This document shows, in pieces, positions 1 to 64,000 of a stretch of DNA of 64,000 nt. The notes under the pieces were generated by a model. That model searched no databases. It saw only the letters and a list, made by a program, of their open reading frames with translations, and was not told the origin of the DNA. Numbering within the stretch: the stretch's first letter is position 1; each line of letters starts with the position of its first letter. Both the position numbers and the translations under genes were made by a program. This stretch comes from Dehalococcoidia bacterium (lineage in GTDB: Bacteria; Chloroflexota; Dehalococcoidia; Plut-88900). The stretch is taken from NCBI GenBank assembly GCA_965207225.1, contig CBDBLV010000004.1, positions 608,001 to 672,000 on the forward strand, in the 5' to 3' direction.

Positions 1-347
1 CCATCGTAAGAATAGGCGCCTACCAGTCCCCTAATAGAGACCTCGATGCCGGCCTCTTCCATCGACTCGCGTTGGGCTGCACCTTCCAGGGTCTCGCCGG
101 CATCAACAAAGCCCCCTGGGAAGACCCACTTCCCGTAGGCAGGCTCGATGCCCCGCTGCAGGAGCAGGAGTTTGCCGTTCTGCCGCACGATTGCGCCGGA
201 GGCGACTCTGGGGTTCAGGTACTGGATGTAGCCGCAAGACTGGCAGACGAGACGCTCGGGCTCTCCGTCTTTCACCAGCTTGAGTTTGAGGCGTCCTCCA
301 CAGCGAACACAGAAGTTGTAGCCGGTGTCTTTGTGTTGATGGGGCAT
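1..347 (-). CDS. NUDIX hydrolase with N-terminal zinc ribbon (3' end runs off the window)
   Basis: Manual translation MPHQHKDTGYNFCVRCGG...CQSCGYIQYLNPRV...GGFVDAGETLEGAAQRESMEEAGI contains two CxxC pairs and a complete Nudix box. Not in the ORF track. Confidence 0.9.
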   Translation of the reverse strand, partial: MPHQHKDTGYNFCVRCGGRLKLKLVKDGEPERLVCQSCGYIQYLNPRVASGAIVRQNGKLLLLQRGIEPAYGKWVFPGGFVDAGETLEGAAQRESMEEAGIEVSIRGLVGAYSYD

Positions 348-482
348 AGCGTGGTTGCAGGCCGAAAATGAGCCTTGCCTCGGCCGCGGAGTTTAGGGTA
401 GGTTACTCTGAATGGTAGACTGCCCGCAAACATCAAACCGACAAAGGGAGTCGGCGGGAGGTCTGCTCCCAAAGCAAGGAGG

Positions 483-1304
483 TTGCAGGTGAAGCCCATA
501 AACTACGTAGCCAAGCTGAATGCGCATTACCAGGGCCACGGGTTTCCGCCGTACAGGTGGTCCGTGTTCCGCACCACGACCTGGGCGCCGTTTGAGAAGC
601 CGCTGAACAAGGCCAAGGTTGCGCTTCTTTGCTCCTCGGGGATGTCGCGTCGGGACCAGGAGCCCTTCGACCCCCTGGCCAGGAGCGAAATGAGCTACCG
701 TGAGATACCCAAGGACACGCCGACCGAAGACCTGGTCATAAACTACGACTACTACGACCATCGAGACGCCGACAAGGACCCCAACGTCATCCTGCCCCTG
801 GACAGATTTCGAGAGCTGGAGGAGGAGGGGTACATCGGGGAGCTGGCCGAGACCAACTACGGGCTCGGCATGGGAAGGATGTACAAGCGGACTGCTCTCC
901 AGACGCAGCTGGCGGCCGAGATTGCCAGGAAGGTGAAGTCGGCGAAGGTTGATGTCCTGTTCTGTGTACCTGCCTGACCTCTCGACCACCAGTCCGTTGG
1001 ACTGCTAGCGAGAGTAGTTGAAGAGGTGGGAGTCAGCACGGTTTACGTGGGGTCGGTAAGGGATATGATGGCGCAGGTGAAGCCGCCCAGGCCGGTGTTC
1101 GTCAATTTCCCGTTGGGACATCAATGCGGCAAGCCCTTCGACAAAGCGCTGCAGACGAACATCATCAAGGATGCCCTCGGGACTCTGAACTCGCTGGATG
1201 AGCCGGGTCGGATTACCGACCTGCCCTACGAATGGGGAGAGGAATTCGTATACGAGACAGGGAAAGGGGAATTGCCTGCGGACCAGAGGCCACCGGGGCG
1301 GTGA
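483..1304 (+). CDS. Glycine/betaine/sarcosine/D-proline reductase family selenoprotein B (PrdB-like), Sec at UGA 975-977
   Basis: ORFs 483-977 and 1026-1304 are in the same frame. Read-through gives FCVPA-U-PLDHQSVGLLARVVEEVGVSTV...KPPR...FPLG, as in PrdB-like proteins. The N-half has YDHRDADKDPNVILPLDRFREL. A SECIS hairpin follows the UGA. Confidence 0.85.
979..1014 (+). promoter_or_regulatory. Bacterial SECIS element
   Basis: Lower stem CTCTCG/CGAGAG, upper stem CAGTCC/GGACTG, apical loop GTT, immediately 3' of the in-frame UGA. Confidence 0.8.
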
Positions 1305-1346
1305 TGGGGGTGGGAGGCGTCGTGAAGGCAGCGGCCTGTACGGCGT

Positions 1347-1724
1347 CTATAGACTTTGCACGTGCTCTTCTAGCCACGAATTAAGCTGCGCGAACTGGAA
1401 CGTGCCGGTCTCAAACAAATGCATGAAGAAGGCATACGCCTCCTCGTTGCTGCAGTCGATGAAGCTGCCATTCACACGGAGAAATGCATCTGTCACAGCG
1501 AAAGCTACCCGCTTGTTGCCATCAATGAATGGATGGTTCATTGCCAGGCTTTCCATCATGGCTGCAGCTTCCTGGATGAGGCCATCGTAGTAGCCGATTT
1601 GGGGCCTCATGATGGCGGAGGCCAAGGCTCCTTCGTCACGTAGTCCCTGGGCACCGCCGTGAGTGCGGATCAAGAGGTCATGCGTCGCTATGACGTCCTC
1701 AAGGGTAGGGAATATATGAGTCAT
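1347..1724 (-). CDS. doc: Type II toxin, death-on-curing (Doc/Fic) family
   Basis: HPFIDGNKR motif; N-terminal H...HGG..GLRD.GAL.SA..RP; 125 aa; overlaps the upstream small gene by 4 nt. Confidence 0.9.
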   Translation of the reverse strand: MTHIFPTLEDVIATHDLLIRTHGGAQGLRDEGALASAIMRPQIGYYDGLIQEAAAMMESLAMNHPFIDGNKRVAFAVTDAFLRVNGSFIDCSNEEAYAFFMHLFETGTFQFAQLNSWLEEHVQSL

Positions 1725-1948
1725 TGGGCGAGGAGTTCAAGAAGTCGACGGTTTCGCTCCATACTCGCCCTAGCGTGGGCCATGAACACCGGGTTGGGTT
1801 TCCCTCCTTCTCTGCTCTCGATATATTCCCGAAAGGCGTCTTCCAATACGGCTTGAAACTGACGACCTTCTTTACGCGCTATCTCACGCATGGCCTTTAG
1901 CAGTTCGGGTGAGGCCTGACTTGAGAATTTTTCTCGAGAAGCAACCAT
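1721..1948 (-). CDS. Antitoxin, probable ribbon-helix-helix fold
   Basis: 75 aa, translationally coupled to doc; beta-helix-helix-like N-terminus (EKFSSQASPELLKAMREIARKEGRQFQAVLEDAFREY). Confidence 0.75.
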   Translation of the reverse strand: MVASREKFSSQASPELLKAMREIARKEGRQFQAVLEDAFREYIESREGGKPNPVFMAHARASMERNRRLLELLAQ

Positions 1949-1977
1949 GTGATAAAGCTCCTTTGTGGCTTATCCAC

Positions 1978-2018
1978 ATTATCCTGTTGTCTATCAAGTA
2001 ATGTCAAGATATATCTTG
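1978..2018 (-). promoter_or_regulatory. sigma70-like promoter of the TA operon with palindromic operator
   Basis: Minus strand TTGACA-N18-GATAAT; perfect palindrome CAAGATATATCTTG (2005-2018) overlaps the -35. Confidence 0.55.
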
Positions 2019-2033
2019 CTCGCACTCACTCAA

Positions 2034-3557
2034 CTATCCCAACCCCCGAGGCCTATACTGGACGGCTTCTGCGACATGTGTAACCTCGATGCGTTCGGAG
2101 GCGGAGAGATCGGCGATGGTGCGGGAGAGCTTGAGGATGCGGTGAAAGGCGCGGGCGGATAGCTGCAGCTGCTGGGTGGCCTGCTGGAGAAGGCCTCGGG
2201 CGCCGTCTTCCAGGATGCAGACGTTCTTCACCTGGGCGGGGCCCATGTCTGCGTTGCAGGCCAGGGTAGTGCCTTCAAAGCGGGACAACTGGAGACTCCT
2301 GGCATCTTCTACCCTTTGCCGGGCGTGTTTGGAGTTCTCAGCGTTATCGGGCTTCATGAGTTTTTCGTAGTCGACTCTCGGGACTTCTACGAACATATCG
2401 ATGCGGTCAAGAAGGGGGCCGCTGATGCGCTTCTGGTATCGGGCCACGAGCCCCGGGGCACAGGTGCACTCCCTGACGGAGTCACCGTAGAAGCCGCAAG
2501 GGCACGGGTTCATGGCGGCGACCAACATGAAGTTGGCAGGAAAGGTAACTGTGCCTTGAGCGCGGCTGATGGTGACGACTTTGTCCTCGATTGGCTGGCG
2601 GAGGACTTCGAGGGTGTTGCGGCCGAACTCGGGGAGTTCGTCCAGAAATAGGACGCCGCGGTGGCTGAGGCTGATCTCTCCGGGGCCGGGCTTGCGGCCT
2701 CCACCTACCAGTCCTGCGTGGGAAATTGTGTAGTGGGGCGAACGGAAGGGGCGCTGTCTCATCAGGGCCGTGTCGGATTGAAGGAGGCCGCTCACGCTGT
2801 ATATCTTGGTCACTTCCAGGGACTCGTCGGGGGACATCTTAGGGAGGAGGGATGGAAGGGACCGGGCCAGCATAGTCTTTCCGCTTCCGGGCGGGCCGGT
2901 CATCAGAATGTTGTGGCCTCCCGCGGCAGCAATCTCCAGGGCGCGCTTGGCGTGTTCCTGACCCCTAATGTAAGCGAAGTCGGACTCATAGAAATCGGGG
3001 GCTTCATCGGCGGGCACAGCTCCATTACCGTGGTGAGGGGCAAGGGGTTCGTCGCCGCGGAGATGGTTGACGAGTGACGGCAGGGTGGCCACCGGGAAGA
3101 TGTCAATGCCTTCCACGACGGCGGCTTCGGCCTTGTCGAGGTCGGGGACGAAGACACTGCGAAAGCCTTTGTCCTTGGCGATACCGACCATCGGCAGGAC
3201 CCCGTGGGTGTGTCTTACGGAACCTTCCAGTGAAAGCTCACCCAGGAATATGACCTCGGTAGCGTCAGTCTCGATCTGGCCGGAGCTCATCAGGATGCCG
3301 ACGGCGATGGGGAGGTCGTAGGCCGGGCCTTCTTTACGGAGGCCGGCGGGGGCGAGGTTGACAGTGATCCGCTTCATCGGGAACTGGAATCCCGAGTTGC
3401 GGATGGCAGCGCGGACTCTCTCCCGGGATTCCTGGACTGCGGTGTCGGGGAGGCCGACTATATTGAAAGCCGGAAGTCCTGGGGAGATGTCTACTTCGAC
3501 TTCTACTATGGCCCCTTCGAGGCCAACGACTGCACAGCTTCTAACTCTGGCTAACAT
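2034..3557 (-). CDS. comM: YifB/ComM family Mg-chelatase-like AAA+ ATPase
   Basis: VGLPDTAVQESRERV, NLAPA, GPPGSGKT, FRSPH, LFLDE, MNPCPCG, SGPLLDRID motifs. Confidence 0.95.
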   Translation of the reverse strand: MLARVRSCAVVGLEGAIVEVEVDISPGLPAFNIVGLPDTAVQESRERVRAAIRNSGFQFPMKRITVNLAPAGLRKEGPAYDLPIAVGILMSSGQIETDATEVIFLGELSLEGSVRHTHGVLPMVGIAKDKGFRSVFVPDLDKAEAAVVEGIDIFPVATLPSLVNHLRGDEPLAPHHGNGAVPADEAPDFYESDFAYIRGQEHAKRALEIAAAGGHNILMTGPPGSGKTMLARSLPSLLPKMSPDESLEVTKIYSVSGLLQSDTALMRQRPFRSPHYTISHAGLVGGGRKPGPGEISLSHRGVLFLDELPEFGRNTLEVLRQPIEDKVVTISRAQGTVTFPANFMLVAAMNPCPCGFYGDSVRECTCAPGLVARYQKRISGPLLDRIDMFVEVPRVDYEKLMKPDNAENSKHARQRVEDARSLQLSRFEGTTLACNADMGPAQVKNVCILEDGARGLLQQATQQLQLSARAFHRILKLSRTIADLSASERIEVTHVAEAVQYRPRGLG

Positions 3558-3572
3558 GAGTGGTGGAGGTGA

Positions 3573-4481
3573 CTAATCGGAATCTGCGCCCGTCCCCCTA
3601 ACCTTCACTCCGGCCCGCTCTTCGATAATCAGGTCGGTGGCGTTGAAGTTCCTGTCGCCCCAGCCCCGGTCCATAGCCTCAAGCTGGATCTGCTCCGCAA
3701 TGGAGGAAAGGGGCACGGGGGCACGGACTTCCCTGGCCAGCTGAATTGCAAGGGACGTGTCCTTCTGAGAAAGCTTGAGTGCGAAGCTGGCAGGATCGAA
3801 TTTTCCGGACAGGAGGTCGTTCTCCAGGCCGCCGACAGGAGAGGCCTGACCATACATGCCGCCCCCAACGGCCTTAAGAAGGGTCTCGGCGTCGACCCCC
3901 GCTTTTACTCCGAGGGTCATGCCTTCCAGGACGACCATCCGGGTAGCAGCACCCATGACGTTGTGCACGAGCTTGCATACCGAGCCGCTGCCTATGGGCC
4001 CCGTGTAGAGGATGTTATTGCCGAGGTGGTCGAGCAAGGGTTTCACCCTGTCGAAGATTTCTTTGTCGCCGCCGATCATGATGATCATCGTGCGGTTAGT
4101 GGCCCCGACTTCGCCGCCGCTCACAGGGGCATCAAGGATATGGGCTCCCTTTTCCCTGAATGCGGGGTACATTCTTCTGGCCAAGGATGGTGAGATGCTG
4201 GAAAGGTCTGCGTAGACGGCACCTTCAGAGATACCGTCGAGAATGCCGTCAGGGCCGAGGGCAACAGCTTCGACCTCCACGGGGCCCGGGAGGGAGCTCA
4301 GGATGATCTCGCTGCCCTCGGCGGCTTCGCGGGGGGTTGCTGCCCAGTCGGCGCCCAACTCTTCGAAGCGTCGTACCGCTTCACGGTTGATGTCATTAAC
4401 TTTAACCTTGTAGCCATCTTCAAGAAGGTTGCGGACCATAGGGCCACCCATGTTGCCGACACCAATAAATCCCAGATTCAT
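3573..4481 (-). CDS. NAD(P)-dependent 3-hydroxyisobutyrate/2-hydroxy-3-oxopropionate dehydrogenase family
   Basis: GFIGVGNMG Rossmann motif, DAPVSGG, catalytic KLVHN; start trimmed to MNLGF behind AGGAG. Confidence 0.9.
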   Translation of the reverse strand: MNLGFIGVGNMGGPMVRNLLEDGYKVKVNDINREAVRRFEELGADWAATPREAAEGSEIILSSLPGPVEVEAVALGPDGILDGISEGAVYADLSSISPSLARRMYPAFREKGAHILDAPVSGGEVGATNRTMIIMIGGDKEIFDRVKPLLDHLGNNILYTGPIGSGSVCKLVHNVMGAATRMVVLEGMTLGVKAGVDAETLLKAVGGGMYGQASPVGGLENDLLSGKFDPASFALKLSQKDTSLAIQLAREVRAPVPLSSIAEQIQLEAMDRGWGDRNFNATDLIIEERAGVKVRGTGADSD

Positions 4482-4559
4482 AGCAATCTCTCCTGTAAGG
4501 AATGAATCGACCACTGATACAAGTCTGCCAGAAGGCCATTATAGCAATCGTTGTGTGCC

Positions 4560-4588
4560 TTGACACCCCGTAAGCCGGGGAATAGCCT
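4560..4588 (+). promoter_or_regulatory. sigma70-like promoter
   Basis: TTGACA-N17-TAGCCT; the spacer holds the inverted repeat CCCCG-TAAGC-CGGGG. Confidence 0.5.
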
Positions 4589-4636
4589 TCGGGCTAGTCG
4601 GGCGAAGAACAAGGTAGAGATTGTCGGGAGGGAGTC

Positions 4637-5755
4637 ATGGCAAGAAACGGTTTCAAGGTGATGGACTCCGACATGCACGTCATAGAGCCGATGGACTTAT
4701 GGCAGACCTACATGGACCCCGAGTTCCGGGACCGCGCGCCGAAGGGCGTCACCCGGTTCCAGGGCGACATGATGATGGAGGTGAACGGCCAGAACGTCCC
4801 GTACTGGATGCCCGGCAAACGGTACCATGACTGGCAGAAGCATACTGCAAAGGAGCAGGACGCCGCCTACAAATACTCCTACGAGAGAGACTGGAACTCG
4901 GCGACGCAGGTAAGGGCGATGGATATCGAGGGGCTGGATGTGGCATTTCTATACCCCAGCCGAGGGCTGTACACGCTGGCGGTAGACGGGATGGAGCCGC
5001 AACTGGGGGCAGCAATTGCGACGGCCTACAACCGTTGGATGTACGACTTTTGCTCGATAGCCCCCGACCGGATGTACGGGGCTTCCATGGTGTCCGCGTT
5101 TGACGTGGAGTCGGGGGTGGCGGAGGCCCGGGCGAGCGTCCGGGACCAGGGGATGAAGGCGATATTCATCAGGCCCAACATTGTCAACGGTCGCAACTGG
5201 CATGACGCCTACTACGATCCACTCTGGGGCGAGATCGAAGCACTGGGTGTGCCCCTCGGGTTTCACGAAGGTGCAAGCGCTCGGCTTCCTCAAGTAGGCA
5301 GCACGTTCGAGACCTACATGATGCACCACACCGTGTGTCACCCGTTCAACATGATGATGGCTGTGGTGAGCTTCATTGGCGGCGGGATACTCGAGCGGTT
5401 CCCAAAGTTGAATGTCGGGTATCTGGAGGCAAACTGCGGATGGGCGCCCTGGCTGTTGTGGAGGCTGGACGAGCACTATGAGATGGTAGGGCGGTTCGAG
5501 TCGCCGGAGCTAACCCTGGAGCCACAGGAGTATTTCCTGAGACAGTGCTTTGTGTCGGTGGAGGTTGACGAGGAGCCGGCGGAATACGTGGAGAGCACGG
5601 GCCTGGGGGACACGGTGGTCTTTTCCACCGACTACCCGCACAACGATTCGAAATACCCAAGGGCCACGGACACGTTCCTGGAAATGCCGTTTCCCGAGGA
5701 TTTCAAGCGGAAAATCCTGTGGGATAACTGTGCTCGGATGTATGGATTCAACTAA
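4637..5755 (+). CDS. Amidohydrolase family protein (Amidohydro_2)
   Basis: DSDMH, YPS, LGFH, LERFPKL.V.YLE, STDYPH motifs. Confidence 0.9.
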   Translation: MARNGFKVMDSDMHVIEPMDLWQTYMDPEFRDRAPKGVTRFQGDMMMEVNGQNVPYWMPGKRYHDWQKHTAKEQDAAYKYSYERDWNSATQVRAMDIEGLDVAFLYPSRGLYTLAVDGMEPQLGAAIATAYNRWMYDFCSIAPDRMYGASMVSAFDVESGVAEARASVRDQGMKAIFIRPNIVNGRNWHDAYYDPLWGEIEALGVPLGFHEGASARLPQVGSTFETYMMHHTVCHPFNMMMAVVSFIGGGILERFPKLNVGYLEANCGWAPWLLWRLDEHYEMVGRFESPELTLEPQEYFLRQCFVSVEVDEEPAEYVESTGLGDTVVFSTDYPHNDSKYPRATDTFLEMPFPEDFKRKILWDNCARMYGFN

Positions 5756-5855
5756 GTACACCGCGCAGCGTAGATTCGTAGTATCCTAGGCTGCAACAGG
5801 CAGTGTCTGAACGGAATAGAAATCGCCACCTAGTGGAAAGGAGGTCGGACAAGAA

Positions 5856-7103
5856 ATGAAAGACGGAATGAGGTTTGTAGACTGTGACATGCACATCATG
5901 GAGCCGCAGAGCTTGTTCGACCGGTACCTGGACCCGAAGTTCAAGAGTCGGGTCACCTCCATGGTGGCAGCGGATGGCTCGGCCAGGGCCAACTGGTATA
6001 TAGACGGGGTGCACCCATCGGAGGACACGGAGCTTTCCCAGTACCGGAAGCCGATACGACCCAACAACGCCGACGCCTCGATTCTCAGCCCATCCCTGGG
6101 CAACCTTACGAGCTCACGGCTGGTGGAAACGGGCCGGATGGACTTCGCCTTGAATCGGAAGTACAACGAGGAAGCCCAGGTCATGGCAATGGAGATGGAG
6201 GGGATAGACATTGCGGTTCTGTTCCCCACCTCGGGGCTGAACCTGATAGCCAGGGATGACCTGGACCCGTGGATGTCGCTGGCCTTGTGCGAGGCGTACA
6301 ACAACTGGATTCACGAATTCTGCCAGTACAGCCCGGACCAGCTGAAGTTCGCGGCCATGCTCCCGATGCACGACGTAAACTTGGCATGTCGGGAACTGGT
6401 AAGGGCAGTCACGGAGCTGGGGGCAGTCGGGTCCTTTGTGCGCCCCAACCTGCTAAAGGGACGCTACTGGCACTCCAACTACTGGGACCCCCTCTACTCC
6501 CTGCACGAAGAGCTGGACGTGACCTGGGGCTTTCACGAGGGCACCGGGCCCTGGTACTCCTACATGAACCGGCTATACGGGGAAAACAGGTTCTACCGCC
6601 ACGTGGCCAGCCACTGGATAGAGATGCAGCACGCGATGATTGCGCAGATCATCGGCGGAGTATTCGAGTTTCACCCGAATCTCAGGGTCGGGTACCTGGA
6701 GGCACAGAACTCATGGGTCCCGGGTCTCCTGACCCGGATTGAATGGGACTATCCAAACTACCGGGAGACCCACGCACCGTACCTGTCGATGACGCCCAAG
6801 GAGTACTTCCAGCGCAACTGCTGGGCTGCCGTTGAGGGGTCGGAGCCGGAAATTGAGCCGACGGCCAGCCTGATCGGGTCCGAGCACATGTGCATGTCCA
6901 CGGACTACCCGCACTTCGACTCCAACTTCCCGAACGTGTCCAGCAACCTGCTGGCAACGGCGAGTCGGGAGACGGCGAAGAACATCATGTACGGCGGAGC
7001 GCTGCTGTACAACTTCTCGGATGCAGACTTTGCAAAGGCCGACGGTGCAATGGCGGCGTTCCAAGCCCGCAAGCAGGAGGAGAGGGCGCCGGCGGTGGGT
7101 TAG
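5856..7103 (+). CDS. Amidohydrolase family protein (Amidohydro_2)
   Basis: DCDMH, FPT, WGFH, YLE, STDYPH motifs. Confidence 0.9.
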   Translation: MKDGMRFVDCDMHIMEPQSLFDRYLDPKFKSRVTSMVAADGSARANWYIDGVHPSEDTELSQYRKPIRPNNADASILSPSLGNLTSSRLVETGRMDFALNRKYNEEAQVMAMEMEGIDIAVLFPTSGLNLIARDDLDPWMSLALCEAYNNWIHEFCQYSPDQLKFAAMLPMHDVNLACRELVRAVTELGAVGSFVRPNLLKGRYWHSNYWDPLYSLHEELDVTWGFHEGTGPWYSYMNRLYGENRFYRHVASHWIEMQHAMIAQIIGGVFEFHPNLRVGYLEAQNSWVPGLLTRIEWDYPNYRETHAPYLSMTPKEYFQRNCWAAVEGSEPEIEPTASLIGSEHMCMSTDYPHFDSNFPNVSSNLLATASRETAKNIMYGGALLYNFSDADFAKADGAMAAFQARKQEERAPAVG

Positions 7104-7131
7104 GTTCCTACTACTAACACAGAAGTACAAG

Positions 7132-7162
7132 AAGGGGCGGTTGGCCAAGCCAACCGCCCCTT
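7132..7162. terminator. Hairpin between convergent genes, probable bidirectional terminator
   Basis: AAGGGGCGGTTGGC-CAA-GCCAACCGCCCCTT, a perfect 14-bp stem. Confidence 0.75.
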
Positions 7163-7195
7163 AACTTTGCGAGAGAGGAAACGTGCGTCTACCGT

Positions 7196-7552
7196 CTACA
7201 AGTAAGTAGTGTGCTTTTCGGTGAAAGCTTCGGAGACGGGGAAGAAGATTAAGAGCTTTGCCGGCTCGGGACCTACGACGGTGAAGCCATGATTGGCGTC
7301 CCTGGGGATGGCGATGGTCTGCATTGGGTAGGCCCTGTGAACTTCTCCGCCGAGATCAGCGTCAACTACTCCTTCCAGGACTACGATTAGCTCGTCGATG
7401 TCGTGGTGGTGGGGAGGCGCCCCGGAGCCGGGGTCTACGATGTGGTAGTCGAAGGTGAGGGCAAAGCCGTCTTCGTAGCCAGACAACCTTCGGCGTCGGT
7501 AGCCTGGCCTGCGGGTCTCCTCTGCAGCGCTTTCGTGGTCGATGATGGACAT
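7196..7552 (-). CDS. Cupin domain protein
   Basis: PGSGAPPHHHDIDELIVVLEG and IPRDANHGF cupin motifs; start at MSIIDH. Confidence 0.85.
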   Translation of the reverse strand: MSIIDHESAAEETRRPGYRRRRLSGYEDGFALTFDYHIVDPGSGAPPHHHDIDELIVVLEGVVDADLGGEVHRAYPMQTIAIPRDANHGFTVVGPEPAKLLIFFPVSEAFTEKHTTYL

Positions 7553-7557
7553 GGGGC

Positions 7558-8064
7558 CTAGCCTCCGTAGAAGACCATATCGCCGAGGTCCTGCATCCAT
7601 AGGGTAGCGTTGTCGACGCGCCCATCGCCGAGGTCGGCAGGGGTTCCGGCTTCGATAACCTCACCGACAAAGATGGAGTGGTCGCCCTTTTCAATGGTGT
7701 CGGTGAGCTTGCACTCGACCCATGCGGGGGCGCTGTCGAGGATCGGGGCGCCTGAGCTGCCAGCCTGGAAGGACTCACCGCCGATGGAATTGCCGTCCCT
7801 GTCGTGGGACTTGAAGAAGTTGAAGGCGAGGCCCTGCTGCCCTTTGCCAAGAATATTCAGTACGAAGCTGCCACTGTCCTTGACGATAGCGTGGGCGCCA
7901 GAGTCAGCTTTCACGCCAACGGCCACCAAAGGCGGGGCAAAGGAGGCCTGGGTAACCCAATTTACGGTAGCGGAGGCCACGGATCCGTCCTTCCCTTCTG
8001 CTGTCATTACGTAGATGCCGTAGGGGATCATTCTGAGCGCGCTTTTCTTTGCATCCTGATCCAT
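7558..8064 (-). CDS. Flavin reductase-like family protein
   Basis: IPYGIYV, QASFAPPLV, GAPIL, GDHSIFVGEV; start at MDQDAK behind GGAGG. Confidence 0.9.
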   Translation of the reverse strand: MDQDAKKSALRMIPYGIYVMTAEGKDGSVASATVNWVTQASFAPPLVAVGVKADSGAHAIVKDSGSFVLNILGKGQQGLAFNFFKSHDRDGNSIGGESFQAGSSGAPILDSAPAWVECKLTDTIEKGDHSIFVGEVIEAGTPADLGDGRVDNATLWMQDLGDMVFYGG

Positions 8065-8175
8065 CTTTTCCTCCCAATTGGTGCTGAATCCGGTGGCCGG
8101 CGAGGCCATTATAACAGCCCGTTTGACACCTGATTTTCGCGGCATGATACTTGCCGAAGGGAGGGAGATGCAGCT

Positions 8176-9345
8176 ATGGAATACAAGACTATTTCGGCGG
8201 ATACACATATCGACATCCCGTGGCTTCCGGCAGACCTTTTCGTCTCCAACGCGCCCGAACAGTACAAACCGCACATGCCCAGGGTGGAGGATACAGACAA
8301 AGGAAGCATGTGGAAGGTGGACGGGCAGCTATTGGGTTGGGTAGCGGGCGCCGGATTGAAGGGTACATGGGAACCTTATAAGGCCGGGCTGTCCAATCAT
8401 CTTGATCAAATGGCGGCGACAGGATTCTTCGCTGATGGAGACAAAGGAGACTTCCACCCCACCACCCCTCACCTCCGGCTAGGAGACCAGGACCTGGACG
8501 ATATCCAGGCTGAGGTAATCTACGGGATTCTCGGGCTTGGAGGCGGATTCTCTGTCGGGGCGAATGACTATGGAATCACCGACGCTGACCGCACCGTATT
8601 AATGTATGACATCTACAACGAATGGCTGGCAGGTTTCTGCAACAGCAACCCTGACAGGTTTGCCGGCCTGGCGTGCCTCACGAGCCACGATCCCGAGGTA
8701 GCGGCAAATCAGGTCAGGAAGGCTGCCGAGATGGGATTGAGAGGCGCCGAGTTGAACGTCAGCCAGGCAGTCAAGCCCGTCTACCACGAGGCGTGGGACC
8801 CCCTTTGGATAGCGGCAGAGGAATGCCGGATGCCGATCTCTTTCCATACGCTCGGGATCGGGTACCGAAAACCCGACCCCGAAGACCGGAAGAAGTTGGA
8901 GTGGGTAGACTTCGGGATCTTGCTGGTGACCTTCCAGCTATCGGGGGCAGAATTCCTGGCAAGCATGGCGTTCGGAGGGGCTTGTGACCGGTACCCGGAT
9001 TTCAACTTCGTGCTGGGGGAGTGCGGAATTGGGTGGATACCCTATGTCCTCTACAGGATGGACGAGGAATACAAGGAGACCCTATTCCACCTTAACCTGA
9101 GCATGCTGCCTAGCGAACTGTGGTGTCGGCAGGGGTATTCGACGTTCCAGCACGAAAGCCCGGGGCACGAGGCCATTGCAGCCATTGGTGAAAACAACAT
9201 CATGTGGGGCTCCGACTATCCCCACCACGATGGCGTTTGGCCTGATTCTCAAAAGGTGATCAAAGAGGACCTGGGACACCTAGAGGAGTCGGTGGTAGAC
9301 AAGATCACCTGTCAGAATGCTGCAAGGCTGTACCGTTTCAATTGA
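8176..9345 (+). CDS. Amidohydrolase family protein (Amidohydro_2)
   Basis: SADTH, ISFH, FVLGECGIGW, WGSDYPH motifs. Confidence 0.9.
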   Translation: MEYKTISADTHIDIPWLPADLFVSNAPEQYKPHMPRVEDTDKGSMWKVDGQLLGWVAGAGLKGTWEPYKAGLSNHLDQMAATGFFADGDKGDFHPTTPHLRLGDQDLDDIQAEVIYGILGLGGGFSVGANDYGITDADRTVLMYDIYNEWLAGFCNSNPDRFAGLACLTSHDPEVAANQVRKAAEMGLRGAELNVSQAVKPVYHEAWDPLWIAAEECRMPISFHTLGIGYRKPDPEDRKKLEWVDFGILLVTFQLSGAEFLASMAFGGACDRYPDFNFVLGECGIGWIPYVLYRMDEEYKETLFHLNLSMLPSELWCRQGYSTFQHESPGHEAIAAIGENNIMWGSDYPHHDGVWPDSQKVIKEDLGHLEESVVDKITCQNAARLYRFN

Positions 9346-9378
9346 ACGAACCGCCGGATGATGACGAGGTAATTCCAA

Positions 9379-10257
9379 GTGGCATTCGGCCGATTTAGCG
9401 TTTTTCGATTGCTCAGGTTCGCGCTGGCGATAGTAGCCCTATTGGTGTTGGGCGCTTGCGTACTTGACGCTACCCCCACAACAGAGGCCACCCCACCATC
9501 ACCTACCTCAACGCTGCCAATCCCAACCAGCACACCACTGCCTACAACATCCGAATTATCTTCCCCGACGCCTGAATACAATCGTGATGAATGGGGTGGG
9601 TGGATCGATGCCGATGGAGACTGCCAGGACACACGGGCGGAGATTCTTATCGAAGAAAGCCAGGTAGATGTTGTTCTGGATGGGTGTCGGGTGGTGGAGG
9701 GAGAGTGGCTTGATCCGTGGGGCGGGCAGACATACAACTCCGCAGGTGACGTTGATATCGACCATCATGTGCCACTGGCCCATGCGCACGAGACAGGCGG
9801 GGCAGGGTGGGATGAGGAACGCAAGGTGGAGTTCGCCAACGATCCCGAGAATCTCAATGCGATGTCGTCATCGCTCAACCGGAGCAAGGGGGCCAAGGGG
9901 CCGGATGAGTGGCAGCCCCCCGAGGAATCCTCACATTGTGAATATGCGAGGCAGTGGGAGGCGGTGAAGAAGAAATATCAACTGGAGGTCGACCGGGAGG
10001 AACGACGGGCGCTGGATGAGATGCTGTCTACATGCGACCTGGCGTTGCCGACACCGACGTCGCCTTCGAGATACCTGCCCGTTCAACCCAGCCCTACGCC
10101 TTACACTACGGGGAGGGTGTACGATAGCTGTGAAGATGCGGAGGACGCCGGGGAGCTGCGTATCAAGGGGAGCAAAGGAGACAGTCGGGGGTTTCCGAAG
10201 GAGATGGTGCCGAGTAAACGAGACCAGGACAATGACGGGGTGGTGTGTGAAGAATGA
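9379..10257 (+). CDS. Lipoprotein HNH nuclease (DUF1524-like) with C-terminal Excalibur Ca-binding domain
   Basis: Lipobox LVLGAC, Pro/Thr linker, DIDHHVPL...NL.A.S.S.NRSKG..GP.EW.P, C-terminal YDSC..A...RDQDNDGVVCE. Confidence 0.8.
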   Translation: MAFGRFSVFRLLRFALAIVALLVLGACVLDATPTTEATPPSPTSTLPIPTSTPLPTTSELSSPTPEYNRDEWGGWIDADGDCQDTRAEILIEESQVDVVLDGCRVVEGEWLDPWGGQTYNSAGDVDIDHHVPLAHAHETGGAGWDEERKVEFANDPENLNAMSSSLNRSKGAKGPDEWQPPEESSHCEYARQWEAVKKKYQLEVDREERRALDEMLSTCDLALPTPTSPSRYLPVQPSPTPYTTGRVYDSCEDAEDAGELRIKGSKGDSRGFPKEMVPSKRDQDNDGVVCEE

Positions 10258-10270
10258 TCCGCATCGGATA

Positions 10271-10299
10271 TTGACGATAACATACCATGTTCTTAACAT
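10271..10299 (+). promoter_or_regulatory. sigma70-like promoter
   Basis: TTGACG-N17-TAACAT; the spacer contains the inverted repeat AACAT-ACC-ATGTT. Confidence 0.55.
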
Positions 10300-10351
10300 A
10301 GCCAGTTAGAGAAGACACGCAATGGCCTCGGGCCTTATCCAGGAGGACTTG

Positions 10352-11512
10352 ATGGAATACAACGTAATCACTGCCGACACCCACATGGACGTCACCTGGC
10401 TGCCGGGTGACATGTTCGTAAAGGGCGCTCCCGCCGCTCTGAAAGACAAGATGCCCTACGTCAGCCAGAACAACGGCAAGGCCCAGTGGGAGATTGAAGG
10501 AGAGTTCATGTGCTGGGTCGGGGGCGGGGGGCTAACGGGAGCGTTTGGTGACTACGTGCCGGGGGAATCCAAACACCTGGACCGGATGGCTGAAGTAGGC
10601 TTCTTTTCGGGGATCAAGGACGGTATATATCACCCGTCGGACCCCGACCTCCGGGTGGGCGACCTGGACATCGACGGCATGGATGCCGAGGTTATCTACG
10701 GCATTCTGGGCATAGGTGGGGGCGGGTTCTCGGGGCCCGGGTTCAAGGACCCGGAAGTGACGGCTACGATTTACGACGTATACAACGAATGGATCGCCGA
10801 GTTCACGGGGTCGAACCCGAGCCGGATGAAGGGGCTGGCATGCCTGGCGAGCCACGATCCTGAGAGGGCAGCGAGACAGCTACGAAGGGCCGGTGAGCTT
10901 GGTCTGCGGGGTGCCGAAATCAACGTTGGGACGATGTCCAAGCCCGTTTATCACAAGGCGTGGGACCCCCTGTGGGAGACTGCGGCCGAATACCAAATGC
11001 CCATTTCATTCCACACTCTCGGGGTGCCCCACAGAAAGCCGGACCCCGAGGATGAAGAGACATACCACTGGCTCGAAGTTACGTTGGGATACACCCTGTT
11101 CCAGCTCTCGGGGGCGGAGTTCCTGGTTAGCGTCGTATTGTCGGGGGCTTGCGAGAGGAACCCGAACTTCAACTTTGTCCTGGGCGAGTGCGGCATTGGT
11201 TGGATCCCATACGTGGTTGAGCGAGTAGACGAGGAATACGACGACCGGGGCTTCCACATGGGATACTCCATGAAGCCGAGTGAGTACTGGAGACGCCAAG
11301 GCTATTCCACGTTCCAGAACGAGTACGTCTCCGTCGACCAGATCGAGCGGATCGGGCTGGACAACATCATGTGGGGCAACGACTATCCGCACCCCGACGG
11401 TGTGTTCCCCGACTCCAAGAGGGCGATCGAAGAGGGTCTCGGGCACTTGCCGGCAGACATCCGAAAGAAGATAGTCTGCGACAACGCGATCAAAGCCTAC
11501 AGGTTCAACTAG
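10352..11512 (+). CDS. Amidohydrolase family protein (Amidohydro_2)
   Basis: TADTH, ISFH, FVLGECGIGW, WGNDYPH; ATG follows AGGAGG. Confidence 0.9.
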   Translation: MEYNVITADTHMDVTWLPGDMFVKGAPAALKDKMPYVSQNNGKAQWEIEGEFMCWVGGGGLTGAFGDYVPGESKHLDRMAEVGFFSGIKDGIYHPSDPDLRVGDLDIDGMDAEVIYGILGIGGGGFSGPGFKDPEVTATIYDVYNEWIAEFTGSNPSRMKGLACLASHDPERAARQLRRAGELGLRGAEINVGTMSKPVYHKAWDPLWETAAEYQMPISFHTLGVPHRKPDPEDEETYHWLEVTLGYTLFQLSGAEFLVSVVLSGACERNPNFNFVLGECGIGWIPYVVERVDEEYDDRGFHMGYSMKPSEYWRRQGYSTFQNEYVSVDQIERIGLDNIMWGNDYPHPDGVFPDSKRAIEEGLGHLPADIRKKIVCDNAIKAYRFN

Positions 11513-11536
11513 GCCAGGTCTCGGGAGTGGGGCCTG

Positions 11537-11866
11537 ATGGCCTACGACGAATGCCTGGCCGAGAGAGTCCGCCGGGAGTTTGCTGCCTTGGAAGGGGTGT
11601 CGGAGAGGCGGATGTTCAGTGGGCTGTGCTTCATGCTGCACGGGAACATGGCCCTGGGGATCTACAAGGACCGGCTGATGGTGAGGGTCGGGCCCGACGG
11701 TTACGAAGCTGCGCTACAAAAGCCCCACGCCCGACCCATGGACATGACGGGTCGGCCAATGAAGGGGTTCGTGGTCGTGCCGCCGGAAGGTATGTCGACG
11801 CCCGATACATTAAAGGACTGGGTAAGCCAGGGTGTAGACTACTCCTTGAGCCTGCCTCCCAAGTAA
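11537..11866 (+). CDS. TfoX/Sxy N-terminal domain protein
   Basis: MAYDE.LAERVR, ERRMFSGLCFM..GNM, MDMTGRPMKGFV.V, SLPPK. Confidence 0.85.
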   Translation: MAYDECLAERVRREFAALEGVSERRMFSGLCFMLHGNMALGIYKDRLMVRVGPDGYEAALQKPHARPMDMTGRPMKGFVVVPPEGMSTPDTLKDWVSQGVDYSLSLPPK

Positions 11867-11902
11867 AATGCATTCGGCACTTTGGAAAGGACGGGACCTA
11901 AC

Positions 11903-13045
11903 GTGGAATACAAAGTAATCTCTGCTGACACGCACCTTGACCTCACTTGGCTGCCCGGAGACATGTTCGTAGGGGCTGCGCCGGAACATTTGAAGTCGCA
12001 GATGCCCTATATCACGGACACGGACAGCGGGAAGAGGTGGATCGTGGAGGAGGAAGATATCGCACGCGCTGGGGGATTTATCGGCTATACGCCCGGCCAT
12101 TCGAAGCACATGGACCGGATGGCCGAGGTCGGGTTCTACGATGGGGTTGGGGAGGGTGTATACCACCCGGCGATAGCTGACCTGCGGGTGAAAGACCAGG
12201 ACATTGACGGCGTGGACGCGGAGGTAATATACGGGATATTGGGGATAGCCGGTGGAGGATTTTCGGGGCCCGGGTTCCGGAACCCGGATGTGACCACAGC
12301 AATCTATGACATCTACAACGAGTGGGTGAGTGAGTTTGTGAAGGCTAACCCCGGCCGGCTCGGCGCCCTGGGGTGCGTTATTAGCCACGACCCCCAGGTT
12401 GCGTCCAAGCAGTTACGGAAGGCGGCGGAGATGGGGCTCAAAGGTGCGGAGATCAACGTGGCCAAGATGAGCGCACCGATGTACCAGAAGGAATGGGACG
12501 TGCTATGGGCCGTTGCGGATGAGTGCGACATGCCCATATCTTTCCATACGCTCGGGATTCCGACGCGGAAACCGGAAGGAGAATCGGCGGACGAATACGA
12601 TGTAGCATACGACGGGGTTAGGGAGTGCCTGTTCCAATTGTCGGGGGCGGAATTCCTGGTGAGCGCCGTTTATTCGGGGGCTTGCATGCGCTACCCCAAC
12701 TTCCAGTTCGTGCTCGGAGAGTGTGGGATCGGGTGGATTCCTTACGTAATCGAACGAATGGATGCCGAATACGAAGACCGTTACCATCCGATCGGGCTGG
12801 AAATGAAACCCACGGCCTACTGGCGTCGACAAGGCTTCTCCACATTCCAGAACGAGTACGTATCGCAGGACCAGGTGGAAAGGATAGGGGCGGAGTGCAT
12901 CATGTGGGGCTCCGACTACCCGCACCGGGACGGCGTTTTCCCGGACTCCCGCAAGGTGATAAGCGAGGGCATGGGACACCTGGATGAGGCAGTGGTCAAC
13001 CAGATTATTTGCGGCAACGCCGCCCGTCTCTACAACTTCAACTGA
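11903..13045 (+). CDS. Amidohydrolase family protein (Amidohydro_2)
   Basis: SADTH, ISFH, FVLGECGIGW, WGSDYPH; GTG start chosen by alignment with paralogs (xEYKVIS). Confidence 0.9.
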   Translation: MEYKVISADTHLDLTWLPGDMFVGAAPEHLKSQMPYITDTDSGKRWIVEEEDIARAGGFIGYTPGHSKHMDRMAEVGFYDGVGEGVYHPAIADLRVKDQDIDGVDAEVIYGILGIAGGGFSGPGFRNPDVTTAIYDIYNEWVSEFVKANPGRLGALGCVISHDPQVASKQLRKAAEMGLKGAEINVAKMSAPMYQKEWDVLWAVADECDMPISFHTLGIPTRKPEGESADEYDVAYDGVRECLFQLSGAEFLVSAVYSGACMRYPNFQFVLGECGIGWIPYVIERMDAEYEDRYHPIGLEMKPTAYWRRQGFSTFQNEYVSQDQVERIGAECIMWGSDYPHRDGVFPDSRKVISEGMGHLDEAVVNQIICGNAARLYNFN

Positions 13046-13097
13046 TCTGACTGCGCGTAGGGCTGAACGGAAAGCCGGATAAGGTCGGGAGGAGCGC

Positions 13098-14084
13098 ATG
13101 GTCGTTATGGACCGGTTCAGCGTTTTCGCCTTTGCCCTGGGCGACCCGCCCCCCGCTGCCTTGGAGTTGATCTCAGCGGCCCGACGTGCCGATGCACTCG
13201 GCTTCCACTCAATCTCTTTGCCCCACCATCTCACGTTGCCTGCGGCCCAGGTATACACGGGATTTCCGCGTCGGGACATCCTGGACCCATTGGCGCTTCT
13301 GCCCGCCATGGCTGCGGTGACGGAGAATATCAAGGTGGGTACGAACTCGGCGATTGTGCCGGTGTTGGCGCCCTATGTGTGGGCGAGGTACTTCGCGACG
13401 CTGGACGTGATGTCGGGTGGTCGGGCGCTGGCGGGGATGGCGATGGGGTGGTTTGAGAAGGACTTTGCGGCGGCGAAGGCGGACATCAAGAGAAGGGGCC
13501 GGCATTTCGACGAGGCTCTCGGTCTTATTCGTAGACTCTGGACCGAGTCCTCTGTGAGTCACAGTGGTGAGACCTGCGAGCTGACGGAAATGGAGCTGGA
13601 GCCCAAGCCTGTGCAGAAGCCCCATCCTCCAATCTGGATTGGGGGGCACACGGCATCTATTGAAAGAACTTCGAGGCACGCTCAATACCTGTTGCCCGCC
13701 AACCTGCAGGTGGAAGAGGTCAGGGACGTTTACTTGCCTCGCCTGGAAGAGGCGAATGCGAAATTCGGGACAAATGCTGGCATATGCCTGAGCGTTCGGG
13801 TGAACGTGGGGGACAGTCGGGGCCCGGACCCCGAGATGCTGCCGCGCATTGCGCGGCTTGTGAACTCACGTCGCCGGCCGGTGAACAACATCCACAAGAT
13901 ATCCATAGCAGGCTCGCCAAGACATTGTGCTGAGAGGATAGAAAAGTACGTGGATGCGGGTATTTCACATTTTCTCCTGGACTTCCAGTATCACGGGCTA
14001 ACCAGTGTGGAATACTCTATAGGACAGATGGAGAGATTTGTGTCGGAAGTCGTGCCTCTGCTAGATGGGAAAATCCTTGAGTAA
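13098..14084 (+). CDS. LLM-class (probably F420-dependent) oxidoreductase
   Basis: ADALGFHSI..HH, LDP..LL..AAVT, ATLDVMSGGR, PKPVQKPHPPIWIGG. Confidence 0.85.
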   Translation: MVVMDRFSVFAFALGDPPPAALELISAARRADALGFHSISLPHHLTLPAAQVYTGFPRRDILDPLALLPAMAAVTENIKVGTNSAIVPVLAPYVWARYFATLDVMSGGRALAGMAMGWFEKDFAAAKADIKRRGRHFDEALGLIRRLWTESSVSHSGETCELTEMELEPKPVQKPHPPIWIGGHTASIERTSRHAQYLLPANLQVEEVRDVYLPRLEEANAKFGTNAGICLSVRVNVGDSRGPDPEMLPRIARLVNSRRRPVNNIHKISIAGSPRHCAERIEKYVDAGISHFLLDFQYHGLTSVEYSIGQMERFVSEVVPLLDGKILE

Positions 14085-14100
14085 ATCGTACTTTTGTTTC

Positions 14101-14129
14101 TTGACCCCATGTTTCGCAAGGAATAATGT
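14101..14129 (+). promoter_or_regulatory. sigma70-like promoter about 300 nt upstream of the LLM gene
   Basis: TTGACC-N17-TAATGT; inverted repeat GGAA-TAATG-TTCC overlaps the -10. Confidence 0.55.
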
Positions 14130-14135
14130 TCCACC

Positions 14136-14417
14136 CACAAACAGAGCAGCTTAGTTAGTAGTTTCCTCCGGGGAAACGCAGGCGAATAGAGCAATGGCCA
14201 TAGGCCCCTTCAACTGCAGGCTCCAAAGCAGCCATGTACCCGCATCATGGTGGGCCAAGTGGGGAGTCGCGCCACCCCGAACCCTAGCTCTGTACTGACA
14301 GACCCGCGCCCCTGACTAATCTCCAAAGACCGCGAAGGTTCGGCTCTTTCCTCGTACCGCATGGAGGTTAGCGAGCATACTGCTATCGGGTCCCGGGTCT
14401 CCGACTCGACCTTTTAT
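14136..14417 (+). ncRNA. Candidate structured 5' leader or attenuator
   Basis: Several helices, some mutually exclusive, plus a hairpin and T-run just before the RBS (see findings). Confidence 0.4.
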
Positions 14418-14434
14418 TGAGCAAGGGAGACACT

Positions 14435-15676
14435 ATGAAGTTTCAACTTTTTGTATTGCCTACCATTCCGGGCATCCTGACGGAGGGTGAAAAGCTCCGT
14501 CCCATTGCCCGGAACAACGACAAGTTCCAGGAGATGCTGGAGCAGGTGAGGCAGATCTGCGTCCTGGGCGACGAGCTCGGGTTTGACTGCTTCTCCACAA
14601 CGGAGCACCACTTCCACTCTGAGGGTTACGAGTGCTCGGTGGCGCCGCTGGTGCTGTATTCCAACCTGGCGGCCCAGACCAAGAGGATCAAGTTCGGGCC
14701 GCTGGGGCTGGTGCTGCCGTCCTGGGACCCGATCCGGTGCGCCGAGGAGATAGCGATGCTGGACCATCTGACCAAGGGTCGGGTGATTGCAGGCTTTGCC
14801 CGGGGCTACCAGGACAGGTGGGTGAACGTGATGGGGCAGCAGTACAAGGCGATAGCCGCCCAGTCCGACCAGAGCGCGGGCGACTCCCACAACCGGGAGA
14901 TCTTCCAGGAGATCTTCAACATCATCAAGGGCGCCTGGACGGAAGACGCCTTTTCCTACAAGGGCAAGTACTACGAAGTCCCTTACCCCTACGAGGAAGG
15001 AATCAAAAACTGGCCGGCACAGAAGTGGACAGGCAAGAACGGCGCTCCAGGAGAGCTGGATGAAGAGGGCACCATCCGCAAGGTCTGCGTGGTGCCGAAG
15101 CCCTACCAGCAACCCCACCCCCCGATCTTCAATGCCTTTTCGGTCAGCGAGAACACGGTGAAGTGGGCTGCCGAAAACGGCACGATTCCCCACATCCAGA
15201 TATCTCTACCGGAGTCATTCAACCGGCTCTGCCACGTCTACCAGGACGTAGCGCGAGAGCATGGTAGAGATCTGAAGCTGGGGGAGAGCGTCGGGGCTTC
15301 GCGGGTTGTGTATACGGGCAAGACCTACGAAGAAGCATACGCCCTAGCCGAAGAAACCCTGGGCTGGAGCTACGCCGTCTACTACGACCAGTTCGGGTTT
15401 GCGGAAGGCTTCCGGTATCCGGGCGAAGATACCCCGAGACCCCTCCGGTTCCCCAGCAAGGCCGCGGCTACCGAGCGGCTAGTGGACCAGGGTTACGGGA
15501 TAGTCGGAACGGTAGACCAGGTGAAGTACAAGCTGGAAGACCTTCAGCGCTGCCACGAGGATGGGGACCTGGAATGGTTCGGGTTCCTAGTAGATCAGGG
15601 GATGTACCCGCTGGAGGAGGCGCTGGAGCAAGTGCACACGTTTGGGTCGAAGATCATGCCGGAGTTTCAGGGTTAG
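14435..15676 (+). CDS. LLM-class flavin-dependent oxidoreductase (luciferase-like)
   Basis: TEHHFHSEG, WDPIR.AEE.A.LDHLTKGR, PKPYQQPHPP; close paralog of 49458-50702. Confidence 0.9.
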   Translation: MKFQLFVLPTIPGILTEGEKLRPIARNNDKFQEMLEQVRQICVLGDELGFDCFSTTEHHFHSEGYECSVAPLVLYSNLAAQTKRIKFGPLGLVLPSWDPIRCAEEIAMLDHLTKGRVIAGFARGYQDRWVNVMGQQYKAIAAQSDQSAGDSHNREIFQEIFNIIKGAWTEDAFSYKGKYYEVPYPYEEGIKNWPAQKWTGKNGAPGELDEEGTIRKVCVVPKPYQQPHPPIFNAFSVSENTVKWAAENGTIPHIQISLPESFNRLCHVYQDVAREHGRDLKLGESVGASRVVYTGKTYEEAYALAEETLGWSYAVYYDQFGFAEGFRYPGEDTPRPLRFPSKAAATERLVDQGYGIVGTVDQVKYKLEDLQRCHEDGDLEWFGFLVDQGMYPLEEALEQVHTFGSKIMPEFQG

Positions 15677-15690
15677 GAAAAAGTAGCCGA

Positions 15691-15721
15691 GGGCGGGCGG
15701 CGCTGGATGCGCCGCCCGCCC
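15691..15721 (+). other. Strong intercistronic hairpin without a U-tract
   Basis: GGGCGGGCGGCGC-TGGAT-GCGCCGCCCGCCC, 13-bp stem. Confidence 0.6.
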
Positions 15722-15744
15722 CGGGCACAGGAGGCATAAAGGCC

Positions 15745-16850
15745 ATGACCTCTACGGCAACGCGAACCTCGGCGCCTATTTGGAGAACCCTGCCCAGCCG
15801 ATATTACTGGGCAGAGGACATCTACGAACTGGAGAGGGAACGGATCTTCTACGATGCGTGGCTATATGTGGGTCGGGTGCAGTCGATCCCGAATCCCGGG
15901 GACTTCATAACGCAGGATATAGTGGATGAAAGCGTCATAGTTGTCAGAGACAAGAAGGGGTCCATCAACGCCTTCTCCAACGTGTGCCGGCACCGGGGGA
16001 ACAAGCTGTGCAGCGCGGCATCGGGGAAGTTCCGGGGGAGTGCAATCCCCTGTGGCTACCACGGCTGGACCTACGACCTTGAAGGAAAGCTGATTGCCAC
16101 CCCGAACATGATAGGTACGGAGGGGTTCCAAAAGGAAGACTTTCCCTTTATCCGGTGTCCCTTCACGTTTGGATGGGTTGCATTTTCGTGAATCTCTCTG
16201 CTGATCCCGAGCCATTTGACCCGGGAGTAGGGCCCCTGGAGGAGGTAATAGAGAGGTACAACCTGGCGAACCTGGCCGTTGTAGAGCGGAGGGAATATCA
16301 CCTGGATGCGAATTGGAAGATAGTCCAGGAGAACAACGTGGAATGCTATCACTGTCCTTCGATTCATCCCGAGCTATGCGCCATCCAACCGAATGTGAGG
16401 CGAGGGAATATCGGTGCGTCCAACAAGGACGGCAACCCGCTCATCGAGGGCGGCAACTCCTTCACCCTGGACGCGACGACGAAAAGGCCTCTAATCAGCA
16501 CCATAACGTCGGCGGACAAGGGTCGGTTCCGAAGCACACCGATGTGGCCCGGCTTCTTTATGGGATTCCTGCCTGACCACGTCTTTTTCTTCAACGTCTG
16601 GCCGACCAGTGTAGAGAAGAGCACGGTTGTGATGGAGTGGCTGTTTGAGCCTTCCGCGATTGCTCTACCGGACTTCGACCCGAGTGATACGGTGAGCTTC
16701 CTGGACACGGTCCTCAAGCAGGACTTCGATATCTGCCACGAGGTGCAGAAGGGGATCAAGGCCCGGGCGCACAAGCAGGGGATCTACGCCCCTAACGAGT
16801 TCCTGCCCTACGATTTCAATGAGTGGGTGAAGGCAAGAGTAGAGCGTTGA
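15745..16850 (+). pseudogene. Rieske oxygenase alpha subunit (choline/betaine monooxygenase-like), frameshifted near 16145
   Basis: Rieske CRHRG...CGYHGW lies in one frame and NWK...ENNVECYHC..IHP in another. Compared with the paralog (FPLYPV), one base is missing in TTTCCCTTTATCCG. Confidence 0.8.
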
Positions 16851-16914
16851 TGCTCGGACTCACCTTGCAGCAAAAAAGGTGGGGGCAATTCCGGCCAATG
16901 GAGGCACAAAGCCT

Positions 16915-18021
16915 ATGACTCTCACGGCGACTCAGACGGCGGGTGATGTCTGGACAACGCTTCCCAGCCGCTACTACTGGTCGGAGGAGATATTCGCTCT
17001 GGAAAAGGAGCGGATTTTCTATGATACGTGGCTGTATGTCGGGCGGGTGCAGTTGGTCCCGAACCCCGGGGACTTCATCACGCAGGACATTGTGGACGAG
17101 AGTGTGATCGTGGTCCGGGACAAGCAGGGATTTATTACCGCCTTCTCCAACGTATGCCGACACCGGGGAAACAAGCTGTGCAGTGTCGCATCGGGGAAGT
17201 TCCGGGGAAGCGCCATCCCCTGTGGCTACCACGGCTGGACATACGACCTTGAAGGAAAGCTGATTGCCACTCCAAACATGATCGGGACGGAGGGCTTCCA
17301 CAAAGAGGACTTTCCACTCTATCCGGTCGCCATTCACGTTTGGAAGGGGTGCATTTTCGCCAATCTGTCCTCTAACCCCGAGCCCTTTGACCCGGGGATC
17401 GGGGCGGTGGGGGAGAAGATAGACAGGTACAACCTGGAGAACCTGGCGGTCGGGGCACGCAGGGAGTACATCCTGGATGCCAACTGGAAGATAGTCAACG
17501 AAAACAACATTGAGTGCTATCACTGCCCTTCTATCCACCCTGAACTGTGTGCCATCCAGCCCAACATTAGGAAAGGGATGATCGGGTCTTCAAGCAGTGA
17601 CGGCAATCCGTTAATTGAGGGCGGCAACTCGTTCACGCCAGACGCCACGACCAGGAGACCTCTGATAAGCACGATAAAGCCGGAAGACGAGGGTCGATTC
17701 CGCAGCACCCCGATCTGGCCGTGCTTCTTCTTGGGGTTGCTGCCGGACAGCGTATTTGTCTTCAACGTCTGGCCAATAGCAGAAGAGAAGAGCAAGGTTA
17801 CGGTTGAGTGGCTGTTCGAGCCTTCAACGATAGCTATGCCGGACTTCGACCCGAGCGACACGGTGGACTTCGGGGACAACGTGCTCAGGCAGGACTTCTC
17901 GGTGTGCCACTCGGTGCAGAAAGGGATCAGATCCCGGGCGCACAGGAACGGAGTCTATACGCCCAACGAGTTCCTCCTCCGCGAATTCAACGAATGGATC
18001 AGGGCGAGGGTGGAGGGGTAG
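16915..18021 (+). CDS. Rieske oxygenase alpha subunit (GbcA/choline monooxygenase-like)
   Basis: CRHRG...CGYHGW, NWKIVNENNIECYHCPSIHPEL, QD..VC..VQKG; ATG behind GGAGG. Confidence 0.9.
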   Translation: MTLTATQTAGDVWTTLPSRYYWSEEIFALEKERIFYDTWLYVGRVQLVPNPGDFITQDIVDESVIVVRDKQGFITAFSNVCRHRGNKLCSVASGKFRGSAIPCGYHGWTYDLEGKLIATPNMIGTEGFHKEDFPLYPVAIHVWKGCIFANLSSNPEPFDPGIGAVGEKIDRYNLENLAVGARREYILDANWKIVNENNIECYHCPSIHPELCAIQPNIRKGMIGSSSSDGNPLIEGGNSFTPDATTRRPLISTIKPEDEGRFRSTPIWPCFFLGLLPDSVFVFNVWPIAEEKSKVTVEWLFEPSTIAMPDFDPSDTVDFGDNVLRQDFSVCHSVQKGIRSRAHRNGVYTPNEFLLREFNEWIRARVEG

Positions 18022-18045
18022 GTCGTCAAGGCTGGCTCGAAGAGT

Positions 18046-18223
18046 TTCACCCACCCGGCGGCTCGCCTTGCGGGAGCTTATCTACGAAGCAGTGCCCGTC
18101 CTGAATACGAAGGGCCAGTGGGCCAATGGCATGTGAGCAGACAGGACGATAAACGAGTCCACACGCCCCGACGTTGCAACCAACATGATGGTCTTGGGTG
18201 CGTCAAGCCGACGGGTGGGTGAA
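18046..18223. repeat. 178-bp element bounded by 18-bp imperfect inverted repeats (MITE-like or structured RNA)
   Basis: TTCACCCACCCGGCGGCT / AGCCGACGGGTGGGTGAA (17 of 18 complementary); internal stem CGTCCTG/CAGGACG. Confidence 0.55.
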
Positions 18224-18305
18224 TTTGCCTCGCTCGGATCCACTATCCCGAACAAACTTCTCGGTGAAATTACCTGCCTGCTAGTGTGCAATCGGAGGTC
18301 AGACC

Positions 18306-19163
18306 TTGAATGAAGCGCAAAATCGCAAAGGAATCGCATTCAGGGACCTGCATTTGGCTGAAGGGATATTTGTCATGCCCAACGCGTGGAACGCCGGCAG
18401 CGCCTGCATGCTCGAAGCCGCCGGCTTCTCCGCAGTGGGAACCACCAGCGCGGGAATATCCTACTGCCTGGGGCTTCCCGACTATGAAGGCGTTCTAACC
18501 CGGGAAGCAGCCCTGGAGGAGACTGGTCGGATCGCAAACTCGATTCGGGTCCCGGTCAGTATGGATGCGGAAAATGGCTACGGACACACCCCCGGGGAGG
18601 TGGCCGAGACCATCCGAAAAGTCGCGGACACCGGCGCTGTTGGCGCGAGCATCGAGGACTATGCCTTCTCTTATGGCACCGGTGAGCTTTACGATAGGGT
18701 TTTAGCGAGGGAGAGAATCGAGGCTGCGGTGACAGCAGCGGCCTCCCTGCCGTTTCCCTTTACCGTGACCGCAAGAGCAGAGTGCTATCTTGTCGGACAC
18801 CCGAACCCCTACAGGGAATCAGTGGCAAGGGCCCAATCTTATCGGGATGCGGGAGCGGATTGCCTCTATGTGCCCGGCATTACGGACGCCGAGACCATCG
18901 GCCGCCTCGTGAAAGAAGTCGATGCACCGGTCAACGTCGTCATGGGCCTTGCCGGTAGTCCAATGAGCGTGAGCCAGCTTGAGGATCTGGGGGTAAAGCG
19001 GATCAGCATTGGCGGTTCGCTTGCCCGCGCAACCTTCGGGCTCATCCGAAGAGCTGCGGCTGAAATACGTGATCGCGGCACCTTTACCTTTGCAGATGGC
19101 CAGGTGCCGGACCCCGAGCTTTGTCAGTTCTTTTCGGACCGCCTGGATGAAAAGCGAAGCTAA
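18306..19163 (+). CDS. Isocitrate lyase/PEP mutase family protein
   Basis: PNAWNAGSA, GTTSAG, PVSMDAENGYG, SIED, TARAE, AGADCLYVPG, RISIGGSL. Confidence 0.9.
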   Translation: MNEAQNRKGIAFRDLHLAEGIFVMPNAWNAGSACMLEAAGFSAVGTTSAGISYCLGLPDYEGVLTREAALEETGRIANSIRVPVSMDAENGYGHTPGEVAETIRKVADTGAVGASIEDYAFSYGTGELYDRVLARERIEAAVTAAASLPFPFTVTARAECYLVGHPNPYRESVARAQSYRDAGADCLYVPGITDAETIGRLVKEVDAPVNVVMGLAGSPMSVSQLEDLGVKRISIGGSLARATFGLIRRAAAEIRDRGTFTFADGQVPDPELCQFFSDRLDEKRS

Positions 19164-19187
19164 CTTCAATGCCAAGTGAACCGCAAG

Positions 19188-19260
19188 GGAACGGCGTACA
19201 TTCGGACAACGAAATCCTGTCTCGGGAGATCAACGAGCGGATGAGGGCGAGGGCTGAGGG
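19188..19260 (+). pseudogene. Decayed copy of the Rieske oxygenase 3' end
   Basis: Translates as NGVHSDNEILSREINERMRARAEG versus NGVYTPNEFLLREFNEWIRARVEG; about 53/73 nt identical to 17945-18017 by manual alignment. Confidence 0.7.
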
Positions 19261-19355
19261 AGATAAGCCTATCCAGTAGTGGACTTCGCGTCGACAAGAA
19301 CGGATAATGGGCTGGCGTAGACGGCACGGTTTAGCCTATTCTGGGGAGGAATATC

Positions 19356-20594
19356 ATGGGTTACACAGGCAAGGTCATTTCCGGGGATTGCCATGTAGAC
19401 ATACCATGGCTGCCAGCAGACCTGTTCACGTCTAATGCTCCGGCGTATCTGAAGGACCGGATGCCCCACGTGCAGGATACCGATGACGGGGAGCAGTGGT
19501 TTGCCGGCGACAGACAGTTGGGATGCGTCGGGGGGGCGGGCCTAGGGTTACAACCGAGCCTCTTCTGGGACCCATACGTGGCCGGGGTGAACGAGAGGCT
19601 GGACCGGATGGAAGAGAAGAACTTCTTCACCGACGCACGTCAAGGCCTGTTCCACCCCACCACCCCCGAGCTTCGCCTTAAAGACCAGGACACGGACGGA
19701 ATTTCGGGCGAGGTGCTTTACGGCGTGCTCGCCCTGGCGAGTGGATTCGGGACGACGCAGGCCGGAGAGGAAGGGGCGGTATTAGGAGGGGACGAGGCGA
19801 GCGGCCCGGGTTACGGTCTTACGGATCCCGATGCCATCCTTACAGTCTTCGAAATCTACAACCAATACATATCCGACTTTTGCAAGACGAATCCCGACAG
19901 GCTAGCGGCGTTGGGCTGCCTTTTTGCCAGGGACCCGGAAGAGGCTGCCGGACAGGCGCGCAAAGCTGCGGAGGTCGGGTTGAAGGGCACCGAGCTCAAT
20001 GTCGCCTCCACGCAAGAGCCGATTTACTTGAAGGAATGGGACCCCCTTTGGGCAGCGGTTGATGAATCAGGTCTGCCGATCGCCTTCCACACTGTCGGGT
20101 TGTCGCCCCGGGCCCCGACGAGGGAGACCACCGCAGCAGAGAAAGCGGTGATGACCGGGGTGTCACTAACGGTGTTCCAGCTCTCGGGGGCGGAGTTCGT
20201 GTCGAGCATCATATTGTCGGGCGCCTGCGAGCGATTCCCCAACATGAAGTTCGTGCTGGGAGAGTGCGGCATCGGGTGGCTGCCCTACGTCCTGTTCCGG
20301 ATGGACGATGAGGCGGAGCGCTGGAAGATCGGTGAGCATGGGTTGAAGATGAAGCCGTCCGAGTACTGGCACCGGCAGGGCTACTCCACCTTCCAGATAG
20401 AGTACTTGACCAACGAGATGGTGGACATGGTGGGCGCCGACAACATCATCTGGGGCTCCGACTACCCGCACCCCGACTGCGTCTGGCCGGACTCCCGGTC
20501 CGTAATCGACGAGAACCTGGGGCACCTGGACAAGGACAAACTGAAGAAAATCGTGTGCGACAACACGGCCAGGCTCTACGGCTTCCCCAACTAA
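19356..20594 (+). CDS. Amidohydrolase family protein (Amidohydro_2)
   Basis: SGDCH, IAFH, FVLGECGIGW, WGSDYPH. Confidence 0.9.
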   Translation: MGYTGKVISGDCHVDIPWLPADLFTSNAPAYLKDRMPHVQDTDDGEQWFAGDRQLGCVGGAGLGLQPSLFWDPYVAGVNERLDRMEEKNFFTDARQGLFHPTTPELRLKDQDTDGISGEVLYGVLALASGFGTTQAGEEGAVLGGDEASGPGYGLTDPDAILTVFEIYNQYISDFCKTNPDRLAALGCLFARDPEEAAGQARKAAEVGLKGTELNVASTQEPIYLKEWDPLWAAVDESGLPIAFHTVGLSPRAPTRETTAAEKAVMTGVSLTVFQLSGAEFVSSIILSGACERFPNMKFVLGECGIGWLPYVLFRMDDEAERWKIGEHGLKMKPSEYWHRQGYSTFQIEYLTNEMVDMVGADNIIWGSDYPHPDCVWPDSRSVIDENLGHLDKDKLKKIVCDNTARLYGFPN

Positions 20595-20647
20595 GGGCTT
20601 GCCGGAATAACAGCGCGAAGAGAGAAAGCACTTTTAGGAGAACAGTA

Positions 20648-21877
20648 ATGGGTTACACGGGCAAAGTTATCTCGGGAGACTGCCATCTGGACATTCCGTG
20701 GTTGCCGGAGGACATCTTCACTTCTCGTGCGCCAGCGCACCTGAAGGACAGGATGCCAATGGTTAAGGAAACGGACGCAGGCAGGCAGTGGTTTGCCGAG
20801 GACGGACTTCTGGGCTGGGTTGGAGGGGCGGGAATCGGCCTTGTACCCGGGGGTTGGGACCCCTATCAAGCGGGTGTATCCAACAGGATGGACCGAATGG
20901 AGGAACTGAACTTCTATTCGGACGCCGACAGGGGGCTGCTCCGGCCTGGAACGCCGGATCTGAGAATAAAGGACCAGGACGCCGACGGCATCAGTGGGGA
21001 GGTCATATACGGTGTGCTGGGGCTGGCCGGGTTCGCGGGCACCCAGGCTGATGAAGTTGAGACTATCCAGATGGGTGACGAACCGAGTGGCGCTGGCTAC
21101 GGGCTGCATGATGAGGAACTCATCACCGCTGTGTATAACGCCTACAGTGAATGGATATCCGAGTTCTGCAAGACCAGCCCAGACCGGTTTGTGGGGTTGA
21201 CCTGCCTGACCCCGAGCGACCCCCAAATTGCGGCCGGGCAGATGCGCCGGGCGGCGGAGTTGGGTCTCGGGGGAGCGGAGATTAACATAGGCTCGGCCCC
21301 GAACCCGCTCTACCACAACAGCTGGGACCCCCTCTGGGAGGCCGCCAGCGATACGGGTCTGCCCATATCTTTCCACACGGTGGGGCTCGAGCCCCGGATG
21401 CCGAGAGTGGAGGAATTCGACGACTACAAGTGGGTCATAAACGGGCTGTTCATCACCATGTTCCAATTGGCCGGTGCGGAGTACCTCGCCAGCATCATCT
21501 ATAGCGGAGCCCTGGACCGTCAGCCGAATATGAAGTTTGTGCTCGGCGAATGCGGCATCGCCTGGATCCCCTACGTGCTCTTCCGCATGGATGAAGAGTA
21601 TCAAAGACAGCTGTTCCACATCGGCCTGAGTCTGAAGCCCAGCGAATACTGGGAGAGGCAGGGTTATTCCACCTTCCAGATCGAGCACCTGACCAATGAG
21701 ATGGTAGACCTGGTGGGAGAGGACAAAATAATGTGGGGCTCCGACTATCCTCACCCCGACTGCATTTGGCCCGACTCACGAGCCGTGATCGATGAGCACC
21801 TCGGACACCTGGACGAGGCAAAGATACAGAAGCTGGTGTGTGACAACACGGCTAAACTGTACGGCTTTCCGAACTAG
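20648..21877 (+). CDS. Amidohydrolase family protein (Amidohydro_2), tandem paralog
   Basis: Same MGYTGKVISGDCH start and YGFPN end as the preceding gene; ATG behind AGGAG. Confidence 0.9.
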   Translation: MGYTGKVISGDCHLDIPWLPEDIFTSRAPAHLKDRMPMVKETDAGRQWFAEDGLLGWVGGAGIGLVPGGWDPYQAGVSNRMDRMEELNFYSDADRGLLRPGTPDLRIKDQDADGISGEVIYGVLGLAGFAGTQADEVETIQMGDEPSGAGYGLHDEELITAVYNAYSEWISEFCKTSPDRFVGLTCLTPSDPQIAAGQMRRAAELGLGGAEINIGSAPNPLYHNSWDPLWEAASDTGLPISFHTVGLEPRMPRVEEFDDYKWVINGLFITMFQLAGAEYLASIIYSGALDRQPNMKFVLGECGIAWIPYVLFRMDEEYQRQLFHIGLSLKPSEYWERQGYSTFQIEHLTNEMVDLVGEDKIMWGSDYPHPDCIWPDSRAVIDEHLGHLDEAKIQKLVCDNTAKLYGFPN

Positions 21878-21920
21878 CAGAAAACCGAGCGCCGACTGAC
21901 ACATAGCGGGGAGGAAGACG

Positions 21921-23630
21921 ATGGCTGAATTTGACGTCGTAGTCAGGAATGGGACCGTGGTTGAAGCGACGGGGATTCCCGCGTACAGGGCGGATGTCGG
22001 GATCAAGGGCGGGAAGATTGCCCAGATAAGCGGCAAGGTCCGGGGTTCGGGGGGGAAGGAGTTGGATGCCACGGATTGCATCGTGGCACCGGGGGCGGTG
22101 GAGCAGCACGCCCATTATGACGGCCAGATCAACTGGGACCCGTACTGCAGCTTGTCGGGGTGGCACGGGATGACGTCGATGACAATCGGGCACTGTGGCT
22201 ATGGCGTCGCGCCGGTCAGGCCCGAGGACCGGGAAGCCAACATGCAGCTCCATTCGCGCATCGAGGCGATACCGCTGCACTCGATGCGGGCAGGAATTCG
22301 ATGGGACTGGGTGACCTTTCCCGAATACCTGGACAGCCTTCAGCGGCAAGGGACAGGGGTGAACGTGGGGGCAATGTTTGCGTACTCACCGGCCCGGGTG
22401 TGGGTGATGGGCGCGGAGGAAGCTGCTAACCGGGGCTACGTGACGCAGGAGGAATTGGAGCAGATCCTGGCGCTGTTCAGGGAGGCGCTGGATGCGGGCG
22501 CATTCGGTTTTTCATTGAACAAGAACATGGCAGACCGTCCGGCGACCGGCGGCTACCTGCCCACCCACGTTGCCGCTGACGATGAGTTCGAGGCGATGGC
22601 GCGATTGCTGGGGGAATACGGGCTCGGGGGGATCACGATGACCCTCGGGAGCACGGATGACCAAGGCCGGGACATGCTGGTCGAGAAGATGGCCAGGGCC
22701 AGCGGTCGGCCGGTGCAGTTCGCGGCCCTGAACTACAGCGACCAGGACCCGCAGCAGTACAAGAGGCAGCTTGCCTGGGTGGAGGATGCCAAGGCTCGGG
22801 GGCTTTCGATATATGGCCAGTCTATAGCCATGCCCATCGACCCGAGGTTCAAGCTATCCGAGTTCAACCTGTTCGACGACATGCCGAACTGGTTCACGGC
22901 ACTTCTCGGGACACGAGAGGAGAGGATCGAACGACTGAACCTGAAAGAGACCCGGGACGGGATGAAGAAGGACATCGCAGAGTGGGAGGAGACGGACTTT
23001 CACAAAGACTGGTCCAAGTTCAACGTGCTGGAGACGATAAACGAGCGGAACTACAAGTACGACGGGATGAGCATTGCTGAGATAGCGGCTACTGAGGGGA
23101 AGGACCCTGTTGATGCGCTCCTGGACCTGAGCCTGGACGAGGGTCTGGAGACGGAGTTCAGTTTGTCGGGGCTGGTGGGTGGTAACCAGGCAGCAGACGT
23201 GGAGACGTTGACTCACCCGCTGACCCACCCATCGTTTTCCGATGGAGGGGCGCACGTCAGGTTCTTCACCACGAGCACATGGCCAACGTACCTGCTGAGT
23301 CACTGGGTGCGGGACGAGGGGGCACTGACCCTGGAACAGGCCCATTACAAGATGAGTGCGTTGCCTGCATGGCTGGCCGGGTTCCGGGACAGAGGAACCC
23401 TCCGGGAAGGCATGGCCGCCGACATGATCGTGTACAACCTGGACGAGATAGGCTTCGAGACGGACAAGCCCGAGTACGCCACCGACTTCCCCGGCGGCGA
23501 AAAGCGGCTCATCCAGAAGCCAAAGGGCATGCGCTACATCATGGTCAACGGCACGGTGACTTTCGAGGAGAACAGGTGCACGGGCGCACTGCCGGGCAAC
23601 GTCCTGCGGAGCTACGACATGATCGGCTAG
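21921..23630 (+). CDS. N-acyl-D-amino-acid deacylase-like amidohydrolase
   Basis: D..VRNGTVV..TG...RADVGI, HAHYDGQ, GHCG, SDGGAH, RG.LREG.AAD. Confidence 0.85.
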   Translation: MAEFDVVVRNGTVVEATGIPAYRADVGIKGGKIAQISGKVRGSGGKELDATDCIVAPGAVEQHAHYDGQINWDPYCSLSGWHGMTSMTIGHCGYGVAPVRPEDREANMQLHSRIEAIPLHSMRAGIRWDWVTFPEYLDSLQRQGTGVNVGAMFAYSPARVWVMGAEEAANRGYVTQEELEQILALFREALDAGAFGFSLNKNMADRPATGGYLPTHVAADDEFEAMARLLGEYGLGGITMTLGSTDDQGRDMLVEKMARASGRPVQFAALNYSDQDPQQYKRQLAWVEDAKARGLSIYGQSIAMPIDPRFKLSEFNLFDDMPNWFTALLGTREERIERLNLKETRDGMKKDIAEWEETDFHKDWSKFNVLETINERNYKYDGMSIAEIAATEGKDPVDALLDLSLDEGLETEFSLSGLVGGNQAADVETLTHPLTHPSFSDGGAHVRFFTTSTWPTYLLSHWVRDEGALTLEQAHYKMSALPAWLAGFRDRGTLREGMAADMIVYNLDEIGFETDKPEYATDFPGGEKRLIQKPKGMRYIMVNGTVTFEENRCTGALPGNVLRSYDMIG

Positions 23631-23654
23631 GTTGAGTTAACATAGGACTGTAGA

Positions 23655-23677
23655 AGGGGGACGGTAATCGTCCCCCT
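23655..23677 (+). terminator. Hairpin after the deacylase stop
   Basis: AGGGGGACG-GTAAT-CGTCCCCCT; no clear U-tract. Confidence 0.45.
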
Positions 23678-23681
23678 AGTC

Positions 23682-24014
23682 ATGTCCAAAACGAGAGCAG
23701 ATATGAGGATAAAGGAAGGCACGAGACAGGTTGTCCGTCGGGGGGAGGGGTTTGAGATAGAGGTGGACAGAATCCCGAGGCAGGCGTTTGAAGGGGAAAA
23801 CGTGGCCTCGGTGATGCTCGCCAGCCGGACCCGAACCCTGCGCAAAACGAGAAAAGCGGAAGAGCCCCGGGGCCTGTTCTGCGGAATCGGGGTGTGCTAC
23901 GACTGCCTCGTCGTTGTGGATGGAAGGTCGAACGTACGGGCCTGCATGACCAGGGCTTTGCCTGGAATGAAGGTGCAGACACAGGAAGGCATCGGTGGAG
24001 TGGTGGAGGGATGA
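23682..24014 (+). CDS. 2Fe-2S subunit (HcnA/opine oxidase small subunit-like)
   Basis: RGLFCGIGVCYDCLV.VDG..NVRAC; start may be 23703. Confidence 0.85.
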   Translation: MSKTRADMRIKEGTRQVVRRGEGFEIEVDRIPRQAFEGENVASVMLASRTRTLRKTRKAEEPRGLFCGIGVCYDCLVVVDGRSNVRACMTRALPGMKVQTQEGIGGVVEG

Positions 24015-25417
24015 GGGGCGTCGGCCTGGCGATAATCGGGGCGGGGCCCGCGGGGTTGTCGGCGGCGATTGCCGCGGCGAAATGCGGGCTGCGGCCAGTG
24101 GTGATTGACGAAAACCCAATGCCGGGAGGTCAGATATTCCGGCAGCTTCCGCGGGAGTTCCAGGTTGAGCTGCCGGAAGCGCTCGGCCTCACCTACGAAA
24201 AGGGTCAGAAGCTACTTACTCGGGCCTATGATGCGAATATAGAGCTGAAGCTGGGGACGACTGTATGGGGACTGTTCGATCCACTCACCCTTGGCCTGGA
24301 GTGCGATGGCAAGGCCGAGTCGCTTCAGTGCGGGGCCCTCGTTCTGGCCACGGGCGGCTATGACCGTGCGATCCCGTTTCCCGGTTGGACGCTGCCTGGG
24401 GTGATGACGTTGGGAGGTGCACAGACCTTGGTGAAGAACCAGAGAATGCTGCCTGGCAGGAAGATCATATTGTCGGGGTCGGGGCCGTTTTTACTGCCGG
24501 TGACGTCGCAGTTGGTGGAAGCAGGGGCGAACATCGTAGCCGTACTGGAAGCTTCGAAGCCGATGGGTTGGCTTCCAAGAGTGTCTGCGTTGTGGGGCCA
24601 GTGGGACCGGTTCCGGGAAGGTTGGGACTACCTGAAGCCACTGTTGAAAGCTCGGGTTGGGGTACGGTTTGGACAAGCGGTGATCGAGGCCTGGGGCAAG
24701 GAAAAGGTGGAGGGGGTGGTGACGGCATCCCTGGACGATGACTGGCGCCCCATAGCCGGTACTGAGAGGACGATATTGGTCGATGCCGTGGCTGTTGGAT
24801 ACGGGTTCTCCGTAAACACGCAACTCTCGCGGCTGTGCCGGTGCGAGCACCAGTTCAAGAAGGGATACGGGGGTTGGACGGTCAAAGTGGATAGCAGGCA
24901 AGGGACCTCTGTGGCCAAGGTGTTTGCGGCGGGAGAGACGACGGGAATCGGAGGGTCTGACATAGCGGCAGCGGAGGGATCGATTGCTGGATACTCGGCG
25001 GCTCAAGCCCTGGGGATGATATCGGAATCGGAAGCAAGGGCGCGACAGAAGCCGTACCTGGAAAGGCTGCGGAAGCTCCGCCCCTTCGCGCGGATGATGG
25101 CCGACTTGTTCAGCCCTCGGGACGGCTTATTCAATCTTACGTCGCCTGAAACAGTGGTCTGCCGGTGCGAAGAGGTTACAGCGGCGCAAATTCACGAGGC
25201 CATTGACAACGGGGCAAGTGACCTGACGGGCGTGAAGTCGAGGACACGGGCGGGGATGGGGATGTGCCAGGGCAGGGTGTGCGGGGCTTCGGTGGCGACG
25301 CTGGTGGCCCGACGGACGAGTCGCTGGCAGGGGGAGGTTGGCGCCTTCTCTGGCAGGCCCATAGTGAAACCCGTGTCGATGGGGGCACTAGCCAAGATGG
25401 GGCGAGGCGAATCGTGA
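24011..25417 (+). CDS. FAD/NAD(P) oxidoreductase with BFD-like Fe-S domain (OoxA/HcnB-like)
   Basis: IIGAGPAG, FPGWTLPGV, VCRCEEV, TRAGMGMCQGRVC, RP; ATGA overlap with the previous gene. Confidence 0.9.
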   Translation: MRGVGLAIIGAGPAGLSAAIAAAKCGLRPVVIDENPMPGGQIFRQLPREFQVELPEALGLTYEKGQKLLTRAYDANIELKLGTTVWGLFDPLTLGLECDGKAESLQCGALVLATGGYDRAIPFPGWTLPGVMTLGGAQTLVKNQRMLPGRKIILSGSGPFLLPVTSQLVEAGANIVAVLEASKPMGWLPRVSALWGQWDRFREGWDYLKPLLKARVGVRFGQAVIEAWGKEKVEGVVTASLDDDWRPIAGTERTILVDAVAVGYGFSVNTQLSRLCRCEHQFKKGYGGWTVKVDSRQGTSVAKVFAAGETTGIGGSDIAAAEGSIAGYSAAQALGMISESEARARQKPYLERLRKLRPFARMMADLFSPRDGLFNLTSPETVVCRCEEVTAAQIHEAIDNGASDLTGVKSRTRAGMGMCQGRVCGASVATLVARRTSRWQGEVGAFSGRPIVKPVSMGALAKMGRGES

Positions 25418-26568
25418 GTCCTGGCGCAACAACTGTGGATGCTGTGGTGGTGGGTGGGGGCATAGTCGGGACTTCCACGGCGTATCACCTGACCAAGATG
25501 GGGGCGAAGGTTGCCCTGTTGGAGCGCGGTGCGATCGCATCCGGAACCTCGGGGGCGTGCGACGGGCAGATATTGATAGCGGACCGGCACCCGGGCCCCG
25601 AGCTTGAGCTGGGCAAGCTGGCCGCACGCCGGTGGAAAGACCTCGCACAAGAGCTGCCCTTTGACGTGGAATACGAGGCAAACGGCAGCACTTTGATAGC
25701 CGAGGTGGAGGAAGATCTAGAGGTCTTGAGGAAGCTGGTAGATAACCTGCAAAGGGAGTCGGTGGAGGCGGAACTTGTTGATGGGCGTGCGGCGAGAGAG
25801 CTGGAGCCCAACTTGGCTCAGGACATACCGGGCCTCGCCTTCTTCCCGAGTCACGGACAGGTACAGCCGCAACTCGCCTCGTGGGCAATGGCAGAGGCCG
25901 CGAGACTCAGGGGGGCTGACGTCAGGCCTTACACACCCGTTACGGCGATCGAGCAGGATGATAATGGGAGGATCTCGGGGGTTGTGGCTGGAGAACAGAG
26001 ATTTTCAACGCCCGTAGTGGTGTGCGCGGCTGGGGCATGGAGCTCGACGATTGGGGAGATGGTGGGAGTAGATGTTCCTGTAACGCCGAGGCGAGGGCAC
26101 ATACTGGTCTCGGAGCCTGCGCCGCCGATAATCAAGCATGCGGCCATGGAGGCATCCTACACCCGGACGATAGATGCGGACGAGTCGGCGCTGGTGGTGG
26201 CGTGCGTAATCGAACACACCAAGAGCGGGCCCATGCTGTTCGGGAGCAGCCGAGAGTTCATCGGGTTTGATGGGAACGAACAGATGGCGGCCGTGACCGG
26301 CATAGCGGCGAGGGCGGTGCGTTTCTTCCCGGCGCTGGCCGGAGTGCAGATCATCCGGTGCTACACGGGATTCAGGCCGTACACCGAGGATCACCTGCCG
26401 ATCCTGGGGGCATGCGACGAAGTGCCGGGTTTCTACCTGAACACGGGTCACGAGGGCGGCGGAATCTGCATGGGGCCGGCGTCCGGGATGTTGGTGGCGC
26501 AGATGGTGTCGGGGGAGGAGACGGATATCCCGATGGAGGCGTACAACATCGCGAGGTTTGTGCAGTAG
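25414..26568 (+). CDS. FAD-dependent D-amino-acid oxidase family subunit (OoxB/HcnC-like)
   Basis: VVGGGIVG, AAGAW, P.RG, TGFRP..D.LP, TGHEGGG; GTGA overlap with the previous gene. Confidence 0.9.
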   Translation: MSPGATTVDAVVVGGGIVGTSTAYHLTKMGAKVALLERGAIASGTSGACDGQILIADRHPGPELELGKLAARRWKDLAQELPFDVEYEANGSTLIAEVEEDLEVLRKLVDNLQRESVEAELVDGRAARELEPNLAQDIPGLAFFPSHGQVQPQLASWAMAEAARLRGADVRPYTPVTAIEQDDNGRISGVVAGEQRFSTPVVVCAAGAWSSTIGEMVGVDVPVTPRRGHILVSEPAPPIIKHAAMEASYTRTIDADESALVVACVIEHTKSGPMLFGSSREFIGFDGNEQMAAVTGIAARAVRFFPALAGVQIIRCYTGFRPYTEDHLPILGACDEVPGFYLNTGHEGGGICMGPASGMLVAQMVSGEETDIPMEAYNIARFVQ

Positions 26569-26727
26569 AGGCGGCAGTGACTGCCTAGTCGGGAGTGGTC
26601 TGCCAGCGGTGCTGATTGCCCTCGTTCCGAGGAAGTGGTTTTTGATTGTTTTGCGGATTCAGGCACGGCTTTGATTGTTTAAGGAAAAAATCTTCATTTG
26701 CCTGTTCACCCTCGCCCCGCACCGCCC

Positions 26728-26797
26728 CTGGATTCCCGACTTCTCGGGAATGACGAGTAGAGGGGGATGGATTCCGGTTCGGGGGTGGGAGTGACGG
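26728..26797. repeat. Palindromic REP-like repeats (GGATTCCCG...CGGGAATGAC type), one intact and one degenerate
   Basis: CTGGATTCCCGACTTCTCGGGAATGACG at 26728-26755; degenerate TGGATTCCGG...GGGAGTGACG follows. Confidence 0.6.
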
Positions 26798-26884
26798 GTT
26801 AGATGGGTGGGGATGATTGTGGGGGAGGTGGGGTTGTTTGGTTGTGGGGTCTGGGTTTGCATTTTGTCTGTTGGGTTTTGGGTC

Positions 26885-27395
26885 GGCGATGGAAGACGCT
26901 GTCCGGACTTTGACCCTGTTCCTATCCAGGCAGCTTGTAGGTGTCCCGGGGTCGGGGGACACCTGCCGCCGGCAATTGCTATGCCTCCACGTACTAAGTA
27001 CGGGCTTGCACGCCACACAGGCCGCGAGCAATCGCCAAGCGTCCTCGTACCAAGCAAGTACGGGCCGCAGGCCACTTACGCCGGTGAGTTCAACCGGCCA
27101 GGCCCAGCTCCCTGAGAGAGCGGCAGCATTGGGCCGCCGTCGAAACGGCTTTGTCTTGCCCTGCCGCCAGAGCGCATCTAGGCGCTCGGCCCGCCTCAAA
27201 CGACGTCGAAAGGACTCGCAGGGGGCCGGCCTCGACCCTCACGTATAAGAGGGGAGGCCAAGGCCTCTACCCTCATGCACTGAGGGGGAGGCCGGACGGG
27301 AACGGTGTAGACCAGAGCGTCTATCCATCGCCTGGAAGACCAGGGAAGAGTGCATGGGACCCTGTGGGGTCGGGTGGGCTTCCCCGGTTTTTTGG
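26885..27395. ncRNA. Candidate large structured non-coding RNA (about 500 nt), family unrecognised, strand unresolved
   Basis: 16-bp closing helix 26885-26900/27316-27332 encloses about ten hairpins; no credible protein in any frame. Confidence 0.55.
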
Positions 27396-27410
27396 TTCCC
27401 CCTTTGGATA

Positions 27411-27463
27411 TGAATAACAGTTCGAAACTGAGGACAGTTTAGCACGATTGTAATAGGGGTCAA
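27411..27463 (-). promoter_or_regulatory. Extended -10 promoter facing the structured element, with a LexA-like box just downstream
   Basis: TTGACC-N16-TAAACT with a TG extension; CGAAC-TGTT-ATTCA at 27411-27424 is one mismatch from the GAAC-N4-GTTC core. Confidence 0.5.
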
Positions 27464-27529
27464 GGGGTTTTGGCGTGGTTTTTGGGGGACATAGGCGGCG
27501 GGTCGGCCAGTGTGGGTCGCCCCACCCCA

Positions 27530-27605
27530 GGGCGACCCGCCGGTCGCCCCTACGGGGGAGACGAGCGCGGGTGGCGTCCAGTGTGCCCACTAGGGGCACC
27601 CCTAC
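27530..27605 (-). repeat. Two GTAG-family REP sequences
   Basis: Minus strand GTAG-GGGCGACC-GGCG-GGTCGCCC and GTAG-GGGTGCCC-CTAGT-GGGCAC. Confidence 0.65.
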
Positions 27606-27805
27606 GAGGGATGGGTGTCCCCCCGATTTCACACAGGCAGGCCAGGGTCGGGAATGGCGGATAGGGGGCAGGAGGCGCATGGCAAGGGGCGGGGTTGGTT
27701 TGGGGCGGGGCGCTACGGATTCCTCGCAGGGCCTCGGAATGGGACACGAGAGGGCGCCGGGATGGGACAGGTTGGGTGGACAGAGTGGAGTAGAATCGGG
27801 GTGTT

Positions 27806-28870
27806 ATGAATAGCAAAGTAGAGATTTTGACGGCTGGAAGCTGGAACACGCGAAGAGTGGCGGACCATGCCAAACTCGTGGAGGAAGGAGGCTGGCACGG
27901 TATTGGGATTTTCGATTCCCAGAACCTGGGAGGGGATACCTACGTTTCAATGACACTGGCGGCCGCGGCGACTGAGCGGATAGAGCTTAGCACGGATGTT
28001 ACCAACCCCCTGTCCCGACACCCGGCGGTAACGGCGGGCGCCATTGCGAGCGTACAGGAGATATCGGGGGGCAGGGCGGTGCTGGGCATCGGGCGAGGGG
28101 ACTCGGCGCTGGCGTATGTAGGGCATGCGCCCGTCTATGCAAACTTCTTTGAGAATTACCTGAAGGCGCTGCAGTCGTACCTAAGTGGAGGTAGCGTAGC
28201 TTTCGATGAACTGACCCACTGGCGAGGCATGGCGCCCCATGTAGACACTCTGAAGCTGGCGGACACCCCGGATGACAGCCGACTCGTGTGGCTTGACCCC
28301 AACGACAAGAAGGTTCCCGTGGCCGTCGCAGCGAGCGGGCCAAGGGTGATCGGCGCGGCGGCGAGGCACGCCGACATTATCATGTTTGCCTTGGGCGCAG
28401 ACATGGGAAGGCTCAAGTGGGGATTGGAGCAAGCCCGGGCGGCGCGTCGGGAGGCGGGCCTGGACCCGGACGGAATCCGATACGGAGCGTATCTCAACAT
28501 TGTTTGCCATCCCCAGATGGAGGTGGCCCGGGAGCTGATCACCTTCCTGGATACCTTCGTGCGGTTCTCAGTGATGCACGGAAAGACGTACGGGCCCGTT
28601 ACCCGGCAAGAGCAAGAAGTGCTGTCGGGCGTCCACAAGGCCTTCAATATGCGGGACCACAGCGACTCAGGGGTCCCGCCGGCGGAGTTCGTAGACAAAT
28701 TCGCTATTGTCGGGCCACCGGAAACTTGCATCAGACGAATCCAGGATGTCATCAGCCTGGGGATAGACAGGATCGTAGTGCTGGGGCCTACGGTGGATGA
28801 GAACACCGGAGACAAGAAACTGGCTGCAGACCTGATCGTCAGCGAAGTGCTGCCGGCTTTTTCGGGATAG
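27806..28870 (+). CDS. LLM-class F420-dependent oxidoreductase (Mer-like), tandem copy 1
   Basis: DSQ, VTNP.SRHP, SGGRAVLGIGRGDSA, AASGPR. Confidence 0.88.
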   Translation: MNSKVEILTAGSWNTRRVADHAKLVEEGGWHGIGIFDSQNLGGDTYVSMTLAAAATERIELSTDVTNPLSRHPAVTAGAIASVQEISGGRAVLGIGRGDSALAYVGHAPVYANFFENYLKALQSYLSGGSVAFDELTHWRGMAPHVDTLKLADTPDDSRLVWLDPNDKKVPVAVAASGPRVIGAAARHADIIMFALGADMGRLKWGLEQARAARREAGLDPDGIRYGAYLNIVCHPQMEVARELITFLDTFVRFSVMHGKTYGPVTRQEQEVLSGVHKAFNMRDHSDSGVPPAEFVDKFAIVGPPETCIRRIQDVISLGIDRIVVLGPTVDENTGDKKLAADLIVSEVLPAFSG

Positions 28871-29071
28871 GTAGTCGTACCGGACTTTTGACTGAGTGCC
28901 GGGCCCAGGAAAGTGCTGAACAAAACATTGTTCTCAACCAAAGGCAGTCCACGCTGTTCAACCGCCCATATTCAGGTGTTGGCTCGGGCCCCGGGCCTAC
29001 GAAAAAGAAGGCACCGCGTCGATGGTTGGACTCCGGATCAGGTCAGTGTTGTGGGCTAGAATCGGGGTGAA

Positions 29072-30136
29072 ATGAGCAGCAAAGTGGAATTGCTAGCGCC
29101 CGTCGAACCAAGCATCCGGTGGGTTGCAGAGTACGCAAAAAGGGTAGAGGACGCGGGCTGGGACGGAGTCTCCATCTACGACTCCCAGAACATGACCGCC
29201 GACACCTTTGTGGCGATGACTCTGGCGGCGATGGCGACGGAGCGAATCGAAATCAGTACGGATGTAACCAACCCTCTAACGCGGCACCCTGTAGTTGCCG
29301 CGGGCGCGATTGCGAGCTTGCAGCAAGTGTCGGGTGGGAGGGCGGTGCTTGGGATTGGGAGGGGAGACTCGGCGCTGGCACACGTCGGGCATGCGCCGGT
29401 ATATACGAGTTTCTTCGAGAACTACCTGAAAGCGCTGCAAGCATACCTGAGTGGGGGATGCGTGGCATTCGACGAGCTAACGTTCGGCCGGTGGATGGCG
29501 CCCCACGTGGATACTCTGAAACTGGCAGAAGCGCCACGGGACAGCCGGCTGACATGGCTCGATCTCGGCGACAAGAAGGCGCCTGTGGCTGTTGCGGCCT
29601 CGGGGCCACGGGTGATTGGGGCGGCGGCGCGACAAGCCGACATAGTGATGCTTGCCCTGGGGGCGGATATCGACAGGTTGAAGTGGGGCCTGGAACAAGC
29701 GCGGAAGGCCAGAAGCGACGCGGGGCTGGACCCCGATGGGGTGAGATTCGGGGCTTACGTGAACGTCGTCTGCCATCCGGATGTGCAGGCCGCCCGAGAA
29801 ATTATCTTCTTCCTGGACGGTTTTATGCGGTTCTCCGTTATGCATGGCAAGACGTATGGACCAATGAGACAGGATGACCGGGAGGTGCTTTCGAAGATAC
29901 CGACGGTATATAACGTGAGCAAACACGCCATGACAGGGTCCCTTCCGGCGGAGTTTGTGGACCGGTACGCGATAGTCGGGCGTCCGGAGGAGTGCATAAG
30001 GCGGCTTCGACAGATCATTGACCTGGGGATAGACCGGATTCTTGTGTTCGGCCCTACGGTGGATGAAGTTGAGGGAGATAGAAAGGTGGCGGCAGACCTG
30101 ATGGTGAAGAAAGTGCTCCCGGCTTTTGGGAAATAG
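29072..30136 (+). CDS. LLM-class F420-dependent oxidoreductase, tandem copy 2
   Basis: Same motifs; highly similar to copy 1. Confidence 0.88.
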   Translation: MSSKVELLAPVEPSIRWVAEYAKRVEDAGWDGVSIYDSQNMTADTFVAMTLAAMATERIEISTDVTNPLTRHPVVAAGAIASLQQVSGGRAVLGIGRGDSALAHVGHAPVYTSFFENYLKALQAYLSGGCVAFDELTFGRWMAPHVDTLKLAEAPRDSRLTWLDLGDKKAPVAVAASGPRVIGAAARQADIVMLALGADIDRLKWGLEQARKARSDAGLDPDGVRFGAYVNVVCHPDVQAAREIIFFLDGFMRFSVMHGKTYGPMRQDDREVLSKIPTVYNVSKHAMTGSLPAEFVDRYAIVGRPEECIRRLRQIIDLGIDRILVFGPTVDEVEGDRKVAADLMVKKVLPAFGK

Positions 30137-30237
30137 TTTGCTGGTGGAGGCTTCGCAACCACCCCTCCAGTAAGAGTGCCTACGAGAGTGCGAACGAGGG
30201 GATAGGGTGGGTATCATGGGGTACAATCCAGGGTGAT

Positions 30238-31305
30238 ATGAGCGACAAGATTGAACTTTGGACGATCGCGCTTCCGGATGTGCGCCTGATAATGGAACAT
30301 GCCCGGAAGGCAGAGGAGGCGGGGTGGGACGGCTTATCCATCGCCGATGTTCAAAGCGCCTCCGGTGACATGTACGTGGCGATGACGCTCGCGGCGATGG
30401 CGACGGAGCGGATCCTGATTGGCTCGGACGTTACGAACCCACTAACCCGGCACCCGGTGATCACGGCCGGGGCAATCGCCAGCGTGCAGCAAGTGTCGGG
30501 TGGGCGGGCGGTGCTGGGTATCGGGAGGGGAGACTCGGCGCTGGCGCACGTGGGGCGCGCGCCAGTCTACACGAAGATCTTCGAGAGCTACCTCAAGGCT
30601 TTACAGGCTTACCTGAGGGGCGACGGCGTACCTTTCGAAGAGCTCACCTTTGGCCGGGGGATGGCGCCGCACGTGGATACGCTGGAACTGGCAGAGGCTC
30701 CGGATGACAGCCGACTCACCTGGCTCGAACCCGAGGACAAGAAAGTGCCCGTAGCGGTTTCGGCCTCCGGGCCGAAGGTAATAGCAGCGGCGGCGCGACA
30801 TTCAGACGTAGTGATGTTCGCAGTGGGCGCCGACCTCGGGAGACTGGAGTGGGGAATGGAGCAGGTGCGAAAGGCGCGAGAGGAGTCGGGGCTGGAACCC
30901 GACGGAATCCGCTACGGTGTCTATCTCAGTGTGGCCTGCCATCCCGACATCGAAGCGGCCAGGAACCTCGTGCCCGAGCTGGCAGCGACGGCCCGCTTTT
31001 CAAACATGCACGGGAGGGCAAACGGGCCTGTGGCAGAGCAGGACCAAGAAGTGCTTACAAGGGTGCACCAGAGCTACGATGTACGCAACCACGGCGCGTC
31101 GCTCAAGCTGCCTGCGGAGTTCGTGGACCGGTATGCGATAGTCGGGGCTCCGGAGGAGTGTATAAGGCGGATTCGCCAAGTTGTTGATATGGGTTTTGAG
31201 AGGATAGTGGTGTTTGGTCCGACGGTGGATGCAGTCGACGGGGACAAGAAGCTGGCGGCAAACCTGATGGTGAAAGAGGTGCTGCCGGCTTTTGCGGGGT
31301 CATAG
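30238..31305 (+). CDS. LLM-class F420-dependent oxidoreductase, tandem copy 3
   Basis: Same motifs; DVQ replaces DSQ. Confidence 0.88.
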   Translation: MSDKIELWTIALPDVRLIMEHARKAEEAGWDGLSIADVQSASGDMYVAMTLAAMATERILIGSDVTNPLTRHPVITAGAIASVQQVSGGRAVLGIGRGDSALAHVGRAPVYTKIFESYLKALQAYLRGDGVPFEELTFGRGMAPHVDTLELAEAPDDSRLTWLEPEDKKVPVAVSASGPKVIAAAARHSDVVMFAVGADLGRLEWGMEQVRKAREESGLEPDGIRYGVYLSVACHPDIEAARNLVPELAATARFSNMHGRANGPVAEQDQEVLTRVHQSYDVRNHGASLKLPAEFVDRYAIVGAPEECIRRIRQVVDMGFERIVVFGPTVDAVDGDKKLAANLMVKEVLPAFAGS

Positions 31306-31321
31306 CCATGCCCGCGAAGGT

Positions 31322-32200
31322 ATGAAAGGCGTCTCCAGATACCGCATCCAGCATATCTCGCGCTACCGGTACTCGGCGCCGGTGCATAGCTCTGCGATGA
31401 CGCTGTGCTTCAAGCCTCGGGATGACGGCGGGCAGTCGGTCGTGGAATTCGATATCGAAACAGAGCCTGAGATTGGGCTTACACAGGAAACGGACTACTT
31501 CGGCAATACCAAGCACTACCTGATACTGCACAAGCCACACGAGTCGCTGGAAATAGTGTCTACGGCGACGGTTGATATGGCTGATCGGGAGTCGTTCCCC
31601 GATTCGGTGGGTGAGGAGACTTGGGAGGCGCTGCGGGGGTGGAGGAACTCGGTGGAGCACTGGGTGTACACGCACGAGAGCTCAATGGCACGACCATCCC
31701 CCCAGCTGGAAGCTTTCATATCGGGGCGGGGGTTGGAGGAGCCGAGCGGAGACCCATTAAATGCCTTGCAACGGCTGTCCAGCACGCTGCATGAGAGTTT
31801 CGAATATTTGCCGGGCAGCACCTCGGCGATATCACCGATCGAGGAGATCCTCCAGACGGGGAAGGGTGTGTGCCAGGACTATGCCCACGTGATGATAACC
31901 GTGGCTCGGGGGTGGGGGGTGCCGACGCGCTACGTTTCGGGGTACCTGTACGTTGAGGACGATGCGGGGAATCCCATACCTTCGGCTGCGGGACATGCGT
32001 GGGTGGAGTGCCTGGTCCCGGGGCTCGGGTGGGTGGGCCTCGATCCGACAAACAACTGGATTGTGGGAGAGAGGCACGTACGGGTAGCGGTGGGTCGAGA
32101 CTACCGGGACGTATCGCCGACTCGGGGGGTTATGCTGGGGGCTGGGGAGACGAGGCTGGAGGTGGAAGTGCGAATGGAGTCCCTCGTCCCTACCAGCTAG
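31322..32200 (+). CDS. Bacterial transglutaminase-like protein
   Basis: YRIQH.S.Y.Y, DYFGN, GVCQDYAH, RYVSGYL, HAWVE, DPTN, VGRDY.DVSP.RG. Confidence 0.9.
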   Translation: MKGVSRYRIQHISRYRYSAPVHSSAMTLCFKPRDDGGQSVVEFDIETEPEIGLTQETDYFGNTKHYLILHKPHESLEIVSTATVDMADRESFPDSVGEETWEALRGWRNSVEHWVYTHESSMARPSPQLEAFISGRGLEEPSGDPLNALQRLSSTLHESFEYLPGSTSAISPIEEILQTGKGVCQDYAHVMITVARGWGVPTRYVSGYLYVEDDAGNPIPSAAGHAWVECLVPGLGWVGLDPTNNWIVGERHVRVAVGRDYRDVSPTRGVMLGAGETRLEVEVRMESLVPTS

Positions 32201-32238
32201 TTCATCGCTCCCTAGAGGCTCTCAGTAAAGTCAGGGAG

Positions 32239-33720
32239 TTATCGCGCTCCGTAGACGAGGTTGGGAAGCCACAGGGCGATCTGGGGGAAGGCGAGGACCA
32301 ACCCCGCGGTGACGGCCATACAGATCATGAAGGGAAGAACGCCTATCCATACATCCTTGATGGTCCTCTGAGGCATGGGACTGTCTGTGCGTTCGGCCTG
32401 TTCACGGTCGATATCTCGGCGGACGCCGTGGAGCACGTAGAGATTTATGCCCTCCGGAGGGCTGATGAGTGCGGCCTCGACCAGGATCACCATGATGACG
32501 CCAAACCATACGAGGTCGACTCCGGCGGCATTAAGGGCAGGCAGGAGAATGGGAACGGTCGTGACCATCATGGCGAAGCTCTCCATGAAGGTGCCCAATA
32601 TTAGATAGAAGATGACCAGGGCCAGGACCAGTTGCCAATCGTTGAGCTGCAGGTCTGAAATCACTTCGGCGATTTGCTGGGAGATGCCGAGTCGGGCAAA
32701 GGCGAAGCTGAGAGTGAGGGCGGCGAGCAGTATCAGGAAGATCATTCCCGTGGTGCGTACGGCAGAGAGCAGGGAGTCGCGCACCATGCGGAAGTTGCTT
32801 TCCATGACGGCGGAGACCATTGGCCGGTCGGATGGGGGGTCTTCCGCGGAGTCGATGGGGGCTAGGCCACTCAATCCGGCGGTATTGAGGAGGCGTCGGG
32901 CGGAGGGGACGATGATATCGGCGGAATTGAAGAGGATGGCAAGGAGGAATGCGCCGGTAACGCCGAAGGCCGCGGCTTCTCCTGGGCTGGCGAGGCCCAG
33001 GTAGATAGCGCCGAGAACGAGGAAGACTAGGGCCAGCATAGGAAGAAGCTGGAAGATGCCGAGCAGTCTCATGCGCCAGCCCTGCCAGGAGGCTAACCCG
33101 TAGCCCTGTTCCCTCGGGGCCATGCCACGCCAGACGAGAGCCACAATCGCGATCATCACCATGAACGAAAGGGCGAGTAGAAGGCCGGGGATGAATCCGG
33201 CCATGAAGAGTCGGCCGACGGACTCCTCCACGAGAACCCCGTACAAGATTAGGGTGATGCTGGGAGGTATGAGGATGCCCAGGGTCCCGCCCGCGGCCAG
33301 TGAGCCTATGACCATCCTTTCGGAGTAACCCCGCTGTCGGAAGGAGGGGAGGGAGACGCGGCTGATGGTGGCCGAGGTCGCGACACTGGATCCGGAGCAG
33401 GCGGCAAACAGGGCGGAAGAAACGATATTGGTGTGAACAAGCCCACCGGGCAGGAACCAGACCCAGCGGGAGATTACGGCATACATGCGCTCGCCGATGC
33501 CCGAGCGGTTTATGAGTTCGCCCATGAGGAGGAACAGTGGGATGGCAACCAGGATGAATCCGGTGTTAACGTCGAAGGCCTTGCTGGACACGATGTTCCA
33601 GAGAGCGGGCTTGCCGAAGAAGAAGAGCATGACGAGGGAAAGGCAGCCCAGGGCCCCGGCCACGTACATGCCGGCCATGAAGAAGGCCCCCATCAAGCCG
33701 AATGCTACGCCGATTGCCAC
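32239..33720 (-). CDS. dctM: TRAP transporter large permease
   Basis: AIPLF.LMG, SGSSVAT, GGTLGILIPPS, SPP.G.NL.V. Confidence 0.9.
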   Translation of the reverse strand: MAIGVAFGLMGAFFMAGMYVAGALGCLSLVMLFFFGKPALWNIVSSKAFDVNTGFILVAIPLFLLMGELINRSGIGERMYAVISRWVWFLPGGLVHTNIVSSALFAACSGSSVATSATISRVSLPSFRQRGYSERMVIGSLAAGGTLGILIPPSITLILYGVLVEESVGRLFMAGFIPGLLLALSFMVMIAIVALVWRGMAPREQGYGLASWQGWRMRLLGIFQLLPMLALVFLVLGAIYLGLASPGEAAAFGVTGAFLLAILFNSADIIVPSARRLLNTAGLSGLAPIDSAEDPPSDRPMVSAVMESNFRMVRDSLLSAVRTTGMIFLILLAALTLSFAFARLGISQQIAEVISDLQLNDWQLVLALVIFYLILGTFMESFAMMVTTVPILLPALNAAGVDLVWFGVIMVILVEAALISPPEGINLYVLHGVRRDIDREQAERTDSPMPQRTIKDVWIGVLPFMICMAVTAGLVLAFPQIALWLPNLVYGAR

Positions 33721-33723
33721 AGG

Positions 33724-34365
33724 TCAATCTCTCCTTCGATTCGCCGGTACAGATTCGCTATCCAGGTGTTCTCGGGAGATGTCGGCGCCGCCCATGAGCT
33801 TGTGGATGGTCGGGAGGGACTTCTCGGCGAGGATGGAGAGGAGCATTTGAAGGCAGGCCGCCAACAGAAGGGTGTAACCGACGGCTATGAAGGCCTTGGG
33901 GAAGAAGAGGGGGGTGCGGGGATAGTCGTTGCTGTACTGATTCAGCTGGTATGAAGTGATAACGTCTCCCCACATCTTCCAGGTGACGATGTAGGCAAGA
34001 AAAGCCAGTCCCATAACGGCGACGAAGTCTGCAATTGCCCGGACCCTGGGGCCCATGAGAGGAAGCAGGACGTCGATGCGGACATTGGCGTCGGAGCGGA
34101 GGGTGTAGGCGAGCCCCCAGGTGGCCGCCATCCCGAGGACGTAGCCGCTCATCACGTCGGTCCCGGGGGCGCGGGGCCAGTCGAGGTTTCGGGCAGCAAC
34201 CTGGTAGGTTATGAAGAAGCCGAGGAGGAGGAGTTCTAGGCCGCAGAGGTAGCCAAGATATTTGTAGAGAACGTCAGCCTTGCCGCTGAGTGCCCGGACG
34301 GCTAGCAATAGAAACAGAGCGGGGGTCCTGCGGCCCGAGTAGGTCGTTGGGCTGATGGTGCTCAT
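33724..34365 (-). CDS. dctQ: TRAP transporter small permease
   Basis: Four hydrophobic segments, LAYTL...NVRIDVL; lies between dctP and dctM. Confidence 0.85.
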   Translation of the reverse strand: MSTISPTTYSGRRTPALFLLLAVRALSGKADVLYKYLGYLCGLELLLLGFFITYQVAARNLDWPRAPGTDVMSGYVLGMAATWGLAYTLRSDANVRIDVLLPLMGPRVRAIADFVAVMGLAFLAYIVTWKMWGDVITSYQLNQYSNDYPRTPLFFPKAFIAVGYTLLLAACLQMLLSILAEKSLPTIHKLMGGADISREHLDSESVPANRRRD

Positions 34366-34452
34366 GCAGTGCTCGGCGGGTCAGGGGTAGGAAGATTGTA
34401 GGGAGGGGCGGGAACGTACGCAATGCGGGGACCGGTTACGGGAAAAACGGAA

Positions 34453-34488
34453 GAAGGCTATCGGCAGAGCGTTCTGCCGACAGCCTTC
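34453..34488 (-). terminator. Hairpin after dctP
   Basis: GAAGGCTATCGGCAGA-GCGT-TCTGCCGACAGCCTTC, followed on the minus strand by TTCCGTTTTT. Confidence 0.6.
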
Positions 34489-34512
34489 CAATCGATCAGT
34501 CTAAGGTTTTAG

Positions 34513-36084
34513 CTACCTTGCTCGGGAGCCCTTGGTGATGGGAACCTCGGTTATTGAGCCATCCTCGTTGAAGGAGTAGCCGACGTAAGGGCTTATGACA
34601 TCGTTAAAGGTGGCTACTACATCGGCGTTTCTGTCGGGGTAGCCGAGCCTCTTTATCCAGCCGGGAAGGATGTGCCCGGGTAAAACGACGTTGTCGATGT
34701 GGTCCAGGATTTCCTGGGAGAAGGGTACGGGGGTCATGCCGAGAGCCAGGTTGGCCTGCATTGCATACAAGTTATCGAAGGGGGCGAGGCGCAGGGCTTC
34801 CAGTTCAGCCTTGGCCCCTTCTTCAATGATGATCTGCTGAATGTCCTCAGGAATGTCGTTCCAGATGTCCTTGTTTATGACGTTGTTGGTGTAGCCGAAG
34901 GCGATGATAGGGCCGGCCAGGTAGTCGGTGACCTCATAAATCCTGTCGGAAAGGGATAGAAGGATGCCGAGGGTGGTGGCATCAACCTGGCCAATCTCGA
35001 TGGCGGTATAAGACTGACCAGGGCCGAGGAAGACGGGTTCTGCGCCCAGGCCGGTTATGAAGTCGGACATTGATGCGCTGTGGGAACGGATTTTGATGCC
35101 CCCAAAGTCGGCTACGGACAACAGGGGCTTGTTCCCGTAGAACCATTGGTCCGAGCCGGCGAACCAGTTGCGGTTGATTACGGGGCTGCCACCACTGGAT
35201 TCCAATATGATCCTGTCTACGTCCGGCGCGAGCTCCGTGAGTATGGAGTAAGTGGTCTCCCAGTCCTGAGAAGTACCCCATAGGGACTGGACTTCCAGGG
35301 CGGGAACGGCGCCTGCAACGTAACCTGTGTAGATGTTGGCCATGTCCAGGGTGCCGTCGCCCACCTGCTGCAGGGTCTCGGGGCCGGCGAGCCCGAGCTC
35401 AGGGAAGGATGTAACCGTCAGTTGGACCTGGCCATTGGTCCGCTGAGCCAGGTTCGGGGCCAAGTATGCCTGAACGATAACGCAAGTAGCCAAGGTCCTG
35501 GTTATGCAGGCGTGCTGTATTTCTATGCTCTCGCCCGAAGAGGTGAGAGGTGTAGGGTTGGTGAGTCTGGCTTTTTCAATGAGACCCTGGTAGTAGTCGC
35601 TGGTGTAAATGAACATGTGGCTGGAGATGCCCATGGAGGGAAGCCCGACAATGGATGCCGTCAATGCCTGGAGGTACTGGGCCTCGGTGGCCTGGAACAT
35701 CAGCCCGGGATGGGGAGGGGGACCGACCAGCTGCGTGGGGTCACCGACAAATATAGCGCCAGGGCCTCCGGCGTGCTCGGCAGCGTAGGCCGCCAGGGCG
35801 TCCTCGGGTGAAGGGGCGGGAGGCTCAGGGGTGTCGGCGGGCGCAGGGACCGGGGTGTCTTCCGGCTCGGGAGCAGGGGTATCAGCAGGAGCGGGAACAG
35901 GGGTGTCGGCGGGATCGGGGACAGCCGTATCGGCAGGAGCGGGGGCCGGCGCGGTCGGGGTGGGCTGGGGAGGGGTGGTTGCGTCGGCTTCGGGTTCTTC
36001 ATCTCCGCCACAAGCCGCGAGAAGCAGAGCGAGCAAGGTGGCAGCTGCAACTACGGCGAGGGCTTTAGAGATACGGCGTTTCAT
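34513..36084 (-). CDS. dctP: TRAP substrate-binding lipoprotein with Pro/Ala/Thr-rich linker
   Basis: Lipobox LAAC, PAPADTP repeats, RTNGQV, GIKIR, GLGAEPV, NKD.WN.IP.D.Q. Confidence 0.85.
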   Translation of the reverse strand: MKRRISKALAVVAAATLLALLLAACGGDEEPEADATTPPQPTPTAPAPAPADTAVPDPADTPVPAPADTPAPEPEDTPVPAPADTPEPPAPSPEDALAAYAAEHAGGPGAIFVGDPTQLVGPPPHPGLMFQATEAQYLQALTASIVGLPSMGISSHMFIYTSDYYQGLIEKARLTNPTPLTSSGESIEIQHACITRTLATCVIVQAYLAPNLAQRTNGQVQLTVTSFPELGLAGPETLQQVGDGTLDMANIYTGYVAGAVPALEVQSLWGTSQDWETTYSILTELAPDVDRIILESSGGSPVINRNWFAGSDQWFYGNKPLLSVADFGGIKIRSHSASMSDFITGLGAEPVFLGPGQSYTAIEIGQVDATTLGILLSLSDRIYEVTDYLAGPIIAFGYTNNVINKDIWNDIPEDIQQIIIEEGAKAELEALRLAPFDNLYAMQANLALGMTPVPFSQEILDHIDNVVLPGHILPGWIKRLGYPDRNADVVATFNDVISPYVGYSFNEDGSITEVPITKGSRAR

Positions 36085-36128
36085 CGGGTAGCTCCTCTAT
36101 GGGCCGGGAAATGTGGCGGTCGCGGGTC

Positions 36129-36157
36129 ATTGTAGGCTGATGGTTTCAAAGGGTCAA
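36129..36157 (-). promoter_or_regulatory. sigma70 promoter of the TRAP operon
   Basis: TTGACC-N17-TACAAT. Confidence 0.65.
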
Positions 36158-36322
36158 CAATTCTCAGCAGAGCACTACCATTACCCCAAGGTTGAAACAC
36201 AACTGACCGGACCCGGCAATCGATACGCCATCCAGCCTATCGCAGCGGAAAGGGTAAATATCGACCGGGTCTCCACGTTAAGGGAGCCTGTATATCGGGC
36301 CCTTTAACCGTGCGGTTCGGGA

Positions 36323-38200
36323 CTACAAGTCCGTACGATATATGTAGCGGGTATCGTAGAGGCCGTAGAGAGTCGGGGTGGTGTTGCCGAAGACGTTGCG
36401 AATGGCGCTCAGGCGCTCGGAAAGGCTGGTGTAGATTAAAGGCACGTTCTCGGCGTCGATCTCCTGGGCACGACGATACAGGTCGATACGCTTATCCCGG
36501 TCCAGCTCGCGACTTGCCATTATGTATAGTTCGTCTATCTCGGCCTCCCAGTCGGTGGCGGGCTCAGGCTGATTGGGATACCAGAGGTGCAGGTTTTCGC
36601 CGCTGTGCCAGAGGCTTATGCCGGAGTGGGGGTCGGGGCCGCCGGTGAAACCTATGAGGATGGCCTCCCAATCATAGGACTGGGTAAGCTGGGAGACGAG
36701 GTCTCCGAAGTCGATCGTACGGTAGTCCACGTCGAGTCCGATTTGCTCCATACCCAGACTGATTTTGTCTCCAACCCGTTCACGCACACTGTTGCCGGAA
36801 TTGGTCACAAGGGAGATTTCAATTTCGTTGCCTGCGGTATCTTCGCGGATGCCGTTGCCGTTGGTATCCACCCAACCAAGGCCATCGAGGATAGCGTTGG
36901 CCTTGTCTATGTCGTATTCGTAGCGTCGGGCGTTGGGGTTATGGAAGTCACCGGCGGCCGGACTTATGGATGACCACTGGGGGTAGCCGGAACCGTGCAG
37001 GATTTCGTTGATGATGGCTTCCTTGTCTATCGTATGGGCAACGGCTTGCCGGAACTCCTTGTTCTGGAACCATGCCAGCTTGTGGGACTCCACATAGGGT
37101 TCGTAGGTATCCGGGTTGCTTCCGGGATTCATGTTAAAGGTAAGAAACGTGGTGCCGAAAGCAGGTCCCCGACGGTGAACGGTGAAGTTTCCTTCAGCCT
37201 GGAGGGGTTCAAGCTGTACCAACTCCTCTCCGAGTATGCCGTGGGTGTCCGCCACTCCATCCAGGAACATTTCCAGTTCCGCTTCCAAGTCTGGGACTAT
37301 GATGCGGACAATATTGTCGAGATAGGGCAAGGAATTGCCCTGGGCATCCTTGAGCCAGTAGTCCGGGTTCCGTTTGTGGACCAATCGCTCGCCGGGAACG
37401 TAGCTCTCGATAGTGAATGGGCCGGTACCGATGATCTCTGCAGGATCAGTGTTGATGTCCCAGATTTCGTTGAAAGTGCCATCATCTACATGCTTCTCCA
37501 GGACATGCCTGGGGTAGATAGCCGTGCCCATGGAGCGAAGGAAAGGTGCGAACGGGGCCGGGAGGACGCACTGCACGGTGTAATCATCCAATGCAGTCAC
37601 GGTCATTGGGCTCTCCTCCCAGACCCCCGTGTCCTCGTTCAGAAATCGGAATTGGAAGGAAGCTCGGCTGCTAGCAGGAATGTCGTCGTTGTAGATGATG
37701 CGGTTGAATGTGAATTCGACATCGTGGGCCGTAAAGGGCGTACCATCGTGCCATCGGACGTCACGTCGGATGTTAAAGGTCCAGGTCAAGCCGTCATCGG
37801 AGTGGTCCCATGACTCGGCGAGGGAAGGTTCCACCTCGTCGGTAAGCCAGGAGGTCTCGGTAAGGCCATCGAAGAGGTAGCCTAGGACGCCGGAGGATGA
37901 GGCGTCGGTTGAAATGGCCAGGTTGAAGGTGAGGGGCTCGGAAATTGTCGCGAAGGTAAGGTCGCCGCCATGCTTGCCAATGGAGTACTCGAACTGTTCG
38001 GCGTTCATTCTTAGTTGGTCAACCACCGTAGGCTCAGGCGTGGCAGAAGGGGGTGGGGCGGTGGGGGTGGGGGCTACAGGGGTTGGGTCGTGGTGCTCTT
38101 CGGGGGTGGGGTGGATATCTTCCCAGCAGGCGGACAGCAGTAGCAGGGAAAGAAGGAGAAAGCTAACCAGGGTGATACGTGCGGCCAACTTGATTGTCAT
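36323..38200 (-). CDS. ABC transporter substrate-binding lipoprotein, family 5
   Basis: Lipobox LSAC, LAESW..S.DGLTWTF.IR.DVRWHDG.PFTAHDV.FT, GTGPF, PYLD. Confidence 0.9.
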   Translation of the reverse strand: MTIKLAARITLVSFLLLSLLLLSACWEDIHPTPEEHHDPTPVAPTPTAPPPSATPEPTVVDQLRMNAEQFEYSIGKHGGDLTFATISEPLTFNLAISTDASSSGVLGYLFDGLTETSWLTDEVEPSLAESWDHSDDGLTWTFNIRRDVRWHDGTPFTAHDVEFTFNRIIYNDDIPASSRASFQFRFLNEDTGVWEESPMTVTALDDYTVQCVLPAPFAPFLRSMGTAIYPRHVLEKHVDDGTFNEIWDINTDPAEIIGTGPFTIESYVPGERLVHKRNPDYWLKDAQGNSLPYLDNIVRIIVPDLEAELEMFLDGVADTHGILGEELVQLEPLQAEGNFTVHRRGPAFGTTFLTFNMNPGSNPDTYEPYVESHKLAWFQNKEFRQAVAHTIDKEAIINEILHGSGYPQWSSISPAAGDFHNPNARRYEYDIDKANAILDGLGWVDTNGNGIREDTAGNEIEISLVTNSGNSVRERVGDKISLGMEQIGLDVDYRTIDFGDLVSQLTQSYDWEAILIGFTGGPDPHSGISLWHSGENLHLWYPNQPEPATDWEAEIDELYIMASRELDRDKRIDLYRRAQEIDAENVPLIYTSLSERLSAIRNVFGNTTPTLYGLYDTRYIYRTDL

Positions 38201-38255
38201 GATTCCCGGATAAAGTCCTTTCGCATGGAAGTCTAGGTTAAACGTGTATAGGAAG

Positions 38256-38963
38256 CTAGGGTCGGGGGTCTGGGACAGCTTTGGCTACGAAGTGCCTTTC
38301 TACTCGGCCGGTTACGAGCATGAAGCCAATGATGACCAACCAAAGCAAGAATACAATGCCGGTGATGCGGTGAACTATGGTGGCGGCATCCAACCAGATG
38401 AACTGCATGGCAACGCCTAATATGGCAGACAAGGGTGCAATCTTCTTCAACGGCATTCCGGCTTTCCACTGCTGCCTTGCGGCAATAAGAAGACCCACGC
38501 CGGCAAGGGTGAAGCCTATCTTTCCGGTTATCCAACGGGCGGCGCCAAGGGCCTCAGTCGTCGCACCGATGGATTCAGAATCCGCATTTCCTTGGGCGGT
38601 GACGGAAAGAGCAAGGGCACATGCTCCCGAGACAGCCGTAATGACACCCGACAGCGCAAGAAACACCGGGACCAGGGGATGGCCAAAGCCCTGCCTGATC
38701 ACCCACGTCCGCAAGAGAAGCCATCCGGCAACCAGGAGGGTTATCCCCGAAACGAATCTGGCAATCCCGCCTGTACCATAGAGGAGGCGGCTGTCTGCTA
38801 TTGCGGAGAGGGTTTCGGGGAGGGTGGGGTGGTCGGCGTTGGCTGAAACTCTAGTTACGACGGCCACTAACGTGGCGATTGCTGTCATTATGAGGAATAC
38901 GCCAGCCAGAGGGGCCGAAGAATCCCTTCGACCGATACTTGCTTGCTTCGCTGTATCTTTCAA
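38256..38963 (-). CDS. Integral membrane protein (DUF4386-like)
   Basis: About six hydrophobic helices; family assignment and TTG start are uncertain. Confidence 0.55.
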   Translation of the reverse strand: MKDTAKQASIGRRDSSAPLAGVFLIMTAIATLVAVVTRVSANADHPTLPETLSAIADSRLLYGTGGIARFVSGITLLVAGWLLLRTWVIRQGFGHPLVPVFLALSGVITAVSGACALALSVTAQGNADSESIGATTEALGAARWITGKIGFTLAGVGLLIAARQQWKAGMPLKKIAPLSAILGVAMQFIWLDAATIVHRITGIVFLLWLVIIGFMLVTGRVERHFVAKAVPDPRP

Positions 38964-39298
38964 GGCGTTGACAATAGCCGGCTAGACAAGATTGCAGACG
39001 CTATTTTAACAGTTTAGGGAAAGGTTGATTGATACTATATATCTAATCTGCTCCTGAGCAGATTCCGAAGTGGCTTTGCCACGGAGTCTGGAGGAAGGAC
39101 TCCAGACGAAGAAAGAAGCATATAAGGAGTGAGGTTCAAGGGCTTAATTTACACCTGAATGACACAGGATGACATCCAAGATCGACCACGGCGAACATTG
39201 ACATGGAGAGGGAGCATTCGGAAGGTCGCAAGGAATTGTGATTCCTAGTAGAATCGGTCGAGTTCTGCTCGACATACCAGGCGCAGGAGGCCACTCCA

Positions 39299-41059
39299 AC
39301 GGCTACGGCAGCAGCTAATCCCCGGTACGAAGTAGACGAAAACCCGCCCCATAGGTCCACATTCGGGCTCGGGTTACAGTTCAGCATTCTTGCTTCAGCG
39401 ACGCTGCTGGTGACGCCTGTCGTGGTGGCAAGGGAGTCGGGGCGCGGCGACTCCTATCTCATTTGGATGGTTTTCGCATCGCTGCTGGTGGTGGGGGTGT
39501 CAACGCTGATCCAGGTGAGGACGATAGGCCCGGTCGGGGGGCGGGCGGTGCTTCCAATGTTCACCGCGGCATTCGCCATCCCATTCTGTATTACGGCGGT
39601 CGTGGACGGGGGCCCGGCAACTCTGGCTACGCTGATCATGGCTTCTGCCATTTTCCAGCTGGTGATTTCCAAGTGGCTTTTCCTGCTGCGGCGGGTTGTG
39701 ACGCCCATCGTAAGCGGCACGGTGATCATGATCCTTTCGATAACGTTGGCCTCGGTGGTGTTTGCTCTTCTGGAAGATGCAACGGAGGAAGAGCCCGGGT
39801 CGGCTCTTCTCACAACACTGGTGACCCTGACCATTGTGGTAGCGCTCACGTTAAGGGGAACGGCGCTGATGAAGTTATGGGCGCCGGTCTTGGGCATCGC
39901 GGCGGGGTGTGCCACGTCGGCGGCGCTGGGAATCTACGATACAACGCTGGTTACGGAGTCGACGTGGGTCGGGCTGCCTGCCGAAATCCCGGACCTGGGC
40001 GTCGACTTTGGGGTGGACTTCTGGGTGCTGCTTCCTTCTTTCTTGTTCCTGGGGGTGATCATCTCCATACAGGTAAACGGAGAAACGGTGGCCAATCAGA
40101 GGGCGTCGTCCAGGGAGCCCAAGGCGATCGATTTTCGCAGGGTGCAGGGAAGTCTGGCAGGGGCGGGGGTAGCCAACCTGATGGCAGGGGCAGCGGGGGC
40201 GGTCCCAATAGTAGTCAACCCGGGGGCGGCGCCCTTCGTACAGGCAACGGGAGTGGCGTCCCGCAGAATCGGCTACGTAATAGGGGTCGTGTTTATCCTG
40301 GTAGCATTTCTTCCGAAGGCGTCGGGGCTGCTTAGCACGATCCCGGGCCCCGTAATGGCAGGATACCTGTTGCTGGTGGTGGGTTCGTTGTTCGTGGAGG
40401 GGGCACGGACGGTGATCCAGAACGAGCAGAACAGGTCCAGGTTGATAGTGGCGGGGATATCGTTCTGGATTGGGGCATCTTTCCAATTCACGCTGTTCAA
40501 TCTGCCCGACCTCGGGCCAGTGGTCGGGGGGCTGATGAAGAGTGCGGTGACGACAGGTGGGGTGTCGGCGGTGCTGATGATCATCTTCCTGGAGCTTACC
40601 AGCTACAGACGGATGCGCTTCCAGGCCAAGCTGCACATCGATTCGCTGCCGGAACTCACGCAGTTCATCGAGCGCTTTTGCAAGAGTCGGCGGTGGAACG
40701 ATGCAATGAGAGATAGACTATCGGCGGTTGCCGAAGAAACGCTGCTCACGCTGGCCCCCCTGGACCTGGAGGCGGAGCTGGAAGAGTTGGAAGAAGACCC
40801 CGACGTTATACCTCGACAGCTGGTTGTTGTGGCTTCGAGCGACGGGCCGGTCGCCGACCTGGAGTTTATAGGAGGTGGCAGCGAAGGGGAAAACGTGGAA
40901 GACCGGATGCGGCAGATGCAGGACCATGAAGAGGAAACGCCCGTAGATACTGAGATTTCTCTCAGGCTATTGAGGCGTTATGCGTCTTCAGTGCGACACC
41001 AGCAATTCCACGACATGGACATCATAACCGTCAGGGTGGGGCCGCCAGGAACAAGGTAG
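39299..41059 (+). CDS. NCS2 (xanthine/uracil) permease-like protein with C-terminal HATPase-like domain; apparent ACG start
   Basis: The frame is open upstream of 39410 (RYEVDENPP..STFGLGLQ); VTPIVSGTVI and TGVASR NCS2 motifs; AGGAGG-N8-ACG. Confidence 0.8.
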   Translation, partial: TATAAANPRYEVDENPPHRSTFGLGLQFSILASATLLVTPVVVARESGRGDSYLIWMVFASLLVVGVSTLIQVRTIGPVGGRAVLPMFTAAFAIPFCITAVVDGGPATLATLIMASAIFQLVISKWLFLLRRVVTPIVSGTVIMILSITLASVVFALLEDATEEEPGSALLTTLVTLTIVVALTLRGTALMKLWAPVLGIAAGCATSAALGIYDTTLVTESTWVGLPAEIPDLGVDFGVDFWVLLPSFLFLGVIISIQVNGETVANQRASSREPKAIDFRRVQGSLAGAGVANLMAGAAGAVPIVVNPGAAPFVQATGVASRRIGYVIGVVFILVAFLPKASGLLSTIPGPVMAGYLLLVVGSLFVEGARTVIQNEQNRSRLIVAGISFWIGASFQFTLFNLPDLGPVVGGLMKSAVTTGGVSAVLMIIFLELTSYRRMRFQAKLHIDSLPELTQFIERFCKSRRWNDAMRDRLSAVAEETLLTLAPLDLEAELEELEEDPDVIPRQLVVVASSDGPVADLEFIGGGSEGENVEDRMRQMQDHEEETPVDTEISLRLLRRYASSVRHQQFHDMDIITVRVGPPGTR

Positions 41060-41088
41060 GGGGTCCACTCTCCAGGAGTCGGTTGGGT

Positions 41089-42639
41089 CTAGCGGCCCTC
41101 TTTGATGAAGTCCGCGACGCGTTCGGCCATGGCCATGATGTTGGCGCTTAGGTTCGCCCGCAGGGAGTGGGGCATGATGGAAGCGTCGAGCACCCGTACT
41201 CCTTCGACACCATGCACCCTGGCAAACTGATCTACGACCGCCAGGGAGTCGGAGGAAGGGCCCATCTTGCAGGTGCCTGCGGGATGATGGCCGGTCCTGA
41301 CGTTCTTCCTTAACCATTGGTCAAGGGCATCGTCGGATGCCAGTATTTCATCGGAAGGGGCTTGCCGTTTGCCGATAAGGCCATCAAAGGGGGCCCTGCT
41401 GAAGATGTCAACGCAGACCCTGACGCCCTCCCGGAACCTGGAGCGATCCAGGGGCTCCTCCAGGTAGTTGTAGTCCAGGAGCGGGGCCTTGCGGGGGTCG
41501 GTGGAGACCACCTTCATCTGGCCGCTGCAGAGGCTCATATATATGAGGAGCTGACACCCGACCAGGACCTCCGCCGCTTCGTCCAGGGGAAGGCCCGGCA
41601 TCTCCGACATCCGGTTGTTCATGCATACCACCATGTCGTTCTTCCAGGGTGAGCCCGAGGCGGTATAGCGCAGGGTGATGGCGCCCTCGGCGCACTTTTC
41701 ATCTGCCAGCCGCATCGGGGCTAGGCTCTCCCAGATCAGGTCTAGGTCCATGTGATCGCGCAGGTTCGCCCCGACTCCCGGCAAGTCCTGCACCACGGGA
41801 ATCCCCAGATTCACAAGCTGGTCGGCCGGCCCAATGCCCGAAAGGGTGAGAATGTGTGGAGAACCTATAACCCCCGCACAGAGGATGATCTCGTCTCCGT
41901 AGACAGTGAACATCTCGCCGCCGCTGTTCACCAGCAGGCCCTCGGCCTTGTTGCCCTCGAATATGATGCCGTGGACTTCGCAGTTGGGTCGGATGTTGAG
42001 ATTGACGCGGTGCCGGGCGGGGTTGAGGTAGCCTAGAGCGGTACTCCAGCGAACCCGGTCAACAACGTTGAAAGTTAGCGGGCCGACGCCGGTGGAGTCG
42101 GGACGGTTGTGGTCCGGGCAATCAGGGAAGCCGTAGTCCAGGCAGGCGTCATAGAAAGCCTTCTGGAAGGGCCCCCATTCTTCAGGGGTGAAGCGGCGGC
42201 AGCGGATGGGACCCGACTTGCCGTGATAATCGTCGTCGAAATCTTCGTCTGACTCCGTCTTCTTGAAGTAGGGGAGAATCTTCTCGAAGGCCCATTCGTC
42301 GTTGCCGGCCTCTGCCCAGAGATCATAGTCTTCCCTTTCTCCGCGGAGGAAATTGGCCCCGTTTATGGCGCTGGTTCCCCCCGTGACCCGACCGCGTGGG
42401 ACCATGGTGGGAATAGCCTCGTCAGTGGTGCGGGCCTCGAAGTTCCAGAGGTGGTGGCTTTCGAAGACCGTGGGTCGGGGGCCGTAGACGTATTTCAGTT
42501 CGTCGGGAAGGTGGTCAAGGTCGGCAAAATCGGCGCCGGCCTCGACGAGGAGCACCGACCGATTGGGATCTTCCGAGAGCCGGCTGGCCATGACTGCACC
42601 ACCGGAACCCGCGCCAACGACGATGTGGTCGTATTTCAT
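41089..42639 (-). CDS. GMC family oxidoreductase (choline dehydrogenase/MftG-like)
   Basis: VGAGSGG, RGRVTGGTSAING, PGVG.NLRDH, HPAGTCKMG, DASIMP...N. Confidence 0.9.
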   Translation of the reverse strand: MKYDHIVVGAGSGGAVMASRLSEDPNRSVLLVEAGADFADLDHLPDELKYVYGPRPTVFESHHLWNFEARTTDEAIPTMVPRGRVTGGTSAINGANFLRGEREDYDLWAEAGNDEWAFEKILPYFKKTESDEDFDDDYHGKSGPIRCRRFTPEEWGPFQKAFYDACLDYGFPDCPDHNRPDSTGVGPLTFNVVDRVRWSTALGYLNPARHRVNLNIRPNCEVHGIIFEGNKAEGLLVNSGGEMFTVYGDEIILCAGVIGSPHILTLSGIGPADQLVNLGIPVVQDLPGVGANLRDHMDLDLIWESLAPMRLADEKCAEGAITLRYTASGSPWKNDMVVCMNNRMSEMPGLPLDEAAEVLVGCQLLIYMSLCSGQMKVVSTDPRKAPLLDYNYLEEPLDRSRFREGVRVCVDIFSRAPFDGLIGKRQAPSDEILASDDALDQWLRKNVRTGHHPAGTCKMGPSSDSLAVVDQFARVHGVEGVRVLDASIMPHSLRANLSANIMAMAERVADFIKEGR

Positions 42640-42657
42640 GACAAACCTCAAGATGGT

Positions 42658-42688
42658 GACCACGGGAGGGTAATCCCCTCCCGTGGTC
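42658..42688 (-). terminator. Hairpin after the betaine SBP gene
   Basis: GACCACGGGAGGG-TAATC-CCCTCCCGTGGTC, 13-bp stem. Confidence 0.6.
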
Positions 42689-42745
42689 TATGACTCTCGG
42701 ATTCAATTGTGATCGCCTATAGGCAGGTATGCCCGGGGGCAATCT

Positions 42746-43720
42746 CTACGGGATCCAGGCGCTCCAGACGTCCTCGTTGGCATCTATCCACGCTTGGGCA
42801 GCCTCGCGAGGAGTTACTTCGTTCTCAGTGACGTTAAGGACCATCTCGTTCTGCTGATCGTTAGTCAACTGGAAGTTGGACAGGAATTCGTAGACCTCGG
42901 GGAATTCGTCCTGGAGGCCGGGCCAGACCAGCTTGGCAACGTCGTCGGCGGGCCAGCCGCACTTGAAATCGTCGGCGTTGCCTGCCGGGTAGCAGTCGTC
43001 GGTTAGCGGCGGAAGCTCGATGGATACCAGATCGTACTTGGCGTGGGCCCAGTGGGGTTCCCACAGGTAAGTGAGTACCGGATCGCCGCGGTTGAAGGCA
43101 GCGTCGAGTTCCGAAAGAGCGGCTGCTTCAGATCCTGCGAAAACGACCTGGTAGTCGGCTCCCATGGCATCGAGCCTCTCCTGGCTTCTGTCGTCCCAGG
43201 CGGGGGTGAAACCGAGGAGCCTTCCGCTCTCTCCTGTGTCGGCGGTGGCGAAGACGCTCTTGAACTGATCGAGTTCGTCCCAGCTGTCCAGGCCCGGGGC
43301 AGGGGCGTCAGCACCCTCCACGACATACGAGGGGGTGTACCAGCCAGTCCCGCCGCTGATCCCTGTAGAGCCCAGGCGTTCGACGGACTCCTTGCCGCCG
43401 GCATTCACGTATTCGTCCAAAAGGGCGAAGCTGTAGGAGGGCCAGTTACAGCAGACAAAGTGGAAGTCGCCGGACTCTAGCCCGATAAACAGAGGCGCTG
43501 AGTCGGCAGGTGCAAACTTGGTCTCGACTGTATAGCCCAATTCATCTTCAAGGAGGATTTGGACCACGCGGGTGGTGACAAGTTGGCCGTCCCAGTCCTG
43601 GTCAACGATGACCACGGTGCCCTTGGGCTCGTCGGCGCCGCAGGCAAGGGCCACAGCCAAAACAACGATCAGGGCAAGGGCCACAGCCAGAATGGTCCGT
43701 TTGGATTTCAGTTTTTTCAT
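42746..43720 (-). CDS. proX: Glycine betaine/proline ABC substrate-binding lipoprotein
   Basis: Lipobox ALAC, DWD, NWP, GWYTP.YV, YLWEPHW, EAA.AW. Confidence 0.8.
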   Translation of the reverse strand: MKKLKSKRTILAVALALIVVLAVALACGADEPKGTVVIVDQDWDGQLVTTRVVQILLEDELGYTVETKFAPADSAPLFIGLESGDFHFVCCNWPSYSFALLDEYVNAGGKESVERLGSTGISGGTGWYTPSYVVEGADAPAPGLDSWDELDQFKSVFATADTGESGRLLGFTPAWDDRSQERLDAMGADYQVVFAGSEAAALSELDAAFNRGDPVLTYLWEPHWAHAKYDLVSIELPPLTDDCYPAGNADDFKCGWPADDVAKLVWPGLQDEFPEVYEFLSNFQLTNDQQNEMVLNVTENEVTPREAAQAWIDANEDVWSAWIP

Positions 43721-43838
43721 GTTGGGTCTCCCTTCCGGGTTGGGAGCTTTGATTAAGAACCTTCAGACCTGATTCGCAGCTAATTTCTCATAGGCATCAC
43801 CCCTATTGGAGGGCCACTTCAGTTTGCTGACGTTGATT

Positions 43839-45827
43839 CTACCTTAATTCAGCGAGGCTTCGCATCGCCCCCCGTTTACCTTGAGTCATGCGGTCCAGGA
43901 CCATGGCCATGAAGACAATCGCCATGCCGGAGACAAAACCGTCTCCCATCCTGAGGTATATGGAACTGATATAGACCTGTTCCCCGAGGCCCCTTCCACC
44001 TACAAGTCCTCCGATTATCACCATGGCCATGACCATGATGATGGTCTGGTTGACGCCCATCATGATGGTGGGTACTGCCAGCGGCATTTTCACCTGCCAC
44101 AAGGTCTGCAGATTGGTGGAGCCGTGGGATTGGGCGGTCTCTATCACCTGGGGCGGGACTTCCTTTATGCCCAGGGCTGTCATGCGTATCACGGGGGGAA
44201 GGGCATACACAAAGGTGGCAATTATCCCTACCAGCGGGCCTATGCCCCAGAGCATGATGACCGGTATGAGATACACGAAGATGGGCATCGTCTGCATGGT
44301 GTCCAGGATGGGGCGGATTATGGATTCGAAGGTGCGGTTTTGCGATGCCAGCACCCCGAGGGCTATCCCGACGGCCACGGTTACTACACCAGCCGTCAGG
44401 ACCTGCCCGAGGGTGTCCATGGTCACGTCCCACACCCCTCCAATACCCACGAAGGTGAGCCCCACAACTGCCAGGAGGGATAATCTCCACCCGGCCGTCA
44501 GGTAGGCCAGTCCGGCAACCAGTACCATCATTGCGGGCCACGGGAGCCACAGCAGCAAGGTCTGGACGGGAGCCAGGCCAAATTCCCGGAAAAGTGTGTC
44601 TCTAATCCAGCTGGTGATGAAATACAGATTGACGGACATCCAGTCGACCACGCTCTCGACGGGGCCGGCAATGGAAAAGGTAATCTCTTCCGGGAACTCC
44701 TTGAGGAAAGGCAGCACCGCCCCTACGATCAGAAGAAGCGCTATTACTCCGACACCCACTGCCTGCGCTGGGTACCTGGAGACGAGGGCCCTGAGTCTCT
44801 CACTCAAGGCGCCTTCCGTAATCGGGGAAGTGGGTGGGGCGCTTCTCGACGTGGTCGGGCCTGTGCGGGCAAGGGCGTAGCTCAGCCGGTCAAAAATAAT
44901 AGCGACAAGGACGATGGCTATGCCGCTTTCCAGGCCCTCGCCCGGATTCACTTCCCTGAGGGAGACCCAGACGTCCTTCCCCAGCCCCGGCACCCCGACC
45001 AGCGCCGTGATAATCACCATCGCTATCGCCATCATTATGGTCTGGTTTATTCCCAGCATGATGGAGTTCTTGGCCAGGGGCAGCTGGACCTGGAATAGAG
45101 TCTGCAGGGTTGTCGACCCGTGGGAATGGGACGTTTCGACGACGGCTCGGGGGACTTGCCGGATCCCGAGATTCGTCAACCTGATGACGGGTGGAATGGC
45201 ATAAACAACGGTAAGGAACACTCCCTGGGTGCCGCTTACACCGAACAGGACGATGGCCGGGATGAGGTAAACGAAAGCAGGCAGCACCTGCATGGTGTCC
45301 AGGATGGGACGGACTATGGACTCGAAGCGGTTGTTGTAGGCGGCGAGAATGCCTACAACAACCCCGAATGCGACAGCTATGAACACCGACACCCCCACTA
45401 CGCTAAGGGTGATCATGGCCGAGTCCCAATACCCGTTCAGCCCGATCCACAGCGTCGCAGCGCCGCAGAAAAGGCCCAGCCACTTGCCTCCAAGCCTGAA
45501 TCCCGTAAATCCCGCCACGGCAACTACCACAGGCCAGGGGAGCCACAGCAGGAAGGAGTCGATTAGCTCCAACCCCCAGTCAATGACGTCCGAGAGCGGG
45601 TTGAAAAACCATGCAAAGGTATCCCCGACCCAGTCAAAGAACGTGTCTATGGGCTCCTGGATGCCAAGCTCCCAGCCAGCGGGCCAGTCGCCGAATTCGG
45701 TGCCGGCGTCGGCCCTGGAGAGGAAGTAGGCAAGGAGGTACGCAGCGACCGCAGCCGCGGCCCAGAAGTAGGCCTGATACCGACCTCCCTGGCGCAGCTG
45801 GTTCGGGAGAGCGCCGACGCGAATCAT
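43839..45827 (-). CDS. proW: Glycine betaine/proline ABC permease with two fused ProW domains
   Basis: RPILDTMQ.P.FVYLIP...PPVIR.T.LGI...GINQTI occurs twice. Confidence 0.9.
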   Translation of the reverse strand: MIRVGALPNQLRQGGRYQAYFWAAAAVAAYLLAYFLSRADAGTEFGDWPAGWELGIQEPIDTFFDWVGDTFAWFFNPLSDVIDWGLELIDSFLLWLPWPVVVAVAGFTGFRLGGKWLGLFCGAATLWIGLNGYWDSAMITLSVVGVSVFIAVAFGVVVGILAAYNNRFESIVRPILDTMQVLPAFVYLIPAIVLFGVSGTQGVFLTVVYAIPPVIRLTNLGIRQVPRAVVETSHSHGSTTLQTLFQVQLPLAKNSIMLGINQTIMMAIAMVIITALVGVPGLGKDVWVSLREVNPGEGLESGIAIVLVAIIFDRLSYALARTGPTTSRSAPPTSPITEGALSERLRALVSRYPAQAVGVGVIALLLIVGAVLPFLKEFPEEITFSIAGPVESVVDWMSVNLYFITSWIRDTLFREFGLAPVQTLLLWLPWPAMMVLVAGLAYLTAGWRLSLLAVVGLTFVGIGGVWDVTMDTLGQVLTAGVVTVAVGIALGVLASQNRTFESIIRPILDTMQTMPIFVYLIPVIMLWGIGPLVGIIATFVYALPPVIRMTALGIKEVPPQVIETAQSHGSTNLQTLWQVKMPLAVPTIMMGVNQTIIMVMAMVIIGGLVGGRGLGEQVYISSIYLRMGDGFVSGMAIVFMAMVLDRMTQGKRGAMRSLAELR

Positions 45828-47050
45828 GTGGCCACCCCGTCGTTGCTAATCAGGGCGGTCATGGCGACCTCACGGGTAATCGTGCCGAGGCACTTGGTGT
45901 CATCGAGAACGGCGATGGGGGCTTCGTTGTCGATAACAAGCGGGATAAGCTCTTCGAGTCGGGTGGCAGGGGCTGCGGTTGGACAGGCATCGCGCATTAC
46001 GGAGGCAACGCTGGCGTTTTCGGTGGCGGCTTTTGCGTCGGAGAGTCGAAGAGCTCCCCTGAATTGGTCTTGATTATCTAATACAACCGCGCAGTCGCAG
46101 TTCTCTTCAGTCATCCTGGTGACCAGGTCCGACAACCCTTCATCTGCGGTGCAAGATACGCGCGCAGGTGTCATTACCGAGCGGGCCGTCAGGACCTTGG
46201 ATCGGGGCACGTCCCTGGTAAAGTCCCGGACATAGTCGTCAGTAGGCGCGGAAACCACCTCCTCCGGGGTCCCGACCTGCACAAACTCACCATCTTTCAT
46301 TATGGCCACCCGGTCCCCGACCTTGAGGGCCTCCAGGAAATCGTGAGTGATAAATACCATGGTCTTCTGGACGAGCTGCTGGAGCCGGATTAGCTGGTCC
46401 TGCATTTCACGGCGGATGAGGGGGTCCAGGGCACTAAAGGGCTCGTCAAAGAGTAGTATCTGGGGGTCGACAGCAAGGGCCCGGGCCAGGCCGACGCGCT
46501 GCTGCATGCCGCCGCTAAGCTCGTGGGGAAATCGCTCTTCCCAACCCATGAGGCCGACAAGTTCTATGACCTCGGCGGCCCGCTTGTTGCGCGCTGCCTT
46601 CTCCATCCCCTGTATCTGAAGGCCGTAGACCACGTTGTCCATTACACGCTTATGGGGGAAGTTGCCGAAGTGCTGGAAAACCATCCCCATCTTGTAGCGG
46701 CGGATGTCCCGCAACTCCTGCTTGTTCATGGCCAGGACGTCCTGGCCGTCTATGAGTACTTCGCCTCGTGTGGGCTCTATGAGGCGGCTCAGGCACCGAA
46801 CCAGGGTGGACTTGCCGCTGCCGGAGAGTCCCATGATGACAAAGGTCTCGCCTTCCCGGACGGAAAATGACACGTCCTTGACCGCGACGACGTTGCCCGT
46901 CTGTGCGAGCACCTCCTCCCGGGAAAGCGCGGGGTCTATGGAGTCGACCAGGGAGTCAGCGCCGTCCCCAAAAACTTTCCAGATGTTGCGGCATTCAAGG
47001 CGGTAGCCGGTCTCGGTTCCGGTCGTACGGTTGTCTTCCGCGGCTGTCAT
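45824..47050 (-). CDS. proV: Glycine betaine/proline ABC ATP-binding protein with CBS pair
   Basis: GLSGSGKST, LSGGMQQRVGLARAL, DEPFSALDPLIR, FITHD. Confidence 0.92.
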   Translation of the reverse strand: MTAAEDNRTTGTETGYRLECRNIWKVFGDGADSLVDSIDPALSREEVLAQTGNVVAVKDVSFSVREGETFVIMGLSGSGKSTLVRCLSRLIEPTRGEVLIDGQDVLAMNKQELRDIRRYKMGMVFQHFGNFPHKRVMDNVVYGLQIQGMEKAARNKRAAEVIELVGLMGWEERFPHELSGGMQQRVGLARALAVDPQILLFDEPFSALDPLIRREMQDQLIRLQQLVQKTMVFITHDFLEALKVGDRVAIMKDGEFVQVGTPEEVVSAPTDDYVRDFTRDVPRSKVLTARSVMTPARVSCTADEGLSDLVTRMTEENCDCAVVLDNQDQFRGALRLSDAKAATENASVASVMRDACPTAAPATRLEELIPLVIDNEAPIAVLDDTKCLGTITREVAMTALISNDGVAT

Positions 47051-47061
47051 TCGCCTCAAAC

Positions 47062-48210
47062 CTACCTCAAGTTGTACACATCTACGGCGTTTTGGCCCAT
47101 CACTTTGTTCACGTCTTCTTCCGAAAGGGGGCTCAGCAGGTCCCTGATGGCCCCGACTACACCCGGAAAACCATCATGGTGCGGGAAGTCGGAAGCCCAG
47201 AAAAACTTGTCCGCCCCGACCTTGCTGATGATTTGTGGGATAAGCTCTTCCTCGGGTTCGAGAGATATCCAGCATTGGCGCCGGAAATAGTCGCTGGGCT
47301 GCTCCTTGAAATTAGTGGCATGGCTCTGGCTCTTGAACTTGTCGTCGAGGCGTTCGAGGAGGTAGGCAAGCCACGTGGCGCCGGTCTCCAGGAATACGTA
47401 TTTCATAGTTGGGAAACGATCGAAGGCGCCCTCAGTGATCATGTGGATAAGGGCAAGCTGGGACTGGAACGGGATGACCATGGTGACGTAGTAAAAGTCG
47501 TCACCCATGGTATCGAAGGAGCGGTTTTGGTCCTTGGCCAGGTAGTTTATCTGGCTTACAACGTGGTTGCCCAGGGGCAGCCCCGACTCTTCAACGGCCT
47601 CGTACAACGGATCGAAGTAAGGGTTGCCGTAGTAGATGCCATTGGTGGCAGTGTTGTACACCATGAACCCCTTGACCCCCAGGGCTGCGGTGCGCCGCAC
47701 TTCCGCGGCCGCTTCATAGGCATCCAGCGTAGGAATATGAGCTATGGGGTAGTGACGGTTCGAATATGACTTACAGAAATCGACTATCCAGTCGTTGTAA
47801 GCGCGGCAGTACGCTGAGGCGACCTTGGGGTCGTCACACTCATCCTCCCAGGAGATACCGATAGTGGGATACAGAACAGCCTTGTCGATACCCTCCTGGT
47901 CGTGCCAGGCAGCACGGGCATCGGGTTGGTTGGAGGCGGGAATCATTCCGTCGTAGTAGTGGACTCCGCCCGGGGTGAAGAAAGGCTCGTAGTCATCGGT
48001 CCCAAAGGCCTTGCCCGCGTCGACACCCAGCCCCGTGCCTCCCTGTACAAGCGACGATTTCTTCCCGTTTATCTCCAGGTATTCGAGGCCGTTCTCGTCG
48101 TTGAGCAGGCGTAGTGGTCTATCCCTGAACGCAGGATCAAGGTACTGCTCCATAATTTCGGTGATGGGCTCCGCAACGTGCCCGTCTACGTCTACTACTA
48201 CGCCTTGCAT
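47062..48210 (-). CDS. Amidohydrolase family protein (Amidohydro_2)
   Basis: DVDGH, YPT, GNH, FLE, WASDFPH. Confidence 0.9.
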   Translation of the reverse strand: MQGVVVDVDGHVAEPITEIMEQYLDPAFRDRPLRLLNDENGLEYLEINGKKSSLVQGGTGLGVDAGKAFGTDDYEPFFTPGGVHYYDGMIPASNQPDARAAWHDQEGIDKAVLYPTIGISWEDECDDPKVASAYCRAYNDWIVDFCKSYSNRHYPIAHIPTLDAYEAAAEVRRTAALGVKGFMVYNTATNGIYYGNPYFDPLYEAVEESGLPLGNHVVSQINYLAKDQNRSFDTMGDDFYYVTMVIPFQSQLALIHMITEGAFDRFPTMKYVFLETGATWLAYLLERLDDKFKSQSHATNFKEQPSDYFRRQCWISLEPEEELIPQIISKVGADKFFWASDFPHHDGFPGVVGAIRDLLSPLSEEDVNKVMGQNAVDVYNLR

Positions 48211-48281
48211 TTGCTTCCTGTGAATCCGCCTCGGTTAACCCCTTTATCTAAACGCATCAGCCCCACATTCGGTTGAAGGGC

Positions 48282-49415
48282 CTACTTAAGGTCGTAGATT
48301 CTGAGAGCGTTGCCGCCCAGGATCAGGTCCTGCTCCTCCTGGGACAGGGGGTCGAGGGTCTCCTTGAGTTCGGGGACCGGCTCTTCGTGGCCCTCTTCGT
48401 GGGGATAGTCGGAGCCAAACATGAGCTTGTGAGCCCCGACCAGCTGGGCCATGTGAGGGAATGTCTTTTCGTCGGCCTCACCGGTTATCCATCCCTGGCG
48501 ATCGAAGTACTCGCTGGGCAGCATCTTCATCTCGGGGTGGCCTGAAATCTTGTATTTTGAGTCCAGGAGCTCCATCCAGTGGGCAATCCAACCGCATCCT
48601 GTTTCCACCACCCCGACGCTCAGCCCGGGAAACCGTTCGAAAACGCCGCCCTGAAGGAAGGTGCTGAAGGCCAACTGGCAGTCCTGGTTGTACATGATTT
48701 GGAACCACCAGTAGTTGGAGTGGAAGCCGCCCTGGTACAGATGGCTGCCGGCGTGCTTTGGCGTGTTGCTGACGTGGATGCCGAGAGGTAGATTGAGGTC
48801 CTGGCAAGCCGCCCAGAACGGATCGTAGTGGTGGTCGCCATAGGGTATGTCATTGACGGGGGTGGCAAACAGGTAGACGCCCCGTGCCCCTAGCCTCGCG
48901 GCCCGATTCACCTCGATCACGGCATCTTCGATGTTGTGAAGAGCGACGTGTGCAATCGGCACCATCCGGTCGGAGTAGGGGCGGCAGAGATCGGTGAGCC
49001 ATGTGTTGTAGACGCGGCAGTAGGCGGTCGCTAGGTCAGGATCCTCAACCTCGTCCTGCCAGCCGAGAAGCAGAGACGGGTATACGATGGCCATGTCGAT
49101 CCCGTGATGGTCCATCCAGTCCAGGCGTACGTCGAAGTTGCGGGCCCCTTCCGGGACGCTCTCCTCGTAGGTCGGGCCCCCAGCCCCGTCCGCGGTATCG
49201 CGGAGGGATCTTACGTCGGCGTCCAGGCTGCCAAAGCTGTTGAATCCCCCGCCGCTCACGCAAACCGACTTCTTGCCCTCCAGTTCCATGTACTCCAGGC
49301 CGTCCGAGTCGATCCTGAGTCGAATTGCCCTGTCCCGGTACTCGGGTTCCAGGTTCTTTTCCCACAGGTCCGACGGTTCGAGGATGTGACCGTCTGCGTC
49401 TACAACCTTGGTCAT
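48282..49415 (-). CDS. Amidohydrolase family protein (Amidohydro_2)
   Basis: DADGH, YPS, GIH, VVE, FGSDYPH. Confidence 0.9.
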   Translation of the reverse strand: MTKVVDADGHILEPSDLWEKNLEPEYRDRAIRLRIDSDGLEYMELEGKKSVCVSGGGFNSFGSLDADVRSLRDTADGAGGPTYEESVPEGARNFDVRLDWMDHHGIDMAIVYPSLLLGWQDEVEDPDLATAYCRVYNTWLTDLCRPYSDRMVPIAHVALHNIEDAVIEVNRAARLGARGVYLFATPVNDIPYGDHHYDPFWAACQDLNLPLGIHVSNTPKHAGSHLYQGGFHSNYWWFQIMYNQDCQLAFSTFLQGGVFERFPGLSVGVVETGCGWIAHWMELLDSKYKISGHPEMKMLPSEYFDRQGWITGEADEKTFPHMAQLVGAHKLMFGSDYPHEEGHEEPVPELKETLDPLSQEEQDLILGGNALRIYDLK

Positions 49416-49457
49416 TGCCCCTCTCCCTTTAATGAACTTGACCCGAAGGGACCGCTC

Positions 49458-50702
49458 CTAGCCCTGGAACTCCGGCATAATCTTCGTGCCGAAAATCTCC
49501 ATCTGTTCCATCGCTTCGTCTATGGGTTGGTATCCCTGGTCCAACTGGAGGGTGAACCACTCGAGGTTGCCTCCGTCATGGCAGCGGGACAGGGAGTCCA
49601 TCTGGCGCTTTACGTCGTCCACTGTCCCGACAAGGGCAAATTCATGCTCGATAAGGCGCTGGGTGACGGCGGTGGAGTCCTTGAAGCGAAGGGGCTTGGG
49701 CTCTTCCGGGTCTTCCGGGTTGCGGAAGCCTTCCATGAACCCGAAGGCGCCGAAGTACTCGGAGTACTGCCACCCGAGCGTCCTTTCGGCCCGTGCGAAG
49801 GCCTCTTCGTAGGTATCCCCTATGTAGACGTACCGAGGCGCGGCCACGCTCTCTCCAAGCTCCAAGTCCCTCCCGTTTTCGGCGGCGGTCTCGCGGTAAA
49901 CGTGACATAGCTTGTTGAAGTCCGCGGGACGGGAGACCTGGATCTGGGAGATCATCCCTTCCCTTGCTGCGAACCTGATGCTGGTCTCGCTGAGCGAGAA
50001 GGCCATGAAAACGGGGGGATGAGGCGACTGGTAGGGCTTGGGGACTACGGATATACCTCGGATGACTCCCTCATCGTCGATCTCGCCGGGGGCGCCGCGG
50101 TCTCGGGTGATCTGGCCGAGTGCCCAGCCCTGGATGCCGTCCTCGTATGGGAAAGGGACCTCGTAGAAATCGCCCTGGTAGCTGAGAACGTCCTGGGTCC
50201 AGGCGGCCTTGATGACCTGCCAATTCTGCTCGAAGAGCTTGCGGTTGCGCTCGTTGGTCTGCGATTTGTCGGACTGGGTGCCCTTGACCCGGTATTTCTG
50301 GCCGAGTACGCCGACCCACCGGTCCTGGTAACCCCGGGCAAAGCCGGCCATCAAGCGGCCCTTAGTCAGATGGTCGAGAACGGCCAGCTCCTCCGCCGCA
50401 CGGATCGGGTCCCAGGTGGTGAGGACAAGGGCGAGGGGTGCGAATTTTATCCTCTTGGTTCTCGCAGCGAGGTCCGTATACAGGAGCAGGGGGGCCACGG
50501 ACATCTCGATGCCCTCGGAGTGGAAGTGGTGCTCGGTGGTGGAGAAGGTATCGAAGCCCAGGTCTTCCGCCGCAAAGCAAATGCGCTTCATCTCCTCTAT
50601 AAGCTCCTGGTAGCGCTCATTGTTGCGCCCTATCGGGGCCAGCTTCTCGCCGTCGGGGATTACGCCGGGAGACGCGGGGTTGGTGAAGATTCCGAACTTC
50701 AT
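49458..50702 (-). CDS. LLM-class flavin-dependent oxidoreductase
   Basis: TEHHFHSEG, LDHLTKGR, PKPYQ.PHPP; paralog of 14435-15676. Confidence 0.9.
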   Translation of the reverse strand: MKFGIFTNPASPGVIPDGEKLAPIGRNNERYQELIEEMKRICFAAEDLGFDTFSTTEHHFHSEGIEMSVAPLLLYTDLAARTKRIKFAPLALVLTTWDPIRAAEELAVLDHLTKGRLMAGFARGYQDRWVGVLGQKYRVKGTQSDKSQTNERNRKLFEQNWQVIKAAWTQDVLSYQGDFYEVPFPYEDGIQGWALGQITRDRGAPGEIDDEGVIRGISVVPKPYQSPHPPVFMAFSLSETSIRFAAREGMISQIQVSRPADFNKLCHVYRETAAENGRDLELGESVAAPRYVYIGDTYEEAFARAERTLGWQYSEYFGAFGFMEGFRNPEDPEEPKPLRFKDSTAVTQRLIEHEFALVGTVDDVKRQMDSLSRCHDGGNLEWFTLQLDQGYQPIDEAMEQMEIFGTKIMPEFQG

Positions 50703-50994
50703 GGGATTCCTCCTTAAATCAGGAGCCGGGGAACGGATGTGAAGGTTGCCTTACCCTATAAACGGACCCACGGGCTTGGTGCCAATCCGAAGTAATGCTG
50801 GTTGCAGTTTGTGGCAACCTATTAGGTGGGGATACTAACATATCCAGCCTGACATTAGGTAGAGGTGCGTTGACCGGGCTGCACAGGGTGGATAACATCG
50901 TTCGACAAAGATGAAGGAGTCCCCTGAAACCGAACTTATGCGTGCGTTTGAGCTTGCTCACAGGGCCCCGGAATGACAGATAGTGGAGTTTGAA

Positions 50995-52020
50995 ATGGCA
51001 GACCCAGTTTCGGATGCGGTGGAGGTAATCGAGCACTTCTACCGGGAAGGCTTGACCGACGGCCTCCCCGTCCTTCCCCCGACGCCCGAGTCCGTGAGCC
51101 GGTTCCTCGAGGCTGCCGGCGTGGACGCTGAGGAGGTGATAGGGACCCGGGCCAGCCGCAATTGGAAGGTTACCGCTCAGAAGGTAGCCATCAATGCGGT
51201 AATGGCGGGATGCCAGGCGGCCTATGCGCCAGTTGTGATAGCCGCAATGCGCGGGATGCTGGAACCCGAGTTCAATGCGTCGGCGCTAGCGGAGACAACG
51301 GGGGCTTCAGCGGCGATGATAGTGATAAACGGGCCTGTCAGAAATGAAATCGACCTGAATTGCGGGTGGAACCTGCTTGGTCCCGGATGGCGGGCCAACG
51401 CGACCATCGGGCGGGCGCTGCGGCTCGTGATGATGAACGTGTGTCGGGAGATACCCGGGGTGACGGACAAGTCGGCCTTCGGGCATTCTGGTCGGTACAC
51501 CATGTGCTTCGGAGAGAACGAGGAACTGAGCCCCTGGAGCCCGCATCACGTAGACAACGGCTTTCCGCTGGAGGCCAGCACTGTCAGCCTGATACCGGTC
51601 GGGCACCCGATGGAAGCCTACAACCAGAGGGACAGCAGTCCCGAGGCGATACTGGAGGTCATAGCCCATACTGTAGCCGCCAGTGAGCGATGTCATGGAG
51701 GCGCCATTGTAGTCCTGAGCCCCGAGCATTCAACGCTGGTTGCCGAGGCCGGTTGGTCCAAGGAAAGGGTGAAGGAGCACTTGGCGGACAGGTCCAACAT
51801 CCTGAGGCCGGCCCTCGCCCCCGACAGAGGCATGAGCGGGGCGCTGGCCGGAGCCGTGTTCCCGGGCCACGAGGGCGACGCCGGCGCCGCACGCATCACT
51901 GCCGATGACGTAATGCTATTCGTGGCCGGGGGCCCCGCAGGGGGACACTCCATGGTATTGCCTCTCTGGGGACAGGGAATCTGCAAACCCGTCACCCGAG
52001 AAGTGATCGGGGCCAGGTAG
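50995..52020 (+). CDS. Conserved uncharacterised protein (TDGLP family, recalled as a neighbour of UGSC selenoproteins)
   Basis: TDGLPVLPPT, KVAINAVMAGC, INGP, RANATIGRAL, ENEE.SPW.P.HV..GF, VAGG. Confidence 0.7.
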   Translation: MADPVSDAVEVIEHFYREGLTDGLPVLPPTPESVSRFLEAAGVDAEEVIGTRASRNWKVTAQKVAINAVMAGCQAAYAPVVIAAMRGMLEPEFNASALAETTGASAAMIVINGPVRNEIDLNCGWNLLGPGWRANATIGRALRLVMMNVCREIPGVTDKSAFGHSGRYTMCFGENEELSPWSPHHVDNGFPLEASTVSLIPVGHPMEAYNQRDSSPEAILEVIAHTVAASERCHGGAIVVLSPEHSTLVAEAGWSKERVKEHLADRSNILRPALAPDRGMSGALAGAVFPGHEGDAGAARITADDVMLFVAGGPAGGHSMVLPLWGQGICKPVTREVIGAR

Positions 52021-52023
52021 GGT

Positions 52024-53580
52024 ATGGCCAGGCAGTACGATGTGGCGGTGGTCGGGGGTGGGCACAACGGGCTGGTCTGCGCGGCGTACCTCGCTAGGGC
52101 GGGACTGGACGCAGCAGTGCTGGAGCGGCGGTCGATTGTCGGCGGGGCGTGCGTTACGGAGGAGATTTTCCCCGGCTACAAGGTCTGTACTGCCGCGCAA
52201 ATCGGTGGCCTGCTGAAGACCAAGATCATCCGAGACCTCGACCTGGAAAAGTTCGGGTTCAGTCTCGTGCCCTTCGACCCCCACCGCCTGCACCTATTCC
52301 CGGACGGGCGCTACATCCAGTACTGGCGAGACCCATCCAGGAGCATGACAGAGGTAGCCAGGTTCTCCGAGAAGGACGCACAGGCCTACCTGCGCTTCGA
52401 ACAGCAGATGGACCGGCTCGCCTCGATAATGAAGCCCTCTCTGGAACTCCGGCCCCCGATGTCCATTGGAGAAGTGGAAGCGAGGTTTGACGAGGCGGGG
52501 GAGTCGAGGGCGTTCCGGGAGATTATGTTCGGGAGCATGAAAGGCTTCCTGGACGCGAGGTTTGAATCGGAAGAAGTGAAGGCATCCATCGCGCCTAGGG
52601 GGATGACAGGCATAGGGAGGGGCCCGATGTCGGCAGGGTCTGCATACATGATGCTGCACTATTGGCCGGAGCCCGGGACGGCGTGGGGTCGAGTCCCGGG
52701 CGGCATGGGTACAATAACGCAGGCACTCTCCGCAGCGGCCCGGGTCCTGGGAGCTGACGTTTACACGGATGCCGAGGTTGCTTCGATAAGCGTGAAGGAG
52801 GGTCGGGCGGCTGGTGTGGAGTTGGTGGATGGTCGGATCATCGAGGCGAAGGTCGTGGCCTCAAACGCCGACCCAAAGAGGACATTTCAGACGCTGGTCG
52901 AACCTGAACACCTGGACCCAGACTTCCTGACGCAGGTCGAGGGCATATCAGCGCATGGGATGACCTTCAACATCCATTTGGCCATGAGTGGTCTGCCGGA
53001 ATTCAAGGCGTTTCCGGGCGAGGGGCAGGGGAGCCAGCACCAGGGGCTGTTCTGGATAGCCCCGAGCGTCGATTACCTGGAACGTGCGGTGGACGAGGCC
53101 AAGTTCGGGAACCCGGCGAAGGGACCCTACCTGTCGGGGATCATCCACTCGGTGATGGACCCATCGATGGCGCCGCCGGGCAAGCACTACATGACGGTCT
53201 ACGGACAGTGGGCGCCCTACCACCTGAAAGAGGGAACGTGGGACGAAATCGGGGACTCGTACGTGAAGCACTGCATCGACCTGATGACGGGGTACATCCC
53301 CAACCTGCCGGAAATCATCGAAGACTACTTCCTCGTATCTCCGGAGGAGCTGGAGGACCGGATTGGCATGAGCCAGGGGCATATGTTCCACGGCGAATGC
53401 GTGCCGGGCCAGCTATTCCAGCACCGACCCTTCTCCGGCTGGGCCGACTACCGGACACTCATCAACAACCTGTACCTGTGCGGGGCTGGCACCCATCCCG
53501 GAGGCACGGTAACCGGCGCCCCCGGCCACAACGCCGCCCACGAGATCCTGAAGGACTGGAAGGAAGGGGTCGTGGGCTAG
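52024..53580 (+). CDS. Phytoene desaturase-like FAD-dependent oxidoreductase
   Basis: VGGGHNGL.AAYLA, GGAC.TEE, GGMG.I, DP.MAP.G.H, LYLCGAGTHPGG.V.GAPG.NAA. Confidence 0.9.
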   Translation: MARQYDVAVVGGGHNGLVCAAYLARAGLDAAVLERRSIVGGACVTEEIFPGYKVCTAAQIGGLLKTKIIRDLDLEKFGFSLVPFDPHRLHLFPDGRYIQYWRDPSRSMTEVARFSEKDAQAYLRFEQQMDRLASIMKPSLELRPPMSIGEVEARFDEAGESRAFREIMFGSMKGFLDARFESEEVKASIAPRGMTGIGRGPMSAGSAYMMLHYWPEPGTAWGRVPGGMGTITQALSAAARVLGADVYTDAEVASISVKEGRAAGVELVDGRIIEAKVVASNADPKRTFQTLVEPEHLDPDFLTQVEGISAHGMTFNIHLAMSGLPEFKAFPGEGQGSQHQGLFWIAPSVDYLERAVDEAKFGNPAKGPYLSGIIHSVMDPSMAPPGKHYMTVYGQWAPYHLKEGTWDEIGDSYVKHCIDLMTGYIPNLPEIIEDYFLVSPEELEDRIGMSQGHMFHGECVPGQLFQHRPFSGWADYRTLINNLYLCGAGTHPGGTVTGAPGHNAAHEILKDWKEGVVG

Positions 53581-53593
53581 GGGTGAGCGTCTG

Positions 53594-53965
53594 CTAGACG
53601 TGCTGGTCAAACAGGATCGTATTGCCGTCAGGGTCCTGGATTATGAAGCTTCCCGGGCCCGAGGTTGCCTCGTCGGCTTCGCTGATGAACTGCATACCCT
53701 TGGATTTGAGCTGCCGTTGCAGTTCACGAATGTCTACAAAAGAGTCTAGGGGCTGGGCCTCGTCATCCCAGCCGGGGTTGAAAGTGAGGATGTTCTCTTC
53801 GAACATTCCCTGGAAGAGGCCTATCGTGTGGCCGCTGTTCCTTAGAATCAGCCAGTTCTGGGCCTGCTCTCCCCCGACAACCTCGAATCCCAGCTTTTCG
53901 TAGAACTCCCGTGAGGCCTGGATATCCTTTACGGCCAAACTAACCGAAAACGCGCCAAGTTTCAT
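53594..53965 (-). CDS. VOC/glyoxalase family protein
   Basis: MKLGAFSVSLAVKD..S..FYEKLGF, IGLFQGMF..N.LTFNPGW, DPDGN. Confidence 0.9.
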   Translation of the reverse strand: MKLGAFSVSLAVKDIQASREFYEKLGFEVVGGEQAQNWLILRNSGHTIGLFQGMFEENILTFNPGWDDEAQPLDSFVDIRELQRQLKSKGMQFISEADEATSGPGSFIIQDPDGNTILFDQHV

Positions 53966-54042
53966 GTCTGTATCTCCTGGTTGCCTTAAGCAATGGGCGT
54001 AGAAGTGCCAACTAGTATTGCGGATTTCGAGAATGCCTTGGG

Positions 54043-54513
54043 TCAGCAACTGAAGGAATACGTGCCTTCATCGAAGATGCCGTTGGCAAGCTGAAGTTCC
54101 CGGATGTAGCAGATGAGGTTCTCAACCGCCGCATCGGAGACGCCGACCACGGGCGGCATGTCCCCGAACCACCAGTGGTGCTGCGGCACCCCGTTGCGCA
54201 CTGCGCTGCGAATAGTGACGTCCGAGTGATGGCCCGGCTCATATATCCTGTCGATCAGGGGAGGCCCGGTGCCCGTGCCCATGACGTCCGACCCGTGACA
54301 CAGGGCGCAGTTGGCGTCGAAGACCTCCTTGCCCATTAGCGCCGAGTTGGAGAGCTCAGGCCCCGAGGGAGCAAACGTCGCGGCTGGCGGGGGGGTGGGG
54401 GTGTCTTCGGGCGGAGGGGGCTCTGAGCCACAGGCCGCAATTGCCGTCAGTATCAAGCCCATCGCACACAGGAATCCTAGGATTCCGACTAATCGACCGT
54501 TCTTGTTTGTCAT
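54043..54513 (-). CDS. Cytochrome c lipoprotein
   Basis: Lipobox IAAC, CALCHG, GPPL...Y.P.HH.D, HHWWFGDMPP. Confidence 0.85.
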   Translation of the reverse strand: MTNKNGRLVGILGFLCAMGLILTAIAACGSEPPPPEDTPTPPPAATFAPSGPELSNSALMGKEVFDANCALCHGSDVMGTGTGPPLIDRIYEPGHHSDVTIRSAVRNGVPQHHWWFGDMPPVVGVSDAAVENLICYIRELQLANGIFDEGTYSFSC

Positions 54514-54720
54514 ATCCAATCCCGAGTCTAAGTGCCGCATTAAGGAGCACTGAAGCTGCGTCAACTCTAGTGCAGTCAGCCAAAATGCTCTTGCGTTTGC
54601 TGTGATTAAAGCTTATCACGAGCCGCTTCTTCAGGAGTGGGGATCGCAGAATGAGTAGTGCTAAACTCGGAGCGTGAATCAAAGATGCTGAGCCCCTGCA
54701 CATTCTGGCAGGAAGATATT

Positions 54721-55218
54721 ATGACAATTCCAAGGACCATGACCCCGCTCCTTTTGCTGGCGACACTAATCGCTGTCGCCGCGTGTGGCGAAACCCGGGT
54801 ACCTGAGCCTCCGGAACCCTCCGCCTCCGCGCTTATGGGGTACCTCGAAGAGGTGGACTACCGGGAGAATTGGGGCCTGTGGCCCGGGCTTGGGGAGAAG
54901 TACTCGGCCAGGGAGCCCCATGGCATGCTGATAACTACCTACCTAAACCCCTCGGCCCTCGACGCCCTCGTAGGCAAGAAGGGAAGCATGCCTGAAGGTG
55001 CTATTATCGTAAAGGAGAACTACACGTCAGACGGGGAGTTCGAGGCCCATACGGTGATGTACAAGAAATCGGGTTTCAACCCCGACCACAACGACTGGTT
55101 CTGGTTCAAGGTACTGGAGGACGGAACGGTGGAGGAAGAGGGCCGTAGTGAGTCATGTCTCGCATGCCACGGGCAGGTGGAAGTAAACGACTATATCTGG
55201 AGCGGGCCCCTGTTCTAA
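54721..55218 (+). CDS. Cytochrome P460 family lipoprotein
   Basis: Lipobox VAAC, PHG...TYLN..A, MPEGAIIVKE, VMYK, DWFW, C-terminal CLACH. Confidence 0.8.
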   Translation: MTIPRTMTPLLLLATLIAVAACGETRVPEPPEPSASALMGYLEEVDYRENWGLWPGLGEKYSAREPHGMLITTYLNPSALDALVGKKGSMPEGAIIVKENYTSDGEFEAHTVMYKKSGFNPDHNDWFWFKVLEDGTVEEEGRSESCLACHGQVEVNDYIWSGPLF

Positions 55219-56696
55219 GGCTTCGGCCCGGGACACGACGCAGCGACGCGCTCGGCGCGTTTTACAACAGCTCTGATAAGTCCCCGAAAGATCCATGAGT
55301 GTACCGGGTACAGGCCGTACCAGTAGAGCAGGCCGGCTACGCCCCTCGGATCAAAGGACGCAGTCTGCTCCAGCCAGGTTATCCCATCTTCGGCCTCCCG
55401 GGCTTTGAACTGGAGCCAGGCGCTTCCGGGCAGCTTCATCTCGGCTTTCAGACGAAGAAGGTGGCCGGGGTCCAGAACCTCCACGCGCCAGAAGTCCAGG
55501 GCATCCCCGACGCGCAGTTCGTCGGGGTGGCGCCGACCCCTCCTTAGGCCCGCTCCACCGAGAAGCCGGTCTATCATGCCTCGTATGCTCCAGGCCCAGT
55601 TTGCAAAGTACCAGCCCCGACGCGCTCCTATGCCGGTGAATACGCTATAGACTTGTCCTGGGGTCGCAGACACACGGAGGTGTCGGCGTTCGATTATCAG
55701 ACCATGTCGGGACTCCAGGGTTACGGGTTCCTGGGCATCACCGAAAGTGCCGTAGGCGTCGCTCCACGAAGTGTCTATACGCCCTGAGTCAAGCTCTTCT
55801 GTCACCCTTCTGATGGCAGAGACACAGTCCAGGGGCTCTATGTCGGGAAAGAGGTTCCGGGCGAGATCGTTGCCGACCACGATGTCGTTGCGCAGACCTT
55901 CTACGAGGGCCACGGTTATCGGGGCGGGGATCGGCGTCACCCAGTGGACCCAGTAGGAGGACAGGCGAGGGGTCAGAACGGGCACGGGTATCAGCAGCCG
56001 GCGCAGCCCCCGGGCTTTGGCATAGCCGAGCATCATCCCGCCGTAGGTCGTCACGTCCCCACCCCCAACCTCGATGGTCAGGCCTTTGCTGCCGGGGTTC
56101 GTCAGGGCGGCAACCAGGTAGTCCAGGAGGTCATCGATGGCCATGGGCTGGACCCGGGAGTAGATCCATCTCGGGCAGATCATGACGGGAAGACGTTCGA
56201 CGAGATAGCGGATCATCTCGAAGGATATGCTGCCGGAGCCGACAATGACGGCTGCTCGGAACTCGGTAACCGGCACTCCGCCCTCTCGGAGCAGTTGCCC
56301 GCATTCCTGCCGAGACCGAAGGTGGAGTGAGAGGTTGGTGCCCGGGTCCCCGAGACCTCCCACATAGATGATGTGCGAGACATCAGCATCCTTCGCAGCG
56401 CGTCCAAAAGCTCGGGCGGCTTCGAGGTCTATATTATGGAAATTCGGGCCGCTGGTCATGCTGTGGATCAGGTAGTAGGCAGTATCTACTCCACTCAGCG
56501 CGTCCGACAGTGCCCGTGGATCTAGTGCATCACCGACGACGATCTCAACGTTCCGGGCCCAGGGGCGGGAGAGGGCTCGGGCCTGGCTGCGGACAAGGAC
56601 TCGGACACGGTGCCCCCGTTCAAGCAGACGAGGTACAAGCCGTCCGCCAATGTAACCCGTGGCACCGATGACAAGGATTGTCGAGTGAAAGGTCAA
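55215..56696 (-). CDS. Atypical SDR oxidoreductase with C-terminal DUF2867 (YbjT-like)
   Basis: GATGYIGGRLV, AYYLIHSM, GSGS.SFE, LDFWRVE, AEMKLPG.AWL, YWY..P.H..IF. Confidence 0.9.
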   Translation of the reverse strand: MTFHSTILVIGATGYIGGRLVPRLLERGHRVRVLVRSQARALSRPWARNVEIVVGDALDPRALSDALSGVDTAYYLIHSMTSGPNFHNIDLEAARAFGRAAKDADVSHIIYVGGLGDPGTNLSLHLRSRQECGQLLREGGVPVTEFRAAVIVGSGSISFEMIRYLVERLPVMICPRWIYSRVQPMAIDDLLDYLVAALTNPGSKGLTIEVGGGDVTTYGGMMLGYAKARGLRRLLIPVPVLTPRLSSYWVHWVTPIPAPITVALVEGLRNDIVVGNDLARNLFPDIEPLDCVSAIRRVTEELDSGRIDTSWSDAYGTFGDAQEPVTLESRHGLIIERRHLRVSATPGQVYSVFTGIGARRGWYFANWAWSIRGMIDRLLGGAGLRRGRRHPDELRVGDALDFWRVEVLDPGHLLRLKAEMKLPGSAWLQFKAREAEDGITWLEQTASFDPRGVAGLLYWYGLYPVHSWIFRGLIRAVVKRAERVAASCPGPKP

Positions 56697-56887
56697 GGGG
56701 ATGCCTTAGTTGCGCGAATCTGATTCGGAAGCAATAGGAAGCGGAGGGGGAGATAAATTTGGGTGCAGTGGTGGGCCTGAGTTGACGATAGGCAGAACCA
56801 TTTTCGAATTGTGGATGGGTGATCCAACTTCACTCCGGCGATCCTGACACCCACGTTAGTATATTACCTAGCCGCCCCACGGCCAGC

Positions 56888-56953
56888 GCAAGGGGGGCCT
56901 GCGACATTGCCGGAGGCCCCCCTTGCATCCTCTTGCCGGTCCGGCCGGGCCGG
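56888..56953. repeat. Direct repeat copy A (contains a GC-rich hairpin)
   Basis: About 58/66 nt identical to 62647-62711 by manual alignment. Confidence 0.8.
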
Positions 56954-56954
56954 A

Positions 56955-59900
56955 CTAGTCGTCGTCCACGATGGTCATGGTTCCCACGGCGTCGGGCGGG
57001 TAGAGGGTCCCGGGCAGGTACGCCTCCACCGCGAAGTACTCGTCCGGCTCCTCATCGTCGTCGTACTCCAGCCACACCTCCGCCGTCAGCTCCGTCACCC
57101 CCGGCGCGAACACCAGCTCACCCTCCGTGTACTGATAGTCGGTCATGTGCGCCCGGTCGTCCAGCAGGTGGTACGCAGGCGCGGTGTTCCATCTGATCCT
57201 GATCTCCTCGGTGGACGCCTCGGACAGCCGCACCCGGAACTCCAGCACGTCGCCCTCCACCGCCGACGCGGCCTCGACGGTGACGGTTATCTCCACCTCC
57301 GGCGCAGCATCGTCGTTGTCTGCCACGCCGACCGTGGCCGCGCCCTGGGACGAGGACACCGTGTAGCCGCTGCCCGCGTTCACCGTCGCCGTCACCGACC
57401 CGTCGGTCTCGTCCGCGCTGTCGTCCGTGGTGCCGACGGTGAGGGTGACGCTGCCCGTGGTGGGTATCGTCACCGTGCGCTGGCCCGTGGTCGCGCCGTA
57501 GTCGCCGCTCTGGGAGACCGTGACGCTCACCGCCAGGTTGGCCGCCGGGGCCGGGATGGCCGTCACCGTGAAGACGGCGTCCCCGCCCTCGGTCACCCCG
57601 CTGCCAGCGGTGATACTCACCACCGGCGTGGGGGCGTCGTCGTTGTCGGACACCGCCACCGTGGCCGCGCCCTGGGTCGAGGACACGGTGTAGCCGCTGC
57701 CGGCGTTCACCGTGGCCGTCACCGAGCCGTCGGTCTCGTCGGCGGCGTCGTCGGTGGTGCCGACGGTGAGGGTGACGCTGCCCGTGGTGGGGACGGTCAC
57801 CGTGCGCTTCCCCGTGGCCGCGCCGTAGTCGCCGCTCTGGGAGACCGTGACGCTCACGTCCAGGTTGGACGAAGGCGCCGGGCTGGCGGTCACCGTGAAG
57901 ACGGCGTCGCCGCCCTCGGTGATGCCGTTCCCGCCGGTGACGCTCACCACCGGCGTGGGGGCGGCGTCGTTGTCGGCCACGCCGACCGTGGCCGCGCCCT
58001 GGGTCGAGGACACCGTGTAGCCGCTGCCGGCGTTCACCGTGGCCGTCACCGAGCCGTCGGTCTCGTCGGCATTGTCGTCCGTGGTGCCCACGGTGAGGGT
58101 GACGCTGCCCGTGGTGGGGACGGTCACCGTGCGCTGGCCCGTGGTCGCGCCGTAGTCGCCGCTCTGCGACACCGTGACGCTCACGTCGAGGTTGGAGGCC
58201 GGAGCCGGGCTGGCCGTCACCGTGAAGGTGGCGTCGCCGCCCTCGGTCACCACATTGCCGCCGGTGACGCTCACCTCAGGCGTGGGCGGAGGAGGCGTTT
58301 GCGTTGACGCCGCCTCCAGCGCCGTCAGCTCGGTCACCACCTCGTCCCACACCGGGCTGCTGTGTTTGTCCGCCATATCCTGGGCCTCGGACGCCGTCAT
58401 CGGGCCGCCCGTGACGCCGGCGCCGTCGTGCTCGCCGAAGGCGACGAGCACCCGGTTCCAGCGGTTCACGTGGGCCGTCCCGTGCTGCGTCTGCGACGCC
58501 AGCTCCCTGACCTTCGCGATCACGTCCGGGTCCACCGTGTAGCCCGTCTGCTCCTCAACGACCGGGTCGTCGTTGTCTGCGACGCCGGCCGTCTCCGACG
58601 ACGGCGCGCCCACCGTGTAGTCGCTGCCCGCGTTCAGCGTCAGCGTGACCGAGCCGTCCGGCTCGTCCACCTCGTCGTCCGTGGTGGCGATGGTCACCGT
58701 GGCGCTGCCCGACGTTGGGATGGTGACGCTGGTGGGCAGCGTCCCGTACCCGAAGTCGCCGGTCGTGGCGACCGTCACGCTCACCGCCAGGTTGGACGAA
58801 GGCGCCGGGCTGGCCGTCACCGTGAAGACGGCGCTGCCGCCCTCGGTGATACCAGTGCCGCCGGTAACGCTCACCACCGGCGTGGAGGCGTCGTCGTCCA
58901 GCAGCGGCAACGTGACGCGGGAAGGGTCGCCCAGCGTGTAGCCCTCGCCGACCACAATTTGCGCCACCAGCGTGCCGTCGGACAGCGCGTCGTCGTCGGA
59001 GTAGGCGATGATGGTCTGCGATGCGGACGACTCGAAGGCCTTGATGACCAGCGTGAGGAACTGTTCGCGCGCGACGCGGTCCGCACCCTCGCCCATCTCC
59101 TCGATAACGCTCACGATGACCGGCGTGTCGACCTGCGGGACCGGGCTGGCGCTGACCGTGAAGGTCACGTCGCCGCCCTCGGGCGCCGACAGCGCGTTGC
59201 TGGAGAGCGTCATCGTGGAGCCGTCGTTGAGCGTCCCCAGCGCCGAGAACGCGCGGCGGATCTCCGGCGGCGCATTGGACGGCGGCGTGAACTGGTTGCA
59301 GTCCACCTTGACGCTGAACTTGTTCGACGGCCAGCCTGACGGCGACTGCAACTGCACGCAGAACGTCACGGCCTCCCCCGGCACCTCGTCGTTGCGCAGG
59401 GTCACCGGCGTGATCGTGATCCGGTAGACCGGGTCGCCGGGGTTCGAGCGGTCGCGGTACGTGGTCTTCAGGCCGGTGTTGACGATGCCCGCTCTGTACG
59501 GCTCCTGGTTGACCACGCCGTCGTGCGCGATGACCCGGTCAACACGCCGCGAGTAGATGTACGTCGGCGGCGTATCCGTCAGGCTGTTGTCGGCCTCGAC
59601 CTTGACGCGCCACTCCGAGAAGTGCTCCTCGGCGTCGTAGAGGTCGTTGCGCGGTTTACCGGGGCTGACCAGCGGCGGGCCGGTCGGCAGGTCCCACCAC
59701 CAGTGGATGTTGAAGTAGTACTCGCACTCGCCGCCGGTCGTGTAGCTGTCGCACCTGTAGCCGACGGCGTCGCCCGCGTTCGCCAGCAGCGTGCCCGTGT
59801 AGGCCGTGTCGACCGTCAGGTCGGCGGGCTGCGGCGACTTGGTGTCCACCACCTTGACCCGCACGTCGTGCCAGGTGGTCAGGTTCCAGTCGATCCCGCG

Positions 59901-62396
59901 GCCCACCCGGTCGCGGCCGGCGAACTTGTCGCCGGGCAGCTCCAGCTCGTGCTGGATGATGTACGCGTTGTGATCTTCATGGTCGGCGCAGTGGACGTTG
60001 ACGCTGATCGTCTGCCACTGATCCCAGTTGCTGGAGTCGAAGTCCAGCGAGATGTAGGTGTTGACGGGCGGCCCGCCGGAGACCGCGTAGGTCGTGTCCT
60101 CGCCGGGCGGCCGCACGGTGATGCCGTTGCGGTAGAAGTTGGAGGCCCAGATCTCCCGTTTCCAGATCTCGTTCCAGTGGTCGCTGTCGACCGGCCCCGT
60201 GGCGAGGCTGCCCTGCCGGTAGACGACGTACTTGGGGTTGTAGACGTAGAGCTCGGCCTGGCCCGCCGGGTCGGCGTAGAGACGCACGCGGTAGGTGACC
60301 AGGTCCGTGGGGTGGGTGACGCCGCCCAGCTCGGAGACGTCGTTGGGCGCGGTATTACAGGCGGAGGGCTCGTCCACCACGATCATCCGCTGCCGTCCCT
60401 GCCAGCGGAGTAGTCCCCACTCCAGCGGTTCGTCCACATCGGCCTGCACGATCTCCAGGCGCGGCCGCTTGTCGATGCGGAAGACCGGCGAGATGCCCAG
60501 GATTGAGTGGCTCTCAACCCTCGTGGTGGAAGCGCCCACCCAGGGGTTCCGGGCTTCTCCTTCTTCGAAGGACTGGCCGCGGACGACGTGTCCGCTGCTG
60601 CCCATGCTGCTCAACGCATGTTTCGTCCCGTCCGGTTGGGTGCCGCTCCAGTGCCAGTCGACGCGGGTGTCGCTGTCGACGACCGAGACGCTGGCCGCCG
60701 TCCTGCGGTCATGTTCGGACCAGTTCTCCCACGAGCTGCTGAAGAATCCCGCCGTGTCCTTGGCCACGCGTGGGCCGTTCAGCCAGTAGATCGCCGTGTC
60801 GCGGCCCGGGTCGATGTGGTCTCGGGCGTTGACCGTGGGGGTCGATCCCACCACTTTGAACGCGTCGGAATAGGGAATGATCGCCGGGTGCGAGCCGCCG
60901 GTGTGGCTGCCGACGATGGAGTCCTGGACGTGGGCGTCGTAGTCGGCAATGTTGGCGGTGGTGGCGTCGCGCCAGGTGTTGGTCAGGAACAGCAACCGGA
61001 ACTCGCCGCCGATCCTGCGCAGCTCCTCGGGCACCAGCGGCCAGTCGGCGGGCACGGTGTAGGTGCCGTCGCCGTTCGCCTCGGGCGCCGGAGGCGGACT
61101 CTCGTCATCGATGATCGTCACCCGCAGCCAGTCGCGCTCGCCGACGTCGTAGCCGTCAAGGCCGCCGGTGAGCTTCAGGTAGAAGTGCTCGTAGTCCTCA
61201 TGGTCGGCGTCGTCCATGATCTGGACGCCGGTGGCGGTGTCCCGGTTGACCTCAACGGTCACGTTTTCCGTGCCGGCCGATATGGGCACGTCGATGTAGT
61301 CGGTGGTCACGGTGGACCCGTAGTCGTAGTCGCTGCTCTCGGTCGCGCTCCATCGACCCTGATGCGGCTCCTGGGTCCGGAGCCGCACCGTGATGTCCTG
61401 GTAGGGCGCTGGACGCGCGTACAGCACCGCCTCATAGGAATCGGTCGAGCCTTCCACCACCGCGAGGGTGGTCCCGCCGAAGCTGACGGTCGGCAGGTCG
61501 TCGTCCCGCACGATGGCGTATGCCTTCCGGGCTTCTTCCCTTCTGTCCGGCACATACTGCCTCCCATAAATGGTTGCGGGCAGGATCTCCACCAGAATCT
61601 TGCCGTCGGCTTCGCTGACGTCGTCGTCGATGATGGGGACGCACAATTCCCTACTGATGTAACCGTTGCTAACGTGTTCAGGATCGCGCAATTCTATGGA
61701 GCTGGCTTCCTCGGTAATGAAGGAGCCTTCCTGGGTGACCCGGTAGTTGATATTGGTCGGGAGAGCGACCGACCCTCCCAGGGCGGGGCGTACCCGTACT
61801 GTGAATCTTGCGCACGGGTGCGCGCCTTCGCGATAGGTGGCGCTCCGAGTGCTGGTTTGCCCTTCGGCGTAGACGCTCGCTATCGGGCGTAACCGAAGCG
61901 CCTCATGGTCAACGTCGGGGGCGTCGTCGTCCACTATGACCATCAGTGCCGACAGGATGTTCTCCATGTCCAACTGGTAATTCTTGCCCGGCTGAAGGGT
62001 CACGACGACCGATTTATCGGCATGAAAAACATCGTCGTCATTGAGAGCAACCGAGAACGCCCCCGCGGCCCGAGGCGGATCAGGAAAGAGCTGGACGAGC
62101 GTAAAGCGGTCACCTGTCTGAAGCGTGGCGTCGCCAGTCTGAAAGACGTGGTAGTTGACTTCAAGCGGGTAGATATCCTTGCCGGCGACGAAGGGGTGGC
62201 GCACCTGGATGCCATATACGAGAGAGCCGCCCTGCTCTCTCCATGTTGTTGGATTCGGGGGGATGAGCGATACGAGCGGCAGCGTATCGCTCTGCGCCTG
62301 CGCCGTCCCGGATGGCGGGCCGTCGAGCGGGAGCAGGGCTGCGAGGAGTAACGCCCCCAGGAAGCCCAGGAGTAGCCAGCGTCGAGGCTTGATCAC
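56955..62396 (-). CDS. Giant secreted modular protein with Calx-beta-like repeats and a lectin-like domain (putative adhesin)
   Basis: Signal peptide (RRWLLLGFLGALLLAALLP...AQA), repeated EG..F.V...DD...E.DG.V...Y.....A...V.DND units, 1813 aa. Confidence 0.85.
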   Translation of the reverse strand: MIKPRRWLLLGFLGALLLAALLPLDGPPSGTAQAQSDTLPLVSLIPPNPTTWREQGGSLVYGIQVRHPFVAGKDIYPLEVNYHVFQTGDATLQTGDRFTLVQLFPDPPRAAGAFSVALNDDDVFHADKSVVVTLQPGKNYQLDMENILSALMVIVDDDAPDVDHEALRLRPIASVYAEGQTSTRSATYREGAHPCARFTVRVRPALGGSVALPTNINYRVTQEGSFITEEASSIELRDPEHVSNGYISRELCVPIIDDDVSEADGKILVEILPATIYGRQYVPDRREEARKAYAIVRDDDLPTVSFGGTTLAVVEGSTDSYEAVLYARPAPYQDITVRLRTQEPHQGRWSATESSDYDYGSTVTTDYIDVPISAGTENVTVEVNRDTATGVQIMDDADHEDYEHFYLKLTGGLDGYDVGERDWLRVTIIDDESPPPAPEANGDGTYTVPADWPLVPEELRRIGGEFRLLFLTNTWRDATTANIADYDAHVQDSIVGSHTGGSHPAIIPYSDAFKVVGSTPTVNARDHIDPGRDTAIYWLNGPRVAKDTAGFFSSSWENWSEHDRRTAASVSVVDSDTRVDWHWSGTQPDGTKHALSSMGSSGHVVRGQSFEEGEARNPWVGASTTRVESHSILGISPVFRIDKRPRLEIVQADVDEPLEWGLLRWQGRQRMIVVDEPSACNTAPNDVSELGGVTHPTDLVTYRVRLYADPAGQAELYVYNPKYVVYRQGSLATGPVDSDHWNEIWKREIWASNFYRNGITVRPPGEDTTYAVSGGPPVNTYISLDFDSSNWDQWQTISVNVHCADHEDHNAYIIQHELELPGDKFAGRDRVGRGIDWNLTTWHDVRVKVVDTKSPQPADLTVDTAYTGTLLANAGDAVGYRCDSYTTGGECEYYFNIHWWWDLPTGPPLVSPGKPRNDLYDAEEHFSEWRVKVEADNSLTDTPPTYIYSRRVDRVIAHDGVVNQEPYRAGIVNTGLKTTYRDRSNPGDPVYRITITPVTLRNDEVPGEAVTFCVQLQSPSGWPSNKFSVKVDCNQFTPPSNAPPEIRRAFSALGTLNDGSTMTLSSNALSAPEGGDVTFTVSASPVPQVDTPVIVSVIEEMGEGADRVAREQFLTLVIKAFESSASQTIIAYSDDDALSDGTLVAQIVVGEGYTLGDPSRVTLPLLDDDASTPVVSVTGGTGITEGGSAVFTVTASPAPSSNLAVSVTVATTGDFGYGTLPTSVTIPTSGSATVTIATTDDEVDEPDGSVTLTLNAGSDYTVGAPSSETAGVADNDDPVVEEQTGYTVDPDVIAKVRELASQTQHGTAHVNRWNRVLVAFGEHDGAGVTGGPMTASEAQDMADKHSSPVWDEVVTELTALEAASTQTPPPPTPEVSVTGGNVVTEGGDATFTVTASPAPASNLDVSVTVSQSGDYGATTGQRTVTVPTTGSVTLTVGTTDDNADETDGSVTATVNAGSGYTVSSTQGAATVGVADNDAAPTPVVSVTGGNGITEGGDAVFTVTASPAPSSNLDVSVTVSQSGDYGAATGKRTVTVPTTGSVTLTVGTTDDAADETDGSVTATVNAGSGYTVSSTQGAATVAVSDNDDAPTPVVSITAGSGVTEGGDAVFTVTAIPAPAANLAVSVTVSQSGDYGATTGQRTVTIPTTGSVTLTVGTTDDSADETDGSVTATVNAGSGYTVSSSQGAATVGVADNDDAAPEVEITVTVEAASAVEGDVLEFRVRLSEASTEEIRIRWNTAPAYHLLDDRAHMTDYQYTEGELVFAPGVTELTAEVWLEYDDDEEPDEYFAVEAYLPGTLYPPDAVGTMTIVDDD
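57300..58280 (-). repeat. Three near-identical 327-bp (109-aa) intragenic tandem repeats
   Basis: Equivalent positions recur at 57621, 57948 and 58275; a more diverged fourth unit lies at about 58560-58880. Confidence 0.9.
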
Positions 62397-62646
62397 GTTT
62401 TCCCGAACGTCGGGGGGATGAATCTCCGCAGCGCGTCGGCCATGTCGTCGAACCTCCTCTTCGCCCGACTTATGCCACGACGCCGTGCGGGCGCTGGATC
62501 ACTGTATTTCAAAGCCCAAGTACGTAGCTGCCGCAAACAGCCAACCTAGACTGTCCGCCAATCTGGGCGGAGGTGTCAAGGCAATCAACCGTTCCTGTTG
62601 TTGTTCAATCGATTCCGTCCATCACCTTTACATTCCGTGGGGTAAA

Positions 62647-62711
62647 GCAAGTGGGGCCTGCATCATTGCCGCAGGCCCCCTTGCATCCTCTTGCCAATCC
62701 GGCTGGGCCGG
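62647..62711. repeat. Direct repeat copy B
   Basis: GCAAGTGGGGCCTGCATCATTGCCGCAGGCCCCCTTGCATCCTCTTGCCAATCCGGCTGGGCCGG matches copy A. Confidence 0.8.
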
Positions 62712-62833
62712 CGCAGCCCTGGGCCGGCCTATCTGATCATCCTCCCGAGCCGTCCTCTTTCCTGTCCCGTCAGCCTGACTCCGTGCTTCTCCTGCACCAT
62801 GGCTGCATCCCCATCAGGAGCGAGCCCGCAGTG

Positions 62834-64000
62834 TCATGGACACGGGCCGGTGGGATAGGGGTTCGGCACGCACGAAAGGGTGTCGTAGTAAATGGTCGCC
62901 AAGAACAGATTGTCGCGCCGAACCACCCAAGCGTGAGCTATCAAGTTCTCCGGCCCGTTGACGACCGCCCAGGGAATGTTGATCCAGCGGCCGGCCTCCG
63001 TTGTCTTCGATACCTCCTGGAAAGCCGGATTCCCGTCCACATCCACAAGCGGCAACTGATTGGAGTCGAATCCCACCAGATTGGGAGCGGTGCCGTTGAC
63101 GACGTAAATGCCGTTCTCGTCCAACACGGTCAGGAACCAAAGGCCGCCGGAGTTCTCCCCAGCGCCGTAAATCTCCTTCACCGCATCCATCCCCTTGCTC
63201 TCGTACACGTCAACGGCTTCCTGGATGAAATCCTGGGCGAATGCCGGCAGGTCTTTGGGGGCCGGGTAGTATCCGGAGGCGAACAGCAGTCCATCCTTTC
63301 GGACCGCGTAGGATATTTTTGTGGCCTCTCTGAGGGTTGCCGGATGAGGCCACAGGTATTCCACCCAGACACCTTCTCCCTCTCCGGCCTTGGCCAGCGC
63401 TTTGCCCAGCTCAAACCCGTCCCTCGCCACGTCTTTGATGTCGGTTCCTTTCAGGTTAGGCCGGAACGGATGGACGATGTAGATGTCGTCGGCGTCGGTA
63501 GCGAACAGATACCATTCTCCCTCAAAGGAAGCTACGCTGTCATAGTAGGCCACCATGGCGTCAACGCCGTCTTCCTCATAGCGTTTGATGGCCCGGTTCA
63601 CGTAGTCAAGGGTGTACTCGCGGGGGTCGGCTACCATCCAGGGCGGGCGTTCATCTTCCGGCAGGGGGTTGTAGTAGCCCGAGGCGAAGATCAGCCCGTC
63701 GTGTCGGATGGCCCAGGTAGTCTTGGCTTCATCCCGGCCGCTGACCGGGTTGAGCCACAGGTATTCCACCCAGTCACCCTCCTCCGTCGCCTTTGCTATA
63801 TCCTTGCCCAGTTCGTAATAGTTCCCCTCGAAGTCCTTGCCTGTCACCTCCTTGATGTCCGTCCCTCGCAGGTCATGGCGAATAGGATGCACCAGGTAGA
63901 TGTCGTTCTCATCCATCAGGAACAGATAGAAAAAGCCGTCCATGCTGTCCCGGCTGTTGTAGTGGGCGACGGTGGCTTCAAGCCCGTTCTCATCGTAATA
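62834..64000 (-). CDS. Tandem Cache-domain protein (5' end beyond the window)
   Basis: Repeated YLF..D....VHP....L.G.D...G.WVEYLW..P.....K........DGL.FASGYY units; the frame is open to the window edge. Confidence 0.85.
   Translation of the reverse strand, partial: YYDENGLEATVAHYNSRDSMDGFFYLFLMDENDIYLVHPIRHDLRGTDIKEVTGKDFEGNYYELGKDIAKATEEGDWVEYLWLNPVSGRDEAKTTWAIRHDGLIFASGYYNPLPEDERPPWMVADPREYTLDYVNRAIKRYEEDGVDAMVAYYDSVASFEGEWYLFATDADDIYIVHPFRPNLKGTDIKDVARDGFELGKALAKAGEGEGVWVEYLWPHPATLREATKISYAVRKDGLLFASGYYPAPKDLPAFAQDFIQEAVDVYESKGMDAVKEIYGAGENSGGLWFLTVLDENGIYVVNGTAPNLVGFDSNQLPLVDVDGNPAFQEVSKTTEAGRWINIPWAVVNGPENLIAHAWVVRRDNLFLATIYYDTLSCVPNPYPTGPCP

Follow-up and report, generated by a model that had tools for sequence, protein, structure and literature searches.

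At positions 26885-27463 of a 64,000-nucleotide stretch of Dehalococcoidia DNA (the window) lies a region crowded with short hairpins, and the question raised by this locus is what that region encodes, if anything. The initial annotation had read it as an undescribed, structured and apparently non-coding RNA with its own promoter, perhaps a ribozyme, a scaffold, a guide-type RNA or a non-autonomous mobile element, and had ranked it as the best candidate for a new system in the window. The first part of that description stood up, and the suggestion of a non-autonomous repeated or mobile element came close to the truth. Its uniqueness did not hold, as the focal region belongs to a large repeat family. 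The focal region of about 500 bases is one unit of a multi-copy, genus-specific modular repeat and no one-off ribozyme.

The source Dehalococcoidia genome (G000) holds about 35-49 copies, a range that reflects 54 regular-expression matches, at least five of them chance matches in coding sequence, and 35 that pass a strict filter on the 3' module. A second copy at 93% identity to the focal unit was found in this genome, together with repeated ends. By sequence search, the repeat was present in eight of eight genomes of the same genus and in none of 32 others. A covariance model of the leader matched G000 and five of five same-genus genomes; elsewhere in the class, 145 genomes representing 109 other genera gave no match. 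Of the 41 stretches in the species collection that contain an exact 20-mer of the 5' end, 40 lie in five Dehalococcoidia MAG chromosomes. These are the traits of an interspersed intergenic repeat, with many dispersed copies within one genome and a distribution confined to the genus. Alignments of the 5' and 3' ends revealed a modular layout of conserved ends, a variable interior and optional inserted modules. Thirteen multi-member core clusters were distinguished among the units; cores measure 200-550 nt with 6-12 short hairpins each, and the tail is about 65 nt long. A phage or plasmid origin was discarded, as viral contigs (exact 20-mer), phage records and plasmid records contained no match. 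Literature searches on intergenic repeats of Dehalococcoidia and sponge symbionts, on MITEs with LexA promoters and on non-coding RNAs of SAR202 symbionts turned up no description of the family.

The focal unit spans 26821-27463 and is read here in the minus sense, with its promoter at the high-coordinate end; the parts below are all given on the minus strand. The promoter scan and the family alignment place an inward-facing sigma-70-type promoter, TTGACC-N16-(TG)cTAAACT, at 27436-27463. This promoter, recognized from the start, is the sole sigma-70-like site in 26500-27900, where 0.2 would be expected; it is kept in the eight aligned subfamily copies, and 72 of 76 units across the family have a homologous inward promoter. 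Immediately behind the -10 element, sequence and family comparison define a palindromic box at 27408-27431 with a TTCGAA core at 27421-27426, a position taken in other units by GTTCGAAC, GTTCGATCGAAC, GTCTAGAC, GGTCGACC or GTTCGCGAAC. The near-LexA site from which an SOS link had been proposed, GAAC-N4-ATTC at 27412-27423, falls inside this box in the focal unit. What recurs across the family, and is shared with a LexA box of the Gram-positive type (GAAC-N4-GTTC), is a CGAAC half-site only: the second half varies among ATTC, ACTC, ATCC and ACCC, some units carry GTCTAGAC or GGTCGACC in place of the half-site, and the promoter of the lexA gene has a different sequence, AGTACGCCCGTTCC. With the second half so variable and the lexA promoter so different, LexA regulation is not supported.

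The promoter and box are followed at 27394-27407 (alignment A2) by a Shine-Dalgarno-like box with no start codon behind it. The focal version is degenerate (AAAGGGGGAACC, against the family consensus AAGGAGGAACC); an exact AAGGAGG is present in 70 of 76 units, and none of these 70 has an ATG, GTG or TTG 4-14 nt downstream. An ORF with an RNase_J_C domain was found in the genome, which, with a start-codon-less Shine-Dalgarno-like box near the 5' end, completes the sequence features of a STAB-SD stabilizer. A long-range stem, CCAGGGAAG/CTTCCCCGG, and its inner hairpin occupy 27333-27393 (folds and family alignment), and many units have, enclosed by this stem, an additional optional module about 130 nt long. 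The adjoining A6 tract reads as T6 on the plus strand, where the arrangement resembles an intrinsic terminator; the hairpin plus T6 at 27371-27393 had been listed in the initial annotation and is indeed present. Closing helix P1 has its 5' strand at 27316-27332 and its 3' strand at 26885-26900, and the pairing of GGCGATGGAAGACGCT (26885-26900) with AGCGTCTATCCATCGCC (27316-27332) can be read directly from the sequence. Between the two strands, at 26901-27315, folds place the variable core, here of subfamily A, with about 10-12 short hairpins. These include the twin hairpins at 27228-27293, which were found as described, as were the GTCCGG/CCGGAC pair and the duplicated CGTAC-loop-GTACGGGC module. 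Two finer structural proposals failed. The supposed pseudoknots, CTGTTCC/GGGAACGG and GGCCC/GGGCC with GCGGCAG/CTGCCGC, come out nested in the minimum free energy (MFE) and consensus folds. The sequence AGTGCATG, proposed to pair with CATGCACT, is confined to the focal copy, and the other seven aligned subfamily copies carry GGGGCACG-like sequence in its place. The unit ends in a conserved tail module at 26821-26884, defined by an alignment of 33 copies, which is C/A-rich, G-poor and rut-like in the minus sense and G/T-rich in the plus sense (family composition A 0.40, C 0.40, G 0.12, T 0.08). Rho is encoded in the genome.

As had been anticipated, no known RNA family accounts for the element. 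Nothing in the whole window reached the gathering score of an Rfam 15 family, and at E<=10 only two chance-level matches appeared, both outside the element; nine other family members had none at E<=1. No tRNA or tmRNA was found, and the Rfam 15 models of OLE, GOLLD, ROOL, HEARO, RNase P, SRP and group I/II introns were without a match. The expectation that no protein is encoded was likewise borne out, with no Pfam match at E<=0.01 for seven ORFs of 74-204 aa across the region. Only 15 of 142 indel lengths are divisible by three. A candidate small ORF in the optional module, beginning ATGGCG, was dropped, as a 22-nt hairpin insertion breaks its frame in several units; shorter variants of the module are without its ATG. 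No conserved small ORF was found among the units, which argues against a type I toxin-antitoxin system. Given the seven ORFs without Pfam matches and the indels not in threes, a decayed protein gene was rejected. With the Rfam, tRNA and tmRNA results added, hardly any weight is left for a decayed gene or a known RNA that has diverged past recognition.

Both strands of the focal element fold better than chance, as predicted. The plus strand reached -263.7 kcal/mol against -226.0 +/- 7.5 for shuffles (z -5.0) and the minus strand -278.5 kcal/mol against -221.8 +/- 6.0 (z -9.4), with none of 100 shuffles as good in either case, and all 12 family representatives had z-scores of -1.6 to -8.9. Closing helix GGCGATGGAAG/CTTCCATCGCC was present in 33 of 33 copies, as was CCATCGCC, and in the P1 extension both strands change together in 75 of 76 units. 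A comparison of stems with loops based on the RNAalifold consensus was circular and was therefore set aside and repeated with structure from one sequence only. In that form, variation was observed in 622 of 2680 paired columns and 598 of 1572 unpaired columns over all core types (odds ratio 0.49, p 1.5e-24), and each of the 13 core types points the same way; the corresponding counts for focal subfamily A are 42 of 293 and 47 of 118. The stems are thus kept by selection. Covariation across the family is weak. In subfamily B2, 97.4% of cells form pairs, whereas slid controls give 35-40%. Its covariation score (0.090 against 0.081) was equaled by 3 of 500 shuffles, and its both-side changes (5 of 112 pairs) were attained by 66 of 500 shuffles. 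The focal subfamily has none in 155 pairs, and the long-range stem is nearly invariant and so uninformative for covariation. Since the helices are almost entirely Watson-Crick (6132 of 6345 cells, 96.6%), a hairpin acting at the DNA level is also conceivable.

Orientation, which the initial annotation had left open, now leans to the minus strand, contrary to its argument for the plus strand from G-U pairs and the T6 hairpin. Composition-corrected folding, wobble asymmetry and the promoter all favor the minus sense. The alternative is that the plus strand encodes a functional small RNA, about 0.5 kb in length, that terminates with the hairpin plus T6 (27371-27393), with the minus-strand promoter giving convergent antisense control; convergent type I toxin-antitoxin or antisense pairs are the model for such an arrangement. 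It draws on a terminator-like feature conserved across the family (CTTCCC..TTTT, a hairpin then a T tract, in 51 of 76 units) and on raw MFE values that favor the plus strand in 29 of 33 cores; plus-strand z-scores are negative too and are the stronger in 3 of 12 representatives. The MFE advantage vanishes against shuffles, however, where 9 of 12 representatives have the more negative z-score on the minus strand. Among helices common to both strands, wobble pairing is minus-only in 80 columns and plus-only in 43, and where just one side of the P1 extension has changed, 10 of 10 units keep pairing in the minus sense only. No plus-strand promoter was seen in the conserved 5' module or upstream (promoter scan of 26500-27900; alignment inspected by eye), and the lack of a conserved small ORF, with indels rarely in threes and a hairpin breaking the candidate frame, also counts against this alternative. 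A plus-strand RNA is accordingly considered unlikely. Metatranscriptome contigs from three libraries of one study (X1-X3) span 26866-27362 at word depths of about 20-150; they carry no strand information and may include DNA carry-over. The flanking genes are without such contigs, which may merely reflect divergence of the organism in those samples. Cover is also missing at 26788-26848 and beyond 27398, parts that carry no weight because the contigs break at repeat branch points.

Most units sit at orthologous intergenic sites across species, and in 14 of 19 cross-species comparisons of such sites the core differs. In a four-species alignment of one locus, similarity ends at GGCGATGGAAG and returns at CTTCCATCGCC. 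Flank identity did not discriminate between gene conversion and site-specific exchange: orthologous flanks with different cores scored 0.64, 0.79 and 0.77, against 0.57, 0.74 and 0.77 for random pairs. The focal unit is missing from the orthologous site of two sister genomes, where the gap measures 104 bp (G008) and an element-free stretch of about 415 bp (G007), compared with 1221 bp in the source genome; conversely, the site of another unit (L012) is empty in G000. No clean empty site was found from which a target-site duplication could be read. An inverton was rejected, there being no reverse-strand match among 104 cores, and a conserved scaffold serving as target for an inserting core was rejected on the absence of core-less units among 88 paired ends. 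Most of the 12-mer matches that had appeared as 3' ends only are chance occurrences in coding sequence. Nothing resembling an autonomous parent was seen, that is, no paired ends more than about 800 nt apart and no ORF-bearing copies. A search of G000, which is 92% complete, gave no match to the RAYT/Y1 transposase (PF01797), and a REPIN/RAYT reading was rejected on this ground. The inverted repeat of 11-15 bp is internal to the unit and not at its ends as in a MITE, and conserved sequence extends beyond it for about 65 nt in one direction and for 100-290 nt in the opposite one. No recombinase gene lies consistently beside the units; tyrosine recombinases number five genome-wide.

The reading preferred here, at a probability of roughly one half, is a modular interspersed repeat with its own promoter, a minus-strand transcription unit whose product is a stable non-coding RNA. 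The product predicted from the sequence would be protected at its 5' end by the AAGGAGG box, a putative STAB-SD-like stabilizer at which a bound 30S subunit would block RNase J. The tail would serve as a Rho loading site, where transcription would either end or continue into the gene downstream, which usually has the same orientation. Cores are swapped among about a dozen types at fixed intergenic sites. Recombination through the conserved flanks would both maintain and reshuffle the family, and the focal unit would be a lineage-specific gain in a fast-changing intergenic region. As to function, a ribozyme or guide role is rated as less likely than a cis effect on neighbors or purely selfish persistence.

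Among all regular-expression matches, the gene past the tail runs in the direction of the unit in 38 of 53 cases, under a rough longest-ORF rule that got the focal unit's own neighbor wrong; a hand count of strict units gives 23 of 34. Both uvrA and recA are among the 20 annotated downstream genes, and nusA, leuS, ribF, lgt, katG, peptidases, amidohydrolases and an MFS transporter also occur downstream. A reverse transcriptase neighbor, checked for a possible retron, did not materialize: G000 has four RT ORFs (C2:158 kb and C5:1549, 1554 and 1672 kb), none adjoining the focal unit and none among the 20 annotated neighbors. The co-orientation, the presence of the two repair genes and the operator-like palindromic box overlapping the expected transcription start would suit a cis-regulatory leader, in which the unit would supply the downstream gene with another, regulated promoter, perhaps induced by damage, and a long structured leader. 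Yet the downstream genes are otherwise unrelated, many have a TTGACA-N17-TAnnnT promoter of their own between unit and start codon (by-eye reading), and about 30% of units lack a co-oriented gene, among them the focal unit, whose neighbor beyond the tail is convergent. The box, moreover, is no conserved LexA site and differs from the lexA promoter, and such a leader is quite improbable. Slightly less credible still is a function of the DNA itself, with the inverted repeat acting as a recombinase site or as a hairpin or cruciform substrate and the cores as site-specifically exchanged cassettes. Cores that differ between unchanged flanks, the sharp breaks in the four-species alignment and the almost purely Watson-Crick helices are what it would predict. 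It must contend with the want of inverted cores, core-less units and a consistently adjacent recombinase gene, and with a wobble asymmetry that points to RNA; gene conversion through 75-170 nt of flanking homology suffices to explain the exchange, no dedicated enzyme being required.

A purely selfish or neutral mosaic repeat of the BOX, BIME or MITE kind is a possible, if doubtful, explanation; transcription would then be incidental, the RNA and promoter useless to the host, and the hairpins a reflection of origin and mode of spread. The genus-restricted distribution, the gains and losses between sister genomes, the empty L012 site and the patchwork of other short repeats in the intergenic regions all speak for it, and pneumococcal BOX repeats, which likewise combine modularity, structure, expression and slow turnover, were judged parasitic by their authors (PMC3049150). 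Against it stand the retention of the promoter (72/76) and of AAGGAGG (70/76) across species, and the purifying selection on stems in 13 of 13 core types, although selection at the level of the element could still explain most of this. Most units also occupy orthologous sites, no autonomous partner was found (neither a Y1 transposase nor longer ORF-bearing copies), and the inverted repeat lies within conserved modules, away from the ends. A bolder construction of the preferred reading, which is tentative and unlikely to be correct, is a new kind of chromosomal RNA-cassette system. Several dozen fixed sockets, each made up of a promoter, a 5' stabilizer box, an invariant closing helix and a Rho-type tail, would exchange about a dozen unrelated ornate cores, and the cores would be the selected payload. 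Species would then express different sets of structured RNAs beside the same housekeeping and repair genes, with protein decoys, scaffolds or defense-related RNAs as examples of the payload.

Among known systems, the large ornate bacterial RNAs OLE, GOLLD, ROOL and HEARO have a conserved core with covariation and usually occur in one or a few copies. The family resembles them in its several hundred nucleotides, many helices and want of coding capacity; it differs in being conserved in the flanks and variable in the core. BIME/REP and Correia (NEMIS) elements are, like this family, mosaic palindromic intergenic repeats; they are transcribed together with neighboring genes, whose termination, stability or promoters they can influence. 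REP/REPIN families depend on RAYT, a Y1 transposase, whereas no RAYT was found in G000, and the true ends of Correia elements carry terminal inverted repeats and target duplications, whereas the inverted repeat here is internal to conserved modules. Another close counterpart is BOX of Streptococcus pneumoniae, which is modular, extensively structured, expressed, slow in turnover and parasitic in its authors' judgment (PMC3049150). Like the present family, BOX (boxA-boxB(n)-boxC) is interspersed and intergenic, has conserved end modules and a variable interior, and is limited to one species or genus (PMC3049150). BOX elements are shorter than the units described here. To our knowledge they have neither a promoter of their own nor a Shine-Dalgarno-like stabilizer box, and we know of no description of core replacement at fixed orthologous sites for them. 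The variable part of BOX is a differing number of one module; here it is a dozen unrelated hairpin-rich cores closed by an invariant helix. The mechanism proposed for the AAGGAGG box is taken from the STAB-SD of the Bacillus cry3A mRNA (PMC4113751). Both have a strong Shine-Dalgarno-like sequence near the 5' end that starts no translation, with RNase J in the genome. STAB-SD heads protein-coding mRNAs in Firmicutes, whereas the box here would head a Chloroflexota RNA that appears to be non-coding.

Provided that the minus-sense RNAs exist and are stable, an uncultivated Dehalococcoidia lineage possesses a large family of structured non-coding RNAs that has not been catalogued. The family's design, with conserved flanks and an exchangeable ornate core, is the reverse of that of known large RNAs and would offer a natural case for studying the shuffling of structured-RNA modules between loci. 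Shine-Dalgarno-type 5' stabilizers would, if the proposal is correct, extend to non-coding RNAs outside Firmicutes. The units account for a large share of the long intergenic stretches in these genomes, and masking or modeling them should precede any calls of new riboswitches or small RNAs there. The intergenic regions are in addition a patchwork of further short repeats.

The focal element is real, strongly structured and apparently non-coding. The sequence features listed in the initial annotation were located at the coordinates it gave: a closing helix that pairs 26885-26900 with 27316-27332, the GTCCGG/CCGGAC pair, a duplicated CGTAC-loop-GTACGGGC module, two twin hairpins (27228-27293) and a hairpin followed by T6 (27371-27393). 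On either strand, 26880-27400 (521 nt) folded far more stably than its dinucleotide shuffles, at -263.7 kcal/mol (z -5.0) for the plus strand and -278.5 kcal/mol (z -9.4) for the minus strand; none of 100 shuffles matched either value. No Rfam match was expected, and none reached the gathering score in the entire window; at E<=10 just two chance-level matches were returned, both outside the element, and no tRNA or tmRNA was found. Seven ORFs of 74-204 aa across the focal region had no Pfam matches, in agreement with the remark that no ORF looks like a protein. The proposed minus-strand promoter (TTGACC-N16-TAAACT with a TG extension, 27463..27436) does point into the element and is the sole sigma-70-like promoter within 26500-27900. 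Other parts of the annotation did not survive. The crossing pairs that had suggested pseudoknots come out nested in the predicted folds, and AGTGCATG, the supposed partner of the second twin-hairpin loop, is present in the focal copy only. Nor is the locus a unique new system: the element is one member of a repeat family specific to the genus.

A second full-length copy in the genome carrying the window (G000) has 93% identity to the focal one, and the ends are repeated dozens of times. Pairing of these ends gave 33 units, all of which contained GGCGATGG...CCATCGCC, with cores (the variable interiors) of 197-552 nt. With a looser regular expression, G000 yielded 54 sites, at least five of which are chance matches within coding sequence; 35 pass a strict test of the conserved 3' module, which the focal unit (26821-27463) fails because its own 3' module is divergent. 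The copy number in G000 is therefore put at about 35-49. The family is restricted to the genus. Matches were found in all eight other genomes of the genus and in 0 of 32 genomes from other genera, and a covariance model of the conserved leader matched G000 and five of five same-genus genomes and, elsewhere in the class, none of 145 genomes (109 other genera). In a species-level genome collection, 41 stretches contained an exact 20-mer of the 5' end, 40 of them in five closed Dehalococcoidia MAG chromosomes and the last a chance match in a Verrucomicrobiae contig. Nothing similar to the family was found among viral contigs, phage records or plasmid records.

The units share a modular anatomy and a conserved promoter, described here in the minus sense, the favoured orientation. 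Of 76 units, 72 have an inward promoter, with TTGACA (48), TTGACT (19), TTGACC (4) or TTGACG (1) at -35 and a spacer of 17 nt (47 units), 16 nt (16) or 18 nt (9). Directly after the -10 lies a palindrome whose type varies by unit (GTTCGAAC, GTTCGATCGAAC, GTCTAGAC, GGTCGACC or GTTCGCGAAC); its two-fold symmetry is kept while the sequence changes, the forms containing TTCGAA, TCTAGA, GTCGAC, TCGCGA or CGATCG. About 30-40 nt past the -10 is an AAGGAGG(AACC) box, exact in 70 of 76 units, none of these 70 having an ATG, GTG or TTG 4-14 nt after it. Next are an A tract and a long-range stem, CAGGGAAG/CTTCCCTG; in many units the stem encloses an optional module of ~130 nt. The closing helix P1, GGCGATGGAAG/CTTCCATCGCC, is invariant, and its four-pair extension co-varies between two forms, GTCC/GGAC (46 units) and ACGC/GCGT (29). 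No unit mixes the two forms, and one unit is aberrant. Cores of every type contain 6-12 short hairpins and group into 13 clusters (3-21 members) and 11 singletons, several of the latter being chance matches. The tail of ~65 nt is 40% A, 40% C, 12% G and 8% T. Only 15 of 142 indels were multiples of three, in keeping with a lack of coding potential.

Several lines of evidence favour the minus sense. The only promoter of the focal unit lies on that strand and recurs throughout the family; the minus z-score was more negative in nine of 12 representatives; columns with wobble pairs only in the minus sense outnumbered those only in the plus sense by 80 to 43 in helices predicted on both strands; and all 10 units with one-sided changes in the P1 extension stay paired in the minus sense only. 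A functional RNA read from the plus strand was also considered. The hairpin plus T tract resembles an intrinsic terminator on that strand, and raw MFE was lower there in 29 of 33 cores, the latter because the plus strand is G/T-rich. For a minus-sense RNA, the same hairpin would act as a terminator against antisense transcription entering the unit, which at the focal locus would be read-through of the convergent gene for an FAD-oxidoreductase, whose end lies at 26568.

Stems are under selection. Representatives of 12 core types all folded better than shuffles (z -1.6 to -8.9). Paired and unpaired columns were then compared using a structure predicted from one cluster member only, so as to avoid circularity. 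Variable columns made up 622 of 2680 paired and 598 of 1572 unpaired positions (odds ratio 0.49, p 1.5e-24), paired columns varied less in all 13 core clusters, and the focal subfamily gave 42/293 versus 47/118. The signal of classical covariation is weak, the subfamilies being young. Of 155 pairs in the focal subfamily (seven sequences, 92% mean column identity), none had changes on both sides. In subfamily B2 (11 sequences) five of 112 pairs did, a count also reached in 66 of 500 shuffles; 11 cells had changes on both sides versus 4.1 expected (reached by 1/500), and the covariation score was 0.090 versus 0.081 (3/500). B2 cells were 97.4% paired versus 35-40% in slid controls, a type of control that favours a structure derived from the same sequences.

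In three metatranscriptome libraries from a single study, contigs with word depths of ~20-150 cover 26866-27362 piecemeal and continue into other core types and the optional module; these contigs are strandless and DNA carry-over is possible. The flanking genes had no such contigs, which may merely reflect too great a divergence of the sampled organism there.

All units are intergenic. The gene beyond the tail pointed the same way as the inward promoter in 38 of 53 cases among all regular-expression hits and, by hand count, in 23 of 34 strict units with a neighbour, and orientation on the promoter side was split 28 to 26; these calls follow a crude longest-ORF rule that got the neighbour of the focal unit itself wrong. 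The 20 downstream genes that were annotated vary widely: uvrA, recA, nusA, leuS, ribF, lgt, and genes for a catalase-peroxidase, peptidases, three amidohydrolases, an MFS transporter, PrpD, a radical SAM enzyme, a CoA-transferase, a luciferase-like oxygenase, a metallo-beta-lactamase-fold protein and one protein without a family. Many, as read by eye, have their own TTGACA-N17-TAnnnT promoter between unit and start codon.

Most positions are conserved, with turnover of the cores. Among 40 units from relatives, six had too little flank and 10 lacked collinear flanks. For the 24 collinear units, the same gap in G000 held a regular-expression-detected unit in 19 and an end-paired unit with a variant 5' motif in two; one was ambiguous and two had no G000 unit. 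In 19 comparisons of shared sites, over 15 G000 loci, cores belonged to the same cluster in five and were unalignable in 14. At one locus, upstream of a radical SAM gene, four species carry four different cores, similarity ending at GGCGATGGAAG and returning at CTTCCATCGCC. The focal unit is absent at the orthologous site in two sister genomes (104 unrelated bases in G008 and ~415 in G007, against 1221 in G000), and one unit of a third relative, G005, corresponds to a 70-bp gap in G000. No inverted cores or longer ORF-bearing copies were found, and none of 88 paired ends lacked a core. Five tyrosine recombinases are encoded in G000.

Among known elements, the family comes nearest to modular interspersed repeats, of which the best example is the pneumococcal BOX elements, reported as species-restricted, structured, expressed and slow-moving and judged parasitic by their authors (PMC3049150). 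Unlike BOX, the family carries its own promoter and SD-type box, has units of 0.6-0.9 kb, holds about a dozen unrelated cores inside an invariant helix and replaces them at fixed loci. It failed the tests for a MITE, a type I toxin-antitoxin locus and every Rfam family, and likewise for a REPIN (no Y1 transposase was found in G000), an inverton (no core is inverted) and a retron (none of four RT ORFs in G000 lies next to the focal unit or among the 20 annotated neighbours). No description of the family was found in the literature searched.

Each unit would produce a minus-sense non-coding RNA. Its AAGGAGG box, lacking a start codon, may act by analogy as a STAB-SD stabiliser; in the Bacillus cry3A mRNA, a 30S subunit bound at such a site is reported to block RNase J1 5'-3' decay (PMC4113751). 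The C/A-rich, G-poor tail would load Rho, whereupon transcription would stop at the tail or proceed into the downstream gene. G000 encodes both Rho and RNase J. Cores would be swapped by recombination via the flanking modules, which are conserved; a less likely alternative is a site-specific exchange acting at the inverted repeat. On a minority reading, the cores that are exchanged would be a functional payload, and in that case the family would be a new kind of RNA-cassette system. The SOS/LexA link proposed in the initial annotation was not upheld: only a CGAAC half-site is shared, the palindromes of other units are unrelated, and lexA's own promoter differs in sequence.

Other repeats and genes were seen nearby. 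Two short, partly hairpin-forming repeats (26763-26800 and 27519-27557), each with ~30-37 copies in G000, are also found outside the family and are therefore REP-like. A module, TTTTGATTGTTTTGCG..GGCTTTGATTGTTTAAGG, adjoins several units (26640-26685; G000 contig C5 ~104500; ~1070-1150 of L012, a relative's unit) and is retained at the G007 orthologous site. Upstream of recA and other promoters are related TTGATTGAA/TTCAATCAA tandem repeats (period ~11 nt), which may be a protein-binding array. Upstream of recA (C5:104400-104720) is an extended -10, TGcTATCAT, with an ATG 7 nt later; recA appears leaderless, and its longest-ORF call is too long by ~75 codons. A 1.2-kb repeat with four G000 copies (C4:503506-504707, C4:457414-458610, C1:39204-40407 and C5:1203759-1204962) has 81% identity to sequence flanking L027, a unit of G008, and may be an insertion sequence. 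On the plus strand of the window, the FAD-dependent oxidoreductase ORFs at 23894-25417 (Pyr_redox_2 with BFD/SO_alpha_A3) and 25264-26568 (DAO) overlap by ~150 nt as listed, so the second probably starts further downstream. Three tandem paralogs, at 27806-28870, 29072-30136 and 30238-31305 (+), are luciferase-like monooxygenases, the first having 97% DNA identity in G008.
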